Source: Candidatus Saccharimonadota bacterium (lineage in GTDB: Bacteria; Patescibacteriota; Saccharimonadia; Saccharimonadales; UBA4665). From it: DNA of 32,000 nt. Below the pieces are notes generated by a model. That model searched no databases. It was given only the letters and a program-made list of their open reading frames with translations, and was not told the origin of the DNA. The number at the start of each line of letters is the position of its first letter. Position 1 is the stretch's first letter. Positions 1-32,000 of the stretch are shown piece after piece. Location: contig CP025011.1 in the NCBI GenBank assembly GCA_002952755.1, forward strand, positions 630,001 through 662,000, written 5' to 3'. Position numbers and translations under genes: made by a program.

Positions 1-70
1 CGGGTATGGGCATCGATTCGAGTTTAAGCTGATTAACACTGCCAAATTGACGTAGAACGTAAGCTTGCAT
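1..70 (-). CDS. Partial (first 23 codons, runs off window) zinc-type alcohol dehydrogenase / NADPH:quinone oxidoreductase-like protein
   Basis: Reverse complement of 1-70 reads ATG CAA GCT TAC... = MQAYVLRQFGSVNQLKLESMPIP, a typical N-terminus for MDR-superfamily quinone oxidoreductases. AAGGAGA Shine-Dalgarno (rc of 76-82) lies just upstream. Absent from the ORF track because it is cut by the window edge. Confidence 0.5.
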   Translation of the reverse strand, partial: MQAYVLRQFGSVNQLKLESMPIP

Positions 71-146
71 AGCTGTCTCCTTAGATTTTTTAATGTCCGT
101 ACAAAGTATGCTGAGCGCAAGTGCCGAGAAGATCAGATAGAGTGCA

Positions 147-632
147 CTAACTTTCTAACCGCTCTTGCAAAAGAGCGATGACCCGCTTCGCGACATCAAT
201 ATCTTCGAGAGATACACCTCGCAGAAAAGTCTCAGCATGCGCGATATGCGCTTGAAGCGCTGCCATGATACGCTCGCGGCCGGCGTTGGTCAGGCTTACG
301 GTCGCACTCCGTTTGTCGGCTGCCGAGGTCTCGCGCTTAATCAGGCCTTGCTGTTCAAGTAGCCGAAGGCGGTGTGTCATCGTGCCAGATGTGACGCCAG
401 CTTGACCCGCTAACTCCGTAGGCGTGCATTCATTAGCTCGGTAGAGCATAGCGAGCATGTCGTAGCTCCATGCCTCCAGGCTATAGTCGCGCAAGAGTAT
501 GTTGCGTTTGCGGCTGAGGGTAGCGGCAGTCTGCGCTAATCGGGCAAGTAGCTCTAACTTTTCAAGCTTTAGATCGGGGTGGTTCGTCAGCCATGCAGCT
601 TTTGCCTGTGTGAGGTAGTCTAATTTATTCAT
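147..632 (-). CDS. MarR family transcriptional regulator
   Basis: 161-aa ORF. The winged-HTH core TPTELAGQAGVTSGTMTHRLRLLEQQGLIKRETSAADKRSATVSLTNAGRE matches the MarR recognition helix plus wing. Co-directional with, and 76 nt upstream of, the oxidoreductase fragment. Confidence 0.85.
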   Translation of the reverse strand: MNKLDYLTQAKAAWLTNHPDLKLEKLELLARLAQTAATLSRKRNILLRDYSLEAWSYDMLAMLYRANECTPTELAGQAGVTSGTMTHRLRLLEQQGLIKRETSAADKRSATVSLTNAGRERIMAALQAHIAHAETFLRGVSLEDIDVAKRVIALLQERLES

Positions 633-1239
633 TTAGTACGATCTTGGTATAAACCAGATGGCATACCCTTGGCCTTTCTGGAGTGATTTTAGCAATTTTT
701 TAGTTTGACATCAAGCTTTTATTGACGTTGCCCCCTTCCAAAAAACTCCGACGCTGAAATACTATATCTCCGTTGTGCGGTAAGGTAACCTTAAATCCGG
801 GGAGTATCGAGAGGATTCCCTAAAGCTGTGGCCTATGATACTTGGCAATTTGAAGCAATTCGCAGAGAAATAGATTTGAGTGTTTGGTTATTTACTCTTG
901 TTGGTCAATCGCGTGTGAGATTACATTACCTACCTTTAGGACAGATGCCAGTTGCCAAATTGGTGCTCAACGACATGGTGATAGGCAGCGCGAGGTACCT
1001 CTTGCGCAAAAAGGGGGTATCCTTAACGGTGGCTGGTCTTAAGGCGACCTCGGTTTCAACCGTGGATTATAACGAATAACGACTAGCTAAAGCCGTTATT
1101 TTAAGCATAAGTGCAATGGCTGGGTGTGAGTTCGACGGAGGGAATACCCTGCTGGCTGGCTTTATACTTTTCGGTCAAAAGCTAGAAGAGTTTGGCTTTG
1201 CTATCATCAAGGCAAGACAATCGTCATCGATTTGTGAAT

Positions 1240-1419
1240 TTAACCTTTGAGGTTTTTCTGGAGCCACGTGGCAATTACGGGGTCTAACTTTTGGACAATA
1301 ATCTTAATCGCAAAATCCTCGATCTCACCGTTATGGACAGAAAATAGCTGTCCATTAATTTCCGGCAGAGTTAGGCTAGCTGACATTGCTGTCCGTTTAT
1401 TACCGTCAACAAGAGGACG
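1240..1419 (-). pseudogene. C-terminal remnant of a Doc (death-on-curing, Fic-fold) toxin
   Basis: Minus-strand frame reads RPLVDGNKRTAMSASLTLPEINGQLFSVHNGEIEDFAIKIIVQKLDPVIATWLQKNLKG*. The DGNKRTA core is the Doc/Fic signature, and the tail follows the usual ..NG......e...f...va.g.ld...ia.WL pattern. An in-frame TAA lies 2 codons upstream, the motif His is absent (LRRPLVDGNKR instead of HxFxDGNKR), and there is no N-terminal half and no antitoxin gene. Confidence 0.6.
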
Positions 1420-1447
1420 CCGCAGTTATCGTACTGGCCGCCTATTG

Positions 1448-3343
1448 CTATTCTGGGCGGTTCGGTGAAGCACTTCCGAAAGCATACGGTGTCATGACAT
1501 TGTCATAACCAATCATAAGATCCATACCCTGGGCAGCATGGATGAGATTGTGGCAGTGCGACATCCAGATACCAGGGTTATCGGCGACGAAAGCTACCTC
1601 CCAGGTGTCGCCAGGTTTCACTTGCAGGGTATCAAGCTGAAGATTACTGCCGATATCGGGTTGCCCATTATGGCTGAGAACGGTGAAATGATGGCCATGA
1701 AGGTGCATAGGATGGTCATCTACAGTACGGTTGCGGAACGTAAATTTAACAGTATCGCCTTCGTGTACCATGAGCATCTTGGTATGGGGCAAAAGTTTGT
1801 CGTTGATGGTATGGATAGGCAGGAATTGTCCATCGAAGAAGCCAATGCTGGCATCGATATTTACCACGTAGGATTTATCGAAATGGCTTGAGGTAGTCAG
1901 GGTGCCTACAGTAGGTCTGCCGTACTGTGTCATATCGAAGAGCGGAGCTTGAGGTTGTGGGGCCAAGCGACCACTAGCGCTATCACTGCCGTATACCAAG
2001 GCTGGGCCGCTGGAACTAAGTGTGGCAAACTGCACAGATGTATGAGGCATAGCAAACGTCAGGTCTACTCGACTACCGGCAGGAATCTCTATACGCTGAG
2101 CATTAAGCAAGCCAGGATCCGTAAGATCGCGACCGTCAAGGGAAGCTACTCGGAATGGTACGCCCAGCAATTGTACGGTTTGCTCAACACTATCGGTGTT
2201 GGCAATACGCAGGCGAACACGCGTGCCTGGCGCTATTGGCGCATTATGAACCAGGGTATCGGTAGTATTGAAGCTAAGTCTCTGGCCGGATCCTGTGTCC
2301 CAGGTGTGAAGAGCGATGGTTTGATCGTACCCATCTATGGGTTTAGGCGGGTCTACGACAATAATACCAAACAGGCCTTTGGGCACCTGTACTGAGGTAT
2401 CCTGATGGGAATGATACCAGTAGGTGCCGGCATCCTTTGCAATAAAACGGTACGTAAAGGAGGCGCCGGGCAAGACGGCGTCTTGGGTGATACCGGCCAC
2501 ACCATCTTCTTTGTTCGGCAAATCTATGCCATGCCAGTGGATGGTTGTGGGCACACTCAAATGATTGGTGAGACTTACTTCTACCAAATCACCCTGAGTT
2601 ACGTGGAGTGTTGGAGCGGCGTCGCCAAATGTCCAAGCTTGGACCGTCGCACCAGAGCTCAGGTGTACGACCTGGGCAGACGCCGTGATATCGAAATGAT
2701 CAACTTTAGCGGCAGTTGTGGGACCGGCATAATCGTCGACTGTACGCATGGGCATCCCAGACATCATACGCATATCGGCCGCCGGCATGTTCATAGAAAT
2801 GATCGGCGGAAGAACGGATTGCTGTTGATGTACGATAGTGATTATGACAATAATTCCGATGGATGCTAACGACACGGCAAGCCTTGTGACTAACATCCAA
2901 GGGTTTGATAAGGCACGAGCGTAATGCCATCCGGCAGCAGCGCCAGTAGCAGCAAGAGCGAAGACAAATATAACGATTATGCCCGATACGCTGGGTCGCT
3001 GGATACTCAGATACGAACCAAAGCCAGCTGTGGGTGCAAGTGCCAGCTTAGTAAGCACATACTGTTTTGTGGCTAAGTGGTGACGACTACGCCATAACAA
3101 CCACAGCGCTCCCAACCAACCGCCCAGTGCACCGATCGCCCACGCATCCCCTATTTGAGCAGTGTAGGAAAGATAATAAATCCCAAAGATGATCATAGAA
3201 ATACCAAATATAAAAGTAAGTCTAGTCGGCAGGCGTCGCTGAGTGGATCCAAGCTGTGCGGGAAGAGCCCAGGCTACTATTGCCGTCAGGAAAGCAAAGA
3301 GAACTGATGATAACCAATATATGATATAAAGAGTGGTAAACAT
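1448..3343 (-). CDS. Multicopper oxidase with N-terminal polytopic membrane domain and Met-rich linker
   Basis: 631-aa ORF with all four copper-site motifs: HWHG (IHWHGIDLP), WYHSH, HPMHLHGH and HCHNLIHAAQGM. The first ~185 aa form about six hydrophobic helices, followed by MNMPAADMRMMSGMPM. The start overlaps the upstream SRPBCC stop (TAATG). Confidence 0.9.
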   Translation of the reverse strand: MFTTLYIIYWLSSVLFAFLTAIVAWALPAQLGSTQRRLPTRLTFIFGISMIIFGIYYLSYTAQIGDAWAIGALGGWLGALWLLWRSRHHLATKQYVLTKLALAPTAGFGSYLSIQRPSVSGIIVIFVFALAATGAAAGWHYARALSNPWMLVTRLAVSLASIGIIVIITIVHQQQSVLPPIISMNMPAADMRMMSGMPMRTVDDYAGPTTAAKVDHFDITASAQVVHLSSGATVQAWTFGDAAPTLHVTQGDLVEVSLTNHLSVPTTIHWHGIDLPNKEDGVAGITQDAVLPGASFTYRFIAKDAGTYWYHSHQDTSVQVPKGLFGIIVVDPPKPIDGYDQTIALHTWDTGSGQRLSFNTTDTLVHNAPIAPGTRVRLRIANTDSVEQTVQLLGVPFRVASLDGRDLTDPGLLNAQRIEIPAGSRVDLTFAMPHTSVQFATLSSSGPALVYGSDSASGRLAPQPQAPLFDMTQYGRPTVGTLTTSSHFDKSYVVNIDASIGFFDGQFLPIHTINDKLLPHTKMLMVHEGDTVKFTFRNRTVDDHPMHLHGHHFTVLSHNGQPDIGSNLQLDTLQVKPGDTWEVAFVADNPGIWMSHCHNLIHAAQGMDLMIGYDNVMTPYAFGSASPNRPE

Positions 3344-3753
3344 TAGGCTTCGGCGAGCTGGATGATTCGCTCGATGCCGCCTTGTAGAAGTTTGGGGCTA
3401 AGCAGAAGAGACCATATCTTTTGCAATGGCCCGTCTAAGTCTAAGCGATGGGTAATACGCGTTTCGGATGTACTGATTGGCTCAATATCGTGATGGATAT
3501 ACATAGCACAGCCGGGCATTTTGGATACCATAGTGAACTCACGCTCTGGCTCGACGCTCATTATAGTGAACTTGACCTTTGGGCCTAGCTTGGGCTTCAT
3601 GATGCCTATAGAACCGGCCACAAATGGTCCTTGAAATGTACCCCATGCCATAGACTTATCCCAGCGAGGCCAGGCTTCAACGTGTTTATAGACTTTCCAA
3701 ATGGCAGTTGGACTTGCGGAGGTTGTGGCTGTGTGGCGTGCTGTTTCAATCAT
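3343..3753 (-). CDS. SRPBCC (polyketide cyclase/dehydrase-like) family protein
   Basis: 136-aa ORF. The N-terminal IWKVYKHVEAWPRWD pattern and the size fit the SRPBCC/START-like fold. Translationally coupled to the multicopper oxidase. Confidence 0.7.
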   Translation of the reverse strand: MIETARHTATTSASPTAIWKVYKHVEAWPRWDKSMAWGTFQGPFVAGSIGIMKPKLGPKVKFTIMSVEPEREFTMVSKMPGCAMYIHHDIEPISTSETRITHRLDLDGPLQKIWSLLLSPKLLQGGIERIIQLAEA

Positions 3754-3769
3754 AGGTCTTAGTATAAGT

Positions 3770-3785
3770 TAATATATTACGTAAT
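3770..3785. promoter_or_regulatory. Overlapping AT-rich palindromes in divergent SRPBCC/MarR promoter (candidate MarR operator)
   Basis: TAATATATTA (3770-3779) and ATTACGTAAT (3776-3785) are each perfect palindromes. They sit between divergent genes whose starts are at 3753 and 3835. Confidence 0.3.
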
Positions 3786-3834
3786 GTCAAATATCTATTT
3801 GACGAAGTTTACTATCTATGATATCATTAGAATT

Positions 3835-4248
3835 ATGAATGAGCCCGAAATTCAAGATACAACCTACTGGCTTATGGGAGCTATTTTGTCTACTGTTCGG
3901 GAACGAGTAGCTCATGTAGCGAATGCCCATGGTTTAACTATTAAACAGGCTGAGGCGCTATGCACTCTTGTTCCGGGCCAACCTCAACCAATCCGGGTTT
4001 TACGTGAGCGGATATCGTGTGATGCCTCGAGCGCTACCGGAATTTTGGACCGGCTAGAGAGACGCGGATTCATTGAACGGCTACCTGATCTCCAAGACCG
4101 CCGTATCCGTGCAGTTGCTATCACGCCAACTGGACGTAACGTGCGATCGCTGCTCATAGACGAAATATTGCAAGCTCAGAATGACCAATTGAGTATCCTT
4201 AGCAAGTCAGAAGCGAAGGCTCTGACGAAACTGCTAAAAAAGCTATAG
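3835..4248 (+). CDS. MarR family transcriptional regulator
   Basis: The ORF track gives 3784-4248. An ATG at 3835 (MNEPEIQ...) is the more plausible start because 3784 lies inside the operator-like palindrome. The wHTH core is IRVLRERISCDASSATGILDRLERRGFIERLPDLQDRRIRAVAITPTGR. Confidence 0.8.
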   Translation: MNEPEIQDTTYWLMGAILSTVRERVAHVANAHGLTIKQAEALCTLVPGQPQPIRVLRERISCDASSATGILDRLERRGFIERLPDLQDRRIRAVAITPTGRNVRSLLIDEILQAQNDQLSILSKSEAKALTKLLKKL

Positions 4249-4307
4249 CCCCATGAAACAAGGCCTTTCCCTGTCTGCTATCCTGAAAAAATGACGAATA
4301 TACCAAA

Positions 4308-4344
4308 AACAACCACCTCAGGCTTTAAGCGCCGTGGTTGTTTT
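4308..4344 (+). terminator. Hairpin terminator candidate downstream of marR
   Basis: AACAACCAC (4308-4316) pairs with GTGGTTGTT (4334-4342) and runs into TTTT, with an A-run before it. The 17-nt loop is large, so this is only moderate. Confidence 0.4.
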
Positions 4345-4534
4345 GCCAACGCCATTGACGTCGAGTAGCGTTAGCGCATTACCCCTGGATACAGACAGCT
4401 AACCTTGCCCAAGACCTTCACCCATAAGCAAAAGACTATTTGGAGCAATCAGCCTAAGCAAGAACGATCTCCTATGAGTAAACAATACAGTGTTGTCCTT
4501 TTTTTCCGACTATTACGTTCAAGCCTAACAGTAC

Positions 4535-4680
4535 CTTCTTCACTTCTCCAGCTCGCTTGCAGTAGGCACAAATCACACCATTTGAGGTAACAAGATTGTT
4601 CAGCATCATAAAGGCCACGGCTATGGCACCCTCGCCAAACAGATGATTGCCGCACCAAGTGTCCTAAGTGGTCATATCCT
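4535..4680 (-). pseudogene. Remnant of a RibD_C/dihydrofolate-reductase-family gene (C-terminal end only)
   Basis: The minus frame reads ...FGEGAIAVAFMMLNNLVTSNGVICAYCKRAGEVKK. This parallels the C-terminus of the intact paralog at 9443-10054 (FDESSMPAAFTLTDSVVTPNGVICACYKRAGEVKT). An in-frame stop lies upstream and no N-terminal part exists. Confidence 0.55.
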
Positions 4681-4685
4681 CCCAA

Positions 4686-4789
4686 ACACTTGGCGAACTG
4701 CTCGTGTGCCAACCTGCGTATTTTCAACAGATTCGAAGTCTTCAAAAGTTTGGAATAGGCACTAGGAGTATACGAGGTTCACTATCCCC
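4686..4789 (-). repeat. Diverged repeat arm A (inverted relative to arm B at 13610-13694)
   Basis: The reverse complement reads GGGGATAGTGAACCT[cgtatactcctagtgcct]ATTCCAAACTTTTGAAGACTTCGAATCTGTT...CAGTTCGCCAAGTG. Arm B reads GGGGATAGTGAACCTATTCCAAACTTTTGAAGATTTTGAATCTGTT...CGGTTCGCCAAGTG. Confidence 0.7.
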
Positions 4790-5365
4790 AGCCATATAGT
4801 TTTTATACCCGCAATAGCGGCAGTTTCTTCCTCAACAGAGCCATAATTTGAGATTCTAACCTTCTCGTACTCAGCCTTGAGTGCTGGTAGGCCTTTTTGG
4901 ATAGGAATAAGCCACTCAAAAGGCATTGATTCGATTTTCCCGCCATAAAGTATCGGGTTTGAACCCAGTGCCAGCAAGACGTCGCGCTTGGCCGTAATAT
5001 CAGCACAATCAATCCCGCAATAAGTCTGGTTCCGGACAATGCCAATGCAGAATTGGATATTCGATTCGTAAGGACTGACGCCACTTTGCCGACAAACTGC
5101 CGATTAAAGCATTTTTTGCCAGCATCGATCCAACCGTAACTATCCAATTTATTTCCGGCGTAGAGCGCGCTATTGAAGTAGACCCCGAAAATTCTTCTTA
5201 ATTACTGTTAAAGGACTCAATGTCACAAATAACGGAAAAGCCCCATCCTTTATTCGCAAGCACGGTTCTGCGGATGCCTGTTTCTATTCTCCACACGCCG
5301 TCGTGTTCGACCCCTCCGGTGCCAGCATACACAGCGATAACGAATAGTTTACCTTCACCTCACAT
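4762..5365 (-). pseudogene. Frameshifted/decayed gene of unknown function
   Basis: Coding-looking pieces sit in three different minus-strand frames. They are GKLFVIAVYAGTGGVEHDGVWRIETGIRRTVLANKGWGF..., ...LYAGNKLDSYGWIDAGKKCFN... and DITAKRDVLLALGSNPILYGGKIESMPFEWLIPIQKGLPALKAEYEKV.... An ATG is immediately followed by TGA at 5365-5360. No family recognised. Confidence 0.35.
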
Positions 5366-5415
5366 GATCGGTCAGGCCGCTTGAACGTGTGCTTGGATAT
5401 GCCTAGCCATTTCCT

Positions 5416-6780
5416 TTAATTACTTTTTGTTTTGATGAAGGTTATTTTGCCGCTGGCATCTCTGGGCAACGCTTCGACACGCCTAATCTCTAGACTAGGC
5501 GCAAGCGCACCTCCCTCTGTCAATGCCGCTACCAGCCTTTGCTTGATAGTTGTTTCGTTGAACGAGCCCTGCGCACCGGAAACAACGAGACGCAGCGTTG
5601 CCTTGTTTACGGTCAGCTGCCACCCAGTGATAGGCTGCGTGTCTAGAATATTATGGAATACCAGGGGATGAATGCTGACCGTTGCGCCCTTCTTTTTTGC
5701 CGGTAGCTCAAGACATTCTTCGTGTCGTCCCTGGATACTGTCTATGAGCAAAAATGGCCGGCCGCATGAACAGGCTTTGGTTGCGAGACGGATAGAATCG
5801 CTTATCTCGTAGCGGATGAGCGGCTGCGTGTACTTGAAAAATCCGGTCACGAGCAGCTTGTCGCCGAATGTCCCAGCCGGAACAGGCTGGTTGTTGGCGT
5901 CCACTACTTCACAAATCATACGATCTTCCATAAGATGCATTCCTTCATGTCGGTCACACTCCAGGGCGATGCCGCCGATCTCGGTTGCGGCATAGGTATT
6001 AAAAATAATGTTACCCCAGGCACGTTCCATAGAATGTCGCATTTCATCGGTAAGCACCTCAGAGCCACTGAGTATGGTGCGCGGTGCAATACTAAGATGT
6101 CCGCGGTCTTGCTCGATGGCAAGCAACCGGCCAATCGAGGCATACACGCTGAGAACCTCGGGCTGCAGTTTATTTAGGGCAGCGACCATTCTCTCGGTCG
6201 GCTCATTAGCTGCAAACATAATGCCGGGCATGAGCAGCTTCTTCAAAAAAGTCGATCCGCCTTGGGCCGACATATGAAATGGAGAAGTTGACGCCACTGC
6301 AGCCATAGTAACCCGGTGCGTCAGGCTCGGTTTCACACCAGTCCACTGCCCGAGGCGTCCGACCAAAAAGGCCATGATGCTCGTCCATTCCTGCTCGGTG
6401 AAAAGTGTTATGCCTGGCCGACCAGTACTACCAGAAGTCGTGACGATCCGATACTTGCCCTGAAACTTTTCGCCTGGCCGCATATGATCCATATACCGCC
6501 GCACGTTTGCTATAGTCACATTTCTATCGGTCACCAGATCGTCAAAGTGAGACATAGCAATCTCTTTGGTGATGACGGGCAACTCATCCAAGGGAGCGTC
6601 ATACAAGCCCTTGTGAAATTCTTGATAAAAAGGTGACTGTGCATACACGCGTTGACGAAGTTTCTGGAGTTGCACGGCCTGATACCGTTTTAGCTCCGGA
6701 CGCGTCCAGTGCTCAGCCCTCTTCATAGCCCTGATTTCTGTCAGTAATTGCAAGAGATTCATATATCTATTATAGACCAC
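5416..6780 (-). CDS. Phenylacetate-CoA ligase family / coenzyme F390 synthetase-like adenylate-forming enzyme
   Basis: 454-aa ORF with the AMP-binding P-loop-like motif TTSGSTGRPG and YAATEIGG, and the PaaK-like length and layout. Confidence 0.8.
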   Translation of the reverse strand: MVYNRYMNLLQLLTEIRAMKRAEHWTRPELKRYQAVQLQKLRQRVYAQSPFYQEFHKGLYDAPLDELPVITKEIAMSHFDDLVTDRNVTIANVRRYMDHMRPGEKFQGKYRIVTTSGSTGRPGITLFTEQEWTSIMAFLVGRLGQWTGVKPSLTHRVTMAAVASTSPFHMSAQGGSTFLKKLLMPGIMFAANEPTERMVAALNKLQPEVLSVYASIGRLLAIEQDRGHLSIAPRTILSGSEVLTDEMRHSMERAWGNIIFNTYAATEIGGIALECDRHEGMHLMEDRMICEVVDANNQPVPAGTFGDKLLVTGFFKYTQPLIRYEISDSIRLATKACSCGRPFLLIDSIQGRHEECLELPAKKKGATVSIHPLVFHNILDTQPITGWQLTVNKATLRLVVSGAQGSFNETTIKQRLVAALTEGGALAPSLEIRRVEALPRDASGKITFIKTKSN

Positions 6781-6980
6781 GCGTCTATGTGCGCAGTACC
6801 GCCGGCCAAATATTCGCCAGGGCTTTACAACGCGCTTTCCACGCTAATGGAAACAACCAGCATGAGCTATACGTTCAAACTTTTGACGATATTCATCTTG
6901 TGTTTTAGACGATTGAGCTGCACTAGACATATCGCAACGATCCAATCTTCATATTTTTGGCATTATAATTAGCAGATATT

Positions 6981-7793
6981 CTAGACATTGGCGGCGAATG
7001 TGCCGATGTCGTCCACTAGTTGCTCCATATGCGTAAGGAACAGACCGTTCGGCGCACCTTCATATACCTTAAGCTGACTGTTGGGCACGAGCTCAGCAGT
7101 CTTTTGCCCGGACGATTCCAGTGAGTGCGACACGTCTTTGTCGCCATGAACAATCAGCAGCGGTACCTTAAAGGCGGCGAGTTCTTTGCAAAAATCAGCT
7201 TTGGTCATTGTCGCCAGGCAAGCGACATGTGCTTGAAGTGAGCTATGCAGAATAATGCGCACCGCCCAGTCTTTTACGCTCTGCGGTGTACTGGGGCTGA
7301 AGAATGGATCGATGTTTTTCTCTAGCCAGGCGGGCAAGCTGCTGGCAATGTCGTTACTGATTTGCTCCAAAATGGTGTCATCCCAACCATTGGGGTTGTC
7401 TTCAGATTTGCGGATGAGCGGCGTTGCGGTGCCAACAAACACTGCGCCTTTGACGCGCCCTGAGTCGTGTCGGCTGAGGTAGCGCGTAATTTCGCCACAG
7501 CCCATGGAACTGCCCACAAGAATCGCGTCCTCTAGCTGTAATGTTTCAATGACGTTGTTAAGGTCGCTAGCCAGGGTGTCGTAGTCGTAACCCTCGCCAG
7601 GGTCACTAGAGTTGCCGTGCCCGCGTCGGTCAAAGGCTATACAGCGATAGCCCTTCTGGCACAGCGCTAGCATGACATTACACCAAACATCGCTGTTAAA
7701 CCCCCAGCCGGCTAAAAATACAATGGGTCTGCCTTTGCCCCAATCGCGGTAAAAAAGTTGTGTTGTGTTATTGATAGTAATTAAGTTGTTCAT
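6981..7793 (-). CDS. Alpha/beta hydrolase (non-haem haloperoxidase/arylesterase-like)
   Basis: 270-aa ORF. N-terminus FYRDWGKGRPIVFLAGWGFNSDVWCNVM...FDRRGHGNSS, nucleophile elbow GSSMG, and C-terminal HGDKD...GAPNG(L)FLTH. Confidence 0.85.
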   Translation of the reverse strand: MNNLITINNTTQLFYRDWGKGRPIVFLAGWGFNSDVWCNVMLALCQKGYRCIAFDRRGHGNSSDPGEGYDYDTLASDLNNVIETLQLEDAILVGSSMGCGEITRYLSRHDSGRVKGAVFVGTATPLIRKSEDNPNGWDDTILEQISNDIASSLPAWLEKNIDPFFSPSTPQSVKDWAVRIILHSSLQAHVACLATMTKADFCKELAAFKVPLLIVHGDKDVSHSLESSGQKTAELVPNSQLKVYEGAPNGLFLTHMEQLVDDIGTFAANV

Positions 7794-7861
7794 GTAGTTC
7801 TCCTTCTTGATCTAGTCTACATCGTTAGGTAAGTGATACAATTACCTTTGAAGTAAGAATT

Positions 7862-8671
7862 ATGAGTGATTTAACTATAAAACCAATGGAACAAGAAAAT
7901 GCAGGCGCACACTTGCGTAAGTGGCGCCGACATCGGCGTTTGAGCCAGCTTGAGCTCGCTATGCGCGCTGGTGTGTCGGGCCGCCACCTGAGCTTCATAG
8001 AATCTGGTCGCGCCCAGCCTAGTCGAGCAATGATTCTTAAACTTGCCACACAGCTGGCGATTCCGACACGCGGCGTCAACGAAATCTTGCAAGCCGGCGG
8101 CTTTGCCAATGCCTATCCGTTCCACGATCAACCCGACAAGCGCTTGGAAGTACGGCTACGGACTGTGCAGCAGATTCTTGATGCGCACAATCCATACCCG
8201 GCCTTTGCCATCAATCGGTGGTGGGAAGCAGTGGCGACCAATCGAGCATTCGCACTATTTAATGACAATGTAGATCCCACGCTGCTTCAGCCGCCTATGA
8301 ATATCCTGCGTCTTTGCCTACACCCCAGCGGGCTTGCGCCCCACATTCTCAACCTACCAGAGGTAACGCAGTTTATTTTTGCGCGGCTGGATCGAGATAT
8401 CGAGCGCACGGCCGACCCAGTACTCATTGCTCTGAAGCAAGAATTGTTTTCATACGTGGAGGAAGTGCAGAGTAAGCCTTCGCAAACGCCTGGCTTAGCG
8501 GAGGTATTGACCCCGCTCCGTTTGCGCACGCCCCATAGCGATGTCGCGCTCTTCGGCATGGTAACAGTATTTGGTACACCTAACGACGTTACGCTTTCGG
8601 AGCTTGCCATCGAAACGTTTTTTCCAGCCGATGAGGCCACGGAGCAACTTCTAGCCACAATGAATGCTTAG
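7862..8671 (+). CDS. XRE-family HTH regulator with MmyB-like C-terminal domain
   Basis: 269-aa ORF. HTH LRKWRRHRRLSQLELAMRAGVSGRHLSFIESGRAQPSRAMILKLATQL is followed by a ~190-aa ligand-domain-sized region typical of MmyB-like regulators. Divergent from the hydrolase gene. Confidence 0.8.
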   Translation: MSDLTIKPMEQENAGAHLRKWRRHRRLSQLELAMRAGVSGRHLSFIESGRAQPSRAMILKLATQLAIPTRGVNEILQAGGFANAYPFHDQPDKRLEVRLRTVQQILDAHNPYPAFAINRWWEAVATNRAFALFNDNVDPTLLQPPMNILRLCLHPSGLAPHILNLPEVTQFIFARLDRDIERTADPVLIALKQELFSYVEEVQSKPSQTPGLAEVLTPLRLRTPHSDVALFGMVTVFGTPNDVTLSELAIETFFPADEATEQLLATMNA

Positions 8672-8879
8672 CCTTGGATCAACATACTCCGGTGCATCGA
8701 ACCGAGGTTCGACCTGTTAAGTGGTAGATCGGATGGCTTCCTACCTGCAAGAACGTGCCGAGGCAATCAATAGGACGTAAAAATCACGGTGGAATCTGAG
8801 TTGACGCCCGTTCCCAAGGAACGTCCTTAACCCGGTTAATCCATACATTTGTAAAAAGAGTTTTACCCGCAATTGCCCC

Positions 8880-9344
8880 CTATAGGCTCAAGCCCAGCTG
8901 ACTTATTGCACTCTGCTGCCCGCTAAAAAACGAGTCCCCCGCTTCAAGAGCTATTCGCCAAGCGTTCGTGACCTTAGCTTTCTCTAGCTCCATAGACTCA
9001 AACCAAGCAGGATGAGAAATAGGATTAGCATAGGTAGTGCTGCCCCAAACTGCAATTTCGTATAAGATGGGAACGGCTTTTATACCGTCTGCTGTGAGCG
9101 TATAGATAACCTTACGCTTGTCTTTGGAGTCTTGGGCCTTCGAGATGATGCCTTTTTTTTCTAGGTGAACTAGCCTCTCCGCTAAAACACTCGGACCGAT
9201 ACGCTCCTCAGATGCTAAAAACTCTCCAAAAGTCCTTTTGCCAAATGTTGCCATGTCGCGGTAAATGATCATAGACCACGTATCGCCGAATATTTCTACG
9301 GTGTAGTTAACGGGGCAATCAGATTTGTGATCGGGTCTCTTCAT
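8880..9344 (-). CDS. HxlR family transcriptional regulator
   Basis: CPVNYTVEIFGDTWSMIIYRDMATFGKRTFGEFL...GPSVLAERLVHLEKKGIISK...YTLTADG matches the HxlR wHTH consensus. Confidence 0.85.
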   Translation of the reverse strand: MKRPDHKSDCPVNYTVEIFGDTWSMIIYRDMATFGKRTFGEFLASEERIGPSVLAERLVHLEKKGIISKAQDSKDKRKVIYTLTADGIKAVPILYEIAVWGSTTYANPISHPAWFESMELEKAKVTNAWRIALEAGDSFFSGQQSAISQLGLSL

Positions 9345-9365
9345 AAATACATAGTATCATATTTG

Positions 9366-9382
9366 ACTTTGATAATCAAAGT
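9366..9382. promoter_or_regulatory. Perfect palindrome in divergent hxlR/DHFR-family promoter (candidate HxlR operator)
   Basis: ACTTTGAT-A-ATCAAAGT at 9366-9382. A related imperfect copy, ACTTTAATTATCAAAAT, lies at 9404-9420. Confidence 0.4.
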
Positions 9383-9442
9383 AAGATACACTGGGCGCAG
9401 ATAACTTTAATTATCAAAATAAAAGGGACACCATAAATAGTT

Positions 9443-10054
9443 ATGAGAAAAATAATCGTTCAAGAATTTATTACCTTAGACGGAGTTATGCAGGCACCTG
9501 GTGGACCAGAGGAAGATACGTCAAGTAATTTTAAATACGGCGGCTGGACTGCACCGTATTTTCGCGAAGCTGATGATGCGGCAGTTGATTTTATGCAGAA
9601 ATGGATGGAATCCACCGATATTTTGCTGGGCCGAACAACCTATGAGATTTTCGCTGACTACTGGCCCGGACACGCAGATATGTGGCCGGGTATCAACGAT
9701 GTTACAAAATATGTCGTTTCTGACGTCCCCATGGAGCTTACCTGGCACAACTCGGAACTGATCACGGGTGATGATGTCGTGGCGCAACTCAAAAAGCTTA
9801 AAGATTCAGAGGGTTCTGATATCAAAGTTCACGGCAGTAGTAAAGTAGCCCAGACATTGCTTAAAAATGGCTTAGTTGACGAGCTATGTCTTATGACATT
9901 CCCAATTGTACTCGGCATTGGCAAGCGTTGGTTCGACGAATCCTCTATGCCTGCGGCCTTTACGCTGACAGACAGTGTAGTAACGCCAAATGGTGTCATT
10001 TGTGCCTGCTACAAACGAGCCGGAGAAGTTAAGACGGGCATCGTTAGTGAATAA
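9443..10054 (+). CDS. Dihydrofolate reductase family protein (RibD C-terminal domain type)
   Basis: 203-aa ORF: FITLDGVMQAPGG...LLGRTTYEIFADYWP...IKVHGSSKVAQTLLKNGLVDELCLMTFPIVLGIGKRWF. Confidence 0.85.
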   Translation: MRKIIVQEFITLDGVMQAPGGPEEDTSSNFKYGGWTAPYFREADDAAVDFMQKWMESTDILLGRTTYEIFADYWPGHADMWPGINDVTKYVVSDVPMELTWHNSELITGDDVVAQLKKLKDSEGSDIKVHGSSKVAQTLLKNGLVDELCLMTFPIVLGIGKRWFDESSMPAAFTLTDSVVTPNGVICACYKRAGEVKTGIVSE

Positions 10055-10069
10055 TTACAGGGCACTCCT

Positions 10070-10471
10070 ATGCTACACCTAAAAACTATACGAACAATTG
10101 TCTACCCCACTCGCGACCTTCAGGCCAGCATTAGTGCTTGGTCAAAAATAGGCACTCTTGTACATCAAAATGGTAATTCCGCCACTTTCCTAGGCAAAGA
10201 TGGAATTGATATTCGCTTGAGTCGCTTACCCTGGGTCGACTATCCACTGGTATTTTGGGAAGTTGCAGATATTGAACAAGCCCATGCTAGTATGCTCGAA
10301 GATGGCGCTACCGCTATGGGCGAAGTAGCGGGTGGCATCCTCGATGAAGTTGGGCGACAATCCATTGCCAATGGTGACCCCAAAACGGGCATTATCAGTA
10401 CACCGGGTCGCAAGCTGGCCATATTTAAGTTTGCAGACGGTAATCTTGTGGGCTTATTGCAGGATTTATAG
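10070..10471 (+). CDS. VOC/glyoxalase-like family protein
   Basis: 133-aa ORF 15 nt after the DHFR-family gene. Its size and beta-alpha-beta-like pattern (IVYPTRDLQASISAW...LAIFKFADGNLVGLLQ) resemble glyoxalase/bleomycin-resistance folds. Assignment by eye only. Confidence 0.5.
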   Translation: MLHLKTIRTIVYPTRDLQASISAWSKIGTLVHQNGNSATFLGKDGIDIRLSRLPWVDYPLVFWEVADIEQAHASMLEDGATAMGEVAGGILDEVGRQSIANGDPKTGIISTPGRKLAIFKFADGNLVGLLQDL

Positions 10472-10530
10472 ACGAACTTAAAAACGAGACATTTAATCTC
10501 TGGCTAACGAGCCATGCAGGAGAATAAGAT

Positions 10531-11958
10531 ATGAAACAAGCAATAGAGAGATTTTCAAAAACTGCACCGCGGGTTAGTCTGCAATGGGCGATCCTATGCC
10601 TGGTGCTACTTGCCGACGCACTCGACGTGATCGACGGAACAATTACGAACATCGCAGCCCCCACTATTGCCAATCACTTGGGTGGTGGAGTGGGCCTGAT
10701 CAAATGGCTAGGCCCCGCATATATGCTCGCTATGGGCGTGCTGCTTTTGATAGGCGGACGGTTGGGTGACAAATTTGGCCAACGCAAACTTTTCTTAATG
10801 GGTATGGCTGGGTTCACTCTAGCCTCGGCTGCCGCTGGGTTTTCGCCTGACCCAACACTGCTTATCATCGCCCGGGTTGCTCAGGGAGCGTTCGGAGCGC
10901 TCCTTCTTCCTCAAGGTATGGCGATTATGACGAAAGCGTTCAGTCCTGAAATGCTTGCCAAGGCGTTTGGGCTGTTTGGCCCGGTGCTTGGGGTTTCCAG
11001 TGTTATCGGCCCGGTCTTGGCCGGTTTCATCATCAGTGCTAATATGTTTGGGTTGTCCTGGCGTCCGATTTTCCTCATAAATCTCATTCTTGGCGTTATC
11101 GGGCTGGGTATAGCTCACAAAATTTTACCACGTGATAACGGTGATCGCTCTGTCGTCATCGATGGCTGGGCCTCTGGCCTGTTAGCGGGTGCTATGTTTG
11201 GGCTACTGTATGGGCTAATTCAGGGTTCGACCGACGGCTGGGGCGGTGTTCCCATCGCCTCGATTATCATCGGCGTGTTGTTTTTCGCTGCTTTCGTTTA
11301 CCGTCAGCACACCGCCGATCACCCGCTCATCAAGCCTTCGCTGCTTAAGAAGCGGGGATTTACTTCCGGAATGCTAGTGGGGCTGGTCTCATTTGCTGCT
11401 GCCACAGGCCTAATTTTCGTGTTGTCACTGTTCCTGCAGGAGGGATTGCACGTGAGTGCCCGGAACACTTCGCTGAGTCTAGTACCGGTCACCGTAGGGC
11501 TCATTGGAGCTACTTTTGCCGCCATGGGCGGTCTGGTTACGAAACTCGGTCGCAAGCTTGTCTTCATTGGCCTGGCTGTTGCCATAGCCGGTTGTGCGGG
11601 AGTCCTGGCGCTTGTTAATCATTTTGGTACAAATGTTCACCTCTTGGCCCTCGCTCCGGCGTTCATTGTCATCGGAATCGGCACGGGGCTTTGCTTTACT
11701 ACGATACCCACTGTCGCGCTCGGCGACGCAACGCCGGAAGAAGCTGGCAGCGCCAGTGGCTCGCTCAGTTCAATTCAGCAACTATCTTCAGCGATTGGTT
11801 CAGCCGCGGTGACGTCAGTCTTCTTTGGGGCGGCAAGCTCGGGCATGGCTCACGCCATGAAAGTGACGCTTATCGTCGTCTTAGCTGCCATTATTTTCAG
11901 CTTCCCGTTTGTCTTCCTCATGCCGCATAAAGCACCGGCGGGGCCTCCTGGCGAGTAG
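10531..11958 (+). CDS. MFS transporter, DHA2 (EmrB/QacA-like, 14-TMS) drug:H+ antiporter type
   Basis: 475-aa highly hydrophobic ORF. MFS motif A-like GGRLGDKFGQRKLFL sits after TM2, and the length fits 14 TMS. AGGAG Shine-Dalgarno lies upstream. Confidence 0.85.
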   Translation: MKQAIERFSKTAPRVSLQWAILCLVLLADALDVIDGTITNIAAPTIANHLGGGVGLIKWLGPAYMLAMGVLLLIGGRLGDKFGQRKLFLMGMAGFTLASAAAGFSPDPTLLIIARVAQGAFGALLLPQGMAIMTKAFSPEMLAKAFGLFGPVLGVSSVIGPVLAGFIISANMFGLSWRPIFLINLILGVIGLGIAHKILPRDNGDRSVVIDGWASGLLAGAMFGLLYGLIQGSTDGWGGVPIASIIIGVLFFAAFVYRQHTADHPLIKPSLLKKRGFTSGMLVGLVSFAAATGLIFVLSLFLQEGLHVSARNTSLSLVPVTVGLIGATFAAMGGLVTKLGRKLVFIGLAVAIAGCAGVLALVNHFGTNVHLLALAPAFIVIGIGTGLCFTTIPTVALGDATPEEAGSASGSLSSIQQLSSAIGSAAVTSVFFGAASSGMAHAMKVTLIVVLAAIIFSFPFVFLMPHKAPAGPPGE

Positions 11959-12017
11959 ACGCTGTCCAGTCGTGAATGCGCTAGCGCTTGGTTCGGGGAA
12001 ATCACAAAAGTGAACCT

Positions 12018-12530
12018 CTACGGCCTCCCGGCCGTAGCATCACTCTAGTTCAAGCGTGGCTTGTCCGCTGTCTTCTCGGCCTTGTTGTTCAATGTAGCGT
12101 CGGACTACGCTTTCGTTCACGCCAACAGTGGAGATAAAGTAGCCCACGGACCAAATACCGTCAAAGCCCCAATAGACCTTGCCGAGAAATGGAAACTTAG
12201 CCCGCATGTCACGAGCGGTATTGGCCTTAATCAGTGAGACTGCTTGGCTGAGGGCTGGTTTGGGTGCGACACTCAGCAAGATGTGAGCATGGTCTTGATC
12301 AGTGTTTGCCTCGTGAATGACAATCTCAGGATGGTGTCGCTGGACTTCCAGAATCTTGAGCTTGAGATAGTCGGCCATACCACTCGTGAAAATCTTGCGT
12401 CGGTATTTGGTTGAGATGACAAGGTGGTAGCGAGTGTAGAAGACAGCGTGACCGAGTCGGTTATATTGCATACGCTCAGTGTACAAGAGAAGACTGTGGA
12501 GGGGCTACATCCACGGCCTACCGGCCGTGG
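12018..12530 (-). mobile_element. IS200/IS605-family element (tnpA only, IS200 type), copy 1
   Basis: The tnpA gene is flanked by near-identical subterminal hairpins: CTACGGCC-tccc-GGCCGTAG (12018-12037) and CCACGGCC-tacc-GGCCGTGG (12511-12530). True ends lie somewhat outside these hairpins. Confidence 0.75.
12040..12486 (-). CDS. tnpA: IS200/IS605 family Y1 (HUH) transposase TnpA
   Basis: 148-aa ORF with YHLVISTKYRRKIF, HUH motif DHAHILLSV and catalytic-Tyr region SVGYFISTVG. Confidence 0.9.
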   Translation of the reverse strand: MYTERMQYNRLGHAVFYTRYHLVISTKYRRKIFTSGMADYLKLKILEVQRHHPEIVIHEANTDQDHAHILLSVAPKPALSQAVSLIKANTARDMRAKFPFLGKVYWGFDGIWSVGYFISTVGVNESVVRRYIEQQGREDSGQATLELE

Positions 12531-12728
12531 TATTGCGGTTTAAGAATAAATCGGTCCGCGCAGCGAACATTGCATGGATCACCCTACAGTCATCGGGTTC
12601 GATGGCGGCGGCGCACCCCCTCCAGGAACTTCCGGCGGCCGAGCGGCGAGAACTTCTCGAGCCTTATTAGGGCGAACTTGATCTATCTGCCTAACTCATT
12701 CCAATACCTCCCTGCAATTAATAAACCT

Positions 12729-13215
12729 CCCCGTGGCAAGACCACGGGGTATCATGGGTAGCAGTCAGGTATAACCATTACCAGATGGTTAACTGGCTGG
12801 ACGTTGGTGCTGGCTTGGTCTTTCCTTGGTTTCTGACATAGGCTTCGACGGTGTTCCAATTGCCAGCAGTACTGACGGTGCTGACGTAATAGCCGTCTGA
12901 CCAAAATTCCCCACCCCAGAGATCTTTCTTGAGACTTGGAAATTGCTTGAATAGTTCACGGGCCACATTGGACTTAAAGATACGTACGAACTGACCAATG
13001 CTGTATTTGGGATGGAAGCTAACTGGCAAATGGATGTGATCACCATCCGTACCGATCTGCTCAATGGTCAGTTCATAGCGTAGGCTTATTTCATATGCTG
13101 GCGCCTTACAAGCGGCAGCAATTTCTTCTTGGAGCAACGCTTTTCGATACTTAACCGGAAAGACTGGATGGTAGTGACAATCGTAGGCGCAGTGATTACT
13201 TTGAACCCATTGCAT
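12729..13215 (-). mobile_element. IS200/IS605-family element, copy 2 (upstream end not defined)
   Basis: A second, sequence-divergent tnpA has a downstream hairpin CCCCGTGG-caaga-CCACGGGG (12729-12749). I could not find the matching hairpin upstream of 13215. Confidence 0.6.
12778..13215 (-). CDS. tnpA: IS200/IS605 family Y1 transposase TnpA (divergent second copy)
   Basis: 145-aa ORF with YHPVFPVKYRKALL, HUH-like DHIHLPVSF and SDGYYVSTV. It clearly differs in sequence from copy 1. Confidence 0.8.
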   Translation of the reverse strand: MQWVQSNHCAYDCHYHPVFPVKYRKALLQEEIAAACKAPAYEISLRYELTIEQIGTDGDHIHLPVSFHPKYSIGQFVRIFKSNVARELFKQFPSLKKDLWGGEFWSDGYYVSTVSTAGNWNTVEAYVRNQGKTKPAPTSSQLTIW

Positions 13216-13300
13216 ATCTCCACCCCGTTTCCGTGTAACCCTTGAGCCCTTCTAGCCAAAAGAGGTACCCTACTGTTGCAAAGACAAGGAGGGCACCTCA

Positions 13301-13639
13301 ATGAATAATGCTACGTACTTTTTAAACCAAACACAATATGACTGGCTGGCGCACAAGCTGCCTGAGCCAGTCATAAAGACTAAACATGTTACTCCAAATA
13401 ATGAGCTACTGAATAGCATACTGTTTGTTCTCAAGACCGGCTGCCGCTGGATGGATATACCAAGCTCAGTCTGTAGCCACAACTACAGCTCTTGTTGGCG
13501 CCAACTCAACTACTGGCGGAAGTGCGGCAGGCTTAAGTTGGTATGGCAATGTGTCCTGGTGCTGCTCGACCGACAAGGAACACTTGACCTAAGTCTCGGC
13601 AACCTGGATGGGGATAGTGAACCTATTCCAAACTTTTGA
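13301..13639 (+). pseudogene. Truncated IS5-family transposase (N-terminal DUF4096-like part only)
   Basis: 112-aa ORF: NSILFVLKTGCRWMDIPS...SCWRQLNYWRKCGRLKLVW...LDLSLGNLDGDS matches the N-terminal HTH region and the first-D region of IS5/IS427-group transposases. The remaining DDE domain is absent. AAGGAGGG Shine-Dalgarno lies upstream. Confidence 0.7.
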
Positions 13640-13739
13640 AGATTTTGAATCTGTTAAGGATAAGCAAGCAGACATTGAGGCGGTTCGCCAAGTGCTTGAT
13701 GAAGATGAAGCGGCGCAGATCGGGGAGGCGGTATGTTAA
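13608..13739 (+). pseudogene. 43-codon ORF, either the orphaned 3' end of a truncated upstream gene or a small coupled ORF
   Basis: The frame reads MGIVNLFQTFEDFESVKDKQADIEAVRQVLDEDEAAQIGEAVC*. Its stop overlaps the PLD gene start (GTATGTTAA). The same frame is recognisable at the 3' end of the decayed gene at 4762-5365 (...WLGIVNL[18-nt insert with stop]FQTFEDFESVENTQ...AVRQV). Confidence 0.4.
13610..13694 (+). repeat. Diverged repeat arm B (partner of 4686-4789)
   Basis: See arm A. The shared blocks are GGGGATAGTGAACCT, ATTCCAAACTTTTGAAGA, GAATCTGTT and GTTCGCCAAGTG, in the same order. Confidence 0.7.
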
Positions 13740-14218
13740 GTCGTATCCTCCAATTCCGCAAGTCTGCCGCGCCCGATTTAGTCACATCAAAGCTGTTCAA
13801 TGAAGAGACATTCTATCCGGCTTTTCTGAAGGACCTCAAAAACTGCCAGAGTGAGCTGATTATTGAGTCGCCATTCATAACGAGTAGGCGTTTGAACCAA
13901 CTACTACCGACTTTGGAGAAACTAAAAGCCCGCAAGGTTAGAATTGTTGTTAATACTCGTGACCCTCACGAACATGACGAGGGGTATCATCGGGAAGATG
14001 CGCACCGAGCAATAGCTAAGCTCCAGCATGCGGGTGTCCACGTACTCTACACTGGTGGCCATCATCGTAAGTTAGTCATTGTTGACCGAAAGATTCTGTA
14101 CGAAGGTAGCCATAACGTGCTATCACAGAACGACAGCTCTGAAGTTATGCGCCGGATCGAGTCGGTACAACTTGCCTGGCAGATGATCGGGTTTGTGGGC
14201 TTGGATAAACACTTTTAA
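13733..14218 (+). CDS. PLD-superfamily (single HKD motif) Nuc-like nuclease/phosphodiesterase
   Basis: 161-aa ORF with a complete HKD motif, HRKLVIVDRKILYEGSHN (HxKx4Dx6GSxN). Its size matches single-HKD Nuc-type enzymes that dimerise. No signal peptide. Confidence 0.85.
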   Translation: MLSRILQFRKSAAPDLVTSKLFNEETFYPAFLKDLKNCQSELIIESPFITSRRLNQLLPTLEKLKARKVRIVVNTRDPHEHDEGYHREDAHRAIAKLQHAGVHVLYTGGHHRKLVIVDRKILYEGSHNVLSQNDSSEVMRRIESVQLAWQMIGFVGLDKHF

Positions 14219-14259
14219 TTACGCTGCAAGCTCAAATACATCAATGTTATGCTTAAAGC

Positions 14260-14817
14260 ATGCCTAAGAAACACTTACTTAAGAAGCATAAAAAGAAGCT
14301 AATTGCAGCTGCTGTAGCTGCGGTTACAGTTGCCATTGTCGGCGCAGCCGTGCTTACATCGCGCCCAAAGACTGACGATACCGTCTATCTGCCGCCATCA
14401 CCAACGAAGACGAGCAGCTGTGTCGCCAATGCTGGCATTGAAGATAAGGCCTGTACTCCAGGAGCGGTTATAGTGTCGGCGACGAAAGCTCAAATCTGCA
14501 CGCCCGGCTATTCAAGTTCAGTTCGCAATGTGCCGGAGAGCGAGAAGAATCAAGTGTATGCAGAGTATGGCATTGCCACTCATACAACTGGTCAATATGA
14601 AGTCGATCATCTTATTAGCCTAGAGCTGGGTGGTTCAAACGATATTGCCAACCTCTGGCCAGAACTTGCCAATCCGACGCCTGGCTTCCACCAAAAAGAT
14701 CAGGTCGAGAACTACCTGCATAAGCAGGTCTGTGACGGAAAGCTATCGCTCAAGCAAGCGCAGCAAGAGATTGCTACGGATTGGCTACAAGTATATACCA
14801 CGGCGATCACGCACTAA
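14260..14817 (+). CDS. Membrane-anchored/secreted HNH (His-Me finger) nuclease-like protein
   Basis: 185-aa ORF. A Lys-rich N-terminus is followed by the hydrophobic helix LIAAAVAAVTVAIVGAAVLTS. The HNH core is YEVDHLISLELGGSNDIANLWPE, and Cys pairs lie in the extracytoplasmic part. Confidence 0.7.
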   Translation: MPKKHLLKKHKKKLIAAAVAAVTVAIVGAAVLTSRPKTDDTVYLPPSPTKTSSCVANAGIEDKACTPGAVIVSATKAQICTPGYSSSVRNVPESEKNQVYAEYGIATHTTGQYEVDHLISLELGGSNDIANLWPELANPTPGFHQKDQVENYLHKQVCDGKLSLKQAQQEIATDWLQVYTTAITH

Positions 14818-14945
14818 TGGGGTATGAAATCACGCTAGCACAAACGCAAATAGACAATTACGGTTCAGGAGAGTATAATTGTACTTGGAAGAAAATCCAA
14901 CCGAACACTGCGCCTCGCGCGTGGCGCCCGCAAGGGCTAGGCGTT

Positions 14946-14982
14946 CCACCCTCTGCCGCAAGGTACGGTGGTTTTTCTTTTT
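14946..14982 (+). terminator. Rho-independent terminator after the PLD/HNH pair
   Basis: CCACC (14946-14950)...CCG-caaggta-CGG...GGTGG (14967-14971) is followed by TTTTTCTTTTT (14972-14982). Confidence 0.5.
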
Positions 14983-15576
14983 CTAAAGCTTTTGAATGAT
15001 CCCCTGTTTTTCCAGTTGCCGCTGTAGAGCTTTGTAGCCCCGGCCATCGCTGGCAGCATCCCGCACTAGCCCTGCGATGCGATCGGCTAGCCGTATCAGT
15101 GGTTCGCTTGCATCTCGTGCGCCTCTGATTTTTCTTGATTTTATCCCCAGCTCGCGGAGCTGTTTGCCGACGCGTGTCTCCTCGGCACGTTTGAGTCCGT
15201 CAATGGTGACTGAAACTTTGTAGTTGTCTGTAAGACGATGCTTTGTCCGGTACTGACTAATCGCCTGTGCGATGGCTAGCACGGTTAGCTGCTCATACGC
15301 TCCGGTGCCCGTTTCGGCATATTGGCTATAGAAGAGTTTGTGTTTGAAATCGCCTGCGCCAACTGACTCAAGGTATTGGTTGCGGCTATCCAGGGCAGTT
15401 TTAGCGCGTACCCACTTCTTTTTGCCAATGCCACTTGTTTTCTCGGCTTCTTCTAGGTAGGCGTCCAGTTTATATCTTTCTTCGGCAACTACTACAGTTA
15501 CTACGATAAATAGCTGGCCCTTGGTGTCTTGGCCGGTTTCATCTACGTAGCAATAAAGTTTATGAGGTGAAGACAT
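14983..15576 (-). CDS. DUF3800-like protein
   Basis: 197-aa ORF. N-terminal LYCYVDETGQD followed by a hydrophobic strand (LFIVVTVVV), plus the C-terminal LIRLADRIAGLV, matches my recollection of the DUF3800 pattern (y.DEsG ... l..aD.iag). Function unknown. Confidence 0.5.
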   Translation of the reverse strand: MSSPHKLYCYVDETGQDTKGQLFIVVTVVVAEERYKLDAYLEEAEKTSGIGKKKWVRAKTALDSRNQYLESVGAGDFKHKLFYSQYAETGTGAYEQLTVLAIAQAISQYRTKHRLTDNYKVSVTIDGLKRAEETRVGKQLRELGIKSRKIRGARDASEPLIRLADRIAGLVRDAASDGRGYKALQRQLEKQGIIQKL

Positions 15577-15680
15577 AAGCTAGCTTATTGTACCCTCGCT
15601 TGGGCAGAAAGGGTAGCCTGGAGGATGGGCTATTTATTGTGCTAGATAAGTATTCTGGCCACAATAAAGCGATCGGTCCT

Positions 15681-17264
15681 TTACGGATTAAGCATTGAAA
15701 GCACTGTCTTATGTGTGCATCTATGCGGCATTGTCAATATCCAGAAGGGTATCAGATACTTACGAGACTTTAGCGGTTCTGGCAAGGATTCGTCCATGTT
15801 TTGATTCGATTGCTCGACAAGCTCTTTCCATGATTGGGTTGCATCAGGGAAAGTATCAAGCAGCATGCCTTTGTCGCCAATCCGCCACAGGAGTAAGTCA
15901 TTTGGATTGTCTGCAATGACCTCTTGGTTAGATATTAAGCTAATAAGAAGCCAATGGTGCTCAAGCAGCGGTCGTTGGCCGCTACGCGCTGCGAGCAATA
16001 TCGCTGGCCACAAACAGTAGGCTCTGTTCTGAAAGCTCTCGGTAATCTCGTCCTCGTTCAATGAGAACGACCATTCGGCCGATTGCTTTGAAGTGTAATA
16101 AGGGCTTGGAATGCCTGAGCCTTCGTCGGCATAGCTTGATAGCAGGCCATTGAGTAGCCCAGCTATCTCTATCTCGGCAGGTCGTGTCTGATTTGCGCGC
16201 AACAAGAAGACGATGTAGTTGAAAAGCTGCGGTGTAGAGCTTTCGCCCAGGATTGCTTTGTGTTTCGAGAGCTCTAGCAATTTCTCTGCTAACTCCTTGG
16301 AGAACTTTGGCATGATGGCTTTTGTGGCGCAGTAAATCAGATACCCCGATATATAGCCCATCAGCTCCGTGCAACGCAATTTATGTGTAATTAAACCCTC
16401 GGAAAGAAGGCCGTATGTGCCATCCACAAAAAATTTGGTATCCGCAACGATGTCATCAATCAGTGGGCTAAATACAGCTCCTACTTCGCCTAGAATCGTA
16501 TCTTCGATCAAGGCAACATGGTTATCGGCTATGCTCCAGTCATTAGCAAAGTACAGGATAGTGAGCAAAACCAAAATCCACGCGTTAATGATTTCGATGT
16601 AATTCTCTTGAGTGTATTTGTTGGTAAGAAGGTAGCTACATAAGATGCACGCCGCTTGAAGTGCTTCTAGCCTTTTCTGTTTCGACCTCGAAGAATATGA
16701 GCTAAGCCATTTTTCGAAGAATAATTTAAATTCTTCTCGGTTGAGTGTTTTGTCGCCGTGCTGACAGTATATTTCTAAGAACAGATTGAGATCTTGCGCA
16801 TCCGCAGGAAAGAAACTGCCATAGCCATCAGTAAAACGCTTTACAAGCTCCTCTTTGTCAATTGTCGCTACTCCCATATGACCGTTTGCTTGCTGACGTG
16901 TCGAATAGTCAACAATAGTTCGCTGCACTGGATTTAGGAACGAGCCATTCGTCACCACGTAGCATTTCCATTTATCCGGCGGTGTCTTAAAGGATGAGTG
17001 AACGGGTGGGATCTGAGTTAGATCGTTGATCTGGCCGTTTATTTTGTTCCACTCAGAGGTGCTGATATTGTCGCACTTTAATTGAAAGCAGCAGATTTCG
17101 CCCTGAGGATTTAACGCTATTACGTCTTTACCTTGTTCATCAAGGCCACCACGTGCACGCAGTATCGTATAACCCTCGGTAATTAAAAGTTGCACGAATG
17201 GTGTTGTGAAACTGAGCTCTTTACAGCTAGTCAACCAGTTTTCTACTAGCCTGTTCTGCATCAT
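15681..17264 (-). CDS. Mrr-like PD-(D/E)xK nuclease domain fused to ~400-aa uncharacterised helical region
   Basis: The track ORF 15681-17285 starts at TTG. The first ATG is at 17264 (MMQNR...). The N-terminus LLITEGYTILRARGGLDEQGKDVIALNPQGEICCFQLK fits the Mrr_cat pattern (GY...GG.D.G.D[VI][VI]A ... QxK; D54/Q68/K70 in track numbering). I recognise nothing in the remaining ~400 aa. The start overlaps the 3' end of the upstream gene by 38-59 nt. Confidence 0.6.
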   Translation of the reverse strand: MMQNRLVENWLTSCKELSFTTPFVQLLITEGYTILRARGGLDEQGKDVIALNPQGEICCFQLKCDNISTSEWNKINGQINDLTQIPPVHSSFKTPPDKWKCYVVTNGSFLNPVQRTIVDYSTRQQANGHMGVATIDKEELVKRFTDGYGSFFPADAQDLNLFLEIYCQHGDKTLNREEFKLFFEKWLSSYSSRSKQKRLEALQAACILCSYLLTNKYTQENYIEIINAWILVLLTILYFANDWSIADNHVALIEDTILGEVGAVFSPLIDDIVADTKFFVDGTYGLLSEGLITHKLRCTELMGYISGYLIYCATKAIMPKFSKELAEKLLELSKHKAILGESSTPQLFNYIVFLLRANQTRPAEIEIAGLLNGLLSSYADEGSGIPSPYYTSKQSAEWSFSLNEDEITESFQNRAYCLWPAILLAARSGQRPLLEHHWLLISLISNQEVIADNPNDLLLWRIGDKGMLLDTFPDATQSWKELVEQSNQNMDESLPEPLKSRKYLIPFWILTMPHRCTHKTVLSMLNP

Positions 17265-17832
17265 ATTCCTTCTTCTTTTGGGCAATTATATCTTTCATTC
17301 GTTGCTTGGCTACTGGGTCGTTGTCGGCCTCTTCCATGAGTTTGCGGTACTTTTCTTCCTGATTTGGATGGATTACCATTGTTGGCATTTGCGGGTTACC
17401 GAATTTATCAAAGGCGATACTAATCTTACTGATGGTGTCTAGGAATAAATCTATGGATAGTGGCTTGCCGCCCGCATCAACTACGTTGCCCGTCTCCTTT
17501 GTGGTTTCGTCCAGAACTTGGTAATTGATCCGCGCTTGTTGGCCACCAAATTCCTTAGCTTTCTTTGCAACCAGTTTCAAAACGTCCTCTGGCTTCATTT
17601 TTATTACATCTTCGTATTTGAGTGCGTATTCAACCCTAGCCTCTTTGTAGTCGGTTTCTTTTCGCTTGTTGGTATCATCTTGTGTGTTATGAACTAATCG
17701 TCGGCCTTCATGCTGAGTAAAGCGACGAACATCTTTGAACGGCCCCAACTCCTCGCGAGCCTGAGTCTCGAAATAATTAAGAACCATTTTCTCGAGGCTG
17801 CTTTTGAGTTCGGGATATTTTGGAAGAGCCAT
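17227..17832 (-). CDS. Hypothetical protein (201 aa, charged, no recognisable motif)
   Basis: A long ORF with a GAGGG Shine-Dalgarno about 7 nt upstream. Co-directional with the Mrr-like gene and overlapping it. Lys/Glu-rich C-terminus (AQKKKEYDAEQASRKLVD). Confidence 0.6.
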   Translation of the reverse strand: MALPKYPELKSSLEKMVLNYFETQAREELGPFKDVRRFTQHEGRRLVHNTQDDTNKRKETDYKEARVEYALKYEDVIKMKPEDVLKLVAKKAKEFGGQQARINYQVLDETTKETGNVVDAGGKPLSIDLFLDTISKISIAFDKFGNPQMPTMVIHPNQEEKYRKLMEEADNDPVAKQRMKDIIAQKKKEYDAEQASRKLVD

Positions 17833-17894
17833 GCTAAGCCCTCACGCTATTTAACGACATATTAATGGCCATAGCGTATCTGGCGCGCGGGGTG

Positions 17895-18125
17895 TTACCG
17901 CACACCCTCAAACAACTCTTTAATCTCAACGCTAAGAGCTTGGGCGAGCTTCCGCAAGGTAGAAAGGCGCACAAACTTCGTGCCACCCTCAATAAATGCA
18001 ATAGTCGTAACGTGCGAATCAATCTTCGCCGCTAATTGTTCTTGTGTCAGGCCGCGTTTGCGGCGCAGCTCAGAAACGCGCTTACCGAACAAGCGCATCA
18101 GAGCCTTTTCTTGTGTATCAGCCAT
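17895..18125 (-). CDS. XRE-family helix-turn-helix transcriptional regulator
   Basis: The track ORF 17895-18131 starts at TTG, with an ATG at 18125 (MADTQ...). HTH: LRRKRGLTQEQLAAKIDSHVTTIAFIEGGTKFVRLSTLRKLAQAL. Confidence 0.85.
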   Translation of the reverse strand: MADTQEKALMRLFGKRVSELRRKRGLTQEQLAAKIDSHVTTIAFIEGGTKFVRLSTLRKLAQALSVEIKELFEGVR

Positions 18126-18160
18126 ACTCAAAGGATAGAGAGGCTAGACTTTTAGTTGAA

Positions 18161-18205
18161 TAGACTTTAAGTCTATGCTAAGTTGCTACATAGACTTAAA
18201 GTCTA
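18161..18205. promoter_or_regulatory. Two perfect 15-bp palindromic operators in divergent XRE/radC promoter
   Basis: TAGACTT-T-AAGTCTA (18161-18175) and TAGACTT-A-AAGTCTA (18191-18205) lie 30 bp centre to centre. A degenerate third copy, TAGACTTTTAGTTGA, starts at 18145. Confidence 0.6.
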
Positions 18206-18212
18206 TAAGTAT

Positions 18213-18662
18213 ATGGGGCAAGAACAAGTCAAGAAACTACTGACGACAGCCGACATTCTGCCGCTTTTACATGACATCGCCAGCCACCGGCAAGAGCACT
18301 TCATAGTGCTGTCGGTAGATACTGGACGAAAGCTCATCACGAAGCGGATTGTTTTTATTGGCACTATTGACTCAGTTATTGCTCATCCGCGTGAAGTATA
18401 TGCCGGAGCAATTGCTGATTTAGCTGCCGGCATAGTGGTAGCGCACAATCATCCATCGGGTGACCCAACTCCTAGCAAGCAAGACATCACCACTACGCAG
18501 CAACTTATAGCAGCCGGACAGATATTGGGAGTGAGACTATACGACCATGTAATTGTGGCAGGTAAGAGGCACTACAGCTTTTCAGCGAATGGGATGATGT
18601 TGACGGAGGCGTTTGAAGTGCAAGGGTCTTCTGGCGCGGAATTTGGCAAACTCATGCCTTAA
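18213..18662 (+). CDS. radC: RadC-like JAB/MPN domain protein
   Basis: JAMM motif VAHNHPSGDPTPSKQDITTT...LYDHVIV. The track ORF starts at TTG 18183; an ATG at 18213 (MGQEQV...) is more plausible. Confidence 0.85.
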   Translation: MGQEQVKKLLTTADILPLLHDIASHRQEHFIVLSVDTGRKLITKRIVFIGTIDSVIAHPREVYAGAIADLAAGIVVAHNHPSGDPTPSKQDITTTQQLIAAGQILGVRLYDHVIVAGKRHYSFSANGMMLTEAFEVQGSSGAEFGKLMP

Positions 18663-18767
18663 TGCTAATATTGCAAATATGATAGGCATGATCAAAGCAT
18701 AAACTCGCCGCACTGGGACACCAGGTTTATTTTTTGATGATTTCTATTCTCTAAACTTTTAGCAAAA

Positions 18768-18807
18768 AGCCGAGCACCTATGCGGTATGTCCATCGCTCG
18801 GCTTTTT
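18768..18807. terminator. Bidirectional-looking hairpin terminator
   Basis: AGCCGAGC (18768-18775) pairs with GCTCGGCT (18796-18803). It is preceded by AAAAA and followed by TTTTT. The loop is 20 nt. Confidence 0.5.
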
Positions 18808-18832
18808 GTTATTTGAAAGGTACTATACGTTT

Positions 18833-19588
18833 ATGGTTAAAACACAATTTCCCGAAATGAATTTGTTAATTGATAAGTTACACAATTCAATCAAAATCAC
18901 ACTCGGTGATAAACTCCGTGGCCTCTATTTGTTTGGCTCGCTTGTAGGTGGTGACTTTGACCCAAAAACTAGCGACATTGACCTGCTGGCTATTGTGGAG
19001 AGTGATATTAGTGAGGATGATCTGCGAAGTCTCAAGGTCATGCACCAAAACTTTGTCCGTGAGTATCCCGAATGGCGTGATCGAATAGAAGTTGCTTATG
19101 TCGGAGTCGAGGCTATGAGAAAGTTCAAGACAGACACCGTGACCATCGCACGCATTAGCCCTGGCGAGCCATTGCACTATCGGGACATGAATATTCAGTG
19201 GCTCATGGACTGGTATATGGTGCAGGAACAGGGGTTAGCCATAGAGGGGCCGTCTCCTAAAGTGTTGATTCCCGTCATTACTAAAGATGAATTTGTAGCC
19301 TCTCTTAAAGGTGAATATCCTTCTTGGCTGGAGCGGGCAAAAGAAGCACGTCGGGTCGGCTACCAGTCGTATGTCGTTTTGTCTCTGTGCCGCAGCCTAT
19401 ATGCAATTCGTTTTGGGCAGCAGGTTTCGAAGTTTAAAGGTGCATCTTGGGCGGCGACTGAATACCCACAATGGGCTCACCTTATTCAGCAAGCGACAGA
19501 ATGGCACGGATCATCGGACAACACAGACAGTCTCGATACCCAAGCCGAGACGGCACGCTTTGCTGAGTTTATGCTCGATCAGGCATAA
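18833..19588 (+). CDS. Nucleotidyltransferase, ANT(3'')/AadA-like architecture (NTP_transf_2 + DUF4111-like C-terminal domain)
   Basis: NTase motif LYLFGSLVGGDFDPKTSDIDLLAIV (GS...DxD). At ~251 aa, its length and layout parallel AadA-type aminoglycoside adenylyltransferases (LYGSAVDGGLKPHSDIDLLVTV). The substrate is not inferable. The track start 18806 is TTG; the ATG is at 18833. Confidence 0.7.
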   Translation: MVKTQFPEMNLLIDKLHNSIKITLGDKLRGLYLFGSLVGGDFDPKTSDIDLLAIVESDISEDDLRSLKVMHQNFVREYPEWRDRIEVAYVGVEAMRKFKTDTVTIARISPGEPLHYRDMNIQWLMDWYMVQEQGLAIEGPSPKVLIPVITKDEFVASLKGEYPSWLERAKEARRVGYQSYVVLSLCRSLYAIRFGQQVSKFKGASWAATEYPQWAHLIQQATEWHGSSDNTDSLDTQAETARFAEFMLDQA

Positions 19589-19697
19589 CGCTATTTTATT
19601 TTCTCTGTAGCCCCAGAGATGGTATTATGGCCACCAGATAGACAACGGCGTGGCAAGGTGGTGTTGTACGCTTTCTGAGATTCTGGAGTAACCGTAC

Positions 19698-22385
19698 ATG
19701 CCCCATTGGCTCGACATCTTACTGAATGGCCCAGCTCGCTACACCGAGGCGCATAATTTAAGCCCGCTATGGACGCTGGCGGTGGTGATTGGTGCGCTGC
19801 TGGTTGAGTTTGGCGCGGCGTTCCTCTTGATTCGCCTTGTTATCTTTTTATTCGAGCACGCGCAATCGTTTTTCGCGTGGGTGCTGCGCAAGTTTGGCGT
19901 GGGCAGGCGCGAGATATCCTCCACATTTTTGCAGCTCACATTTCCGGCCGACACAACAAAATCTGCTTACGCTACGGAGCAATTGCACATTCTGATGCGC
20001 AATCTCGTAAAGCACTTTGGCTTTTGGGATCGCATGGCGGGTCATCGGCGGCCGTATTCGTTAGAGCTGGTGGCGACCAAAGAAAAAGGCATCTGCTACG
20101 TTATCCGCGTGCCGGAGCATGAAGCGACGATAGTACGGCGCACGCTTTTGTCGTTTTTGCCTGGCCTGAAGGTGGCCGAGATTGACGATTACACATCGGA
20201 GTTGGCTGGTACCGCAGTCGGCGTTGTTGAGCTTAAATTGGGCGGCGACTACCTGCTGCCGCTGGGCGTTAATAAAGCGTTGGATGAACACGACCCTATC
20301 GCATACCTCACTGGCCATATGCGCAGCCTCGCGCCGGGCGAGCTGGTTGCTTACCAAATTGTGGCTTTGCCGGTTTACGACTATACGCACCCAAACGAAC
20401 TACGCCGGATGCGGGATATCCGCCACCGCATTGCACTTAACAAAGAGCTTTCGCCGAAGTTGATGACCACTCGCCTCGATGTTCCGGCGCTCGTACTCAA
20501 GTTGCTTATCGCTCCCGTCTGGGCGCTCGGCATGGGGCTCAAGATATTCGGCGGCATCCTCGACGCCATTATGCATAACGATATACCCGACGAATGGAAG
20601 AGCAGCACTGACAAGCGGCGAGCTGGTGACCCATATGAGCAGGAGCTGGGCATGACCATCAAGGAAAAGCTCGACCAACATCTGTTTGAAGTATCTATTC
20701 GGGTGCTGGTGGCTGTGCCGGGTGGTGAAGGCGTCAGCAGCCGTTTGAGTTCAATCGTGTCGTCGTTTGAGACGTTTAGTAGTCCGCGTCAGTCCATACG
20801 GATGCGCCGTGACATTCCGTTCTTTGCGCCGGGCGACAAGCATTTGCCCCGGTTCCGCGAGCGGGTGCTGTCGCCGCACGTTATTAGCCACCCGACGATT
20901 CTTTCGGCTTCGGAACTAGCCGACCTGTATCACTTCCCGAATACTGACCTCACCAAGACGGAAGGCCTAGTTAAAAGCCGCAGCCGCGACTTGCCAACGC
21001 CATTATCTTTGAAGGGCGACAACGCGAAGTTCGACGTTGTAGTGGGGGCTAACGAGTTTGGCGGTGAGGTGCAAGAAATTGGCATAAGCCTGGAGCAGCG
21101 CCAAAAGCATACTTACATTATCGGGAAGACCGGCACGGGCAAGACGACGTTGCTCAAGAGCTCCATCTACCAGGATATGCTCAATGGCAAAGGATTGGCT
21201 GTATTCGACCCGCATGGCGATATGTTCCGCGAACTGTTGCAGATTGTGCCGGAGCACCGCCGTAAAGATGTGATTGTATTTGATCCATCCGATCGCGAGC
21301 ATCCCGTCGGCCTCAATATCCTCGACCCGGGCATTGAGTTTGACGATGAAGACGATAAGCATGAATGGATTACGAGCACGGTGCTGTCCGTGTTTGCGAA
21401 GTTGGCCGACGAAAACCAGTGGGGGCCGCGCATGGAGCATATTTTGCGCAATACCACGCTGACCGCACTACAAACTCCGAACCCTAGCCTCTATACCTTG
21501 CAACGGTTGCTGACTGACAAGAAATATCAAAAAGAGGTTGCGAAGAAGCTCAAAGACCCAGCGCTCAAGCAGTTCTGGGATAAGGAATTTAAGATGATGG
21601 GCAGTATGCAGATGTCTAACGCCACCGCACCGCTGACGCATCGTTTAGGGCACTTCATTACGGCTAAAATGTCGCGGCACATTTTGCTGCAAGAAAAGAG
21701 TACCGTGCGGATTGCCGATGTTATGAACGAAGGCAAGATTTTGCTCGTTAACCTATCTAAAGGCGACATCGGCGAAGATCAGAGCTTTTTCTTCGGAACA
21801 ATTCTTACGTCGTTTATCTGGATGGCGGCATACCAGCGTACTAAAATACCAGAAAAGAAACGCCGGGATTTCTTCGTGTACGTGGACGAGTTCCAGAACT
21901 TTGCTACGCCGCAGTTTGGCGATATCACTAGCGAGGGCCGGAAGTTCCATGTTTCGCTGATCGTCTCACACCAAAACATTGCCCAGATTGAAGACAAAAA
22001 CCTGGTGAAGATAGTGGCGGGCAACGCGCATACGATGATTTGCCTGAAAGCCAACCCGGAAGACGAAGCATTCATCTTGCCATACATGAAGCCGGAGGTT
22101 GAGAAGGGGGACATCGTGAATCTCGCGCCGTATCACTTCTATATGAAGATGACCGGTGATGAAAGCGAGGATGCCTTTTCAGGCCAGACAGTGCCGCTGG
22201 ATGTCGAGGAGTCGGAGAAGGTTGCTAAGACGGTTCTAGCGAATAGCCGGAAGCAATACGCAACGCCGAAGGCTGAGGTTGAGAAGCAGATGGAAAAGCT
22301 GTTTGGCGACAGCGTATCCGATAAGAGGCCAACAGCCAAAGCTGAACCAAAGTCGAAGATGATATCCAGGGTACATGGGCTTTAG
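19698..22385 (+). CDS. VirD4/TraD-like (type IV coupling protein-like, FtsK/HerA-class) membrane ATPase with long N-terminal extension
   Basis: 895-aa ORF. Hydrophobic helices lie near the N-terminus (LWTLAVVIGALLVEFGAAFLLIRLVIFLF) and at ~aa 270 (LIAPVWALGMGLKIFGGIL). Walker A is IIGKTGTGKTTLL and Walker B is FFVYVDEFQNF, followed by GRKFHVSLIVSHQNIAQ. Confidence 0.75.
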   Translation: MPHWLDILLNGPARYTEAHNLSPLWTLAVVIGALLVEFGAAFLLIRLVIFLFEHAQSFFAWVLRKFGVGRREISSTFLQLTFPADTTKSAYATEQLHILMRNLVKHFGFWDRMAGHRRPYSLELVATKEKGICYVIRVPEHEATIVRRTLLSFLPGLKVAEIDDYTSELAGTAVGVVELKLGGDYLLPLGVNKALDEHDPIAYLTGHMRSLAPGELVAYQIVALPVYDYTHPNELRRMRDIRHRIALNKELSPKLMTTRLDVPALVLKLLIAPVWALGMGLKIFGGILDAIMHNDIPDEWKSSTDKRRAGDPYEQELGMTIKEKLDQHLFEVSIRVLVAVPGGEGVSSRLSSIVSSFETFSSPRQSIRMRRDIPFFAPGDKHLPRFRERVLSPHVISHPTILSASELADLYHFPNTDLTKTEGLVKSRSRDLPTPLSLKGDNAKFDVVVGANEFGGEVQEIGISLEQRQKHTYIIGKTGTGKTTLLKSSIYQDMLNGKGLAVFDPHGDMFRELLQIVPEHRRKDVIVFDPSDREHPVGLNILDPGIEFDDEDDKHEWITSTVLSVFAKLADENQWGPRMEHILRNTTLTALQTPNPSLYTLQRLLTDKKYQKEVAKKLKDPALKQFWDKEFKMMGSMQMSNATAPLTHRLGHFITAKMSRHILLQEKSTVRIADVMNEGKILLVNLSKGDIGEDQSFFFGTILTSFIWMAAYQRTKIPEKKRRDFFVYVDEFQNFATPQFGDITSEGRKFHVSLIVSHQNIAQIEDKNLVKIVAGNAHTMICLKANPEDEAFILPYMKPEVEKGDIVNLAPYHFYMKMTGDESEDAFSGQTVPLDVEESEKVAKTVLANSRKQYATPKAEVEKQMEKLFGDSVSDKRPTAKAEPKSKMISRVHGL

Positions 22386-22392
22386 GCTCTTG

Positions 22393-23109
22393 CTACACCT
22401 CCGGCTGAAACTTATTCCGACTCCAATGCCACAGCACGGGGTGAACTTGCGAAGGATTGATGCCGCTCCCCTTGAGGAGTTCTTGCCAGGCTAGCTCGGT
22501 CTGCAAGGATGTTGCGCCGGGTGGCGTAACGCCAAGATAAACGCTACTTTGCAAAACATGCGTGTCAGGTATGATCGAAATCTCCTGTGGGTTCTTAAAC
22601 TGCACATCTGTAAAGCGCGACAAGATGAACGGCCAATAGTTGGAGAGTTTCGGGCCGGAAAGATACGGAAAGCGTTTGCGGTGCGTTTTCTGCAACAGCG
22701 TAATAAGCTGACCCGCGTCGCTCTCGGCCTCTATGATGATATTTCGTGGATCACCTTCGTAATATTCATGCAGTGTCTGTGCTATCGTCGTCCAAATTAA
22801 TGTATGCTTGTTGGGTTGCAGGGCTAATTTATGCCTTACGAGATCAGCTCGAATTTGCTCAATCGGCATTTCGGCTAAGTGTTCGGGGAAGAAGACGTAG
22901 CGTGTCGTTTCATCCTCCCAAGTTGCTAACGCCGCAGCCCACATCGCAGGCGAACTACGTTGGAAATTAATGCAAACGGGCAATGTAAAATACAAGTAGT
23001 TTTCGCGACTACCAAGTGGCAAGCCCGGATTAATCTCATGTTGTGCGAGCGTCGGAATTAAACCCTGCTCATACAGCGTAAGTAAGCGTTTAACTTTATC
23101 TAATTGCAT
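22393..23109 (-). CDS. HhH-GPD-like DNA glycosylase candidate
   Basis: 238-aa ORF. FPYLSGPKLSNYWPFILSRF...EISIIPDTHVLQSSVYLGV parallels the endonuclease III-type HhH, Gly/Pro loop and catalytic Asp (LPGVGRKTANVVL......VDTHIFRV). Match by eye only. Confidence 0.45.
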   Translation of the reverse strand: MQLDKVKRLLTLYEQGLIPTLAQHEINPGLPLGSRENYLYFTLPVCINFQRSSPAMWAAALATWEDETTRYVFFPEHLAEMPIEQIRADLVRHKLALQPNKHTLIWTTIAQTLHEYYEGDPRNIIIEAESDAGQLITLLQKTHRKRFPYLSGPKLSNYWPFILSRFTDVQFKNPQEISIIPDTHVLQSSVYLGVTPPGATSLQTELAWQELLKGSGINPSQVHPVLWHWSRNKFQPEV

Positions 23110-23121
23110 ACCTGCTGCACC

Positions 23122-23745
23122 TTACTCATGTGACTCCCCGGCAGGTTCTTTATGTCGTAGATACGCCTGATAATCTGTGTCGTTGTCGATAGCTTGCTTC
23201 AGAGCGCTGCGTATTACTTTGGTCCGGCTATTGTTTTTGACAAACTGAGCCCAGTCTAGGTAGCGGCGCTCCCGCCCACTCAGCACCAGATGAAAGCGAT
23301 TCTTCTCAGGCTTATCTTCGTAGGTGTTAATAAACGTTTGAAGAATGTCCTCTAAATTTTCTTTGCCGTACTCGGCTACCTGCAGTAGATCGGACTCGAT
23401 GCCATGTATAAACATCTGGTTAAAGTGGCGGTGCTTCTTGCCTTGCCACAAGACCAATGTAGGCTTGCGTAGTTGTAGTGCCAATGTAATCTGATGGCCG
23501 GTACTGAAGTTGGACACAGTGTCCTCTATGATTACCAGCTCTGCTTCACGGATTGCCTCAACGCAGGCTTTATAGATCGATTTGATATTGAGCTCTTTGT
23601 TGCCGGTATGCATATACCGCTCGGTTTCATCTAGCCAGTCGCGAGTAAGGATGTGGCCGTTGTTTACCAGATAGTCGCGAATGGCGTGATAGTCTGCGCC
23701 GTACTTGGCGAGTTCGGCAGTCGAGCAGGAAAAGTAGACCTTCAT
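23122..23745 (-). CDS. Nucleoside 2-deoxyribosyltransferase/DNPH1-like domain fused to a C-terminal ribbon-helix-helix-like segment
   Basis: The N-terminal ~145 aa align by eye with DNPH1/Rcl. MKVYFSCS...ADYHAIRDYLVNNGHILTRDW parallels VYFCGSIRGG..ALYARIVSRLRRYGKVLTEHV, and EAELVIIEDTVSNFSTGHQITLALQLRKPTLVLW parallels QADVVVAEVTQPSLGVGYELGRAVALGKPILCLF. The C-terminus RFHLVLSGRERRYLDWAQ...SRTKVIRSALKQAI looks like a CopG/RHH strand plus helices. Confidence 0.45.
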   Translation of the reverse strand: MKVYFSCSTAELAKYGADYHAIRDYLVNNGHILTRDWLDETERYMHTGNKELNIKSIYKACVEAIREAELVIIEDTVSNFSTGHQITLALQLRKPTLVLWQGKKHRHFNQMFIHGIESDLLQVAEYGKENLEDILQTFINTYEDKPEKNRFHLVLSGRERRYLDWAQFVKNNSRTKVIRSALKQAIDNDTDYQAYLRHKEPAGESHE

Positions 23746-23780
23746 ATGGTTTCAGGATACGGTATGTGTCTTTTATGTGC

Positions 23781-23806
23781 AAGGTGTGCATATGCAGGCA
23801 CACCTT
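23781..23806. promoter_or_regulatory. 9-bp inverted repeat in divergent NDT-like/Nudix promoter (candidate operator)
   Basis: AAGGTGTGC (23781-23789) - atatgcag - GCACACCTT (23798-23806), located 20 nt upstream of the Nudix ATG. Confidence 0.45.
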
Positions 23807-23825
23807 CCTACCGTAGTATGTCCCC

Positions 23826-24353
23826 ATGAGTGAATTACAGGATTACTTATCTACCAACCCACCTCTACTGGAAATGGTAGTTGGTTATTTAGTGAAGGAT
23901 AGTGAGGTGCTGCTTGGGGTGCGTACTCGAGTATCTGACGGCCTAGGACACCTGATAGTTTCTGGCATTGGCGGCCGCTTGGAAGAAGGTGAAAGCGCCG
24001 AAGATGCGCTAGTGCGAGAAGTTTTAGAGGAGATTGAAGTACAAGTTACCGACTACCAGAAAGTGGGCCATGTCGTATGCCTCTCACCCCACCACCCTTC
24101 GTGGAACTTAAGAGTTACTTATTATCTGGTAACTGATTTTGAGGGTGAGCCAAAAAAGACGGAAGATATTGATCCTAATTGGTATCCAAAGGATGCATTA
24201 CCCCTGCGTGATATGTGGCCCGATAATCGAATAACCGTTCCGCTGGTTGTAAGCGGCAAACACATAGCAGGTAGCTTTTTATACGGTGCCGACGGCCAGA
24301 TCGTGGAACATGACCTACGAGAGTTGGCCCCCAACGAGCCCATTCCAGCTTAG
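23826..24353 (+). CDS. NUDIX hydrolase
   Basis: Nudix box GRLEEGESAEDALVREVLEEIEV fits Gx5Ex7REUxEExGU, except for E in place of the final G. Confidence 0.85.
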   Translation: MSELQDYLSTNPPLLEMVVGYLVKDSEVLLGVRTRVSDGLGHLIVSGIGGRLEEGESAEDALVREVLEEIEVQVTDYQKVGHVVCLSPHHPSWNLRVTYYLVTDFEGEPKKTEDIDPNWYPKDALPLRDMWPDNRITVPLVVSGKHIAGSFLYGADGQIVEHDLRELAPNEPIPA

Positions 24354-25483
24354 CTACGCTCCAAGCCCTCAGGCTCAGCTCCAAAGTATTCCATTACTAA
24401 CTCGTTGTATCGGAAGAAAGAGTAAAGAAGATTCTTGACCTCCTCAACCCCGATTTCACCGTCAAGACGGAATAGTTTTTTGCGCTTGTATGCGCGCGCA
24501 TAGCCGGACTGATCCGAATTTTTCCAGTCATACCGCAGCCGTTTTGCGTGCTCTTGTTTTGTATAGATTAAAGTGGCGCAATCGAAATGCCTGAACGCCT
24601 GTAGCTCTTTGTTCCAGATAAAATGCGCGAAGCGGTGCAGGACATATTTGTCCCCGGCACTTACACGGGAACTTGTTGGTACAAGTTCTTCGATCTGAAA
24701 CTCCTTTTCGCCGTTCTTGTAGTCTGTTATGTAAAAGATAGTCTTTAATAAGGGAAAGGTGACCTCTAGCCTGCCAGTCGGGTCGTTTCTTGCATGAACC
24801 GTTACGCCCCTGTATTTAGGGTCGTCCAGTTTACTTTTGTCGAAGTATACCCCGTACCATTGGTCAAATTCCATCGTCTGATCTAGGTTGCGGGCCTGGG
24901 AGTAGCGAATCGGGTCTAGGGCAATCTTTAGTTTTACTTTTCCGTCACTCAATATGCGAGATAGCATTAACGGCGTATCGACAAAACGCGCACGGAAGAA
25001 GCGACGCAGAAAAGGGTGATAGTAAACAAGATTATCGCCAATGATGATCCCTTGCGCTTGTAGGTTCATTCGCTCATTAACTTCAGTCAGCCCGTAGCGA
25101 TCCACAGAAAAAGATACCGGCAACTCAAGTTTATCCGACTGCGTAGCGTAGTAATCAATTCCAGGGTGTGCGGCCATCGCGTCGAGTGCTACCATTCCGC
25201 CCAATGCTTGCTCTAGGCTTAGATTGCTCATTGGCACCACCCAATCCAGTTGAGGAACAAGCTGAATGAGGTCAGCCACACCTTTATCGGCGGCAGCTTC
25301 TTTGTATATTTGGTATAACTGATCGTAATGCGGTTTTATCTTGGGGGAAACCCTGTAGACTCCAAGATGCAGCGACCCTTGATTGATGTTGTTTAGTTCA
25401 AAAGCAATGTTGCGTGCCAGTGTAAAAACAGTGCGTCTGAGGTCTGGGTCATTACTGAATTTTTCAATAACAAGGCTCGTCAT
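24350..25483 (-). CDS. Hypothetical protein (377 aa), third gene of the Replic_Relax/protease operon
   Basis: A long uninterrupted ORF. Its ATG directly abuts the protease stop (GCATAAATGACG). No motif recognised. The 3' end overlaps the convergent Nudix gene by 4 nt. Confidence 0.7.
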   Translation of the reverse strand: MTSLVIEKFSNDPDLRRTVFTLARNIAFELNNINQGSLHLGVYRVSPKIKPHYDQLYQIYKEAAADKGVADLIQLVPQLDWVVPMSNLSLEQALGGMVALDAMAAHPGIDYYATQSDKLELPVSFSVDRYGLTEVNERMNLQAQGIIIGDNLVYYHPFLRRFFRARFVDTPLMLSRILSDGKVKLKIALDPIRYSQARNLDQTMEFDQWYGVYFDKSKLDDPKYRGVTVHARNDPTGRLEVTFPLLKTIFYITDYKNGEKEFQIEELVPTSSRVSAGDKYVLHRFAHFIWNKELQAFRHFDCATLIYTKQEHAKRLRYDWKNSDQSGYARAYKRKKLFRLDGEIGVEEVKNLLYSFFRYNELVMEYFGAEPEGLERS

Positions 25484-26404
25484 TTATGCCTCTGTAACCA
25501 TCCGCTGGAAGCTAGGGGCAACTTCTGGGCAACTTTTGCACTTAATATTTCGACTGTCCCAAAGCATTTCGTCATTCCTTATGATGAAATGCTCAAGCCC
25601 AACGGAATCAATTGCGCCTGACATGCACAATTCAAGTAAGGTGGTGGTTCTCTTTTCCTCGCCGACATCAGCGTTCAACTCAACCTTTGACGCAAAAGCA
25701 GTATGAATGGGTATTACGAAAGAAGTATAAAAGGGGTGCTCTGCGGTCGGGGTTAATCCATCAGAATTTATGCCGCATAGACGCCCCTGTTCGTTAAAAA
25801 CCGGCCCTCCACTCATGCCGCCATCTATGGGCGCGTTGGTCTGAAACCGAGGCGTTCTACGAGTTATTGACGTATCTATGTCCTCAACAACGCCTTCTGA
25901 TGTGCGCATAGCAAGCACATGCTTAGATTGACCATCTGCTTGCTGTAAGTTTTTCATATTGGGATAGCCAAGCGAGACTATCCGACTGCCGACGCGTGGC
26001 ATATGAAGGTCTATTTGAACTCTAGGATTCAGCTTACATACTTGCTCGGCCATCTTCCCCGAACACTTGTCCGCAACCAGTATTGCCAGGTCGCTATTAG
26101 CTATCAAATGCACTTTGGCGACATGCCATACTACTAGGCCTAGTCCCTTCAAGGGCTGTAGAATTTCTAAGTTAAAGCTCACGTCCATATCTTGGGAGGA
26201 CCAATCCGGCAGGGTAATATCAAGATTCTCATGATCTTTGATGTACTGTTCGGGGAGGTGTTTGGCTGTAAGAAAAACCCCGGGCATTAGGAATGTGGCT
26301 GAGCCAATTATTCGTTTATGTCCGGCTCTTACGTCGGCGACAGGGAGGCAGACCATGTCTGACATGCTCTTAAAGTATTTTTTCCAATTATCCTTAGCCG
26401 TCAT
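25484..26404 (-). CDS. Cytoplasmic trypsin-like (S1/chymotrypsin fold) serine protease
   Basis: 306-aa ORF with no signal peptide. Candidate triad: His in VFLTAKH, Asp in NSDLAIL, Ser in DGGMSGGPVF (a GDSGGP variant). A ~90-aa C-terminal extension contains CKSC. Confidence 0.8.
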   Translation of the reverse strand: MTAKDNWKKYFKSMSDMVCLPVADVRAGHKRIIGSATFLMPGVFLTAKHLPEQYIKDHENLDITLPDWSSQDMDVSFNLEILQPLKGLGLVVWHVAKVHLIANSDLAILVADKCSGKMAEQVCKLNPRVQIDLHMPRVGSRIVSLGYPNMKNLQQADGQSKHVLAMRTSEGVVEDIDTSITRRTPRFQTNAPIDGGMSGGPVFNEQGRLCGINSDGLTPTAEHPFYTSFVIPIHTAFASKVELNADVGEEKRTTTLLELCMSGAIDSVGLEHFIIRNDEMLWDSRNIKCKSCPEVAPSFQRMVTEA

Positions 26405-27190
26405 TTATATTTCCTCCCAAATCATACTCGCAACTCCATGTTTTTGGATCTTCTCTAGTGTTGTGATACGAAGCTGCAAATCTTCATCGCTCCAATCGTC
26501 CTCTATGAGCTTCTTGACGCGTCGCTTTACATAAATTAAGTCGGCCATAGTAGCGCAGATAAACAGAGCGATTGGTACAGGGCCGTTGTCATCATTCCAC
26601 TCGCTTGCCAGGTAGTCCGCATAGTCTTTGAGACGTTTGCGGAGTTGGTAGCGCGGCAGTGTTTGCTCAAAGCTCTCTATAAAGTAGTTGGTTGTTTCGT
26701 CACCTTGCTGCTTCGAGAAGAAAAAGTGCGGCTTAAGTTCATCAAGAAAGCGGTGCGAGCTTTCGGGATCAGCATAGTCAGCGGACAGTACAAACGAGTA
26801 CTTCAATTCGCCGCTGCTCTTTGCTCGCAGCGCAATACAACAATCCGTCACCAGCAAACACCTATCAATAAAAACTTGTGTGCGGCCTGGCTCTTTGTAC
26901 CGCTTCCTGAGTTCTTCGTCGGGATAAGTGCCAACCTCGCGTAAATACCGAATACCATTGAGCGCTAGATAGTAGATTGCCGGTTTGGATTTAGCGATAA
27001 AGTCAGTAGCATCGTAGTGCCAATCTACATACTGCTTGTCTCTCAAATCTTTTAACCAACTTATTATCCGTCTTTTATCTTTGTGTTCTAGTAATGCTTG
27101 TATGTGTGTTCTGTTTAGGAATCTATATTTATATAGTAGTTTTAGTATTTCTTGTTGTTTGGTGGTGATAGCGGGGAGTGTGTTAGTCAT
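26405..27190 (-). CDS. Replication-relaxation (Replic_Relax) family protein with N-terminal wHTH
   Basis: 261-aa ORF. The N-terminus ITTKQQEILKLLYKYRFLNRTHIQALL is the family's characteristic opening. The later segment KPHFFFSKQQGDETTNYFIESFEQT corresponds to the family's pDa.f....ffvEvDrgT block, but with substitutions. Confidence 0.75.
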   Translation of the reverse strand: MTNTLPAITTKQQEILKLLYKYRFLNRTHIQALLEHKDKRRIISWLKDLRDKQYVDWHYDATDFIAKSKPAIYYLALNGIRYLREVGTYPDEELRKRYKEPGRTQVFIDRCLLVTDCCIALRAKSSGELKYSFVLSADYADPESSHRFLDELKPHFFFSKQQGDETTNYFIESFEQTLPRYQLRKRLKDYADYLASEWNDDNGPVPIALFICATMADLIYVKRRVKKLIEDDWSDEDLQLRITTLEKIQKHGVASMIWEEI

Positions 27191-27295
27191 TGTATGTGAT
27201 TGGCGTGAGTGAATATATTTTGCCTACCCCTCCTACACCGATTTATTTAATAGGTAAGGGCTACGCTAAAACGAGTATATCAGATAGTGCAGATA

Positions 27296-27323
27296 CAAAA
27301 ATTGTCACCGCCCTTGGTGACAA
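27296..27323 (-). terminator. Rho-independent terminator for the 88-aa gene
   Basis: The minus strand reads TTGTCACC-aagggc-GGTGACAA followed by TTTTTG (stem 27302-27309 / 27316-27323, T-run 27296-27301). Confidence 0.55.
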
Positions 27324-27345
27324 AGTACAGATAAAAAATTAAGCC

Positions 27346-27612
27346 CTAATCGTTTTGTTTGTCGGTCAATGCTTTACCGACTTCGTTTGCAAAAAGGGCA
27401 AAATCTTCTTCGGGAGCTGCGGGATTGTCCTCTTGTATTTCGTGAGCTTTCGCATAAAGCTTCAAAACCTCTATGGCGAGCTTGGGGTTTCGCTGCGCTA
27501 TGAAAAGCAAATTAAAGCCGACGGCGTCAACATTTGAGCCATGCGCTGAACTAGCAAGCGCAGTTGGCCGGTCTTCGCGAATGTTGAGTTTGGTTGATTT
27601 TGCGTCGGACAT
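27346..27612 (-). CDS. Hypothetical small protein (88 aa)
   Basis: The ORF is followed by a good terminator and is divergent from an XRE gene. No motif recognised. Confidence 0.5.
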   Translation of the reverse strand: MSDAKSTKLNIREDRPTALASSAHGSNVDAVGFNLLFIAQRNPKLAIEVLKLYAKAHEIQEDNPAAPEEDFALFANEVGKALTDKQND

Positions 27613-27695
27613 CTAATAACTAGAATACCCTTGTTTGGCGAAAAAGCGAGCATAAGCGGCTCGCTGTAATCTGTCCATGCTACAATACGGGGAAG

Positions 27696-27914
27696 ATGAC
27701 AGACGATAAAGCCTCTATTGAACGCACGGCCGCCAGGCTTCGGAAGGCGCGGCAAACTAAAAGCATGACGCAAGCTGAGGTGGCAAAGAAAGCCGGAATT
27801 AGCGAAAATCATTACGCGCAAATTGAGCGTGCCGAGAAGAACCCGACAGTCTCAACTTTTAAGAATATCGTTAAAGCCCTTGGCGTTTCTTCGGCGGAAA
27901 TATTAGATAAGTAA
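27696..27914 (+). CDS. XRE-family helix-turn-helix transcriptional regulator
   Basis: LRKARQTKSMTQAEVAKKAGISENHYAQIERAEKNPTVSTFKNIVKALGV. Confidence 0.85.
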   Translation: MTDDKASIERTAARLRKARQTKSMTQAEVAKKAGISENHYAQIERAEKNPTVSTFKNIVKALGVSSAEILDK

Positions 27915-27917
27915 GTT

Positions 27918-28175
27918 ATGAAGCCCTCCCCTCGATCATTAAAGCTGCTTGAAATATTTGGCTGGTATGGAGCGATCGCTATTCTCTCAGCATATGCCCT
28001 GGTGAGCTTTAATGTAGTTCCTGCGGACGGCTGGGCATATCAACTACTAAATCTCACCGGTGCAATCGGCGTGATGATAATTTCATTTATAAAGCAGGCG
28101 CGGCAGCCTGCGCTCCTTAATTTAGTCTGGGCACTTGTGGCGTTTATTGCTCTAATCGGCCTCGCCATCAAGTAA
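27918..28175 (+). CDS. Small three-helix membrane protein (possibly CBU_0592-like family)
   Basis: 85-aa ORF 3 nt after the XRE stop, with three hydrophobic segments (WYGAIAILSAYALVSF, LLNLTGAIGVMIISFI, LLNLVWALVAFIALIGLAI). The family name is from memory and unverified. Confidence 0.55.
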   Translation: MKPSPRSLKLLEIFGWYGAIAILSAYALVSFNVVPADGWAYQLLNLTGAIGVMIISFIKQARQPALLNLVWALVAFIALIGLAIK

Positions 28176-28181
28176 GTGTCT

Positions 28182-28718
28182 CTACACTTCAAGTTCTAGG
28201 AAGCTGCCTTGACTTACTTCTAAGCTCCAGGCTTCTTCATTTGAGATGTTTTTAACAATTGCGACCGCAGCCTGGATTACCCATTGAGAAGTTACGACCA
28301 ACACGGTGTTGTACGGCTTGGCTTTTAGCTCATCCAGGAATGCGGCCACTCGCTTTTTCATGTCCTCTATAGATTCGCCGTCATTAAAGTGTGCCGTCCA
28401 GCGGTTTTCTGCTTTATCCAATGCTTCCATTAGCAGCTTGGCGGACTTGCCCTCAAATCCTGAACGATGATCGTTAAGCAAAGGGGCTGTCTCAATCGGA
28501 ACGTTATGGAACTCGTTCACAATTACTGCGGTTTGCTGGGTACGCTTAAGTTCTGAAATGAAGATACGTTCAATCGCTACGTCCTTAAGCTTGTCTGCTA
28601 GGATTTTTGCCTGTTCTTCACCTGTAGCGGTTATATATACATCTACCGAGGGGTCGGCGTTGCAAAGTTCAAGATCGTTGTAATTGGTTCGTCCGTGACG
28701 GGCAAAGTATACTTTCAT
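28182..28718 (-). CDS. Histidine phosphatase (phosphoglycerate mutase-like) family protein
   Basis: N-terminal RHG motif MKVYFARHGRTNYN. The 178-aa length is typical of the family. Confidence 0.8.
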   Translation of the reverse strand: MKVYFARHGRTNYNDLELCNADPSVDVYITATGEEQAKILADKLKDVAIERIFISELKRTQQTAVIVNEFHNVPIETAPLLNDHRSGFEGKSAKLLMEALDKAENRWTAHFNDGESIEDMKKRVAAFLDELKAKPYNTVLVVTSQWVIQAAVAIVKNISNEEAWSLEVSQGSFLELEV

Positions 28719-28795
28719 CTTTTTATCATAATCTATTAGCTTGCAAACACAGGCCTATTTAACTACCCGCACAATACTACACTTTACCCTTGAAA

Positions 28796-28838
28796 CTATA
28801 GCCTTAGCTATAGTAAACTATATCTATAGCAATAGATA
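28796..28838. repeat. Two adjacent CTATAG-based palindromes upstream of the recombinase module
   Basis: CTATAGC-ctta-GCTATAG (28796-28813) and TATCTAT-agca-ATAGATA (28821-28838), with AAACTATA repeated at 28793 and 28815. Confidence 0.45.
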
Positions 28839-28842
28839 ACAG

Positions 28843-29067
28843 ATGAGGGTAATCATGTTATTAACCAGCCAACGATCAGGGGAAATCGAGACGCAACTGC
28901 CGGGTGCGGATGATGCCGACACCGACAATGTAGAGGCACTGCGCCAGATTCTAGCCAAGCAGGAACGGCGCGAGGTGGGCTACAGCGAAGCCCAGGAGAT
29001 CGGCGCGTCGCTCATTGAGTTTTATCAAATACTGGCAGAAGAGGCGTCTGATGACTCCGAAGGATAA
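28843..29067 (+). CDS. Small acidic hypothetical protein overlapping the recombinase start
   Basis: 74-aa ORF (alternative ATG at 28855). Asp/Glu-rich (GADDADTDNVE..., ...EEASDDSEG). Its last 17 nt overlap the recombinase ATG at 29051. Confidence 0.4.
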   Translation: MRVIMLLTSQRSGEIETQLPGADDADTDNVEALRQILAKQERREVGYSEAQEIGASLIEFYQILAEEASDDSEG

Positions 29068-30535
29068 AGCTGTTATTCTCGCCCGTGTATCGAGTAAATC
29101 TCAAGAAGACGAGGGCTACTCGCTAGACTCCCAGGTGAAGCTGCTGCACTCGTACTGTGAGAACAAAAACCTTGCCATTGCTATGACTTTCAAAATCACC
29201 GAGTCAGCTTCTAAGGCTACTCAGCGCCGCACGTTCAACGAGGCAATGAAGTACATCGAAGACCACAAAATTAAGCACCTCATCATCGAAAAGGTAGATC
29301 GCCACGTCCGCAACTTGCACGACGCCGTAACGACGCACGACTGGCTCATGGCTGACGAAGACCGGCACGTGCACTTCGTCAAAGATTCCCTCATCATGCA
29401 CAAAAATTCGCGTTCGCAGGAGTGGCTCAACTGGGGTATCCGTGTGGTGATGTCCAAAAACTACATCGACAACTTGCGCGAAGAAGCCATGAAAGGTTGG
29501 GCGGAAAAACTAGCCCAAGGTTGGCTACCCTCAACTCCGCCACCCGGCTACATAACGATCACCGAGAACGGTAAGCGCATACACGTGCCGGATGCCGTGA
29601 CGAGTAAGCTCATGTTCAACGTCTTTCGGTTTTATCTGAATCCTGGCGAGTCGCTCGATTCGACCATTCGCTACATGATTAAGCTTGGCATTGTTACCCG
29701 CCAGGGCAAGCCGTATGTCAAAAGCCATTTGCAGCGCATTCTTATGAATCCGTTTTACATCGGTATCAATCGCTTTAACGGCAAGGATTACCCTGGTGCA
29801 CAAGAAACCTTTATCCCAAAGACGCTCTTCAAGCGTGTACAGGACAAATTACACGGCGGCAGGCCACGAAGCTACAACAAGCACTACTCGCCGTTACAGG
29901 GCGTAATCCGCTGCGAAGATTGCGGGTCAATCGTTACTTGGCAGAAACAGAAGGGCCACTACTACGGTGTCTGTCGGCGGCTTACCGAGGCTTGCAAGCA
30001 AGGCAAGATGCTACGCGAGGACTACGTCGAGGAAATGATTGTAGCGGAACTTAAAAAGCTCGTCTGCCCGTCGCCGGAGATTATTGATTGGGTAGCCAAC
30101 GCCATGCGCACGCAGTACAAAGACCGGATTGAAGAGCGTGAGCGCATTGTAGACACGCTAGGGGCTCAACTAAAGCGCATCGACACTATGGACGAGACTT
30201 TGTACGATGACAAGCTCTCAGGCGAGATAAGTAAAGAAAGGTACGAGGAGAAGCATGGACTGTTCATGAAGCAGAAGGCCGAAATCGAGAGCCAACTTAA
30301 CAACGTCGATGCGTCTATGAGCGAACGGCTGGAACAGCGCCTAGTAATCCTAGAACTATCCCAAAAAGCAGCCGATTTATACGCCAAGAAGACGCCAGAG
30401 CAAAAACGCCTGATAATTTCCAAACTTTTCGAGAATCTAACCTTAAAAGGAGGTGTCGTATCTGTTAAATATTCAAAGTTCGCTCTAGCAATCGCCGATA
30501 AAGTTCAAAAAACCCGTAATTTACTGGAGGCCTAA
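29051..30535 (+). CDS. Large serine recombinase (resolvase domain + recombinase domain + zinc ribbon + coiled coil)
   Basis: Catalytic region AVILARVSSKSQEDEGYSLDSQ...EKVDRHVRN. Zinc-ribbon-like CEDCGSIVTW...GVCRR. Long Glu/Lys-rich coiled-coil tail. The track ORF starts at TTG 29015; ATG 29051 (MTPKDK...) is more plausible. Confidence 0.9.
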   Translation: MTPKDKAVILARVSSKSQEDEGYSLDSQVKLLHSYCENKNLAIAMTFKITESASKATQRRTFNEAMKYIEDHKIKHLIIEKVDRHVRNLHDAVTTHDWLMADEDRHVHFVKDSLIMHKNSRSQEWLNWGIRVVMSKNYIDNLREEAMKGWAEKLAQGWLPSTPPPGYITITENGKRIHVPDAVTSKLMFNVFRFYLNPGESLDSTIRYMIKLGIVTRQGKPYVKSHLQRILMNPFYIGINRFNGKDYPGAQETFIPKTLFKRVQDKLHGGRPRSYNKHYSPLQGVIRCEDCGSIVTWQKQKGHYYGVCRRLTEACKQGKMLREDYVEEMIVAELKKLVCPSPEIIDWVANAMRTQYKDRIEERERIVDTLGAQLKRIDTMDETLYDDKLSGEISKERYEEKHGLFMKQKAEIESQLNNVDASMSERLEQRLVILELSQKAADLYAKKTPEQKRLIISKLFENLTLKGGVVSVKYSKFALAIADKVQKTRNLLEA

Positions 30536-30809
30536 AAATGACATTCCAAACCCCACAAAACGACCAAGCTAACAGATACAAAAACAGCTCCGAAGAACTG
30601 TCTGACGAAATTTGTTCTATATGGCTGGGCATCACGTGCCTAGTAAAAACTTTTAATAGAGATGTGGGCGAGAAAATTAACGTCAACGAAATTTACGATT
30701 TACTTGAGAAGGGTGATATAACAGCACCCGCTTGGTTGGTTGGCGGTTTAAAATACTCCAACATTTTATCACCACGCCACTATTTTACCATCCAGTCCAT
30801 CAATGCAAC

Positions 30810-31412
30810 TTACTTCAAAACCTTGTACCGAATGTGGGTCGCAAGCCGAGTGCCACTGGCCTCCAAGGGTTCAAGCTTGAGGTTTGGCACACCATCAAAC
30901 AAGCGAGCACCACTACCAATCGTAACGGGCGCAATATGCAGCCAGAGCTCGTCAATAAGGCCGGCCGCAAGATACTGGTTAACTGTGTTGGCGCCTCCGG
31001 CAATGCTTATTTTTCCACCCCCTGCAGCCTCTTGGGCTTGCCTGAAAGCCGACTCAATTCCATCGGTCACAAAGTGGAATGTTGTACCACCCTCCATTGG
31101 AATCGACTCTCGCGGGTTCTCGCAAAGCACAAAGACTGGAGCATGGTATGGAGGATTGTCACCCCACCAGCCCTCCCATTCTGGGTCGTCGCGCTTGTCT
31201 TTCGGCATAAACATGTTGCTGCCCATGATGAATGCACCGGCATCAACCAAATAATTGAGCATCTCATCCCTCTGCTTGTTGTCATCTTCGTCAAACATCC
31301 AGTGGTGCAACAGGTTCTCGGGGATATCGCCCATCGGGTTTTTCAGACTCTGGTTTGGACCTGCGACAAACCCATCCAGCGACATCGTGATTCCGCATGT
31401 AACTTTACTCAT
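30810..31412 (-). CDS. Dihydrofolate reductase family protein (RibD C-terminal domain type)
   Basis: 200-aa ORF: ITMSLDGFVAGPNQ...FIMGSNMF...ISIAGGANTVNQYLAAGLIDELWLHIAPVTIGSGARLF. Confidence 0.85.
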   Translation of the reverse strand: MSKVTCGITMSLDGFVAGPNQSLKNPMGDIPENLLHHWMFDEDDNKQRDEMLNYLVDAGAFIMGSNMFMPKDKRDDPEWEGWWGDNPPYHAPVFVLCENPRESIPMEGGTTFHFVTDGIESAFRQAQEAAGGGKISIAGGANTVNQYLAAGLIDELWLHIAPVTIGSGARLFDGVPNLKLEPLEASGTRLATHIRYKVLK

Positions 31413-31465
31413 GTGGGTATCCTCATTACTCTTTCTCTTAAATTATGGCTATTTGGCCTCTTTAC

Positions 31466-31981
31466 TTATTTACCTGGAGCCACCCATAGGGGGTAGAGGT
31501 GTTCTACTTCACCAAACCTGCTGCCAAAATCAGGCAGTTCTTTGTCGTCCACAAAGGCTGCAAGCCGATCGAGAATGACATGTGTACCAGGAGCAACGCC
31601 GGCAGTAGAGGTCAAGCCGCTCTGGGTAAACGTCAGTTCAGTACCGTTATCTTTTGGCTCTAAGGTCCAGGTTACCACGGTTTGTGCGCCACCTGGCATC
31701 TCAGGAACTGGCTCGTGATTATGCTCGTACTGAAACTGCTTAGGTTGATCCAAGACGGTAATTGGTCCCTGCCACGTGAACGGACCAGAATGGACGGTAA
31801 ATATTCCACCTACTTTCGGGTCAATTTCCGCTGTAGCGTTATACCATTTTCCAAATTGCTCTGGATCGGTCAGAGCTCGCCACACTACGTCTGTAGCATG
31901 TGGCAGGAACCGCTTAAATGTAAGTGTTGCATACCCATCTGCTGTTGTATCGACTGTACCCATTTGCATATCTTGATTCAC
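31466..31981 (-). CDS. SRPBCC/AHSA1 (activator of Hsp90 ATPase homolog 1-like) domain protein
   Basis: 171-aa ORF: LTFKRFLPHATDVVWRALTDPEQFGKWY...TVVTWTLEPKDNGTELTFTQSG is the usual AHSA1-domain pattern. The start may be one of the internal Met codons (MQMGT...). Confidence 0.75.
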   Translation of the reverse strand: MNQDMQMGTVDTTADGYATLTFKRFLPHATDVVWRALTDPEQFGKWYNATAEIDPKVGGIFTVHSGPFTWQGPITVLDQPKQFQYEHNHEPVPEMPGGAQTVVTWTLEPKDNGTELTFTQSGLTSTAGVAPGTHVILDRLAAFVDDKELPDFGSRFGEVEHLYPLWVAPGK

Positions 31982-32000
31982 TTTATCTTCCCCTTTATTA

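Follow-up and report, generated by a model that had tools for sequence, protein, structure and literature searches.

We looked at a group of four co-directional genes on the minus strand of the window, by which we mean the whole stretch of 32,000 nucleotides that was analysed. All four genes proposed by the first-pass annotation were found, with small corrections to their extents (Table 1): they encode an XRE-family protein, a protein of 201 aa, a large protein and a DUF3800 protein. The longest extent of the XRE reading frame is 17895-18131(-), and that of the large gene, taken mechanically, is 15681-17285(-), giving 534 aa from a TTG. The XRE gene and the 201-aa gene are separated by 62 nt, the 201-aa gene and the large gene overlap, and a gap of 104 nt precedes the DUF3800 gene.

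Table 1. Features of the locus, in positions of the window.
Feature	Position	Strand	Remarks
DUF3800 gene	14983..15576	(-)	197 aa; Pfam PF12686, 26.8 bits vs cut-off 21
Inverted repeat TTTATTGTG / CACAATAAA	15633..15668	(.)	9-bp arms, 18-nt loop
Large-subunit gene	15681..17261	(-)	526 aa from ATG 17261; ORF scan and homologues
Predicted C-terminal all-alpha domain	15684..16841	(-)	residues ~141-526, ~385 aa; AF2 model
Predicted nuclease domain	16842..17261	(-)	residues ~1-140; AF2 model and invariant columns
Small-subunit gene	17227..17832	(-)	201 aa; ORF scan
Dual-coding overlap	17227..17261	(-)	35 nt; end of small gene and start of large gene
Shine-Dalgarno-like purine-rich stretch GAAGAAGGAA	17266..17275	(-)	inside small gene; read from sequence
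XRE-family gene	17895..18125	(-)	76 aa from ATG 18125; HTH_3 E=2e-11
Candidate operator region	18145..18206	(.)	between XRE gene and divergent RadC gene; three C-box-like sites
C-box-like site GACT-TTT-AGTT	18147-18157		third, degenerate palindromic site, 18145-18156
C-box-like site GACT-TTA-AGTC	18163-18173		within palindrome 18160-18176
C-box-like site GACT-TAA-AGTC	18193-18203		within palindrome 18190-18206

The XRE protein matched the PADLOC model 'Control_protein' (E=2.5e-13), and its best PDB sequence relatives were C.AhdI (1.3e-6) and C.BclI (4.9e-6). Judging from its sequence, it resembles the controller (C) proteins of restriction-modification (R-M) systems. The two perfect promoter palindromes reported earlier as 15 bp long are real and longer than claimed (ATAGACTT-N-AAGTCTAT, 17 bp each), and a third, degenerate site lies beside them. 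The candidate GACT-N3-AGT[CT] boxes are spaced by 5 and 19 nt, as against 4 nt in the PvuII-type C-protein consensus GACT-N3-AGTC-N4-GACT-N3-AGTC (PMC2175313). The XRE protein may regulate the genes that follow it. No methyltransferase was found among the annotated genes on either side of the module in the window.

At the other end, the DUF3800 assignment was confirmed by a Pfam match above the cut-off that covers profile positions 1-147 of 149, and the protein carries an N-terminal D-E motif (YVDETG, residues 10-15) as described in PMC7736814. DUF3800 has been described as RNase H2-like and as an effector of type VII retrons (PMC7736814), and as associated with ncRNAs (PMC5737381). As announced, the gap between this gene and the large gene contains an inverted repeat, the arms of which (15633-15641 and 15660-15668) measure 9 bp and not 8. 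The repeat gave no Rfam match and no terminator call, and it is not a canonical terminator because the T-tract is missing.

When the locus was compared with about 80 others, neither an XRE gene upstream nor a DUF3800 gene downstream of the pair formed by the 201-aa and large genes was found at any of them, including the 90%-identical L095 and the 79%-identical L003. The XRE gene is thus a local accessory outside the conserved module: what had been called a dedicated repressor is a local acquisition, and since the controller is missing from all other family members, it falls outside the definition of the system. The DUF3800 gene is likewise outside the module and is probably a neighbouring independent element. 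It is most unlikely that the XRE, 201-aa, 534-aa and DUF3800 genes act together, as implied when the locus was described as an XRE-controlled cassette. Their common orientation and short gaps, seen in the window and in identical metagenomic contigs, would fit such a system, but comparative data contradict a functional unit of four genes, the outer two accompanying the pair only in this lineage; moreover, in other settings DUF3800 accompanies retrons and has ncRNAs of its own (PMC7736814, PMC5737381).

A co-inherited gene pair with a dual-coding overlap

The conserved unit is a self-contained module of the 201-aa and 526-aa genes, smaller than first proposed. The 201-aa gene lies directly upstream of the large gene in 84/84 loci, a pairing far beyond chance. 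The divergence of one protein follows that of the other (Mantel r=0.87, 0/999 permutations), and they have diverged to a similar extent (mean distances 0.70 and 0.67). Synteny of the two genes, which the first-pass annotation had named as a way to refute its own proposal, was therefore found throughout. No third conserved gene was detected beside the pair across the compared loci. A profile search at E<=1e-3 gave 1494 cluster representatives for the large-subunit family, homologues of which are 523-538 aa long; a public collection lists a product identical to the 526-aa protein. Homologues of the small subunit fell into 65 clusters, all of about 200 aa. Disrupted copies of the pair were seen at several loci, many of them in error-prone assemblies.

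The two genes had been said to overlap by 38-59 nt. The overlap is present, and its length depends on the start chosen: TTG 17285 gives 59 nt, ATG 17264 gives 38 nt and ATG 17261 gives 35 nt. We took ATG 17261 as the start of the large gene, because in 72 of the 81 distinct loci a start codon stands at precisely the position that makes the overlap, counted to the end of the small-gene stop codon, 35 nt long. The shared bases encode the end of the small protein (...A-S-R-K-L-V-D-stop) and the beginning of the large one (M-Q-N-R-L-V-E-N-W-L-T), and their core, GAAAAYTGGTTGAYTAR, is nearly invariant. Codon usage there is constrained: E8 of the large protein is encoded by GAA in 80/80 loci (59% baseline) and L11 by TTG in 69/80 (18% baseline), while the codon for R197 of the small protein is NGA in 80/80 (38% baseline). 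The stretch is thus under selection in both reading frames, each constraining the codons of the other. No conserved RNA structure was found in the overlap across loci. The purine-rich stretch GAAGAAGGAA lies some 5 nt ahead of ATG 17261, and an equivalent GGAGG/GAGGAA stretch precedes the large-gene start in most loci; from its position, it probably acts as the ribosome-binding site of the large gene.

A predicted nuclease domain, a helical domain and a small partner

The AF2 model of the large subunit (pLDDT 89.6, pTM 0.88) contains the PD-(D/E)xK core fold, alpha-beta-beta-beta-alpha-beta, within an N-terminal domain whose DSSP assignment over residues 1-135 reads alpha-alpha-beta-beta-beta-alpha-beta-alpha-beta. 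The catalytic signature of this fold is present, with D47, Q61-x-K63 and an acidic residue in helix 1. The motifs E43-x-G45-K46-D47 and Q61-L62-K63 are invariant in 48 plus 90 further sequences (138 diverse sequences), and in helix 1 the residues E8/N9/W10/L11 and E16 are also conserved, E8 and E16 being invariant or nearly so. The N-terminus of the large protein is thus modelled as a PD-(D/E)xK fold with invariant residues of catalytic type, in agreement with the type first proposed for it, and we infer from the model that the large subunit acts as a nuclease. Foldseek aligned this domain locally with NucS/EndoMS (prob 0.89-0.93), EcoO109I, LmuA and Mus81 in the PDB; in BFVD, the hits were a phage 'restriction endonuclease', the N-domain of Rpb5 and an Mrr-domain protein, with probabilities of up to 1.00. 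Since the matches span only the N-terminal domain, E-values for the full length are weak, 2.7e-3 at best.

The label 'Mrr-like' stands in part. The fold and the D...QxK signature support it, but the window protein does not match Pfam Mrr_cat (PF04471, gathering threshold 21 bits) even at E<=1, and hhalign of the large-subunit family against the E. coli Mrr-clade profile was negative (prob 0.2%), although this is a weak test because the Mrr alignment is of low diversity (Neff 2.0). Weak Mrr_cat matches were obtained for 8/48 close members (E 0.011-1) and 1/90 diverse members (E 0.042); a single distant member, carried on a Rhodococcus plasmid and annotated 'restriction endonuclease', passes the cut-off with 22.8 bits.

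The remaining part of the protein, about 400 aa that were said to match nothing, indeed gave no family match in Pfam, NCBIfam, PHROGs, PADLOC 2.0, PDB sequences or PDB/BFVD folds. The model gives this domain some 14 helices plus a single small beta unit, and the only PDB folds retrieved were poor TPR, 14-3-3 and designed-repeat matches (TM <= 0.2). Its invariant residues are R296/297 and R512/515; Y388/389 (in PSPYY), a Q-S-W motif and a P-H-R motif near the C-terminus are near-invariant. It is presumably a regulatory, sensor or oligomerisation domain.

The 201-aa protein is predicted to be mostly helical (AF2 model, pLDDT 81, pTM 0.61), and P4, K10, E42, G43, G115, N116, G145, K186 and a C-terminal R-K-L-V are invariant in its family. 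It gave no match in Pfam, NCBIfam, PHROGs, PADLOC 2.0, PDB sequences or PDB folds; its family shows no HTH, RHH or AbrB fold and no DNA-binding or enzymatic signature. Its role as partner of the nuclease is one that we purely infer. Altogether, the first description held up: a nuclease-headed protein with a large orphan domain, coupled in translation to an obligate small partner. So did the statement that the module has no methyltransferase, helicase or ATPase.

These features bear on whether the pair could be a two-subunit Type IV modification-dependent enzyme, in which the Mrr-type nuclease would cut modified foreign DNA, the modification being recognised by the helical domain, the 201-aa subunit or both; such an enzyme would be non-toxic to its host and involve no abortive infection. 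The D...QxK signature, the Rhodococcus member, the frequent co-location of R-M systems with the pair and the lack of a methyltransferase, within the module or conserved nearby, are all consistent with this. We nevertheless consider it unlikely: no Pfam domain of a modified-DNA reader (Mrr winged helix, SRA, YTH and similar) was recognised in either protein family, although the orphan domains may contain a reader of another kind, the profile comparison showed no similarity to the E. coli Mrr clade, and the C-protein-type controller placed ahead of the pair in the window suggests that dosage matters. The two genes are also strictly coupled in translation, a feature that is not known from Type IV enzymes.

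Distribution, proposed function and relation to known systems

The pair was found in Saccharibacteria, Acidobacteriota, Actinomycetota, Chloroflexota and at least five archaeal lineages. When 185,579 species genomes were scanned with a motif, about 80 matched, and these came from unrelated phyla and from archaea; the distribution is very patchy and crosses domains. No copy was found in viral collections. No neighbouring gene is conserved around the pair across the compared loci, and in 8/10 inspected contexts defence or mobile genes lie within 10 kb of it. Among them are type I and type II R-M systems, Abi_C, nSTAND3, Fic, SLFN/AlbA, an OLD-type endonuclease and ArdA, together with serine recombinases, an integrase, a transposon and Tn7-like genes; the other two contexts, from Streptomyces (L089) and from a Saccharibacteria-like genome (L099), showed no defence or mobile genes near the pair. 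Some copies reside on plasmids, others on ICE-like elements or in Tn7-like cargo, and one genome holds two 2.9-kb copies that are 99.86% identical. The window copy itself sits on an integrative mobilisable element, in line with the mobile location first noted.

This distribution makes it very improbable that the proteins form a housekeeping nuclease complex for DNA repair or recombination (NucS/EndoMS-like or resolvase-like) instead of a conflict system. The repair nucleases NucS/EndoMS and Mus81 rank among the best PDB folds for the N-domain, and L089 and L099 lack defence genes nearby. However, the similarity to these nucleases is weak, local and due only to the PD-(D/E)xK core that they have in common with it, and a gene pair that is so rare among species genomes, never has conserved neighbours, travels on plasmids and mobile islands and has been duplicated as a 2.9-kb unit hardly fits such a role.

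The same mobile contexts would suit a toxin-antitoxin-like (TA) addiction module that stabilises mobile elements, with the 526-aa protein as toxin and the 201-aa protein as a labile antitoxin made in excess. The small gene is upstream of the large one, overlaps it and is always with it, there is no other partner gene, and disrupted copies occur. On the other hand, a 526-aa 'toxin' with a large extra domain and an 'antitoxin' devoid of a DNA-binding domain are not typical of type II systems, the two proteins diverge at similar rates, and some copies lie in apparently stable chromosomal contexts. We regard this explanation as doubtful, about as much so as the Type IV enzyme.

Most likely, the pair is a credible, widespread and undescribed two-gene nuclease conflict module. 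We give a probability of roughly 0.55 to its being a nuclease-based defence or abortive-infection module. PADLOC 2.0 gave no hit for the 201-aa protein and only a noise-level DrmC match for the 534-aa one (E=0.034), which agrees with the earlier remark that the layout is not that of a classical R-M, Hachiman, Gabija, Septu or Lamassu system; as no model matched, the defence role is proposed from gene context. The 526-aa subunit would be a DNA endonuclease with an Mrr-type E...D...QxK active site in its N-terminal PD-(D/E)xK domain, most likely controlled by the all-alpha domain through sensing, auto-inhibition or oligomerisation. The 201-aa subunit, translated from the same mRNA, would serve as its obligate partner. 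Because the final ~45 nt of the small gene contain both the putative ribosome-binding site and the start codon of the large gene, synthesis of the nuclease would be tied to that of the partner and probably remain below it. Until an invading element is sensed, the partner would restrain or target the nuclease, and the system would spread horizontally as a 2.2-kb cassette. In the window, this cassette lies behind the gene for an R-M-type C protein, which has candidate C-box operators; if it is so controlled, the expression of a potentially self-toxic nuclease would be kept at a set level after transfer.

Among known systems, the Mrr/Mrr_cat (PF04471) Type IV enzymes share the PD-(D/E)xK fold with the large subunit and, like the present module, have no cognate methyltransferase. 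In both, a glycine-rich loop is followed by D and then, about 14-16 residues on, by Q-x-K (GGxxEQGKD...FQLK in the family vs GDGGIDG...VQAK in E. coli). The present family differs from Mrr in that its nuclease is N-terminal and not C-terminal, without a winged-helix N-domain, and in that it adds the helical domain and the obligate partner. Type II TA systems likewise consist of two overlapping genes, the small one first, that are strictly co-inherited and common on mobile DNA. Here, however, the putative toxin is unusually large and multidomain and the antitoxin would have no DNA-binding fold; TA family models matched neither core protein. As in C-protein-controlled Type II R-M operons (PvuII, AhdI, Esp1396I), the nuclease genes of the window are preceded on the same strand by an HTH protein, here of about 76 aa, and candidate GACT-N3-AGT[CT] boxes lie upstream of this controller's own start; the module differs by its box spacings (5 and 19 nt, not 4) and by having no methyltransferase. 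Finally, the module lacks a SAVED domain and an SMC-like LmuB, and neither a CD-NTase nor another signal generator lies nearby, in contrast to Lamassu and Cap4 systems; the Foldseek match to LmuA (9hr5), over ~420-435 columns, was poor (TM 0.15-0.19, prob 0.16-0.23). Yet the Cap4 and LmuA effectors are built on the same plan as the large subunit, with a PD-(D/E)xK nuclease at the N-terminus and, behind it, a large body for regulation or oligomerisation.

Two conserved genes and their spread

Neither the 201-aa protein nor the large protein encoded downstream of it matched Pfam, NCBIfam, PHROGs or PADLOC 2.0. Homologues of both proteins were very constant in length, the large one forming 60 clusters of 523-538 aa and the small one 65 clusters of about 200 aa each. 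When 1.84 billion proteins were searched with a profile of the large family, 1494 cluster representatives were found at E<=1e-3 and 657 at E<=1e-30, these roughly 1500 clusters being defined at 50% identity. A motif-based scan, in which one genome per species was used, gave 80 loci. The bacterial ones belonged to Saccharibacteria, Gracilibacteria, Acidobacteriota (many), Chloroflexota, Actinomycetota (Nocardia, Jidongwangia), Latescibacterota, Nitrospirota, Desulfobacterota, Planctomycetota and Gammaproteobacteria, and the archaeal ones to Bathyarchaeia, Methanosarcina, Methanobacterium, Aenigmatarchaeota, Nanoarchaeota and Nitrososphaerota. Saccharibacteria and other CPR lineages often carried the pair, as did Acidobacteriota, and it was present in several archaeal lineages, all of them groups in which experimentally defined defence systems are scarce. 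The small gene lay directly upstream of the large gene on the same strand at all 84 loci examined, and the two proteins were found to co-diverge (Mantel r=0.87, with 0 of 999 permutations as high). In about a dozen loci (L008, L012, L057, L058, L064, L066, L068, L073, L076 and L078-L080), the small or the large gene was fragmented; because many of these are long-read MAG assemblies, sequencing indels and true pseudogenisation are indistinguishable there.

The first-pass annotation had described four co-directional minus-strand genes and taken them as one XRE-controlled cassette. All four were present in the ORF list, and the locus had been described accurately, apart from repeat lengths that were slightly understated (the inverted repeat is 9 bp long and the palindromes 17 bp). 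The cassette itself did not hold as a unit. A third conserved gene beside the pair did not emerge when 968 neighbours were clustered by BLAST, when 136 immediate neighbours were scanned with Pfam and PADLOC, or when the XRE and DUF3800 proteins of the window served as phmmer queries. Moreover, an XRE or DUF3800 gene was absent next to the pair in two close relatives, L095 (90% identity) and L003 (79% identity). Since no other neighbour is conserved and both relatives lack these genes, the cassette is confined to the lineage of the window, and only the two genes of the pair make up the system; we consider the original four-gene unit highly improbable. A phage origin of the pair was also rejected, as no relative was found among the 2.9 million viral contigs of IMG/VR or in GenBank phage records.

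A 35-nt overlap read in two frames

The large ORF of the window has three candidate starts, TTG 17285, ATG 17264 and ATG 17261, which give overlaps of 59, 38 and 35 nt with the small gene. Among 81 distinct loci, 72 had ATG, GTG or TTG exactly 35 nt ahead of the last base of the small-gene stop codon, and the remaining nine had CTG, CTA or ATA at the large-gene start position. A Shine-Dalgarno-like purine-rich stretch was observed ahead of this start. Because the position is shared across loci, the start of the large gene in the window was fixed at ATG 17261, with a product of 526 aa; a protein of exactly this form is already recorded in a public collection.

The overlap bases are read as R-K-L-V-D-stop in the small frame and as V/I-E-N-W-L-T in the large frame. 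E8 of the large gene was encoded by GAA in 80 of 80 cases (baseline usage 59%) and L11 by TTG in 69 of 80 (baseline 18%), while R197 of the small gene was encoded by NGA in 80 of 80 (baseline 38%). The synonymous sites of each overlap frame are constrained by the other frame. RNAalifold, applied to 45 loci, predicted zero conserved pairs in the overlap; for the overlap and the gaps alike, a conserved RNA structure or a riboswitch was rejected on this blank result and on an Rfam search that gave one sub-threshold chance match. A programmed frameshift or ORF fusion was likewise rejected, since the large gene starts at a conserved codon of its own behind a Shine-Dalgarno-like stretch, the frames are independently constrained, and none of the best 150 of the 1494 family representatives carried the N-terminal extension of about 200 aa expected of a natural small-large fusion. 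The simplest reading of these sequence patterns is that the overlap would impose obligatory translational coupling, not frameshifting. An overlap as long as 35 nt that is kept across bacteria and archaea is unusual, and its maintenance in both domains suggests that the ratio or the order in which both proteins are made matters.

A predicted nuclease head, an orphan body and a small partner

The AF2 model of the small protein was moderately confident (pLDDT 81, pTM 0.61) and consisted of long helices and a small hairpin. It matched no PDB fold and the protein no PDB sequence, and 0 of 52 small-family members matched Pfam. The conserved motifs of this family are H-E-G (42-43), E-T-G-N-V-V-D (115-116), F-D-K-x-G-N-P-x-M-P-T (141-151) and an RKLV tail. 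The AF2 model of the large protein, built from 48 sequences, was confident (pLDDT 89.6, pTM 0.88), with residues 1-135 ordered alpha-alpha-beta-beta-beta-alpha-beta-alpha-beta and followed by about 14 helices. The N-terminal head has E43, G45, (K46), D47, Q61 and K63 as residues invariant in 48 close and 90 diverse members; in the C-terminal body, the arginines R296/297 and R512/515 are likewise invariant.

A PDB fold search with this model gave no full-length match. Local matches were PD-(D/E)xK nucleases, namely NucS/EndoMS (prob 0.89-0.93), EcoO109I, LmuA and Mus81. In BFVD, the top match was a phage 'restriction endonuclease' (prob 1.00, 158 columns), and Rpb5 N-domains, an Mrr-domain protein and an MmcB-like nuclease were the other top ones. 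Against Mrr_cat, the large protein of the window scored nothing, and weak matches were obtained for 8 of the 48 close and 1 of the 90 diverse members; hhalign of the family with single Mrr_cat proteins and with an E. coli Mrr-clade alignment was also tried and gave nothing significant. A distant member from the Rhodococcus qingshengii plasmid pdjl-6-4, annotated 'restriction endonuclease', reached 22.8 bits for Mrr_cat vs a cut-off of 21. Its gene, too, overlaps an upstream gene (195 aa) by 35 nt, and this bridging pair matched the two families with hhalign probabilities of 99.2% and 95.9%. Sequence-level support for the head as Mrr_cat is marginal. From the fold matches, the invariant residues and these scores, we filed the head as a PD-(D/E)xK nuclease with the Mrr-type D...QxK signature, although membership of Mrr_cat is not demonstrated. 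A Type IV restriction enzyme of two subunits is an unlikely description of the pair.

For the C-terminal ~385 aa, the PDB fold search found nothing better than poor matches to TPR, 14-3-3 or designed-repeat structures, and this part remains an orphan domain; among solved structures, neither the large nor the small family had a sequence relative. Weak EF-hand_6/EF-hand_7 Pfam matches were seen in 15 of the 48 close members at residues ~160-190 (window ~16690-16780), centred on the invariant G170 (…YCQHGDKTLNREEFKLFFE…). An EF-hand was rejected, as the diverse members gave no such matches and calcium ligands are missing from the loop, and the region is probably a helix-loop-helix look-alike.

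The window locus, mobility and a proposed role

Features of the pair and its surroundings in the window
Feature	Coordinates	Strand	Remarks
IS200/IS605-type Y1 transposase ORFs (two)	12040-12486, 12778-13215		just left of element
DUF4096 transposase fragment	13301-13639		left of element
Small PLD-family nuclease-like gene	13733-14218		PLDc_2; resembles MkoB/MkoC C-termini in PADLOC
185-aa protein	14260-14817		N-terminal hydrophobic segment; weak HNH/Endonuclease_NS_2 similarity
Terminator-like hairpin	14953-14971	plus	
DUF3800-like gene	14983-15576	minus	197 aa; Pfam PF12686, 26.8 bits vs cut-off 21
9-bp inverted repeat	15633-15641 + 15660-15668		in 104-nt gap, large gene to DUF3800 gene
Large ORF	15681-17285	minus	534 aa counted from TTG
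201-aa ORF	17227-17832	minus	ORF list
XRE-family gene	17895-18131, or from ATG 18125 (76 aa)	minus	HTH_3 E=2e-11
Degenerate third site	18145-18156		XRE/RadC intergenic region
Perfect 17-bp palindromes (two), ATAGACTT-N-AAGTCTAT	18160-18176, 18190-18206		XRE/RadC intergenic region
RadC gene	18183/18213-18662		divergent; faced by XRE operators
Nucleotidyltransferase	18806-19588		AadA_C domain; weak PADLOC PDC-S09 matches
Coupling-protein-like ATPase	19698-22385		895 aa; DUF8128/DUF87/TrwB_AAD_bind

The best solved relatives of the XRE protein were the R-M controllers C.AhdI and C.BclI (PDB sequences), and its best PADLOC model was 'Control_protein'. Three GACT-N3-AGT[CT] C-box-like sites (18145-18206) lie upstream of its start. 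The published C-protein consensus is GACT-N3-AGTC-N4-GACT-N3-AGTC (PMC2175313); the boxes, which are predicted sites only, match the half-operator, but their spacers are of 5 nt and 19 nt. Sigma-70 promoter and terminator scans gave sites not above the count in shuffled sequence, and no methyltransferase was present in the annotated neighbourhood of the XRE gene. From sequence, we infer that the XRE protein may be a C-protein-type autoregulatory switch, borrowed at this locus only, to govern how strongly the downstream nuclease operon is expressed, and that it perhaps acts on RadC as well. Such a local switch without a methyltransferase would be a case of R-M regulatory parts put to use with other nucleases. 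DUF3800 proteins are reported to be RNase H2-like and to serve as the type VII retron effector (PMC7736814), and the family to be associated with eleven different ncRNA motifs, structured and diverse (PMC5737381). Rfam detected no ncRNA motif at the DUF3800 gene and gap (14983-15680). This gene carries the D-E motif YVDETG, is the last before the probable element boundary and was treated as a separate neighbouring element.

Two contigs of one sequencing run (SRR9952761), L001 and L093, end at window 14837 and 14866, with ~30 nt of overlap. This indicates an assembly-graph branch, and ~14837-14866 is probably the left boundary of a mobile element. The element so bounded would comprise the DUF3800 gene, the nuclease pair, the XRE and RadC genes, the nucleotidyltransferase, a DUF87/TrwB-type coupling protein and Replic_Relax; NUDIX, Trypsin_2 and Replic_Relax genes lie further right in the annotation of the identical contig L001. 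The predicted gene content right of the pair fits an integrative element, mobilisable or conjugative (ICE/IME-like).

Neighbours of the pair differed between loci. They were type I R-M, Abi_C, SLFN/AlbA, nSTAND3, Fic and a serine recombinase in L003; a serine recombinase, RadC, Fic, type I R-M and SocA_Panacea in L086-L088; an N6_N4 methyltransferase, RE_BstXI, an integrase and a transposase in L095; an Mrr_cat gene and ArdA in Nocardia (L085); an OLD-type endonuclease, an exonuclease and a DEAD helicase on the Rhodococcus plasmid (L084); and a PDDEXK_1 gene with a Tn7-like transposon in L091. The annotated neighbourhoods of L089 and L099 held no defence or mobile genes. One genome, OZ244870.1, contains two 99.86%-identical 2.9-kb copies ~660 kb apart (L023 and L024, about 9203-12239 in each locus), comprising the pair and a 104-aa downstream ORF. 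One copy has a 198-bp insertion upstream and both end near a common ATAGACTA motif; the pair is possibly mobile as a small unit.

Defence or addiction modules are usually marked by a patchy phylogeny, by neighbours that vary and include many defence and mobile genes, and by the ability to move on their own, and the spread, neighbours and mobility of the pair follow this pattern. A toxin-antitoxin-like addiction module, which the pattern accommodates as it does defence, has in our view a low probability, and a housekeeping repair nuclease, set against the same pattern, a lower one still. We favour a nuclease module that consists of two genes, is autonomous and probably serves in defence or abortive infection (probability about 0.55); its PD-(D/E)xK endonuclease would be controlled both by the helical domain of the same protein and by an obligate small partner to which it is coupled in translation.

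A more specific and doubtful proposal is an unnamed pan-prokaryotic immune system, whose sensing parts would be the 201-aa protein and the ~385-aa helical domain, with folds lacking solved relatives, and whose regulatory device would be the 35-nt overlap. Ribosomes on the small gene would cover the ribosome-binding site and start codon of the nuclease gene; an infection-induced change in partner translation would shift the nuclease-to-partner ratio and the nuclease would fire, the gene architecture hard-wiring a translation-sensing trigger.

If confirmed, the favoured module would add a widespread nuclease-based defence system of bacteria and archaea (~1500 clusters) and give a function to two orphan protein families, possibly with two new folds. 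It would also offer a clean natural case of a 35-nt overlap under two-frame selection across phyla, and a tractable model for translational coupling that sets the stoichiometry of a dangerous enzyme. A literature search by accession and keywords returned no description of the family; as sequence cannot be used to search papers, a system named recently may have been missed. None of the resources queried describes the family, its partner, the C-terminal domain or the conserved dual-coding overlap; the kind of system is familiar: a nuclease effector with a regulatory domain and a small partner.

Follow-up and report, generated by a model that had tools for sequence, protein, structure and literature searches.

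Three abutting minus-strand genes, which encode a relaxase-like protein (gene 1, RR), a stand-alone serine protease (gene 2) and a member of a large unannotated protein family (gene 3), are best explained as a relaxase gene with two mutually independent cargo genes stacked behind it, and not as a dedicated three-part machine; we give this reading about an even chance of being right. The window, that is, the whole stretch of 32,000 nucleotides that was analysed, surrounds them with genes of a mobile element. In the proposed mechanism, the three genes would be transcribed together as one compact unit, situated where an integrated mobilizable or conjugative element, probably of a Saccharibacteria-like genome, carries its DNA-processing genes. 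Gene 1 would bind the element DNA through its winged helix and nick it through its restriction-endonuclease-like domain, for a transfer that involves the coupling ATPase; the large serine recombinase would integrate and excise the element. Genes 2 and 3 would be independently mobile cargo that lies behind the promoter of the relaxase gene and is coupled to that gene in translation, and most likely they would be conflict or defence genes that act alone or with other partners. The features concerned are as follows.

13733..14218, plus strand: PLD-like (Nuc-type) gene, a marker of the element family (Pfam PLDc_2)
19698..22385, plus strand: T4CP-like ATPase (VirD4/TraD-like), 895 aa (Pfam TrwB_AAD_bind, DUF87, TraG-D_C)
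23826..24353, plus strand: NUDIX hydrolase (Pfam NUDIX, 2.9e-13)
24350..25483, minus strand: gene 3, 377 aa, large unannotated family (alignments and model; no database match)
25484..26404, minus strand: gene 2, cytoplasmic chymotrypsin-fold serine protease, 306 aa (Trypsin_2, triad, model, Foldseek)
26405..27190, minus strand: gene 1, Replic_Relax / MOB_C-type relaxase-like protein, 261 aa (PF13814, PHROG, alignments)
27191..27345, minus strand: intergenic region 5' of gene 1 with hairpin, T-run and direct repeats, presumed promoter or possible oriT-type site
27696..27914, plus strand: HTH_3 (Cro/C1-type) regulator, 72 aa, divergent from genes 1-3 (Pfam HTH_3, 1.2e-15)
29015..30535, plus strand: large serine recombinase (Pfam Resolvase, Recombinase, Zn_ribbon_recom)

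The initial annotation had described three minus-strand genes without intergenic nucleotides and with the same stop-start string twice, and the ORF list and the junctions agree with it. The frames 27190-26405, 26404-25484 and 25483-24350 follow each other with gaps of 0 nt, and both junctions have in common the 10 nt ATAAATGACG, in which the stop TAA is directly followed by the ATG. The string TAAATGAC has two occurrences in the whole window, which are these two junctions only. The trio is presumably co-transcribed; the terminator scan found no terminator 3' of gene 3, whose 3' end overlaps by 4 nt that of the convergent NUDIX hydrolase gene. The junctions are not strong evidence of special design, given that ATGAC (Met-Thr) opens genes 1, 2 and 3 and also the nearby HTH gene, that tight spacing is frequent in the window (among the 16 other pairs of same-strand neighbours in the ORF lists, 4 overlap or lie no more than 3 nt apart), and that the zero-gap junction between genes 2 and 3 is made by a disordered C-terminal tail of 12 aa that is unique to this protease. 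SD-like sequences, GGAGG and AGAGG, lie 5-9 nt 5' of the ATGs of genes 2 and 3; two successive zero-gap junctions with such sequences argue for co-expression and fit a functional link, which counts against the stack reading.

A terminator-bounded promoter region had been proposed at 27191-27295. The terminator part of this proposal stands, since a terminator-like hairpin (27323-27302) followed by a T-run is present, as the terminator of an 88-aa gene; the promoter part found no match to the sigma-70 consensus in 27191-27300. Direct repeats of 15 nt (27286-27300 and 27324-27338) flank the hairpin, and from its sequence the block 27286-27338 is a possible candidate for an oriT-type nicking site. 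No Rfam family matched in the region upstream of gene 1. Regions 5' of RR relatives lack the repeat motif that surrounds the hairpin.

Gene 1 matches the Pfam family Replic_Relax (PF13814) with 40.9 bits against a cut-off of 25.3 (E 3.2e-10). This match spans profile positions 1-183 of 191. As stated earlier, the N-terminal winged helix is kept; a PD-(D/E)XK-like domain follows. A match to the PHROG 'replication initiation by nicking' has a value of 1.5e-6, and tblastn of gene 1 against phages and plasmids gave no match. PF13814 is the MOB_C relaxase family (PMC5357655, PMC12857230, PMC6736028), for which the relaxase role is experimental (PMC12857230) and for which a D-E-E acidic metal-binding motif of the PD-(D/E)XK-like catalytic domain has been described (PMC6736028). 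Alignments with three CPR relatives and the TraX-like protein of pTEF1 show that the acidic block, previously regarded as substituted, is so only in part. The first ligand is His155 (KPH) where the three CPR-type relatives have Asp (PLPD), and the second block, E172-x-x-E175, is kept, with E172 invariant in an alignment of only 5 sequences. Given that the first acidic ligand is a His, relaxase activity of gene 1 is uncertain.

Compared with known MOB_C relaxases (TraX of pAD1/pTEF1, MobC of CloDF13), gene 1 scores above the family threshold and has both the N-terminal winged helix and the E-x-x-E part of the acidic motif. The 'replication-relaxation family protein' of pTEF1 also has 261 aa, and its gene adjoins a T4CP gene, just as gene 1 lies near a T4CP-like gene. 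Nonetheless, the identity to TraX-like proteins is only ~21-26% and His155 replaces the first acidic ligand; gene 1 furthermore resides on an integrated element of a CPR-like genome and has two unrelated genes translationally coupled 3' of it.

The winged helix also allows gene 1 to be viewed as a repressor or sensor that the protease cleaves, thereby releasing the expression or the activity of a 377-aa effector, as in the logic of ImmR/ImmA of ICEBs1, which likewise combines a DNA-binding protein with a protease on a mobile element. There, ImmA, like other anti-repressors of its type, is a metalloprotease (COG2856/M78) that acts on an HTH_3 repressor, in this case ImmR. The locus analysed here has instead a serine protease and a DNA binder of a relaxase family (PF13814), and its HTH_3 gene is separate. 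The loss of the first catalytic Asp would fit a non-catalytic binder, the three genes presumably lie in one transcription unit, and the family was once predicted to be one of transcriptional regulators (PMC3424549); this has to be set against the experimental relaxase role of the family, the retention of E172 and E175, and the fact that an RR gene is next to a protease at none of the other loci read. We regard this regulatory reading as very improbable.

The neighbourhood points to a mobility function for gene 1. The T4CP-like gene, which also matches NCBIfam SXT_TraD (1.9e-14) and conju_CD1115 (1.7e-12) and phrog_5156 (9e-58), is its probable partner, and the large serine recombinase is the probable integrase of the element. 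Given that these two genes lie 4 kb and 2 kb away, respectively, gene 1 most likely serves the mobility of an integrated mobilizable element. The earlier proposal of a replication/relaxation module thus holds for gene 1, near which the T4CP-like and serine recombinase genes are found, and does not extend to genes 2 and 3. VirB4 and other mating-pore genes are absent from the window. Genes for an RR, a serine recombinase, a PLD and an HTH protein turn up again in loci with genes of the gene 3 family (the 377 family) or of the protease family. By BLAST, the PLD-like gene is 65% identical to the one beside a CBASS-377 block in locus L007 and 46% identical to that of locus L006, and the 72-aa regulator is 50% identical to the HTH gene just 5' of the 377-family gene in L006. 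Homologues of the large serine recombinase occur in 4 other loci with 377-family or protease-family genes.

Gene 2 matches Pfam Trypsin_2 (4.5e-11), and its predicted structure (pLDDT 82.8) has the double beta-barrel fold, with Foldseek matches to DegS-deltaPDZ (5e-11) and also to V8/Esp and HtrA. The catalytic triad that had been called plausible is intact: His49, Asp105 and Ser198 are invariant, and in the order of the family, in an alignment of 14 homologous sequences. As had been stated, a signal peptide is lacking, with no hydrophobic segment in the N-terminal sequence, and the C-terminal extension is real: in the model, it forms a small beta/alpha subdomain of ~60 aa (residues ~240-295), followed by the disordered tail. 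The fold and the triad are therefore common to gene 2 and the HtrA/DegS and V8/Spl proteases. The protein nonetheless differs from these proteases in being cytoplasmic and encoded on a mobile element, in its own C-terminal subdomain, and in the lack of both an export signal and a PDZ domain (none by Pfam), which led us to reject its assignment to the HtrA/DegP family proper; the NCBIfam HtrA models score far under their cut-offs. PADLOC profiles are matched as well (RT-Protease_XI, 2e-12; LmuA, 6e-6; also Avs1b), in the protease part of these profiles only. This resemblance to defence proteases that activate a partner by cleavage (PADLOC; PMC12799240) is a second observation that counts against the stack reading.

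For gene 3, the initial annotation could name no motif, and searches of Pfam, PADLOC, NCBIfam and PHROGs agree, with no match in any of them. The family is nonetheless large, with 1,060 representatives (about 1,060 clusters) at E<=1e-3, and a profile search with its broad alignment against a set of 5.8 billion proteins added almost nothing new. Among phages and plasmids, it occurs on Pseudomonas megaplasmids, Leptospira plasmids and one unannotated 'phage' contig, none of them informative. The predicted structure (pLDDT 85.9, pTM 0.83) consists of a helical N-domain (1-115) and a beta-rich C-domain. Foldseek searches of the PDB and BFVD with this model returned no similar fold at E<=1e-3; a PDB sequence match is also absent. 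Across the family alignment, D190, H287, H299 and K336 are invariant and R160, R161, E205, E265, E266 and D301 nearly so, and gene 3 is probably an enzyme. Long forms of ~690 aa carry an extra C-terminal half that matches neither Pfam nor any neighbour gene.

Several identities were tried for this family and rejected. A known relaxase, Rep or primase (HUH, Rep_trans, AEP, PD-(D/E)XK) found no family or fold match. For a triphosphate-tunnel/CYTH-like fold, there were weak barrel-type matches with probabilities <=0.03; these comprised lipocalin, avidin, mimivirus RNA triphosphatase and VTC-like polyphosphatase. Homology to Cap15 or CD-NTase was not found by hhalign, and the long-form N-terminus as an HK97 prohead protease was without support in Pfam or PDB sequence searches. 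By eye, the order and spacing of the conserved residues do not match those of ligase KxDG, HKD, 2H, ART or AEP motifs.

Conservation of the trio was assessed by reading the neighbourhoods of 13 non-redundant 377-family loci and 4 protease-family loci, mostly from poorly annotated CPR genomes. None of the 13 has an adjacent protease, none of the 4 protease-family loci, which all differ from one another, has an adjacent RR or 377 gene, and of the 4 RR relatives seen, not one is the first gene of such an operon. The trio was seen elsewhere in the identical-sequence contigs L001 and L002 only. IMG/VR scans with all three proteins gave no matches and a metagenome scan gave only 3 loci. The proposal of a dedicated sensor/repressor, protease and effector system therefore fails on the lack of conservation of the trio as a unit, which the initial annotation had itself named as refuting; the two other refuting outcomes that it named, a defective protease triad and a known relaxase, primase or Rep identity of the 377-aa protein, do not apply.

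Among the relatives of gene 3 whose contexts could be read, the three closest (55-58% identity) each lie directly 3' of a CD-NTase and Cap15 pair, as the third gene of Type I CBASS operons on sister elements. In these elements, the CD-NTases are 61-73% and the Cap15 proteins 56-69% identical, and the spacing from Cap15 to the 377-family gene is -35, 3 and 8 nt. The window differs in that it contains neither CD-NTase nor Cap15, and the 377 family, homologous to neither, is not a described Cap protein. Other members have varied neighbours: T4SS genes; a serine recombinase and a terminase-like gene; AAA_21 and RloB; Mrr_cat and GmrSD; SF1 helicase-REase and RmuC. Several relatives have large neighbour genes (770-850 aa), which share no homology among themselves or with the T4CP. 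From this family distribution, we infer that gene 3 is cargo.

A different view of the same distribution is that gene 3 belongs to the element backbone, as a new DNA-processing enzyme (in replication, priming or as a relaxosome accessory) working with RR and the coupling protein, and that the protease or the CBASS pair is variable cargo inserted 5' of it. Indeed, five related elements with PLD, HTH or RR genes in common (the window, L003, L006, L007 and L038) all retain the 377 gene and differ in the gene or genes 5' of it; the L006 copy lies 3' of T4SS genes and the HTH gene, and other members are on plasmids and beside integrases. We nonetheless hold this view unlikely, given that many members are found in non-mobile or defence contexts, such as a stable chromosomal site in 116 contigs or next to Mrr/GmrSD and RloB, and that the PDB offers no fold or sequence similarity to a relaxase, Rep, primase or nuclease.

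Genes 2 and 3 could also form a protease and pro-effector module, in which the protease would activate the 377-aa protein by cleavage, or regulate it; that protein would be a downstream module swappable with respect to its upstream partner (the CBASS pair on sister elements), and RR would supply the promoter. Pairs of a pro-nuclease and a trypsin-like protease are known from Hachiman (HamM and protease-HamA), AVAST, Lamassu and DRT, where the protease activates a pro-nuclease of ~42 kDa (Tuck et al., Science 2025, PMC12799240). The likeness lies in a cytoplasmic trypsin-like protease adjoining the gene of a ~42 kDa partner, and the gene 2 domain matches the PADLOC profiles of exactly these systems; the zero-gap coupling of genes 2 and 3, the tight coupling of 377-family genes to Cap15 and the enzyme-like invariant residues (D, H, H, K, R, R, E, E) are consistent with it. 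In those systems, however, the partner is an MBL-fold nuclease encoded 5' of the protease, whereas gene 3 sits 3' of it and has neither a Lactamase_B match in Pfam nor an MBL structure match in Foldseek. Their proteases are fused to a sensor or enzyme (HamA, Avs1a, LmuA, RT), whereas gene 2 is a stand-alone protein of 306 aa without a sensor domain. Aligned with relatives that lack a protease, the 377-aa protein is collinear and shows no additional insertion that might serve as a gate, the junction tail of the protease looks like secondary read-through, and the two families are paired at none of the other loci read. This module is, in our assessment, improbable. Quite unlikely too is the broader proposal that the 377 family is a new widespread enzyme family (~1,000 clusters) of prokaryotic conflict systems, wired as a downstream module to CBASS on sister elements and here to a stand-alone trypsin-like protease that would activate or control it; if true, the 377 protein wired to a protease would parallel the protease-gated pro-nucleases described recently, without sharing their MBL fold.

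The trio is thus not upheld as a three-part system and does not merit pursuit as a new machine for defence or regulation. The stack reading leaves a MOB_C-type relaxase, a coupling protein and a serine recombinase documented on one element of a CPR-like genome, a group in which mobile elements are poorly described. It also exposes a large unannotated family with a confident, unmatched predicted fold and enzyme-like invariant residues, whose closest members are a conserved third gene of CD-NTase and Cap15 operons. If this CBASS link is functional, the 377 family would be a new component of CBASS-type immunity.

The three genes that the initial annotation proposed as a dedicated sensor or repressor, protease and effector module are encoded as abutting ORFs:

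27190-26405, minus strand: gene 1, the Replic_Relax protein (RR), 261 aa
26404-25484, minus strand: gene 2, the serine protease, 306 aa
25483-24350, minus strand: gene 3, the 377-aa protein

The coordinates in the ORF list and the two junctions, at which an ATG directly follows the TAA stop, bear out the zero-gap packing and the repeated junction string that had been described. The 10-nt string common to both junctions is ATAAATGACG, with the Shine-Dalgarno-like motifs GGAGG and AGAGG placed 5-9 nt upstream, and a search of the whole window found TAAATGAC only at these two junctions. The identity of the junctions adds little information beyond TAA and ATG, given that all three genes, and also the nearby HTH gene, start with Met-Thr. 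The packing is not unusual for the window, because 4 of the 16 other same-strand neighbor pairs counted from the ORF lists overlap or lie no more than 3 nt apart. The junction between genes 2 and 3 looks like a secondary juxtaposition, since it is made by a 12-aa C-terminal tail of the protease that is disordered in the structure model and is present in only 1 of the 14 homologues aligned, that of the window. Gene 3 and the convergent NUDIX gene share 4 nt at their 3' ends.

Upstream of gene 1, where a terminator-bounded promoter region had been proposed, the terminator scan found the following element:

27323-27302: terminator-like hairpin with a T-run, ending the preceding 88-aa gene

Matches to the sigma-70 promoter consensus were absent from 27191-27300, and no Rfam family was found in the 22-30 kb portion of the window. 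The hairpin is bordered on both sides by 15-nt direct repeats within 27286-27338 (AGTGCAGATACAAAA and AGTACAGATAAAAAA, plus strand), and the hairpin and repeats together might be bound by a protein or serve as an oriT-type site. The repeat motif was not found upstream of RR relatives.

Judged by the loci read, the trio is neither a conserved unit nor a system. In a small sample, mostly from poorly annotated genomes, a protease gene adjoins the 377-family gene (the relatives of gene 3) in none of 13 non-redundant loci. The neighbors differ among all four protease-family loci that were read (at 62%, at 44%, and, in two contigs, at 39% identity); none has an adjacent 377-family or RR gene, and in one an RR gene lies 4 kb away. 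The four RR relatives that were seen are either solitary or lie upstream of other genes. The arrangement recurs only in contigs of identical sequence from other samples, an outcome that the initial annotation had itself named as refuting its proposal. The ImmR/ImmA-like logic first suggested for the trio is, in our view, very improbable. In the two contigs with the 39%-identical relative (L015:8001-10899 and L016:7195-10093), the protease gene is followed, after gaps of 87 and 13 nt, by same-strand genes of 219 and 421 aa without assigned function, with Fic and Replic_Relax genes within 4 kb.

The protease is a new member of a known family. It matches Pfam Trypsin_2 (4.5e-11) and Trypsin, a PDB profile search retrieved HtrA, DegP, and DegS, and the model (pLDDT 82.8, pTM 0.83) superposes on DegS-deltaPDZ (5e-11) and also on V8/Esp/Spl and HtrA. 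The predicted triad was correct, with H49, D105, and S198 invariant across 14 aligned sequences, as were the missing signal peptide and the C-terminal extension, which in the model forms a small extra subdomain at residues ~240-295. While the fold is similar to that of HtrA and DegS, the protein has no PDZ domain and no N-terminal hydrophobic signal segment. The PADLOC matches RT-Protease_XI (2e-12), LmuA, and Avs1b cover only the protease part of those profiles. By analogy with the HamM/protease-HamA systems, the model for such pairing (PMC12799240), genes 2 and 3 might form a protease and pro-effector pair. This is unlikely: the pairing is not conserved in other loci, the partner here is not of the MBL type and lies downstream, and the protease has no sensor. 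Moreover, the 377-aa protein aligns collinearly with relatives that have no protease beside them and has no extra loop fit for a protease gate.

RR is likewise a new member of a known family, matching Pfam Replic_Relax (PF13814) above threshold (3.2e-10, profile positions 1-183 of 191) and PHROGs labeled replication initiation by nicking. PF13814 corresponds to the MOB_C relaxases (PMC5357655). Their prototype is TraX of pAD1, a relaxase that resembles restriction endonucleases and bears a D-E-E metal motif (PMC12857230, PMC6736028), and the family was earlier classified as PD-(D/E)XK fused to HTH (PMC3424549). RR was aligned with the 'replication-relaxation' protein of pTEF1, which has the same length (261 aa), and with three relatives encoded at CPR-type loci. 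The acidic block reported as substituted is only partly so: His155 replaces the Asp of the relatives' PLPD, but E172 does not vary among the aligned proteins and E175 is preserved. Gene 1 may be described as a MOB_C-type relaxase-like protein that may or may not be catalytically competent.

The first 12 kb of the window hold ordinary chromosomal or accessory genes. From ~12.7 to 31 kb there follow an IS200 transposase, an IS5 fragment, PLD-like, DUF3800, RadC, and AadA-like nucleotidyltransferase genes, a VirD4/TraD-like coupling protein, NUDIX, the trio, an HTH_3 regulator, a histidine phosphatase, and a large serine recombinase. The GC content is even along the window, which contains no tRNA gene. 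The relevant features are:

12778-14218: IS200-type transposase, IS5-family fragment (DUF4096) and PLD/Nuc-like gene
18183-19588: RadC-like JAB gene and AadA-like nucleotidyltransferase gene, just upstream of the coupling-protein gene
19698-22385: 895-aa coupling-protein-like ATPase
22393-23745, minus strand: 238-aa and 207-aa genes, 12 nt apart, between the coupling-protein and NUDIX genes

The RadC-like and AadA-like pair is reminiscent of the leading-region genes of conjugative elements. The ATPase matches phrog_5156, a phage family without annotated function, over its whole length (9e-58) and far above any conjugation model, and for this reason the element could be phage-like rather than conjugative. 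The 238-aa and 207-aa genes match no family in any library searched and were seen only in the identical-sequence contigs. We put at about an even chance that an integrated element has RR as its MOB_C-type relaxase-like protein, with genes 2 and 3 as independent stacked cargo. RR would serve a mobilizable or conjugative element, acting with the coupling ATPase and the serine recombinase, and the cargo genes would be co-translated behind the RR promoter. They are probably conflict or defense genes, given their patchy occurrence on mobile elements and their defense-type neighbors.

The 377-aa product, said to lack any nameable motif, indeed has no match in Pfam, PADLOC, NCBIfam, or PHROGs, and 50 diverse family members scanned singly gave no consistent Pfam family. 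The family has 1,060 representatives (50% clustering, E<=1e-3; 139 at E<=1e-30), mostly of 350-450 aa. The model of gene 3, which is confident (pLDDT 85.9, pTM 0.83), has a helical N-domain (1-115) and a beta-rich C-domain, with no fold match in PDB or BFVD at E<=1e-3 and no sequence relative in PDB. D190, H287, H299, and K336 are invariant family-wide and D128, R160, R161, E205, W209, E265, E266, D301, and N360 nearly so, a pattern that suggests an enzyme. Seven long forms of ~690 aa (P0149, P0162, P0163, P0173, P0176, P0177, and P0180) differ in their N-terminal domain and have an additional C-terminal half of ~310 aa that ends in Cys motifs; neither part matches Pfam.

Most named genomes that encode relatives belong to Candidatus Saccharibacteria, the others being one Gracilibacteria and two MAGs labeled Gammaproteobacteria, which makes a CPR host likely for the window. 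Distant members occur in varied contexts:

Adjoining T4SS genes and an HTH gene
Adjoining a serine recombinase and a terminase-like gene
Adjoining AAA_21 and RloB, and integrases
Flanked by Mrr_cat and GmrSD
Downstream of SF1 helicase-REase and RmuC
L021:10972-12060, L022:3-1565, L009:15483-17138, L011:13253-14287: next to or near a zinc-ribbon-rich family
Pseudomonas megaplasmids, amid IS elements
L028-L035 (member P0183): one lineage, beside an ABC exporter/PBP/arginine deiminase operon

The zinc-ribbon-rich proteins of these four loci have no Pfam domain, and the adjacent genes overlap by 4 nt. Some members lie outside mobile elements: P0183 occupies a fixed chromosomal site in 116 contigs. 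That gene 3 is a backbone DNA-processing enzyme of the element family is a doubtful alternative.

The closest relatives with readable contexts (P0002, P0003, and P0005) are 55-58% identical to the window protein and fall in two sub-clades, ~57% identical to each other. They are encoded at three separate loci, each directly downstream of genes for a 297-aa CD-NTase and a 209-aa Cap15 effector, at spacings of -35, 3, and 8 nt:

L003:4513-7155: CD-NTase, Cap15 and 377-family block
L007:6472-9143: the same block
L038:4906-7570: the same block
L004, L005, L017, L039: the block also occurs here, in addition to the three loci above

The PLD gene beside the L007 block is 65% identical to that of the window, marking a shared element family. 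The loci are sister elements of that in the window, with which they have in common a PLD-like gene, an HTH gene, and RR genes at a distance of 3-5 kb. Their CD-NTases are 61-73% and their Cap15 proteins 56-69% identical, so the three-gene block is conserved despite considerable divergence. Comparison of the 377 family with Cap15 and CD-NTase shows no homology, and it was rejected as a homologue of either. The third gene of the block is not a described CBASS component. It is the 377-aa family, with its conserved place after CD-NTase and Cap15, that stands as the unexplained item.
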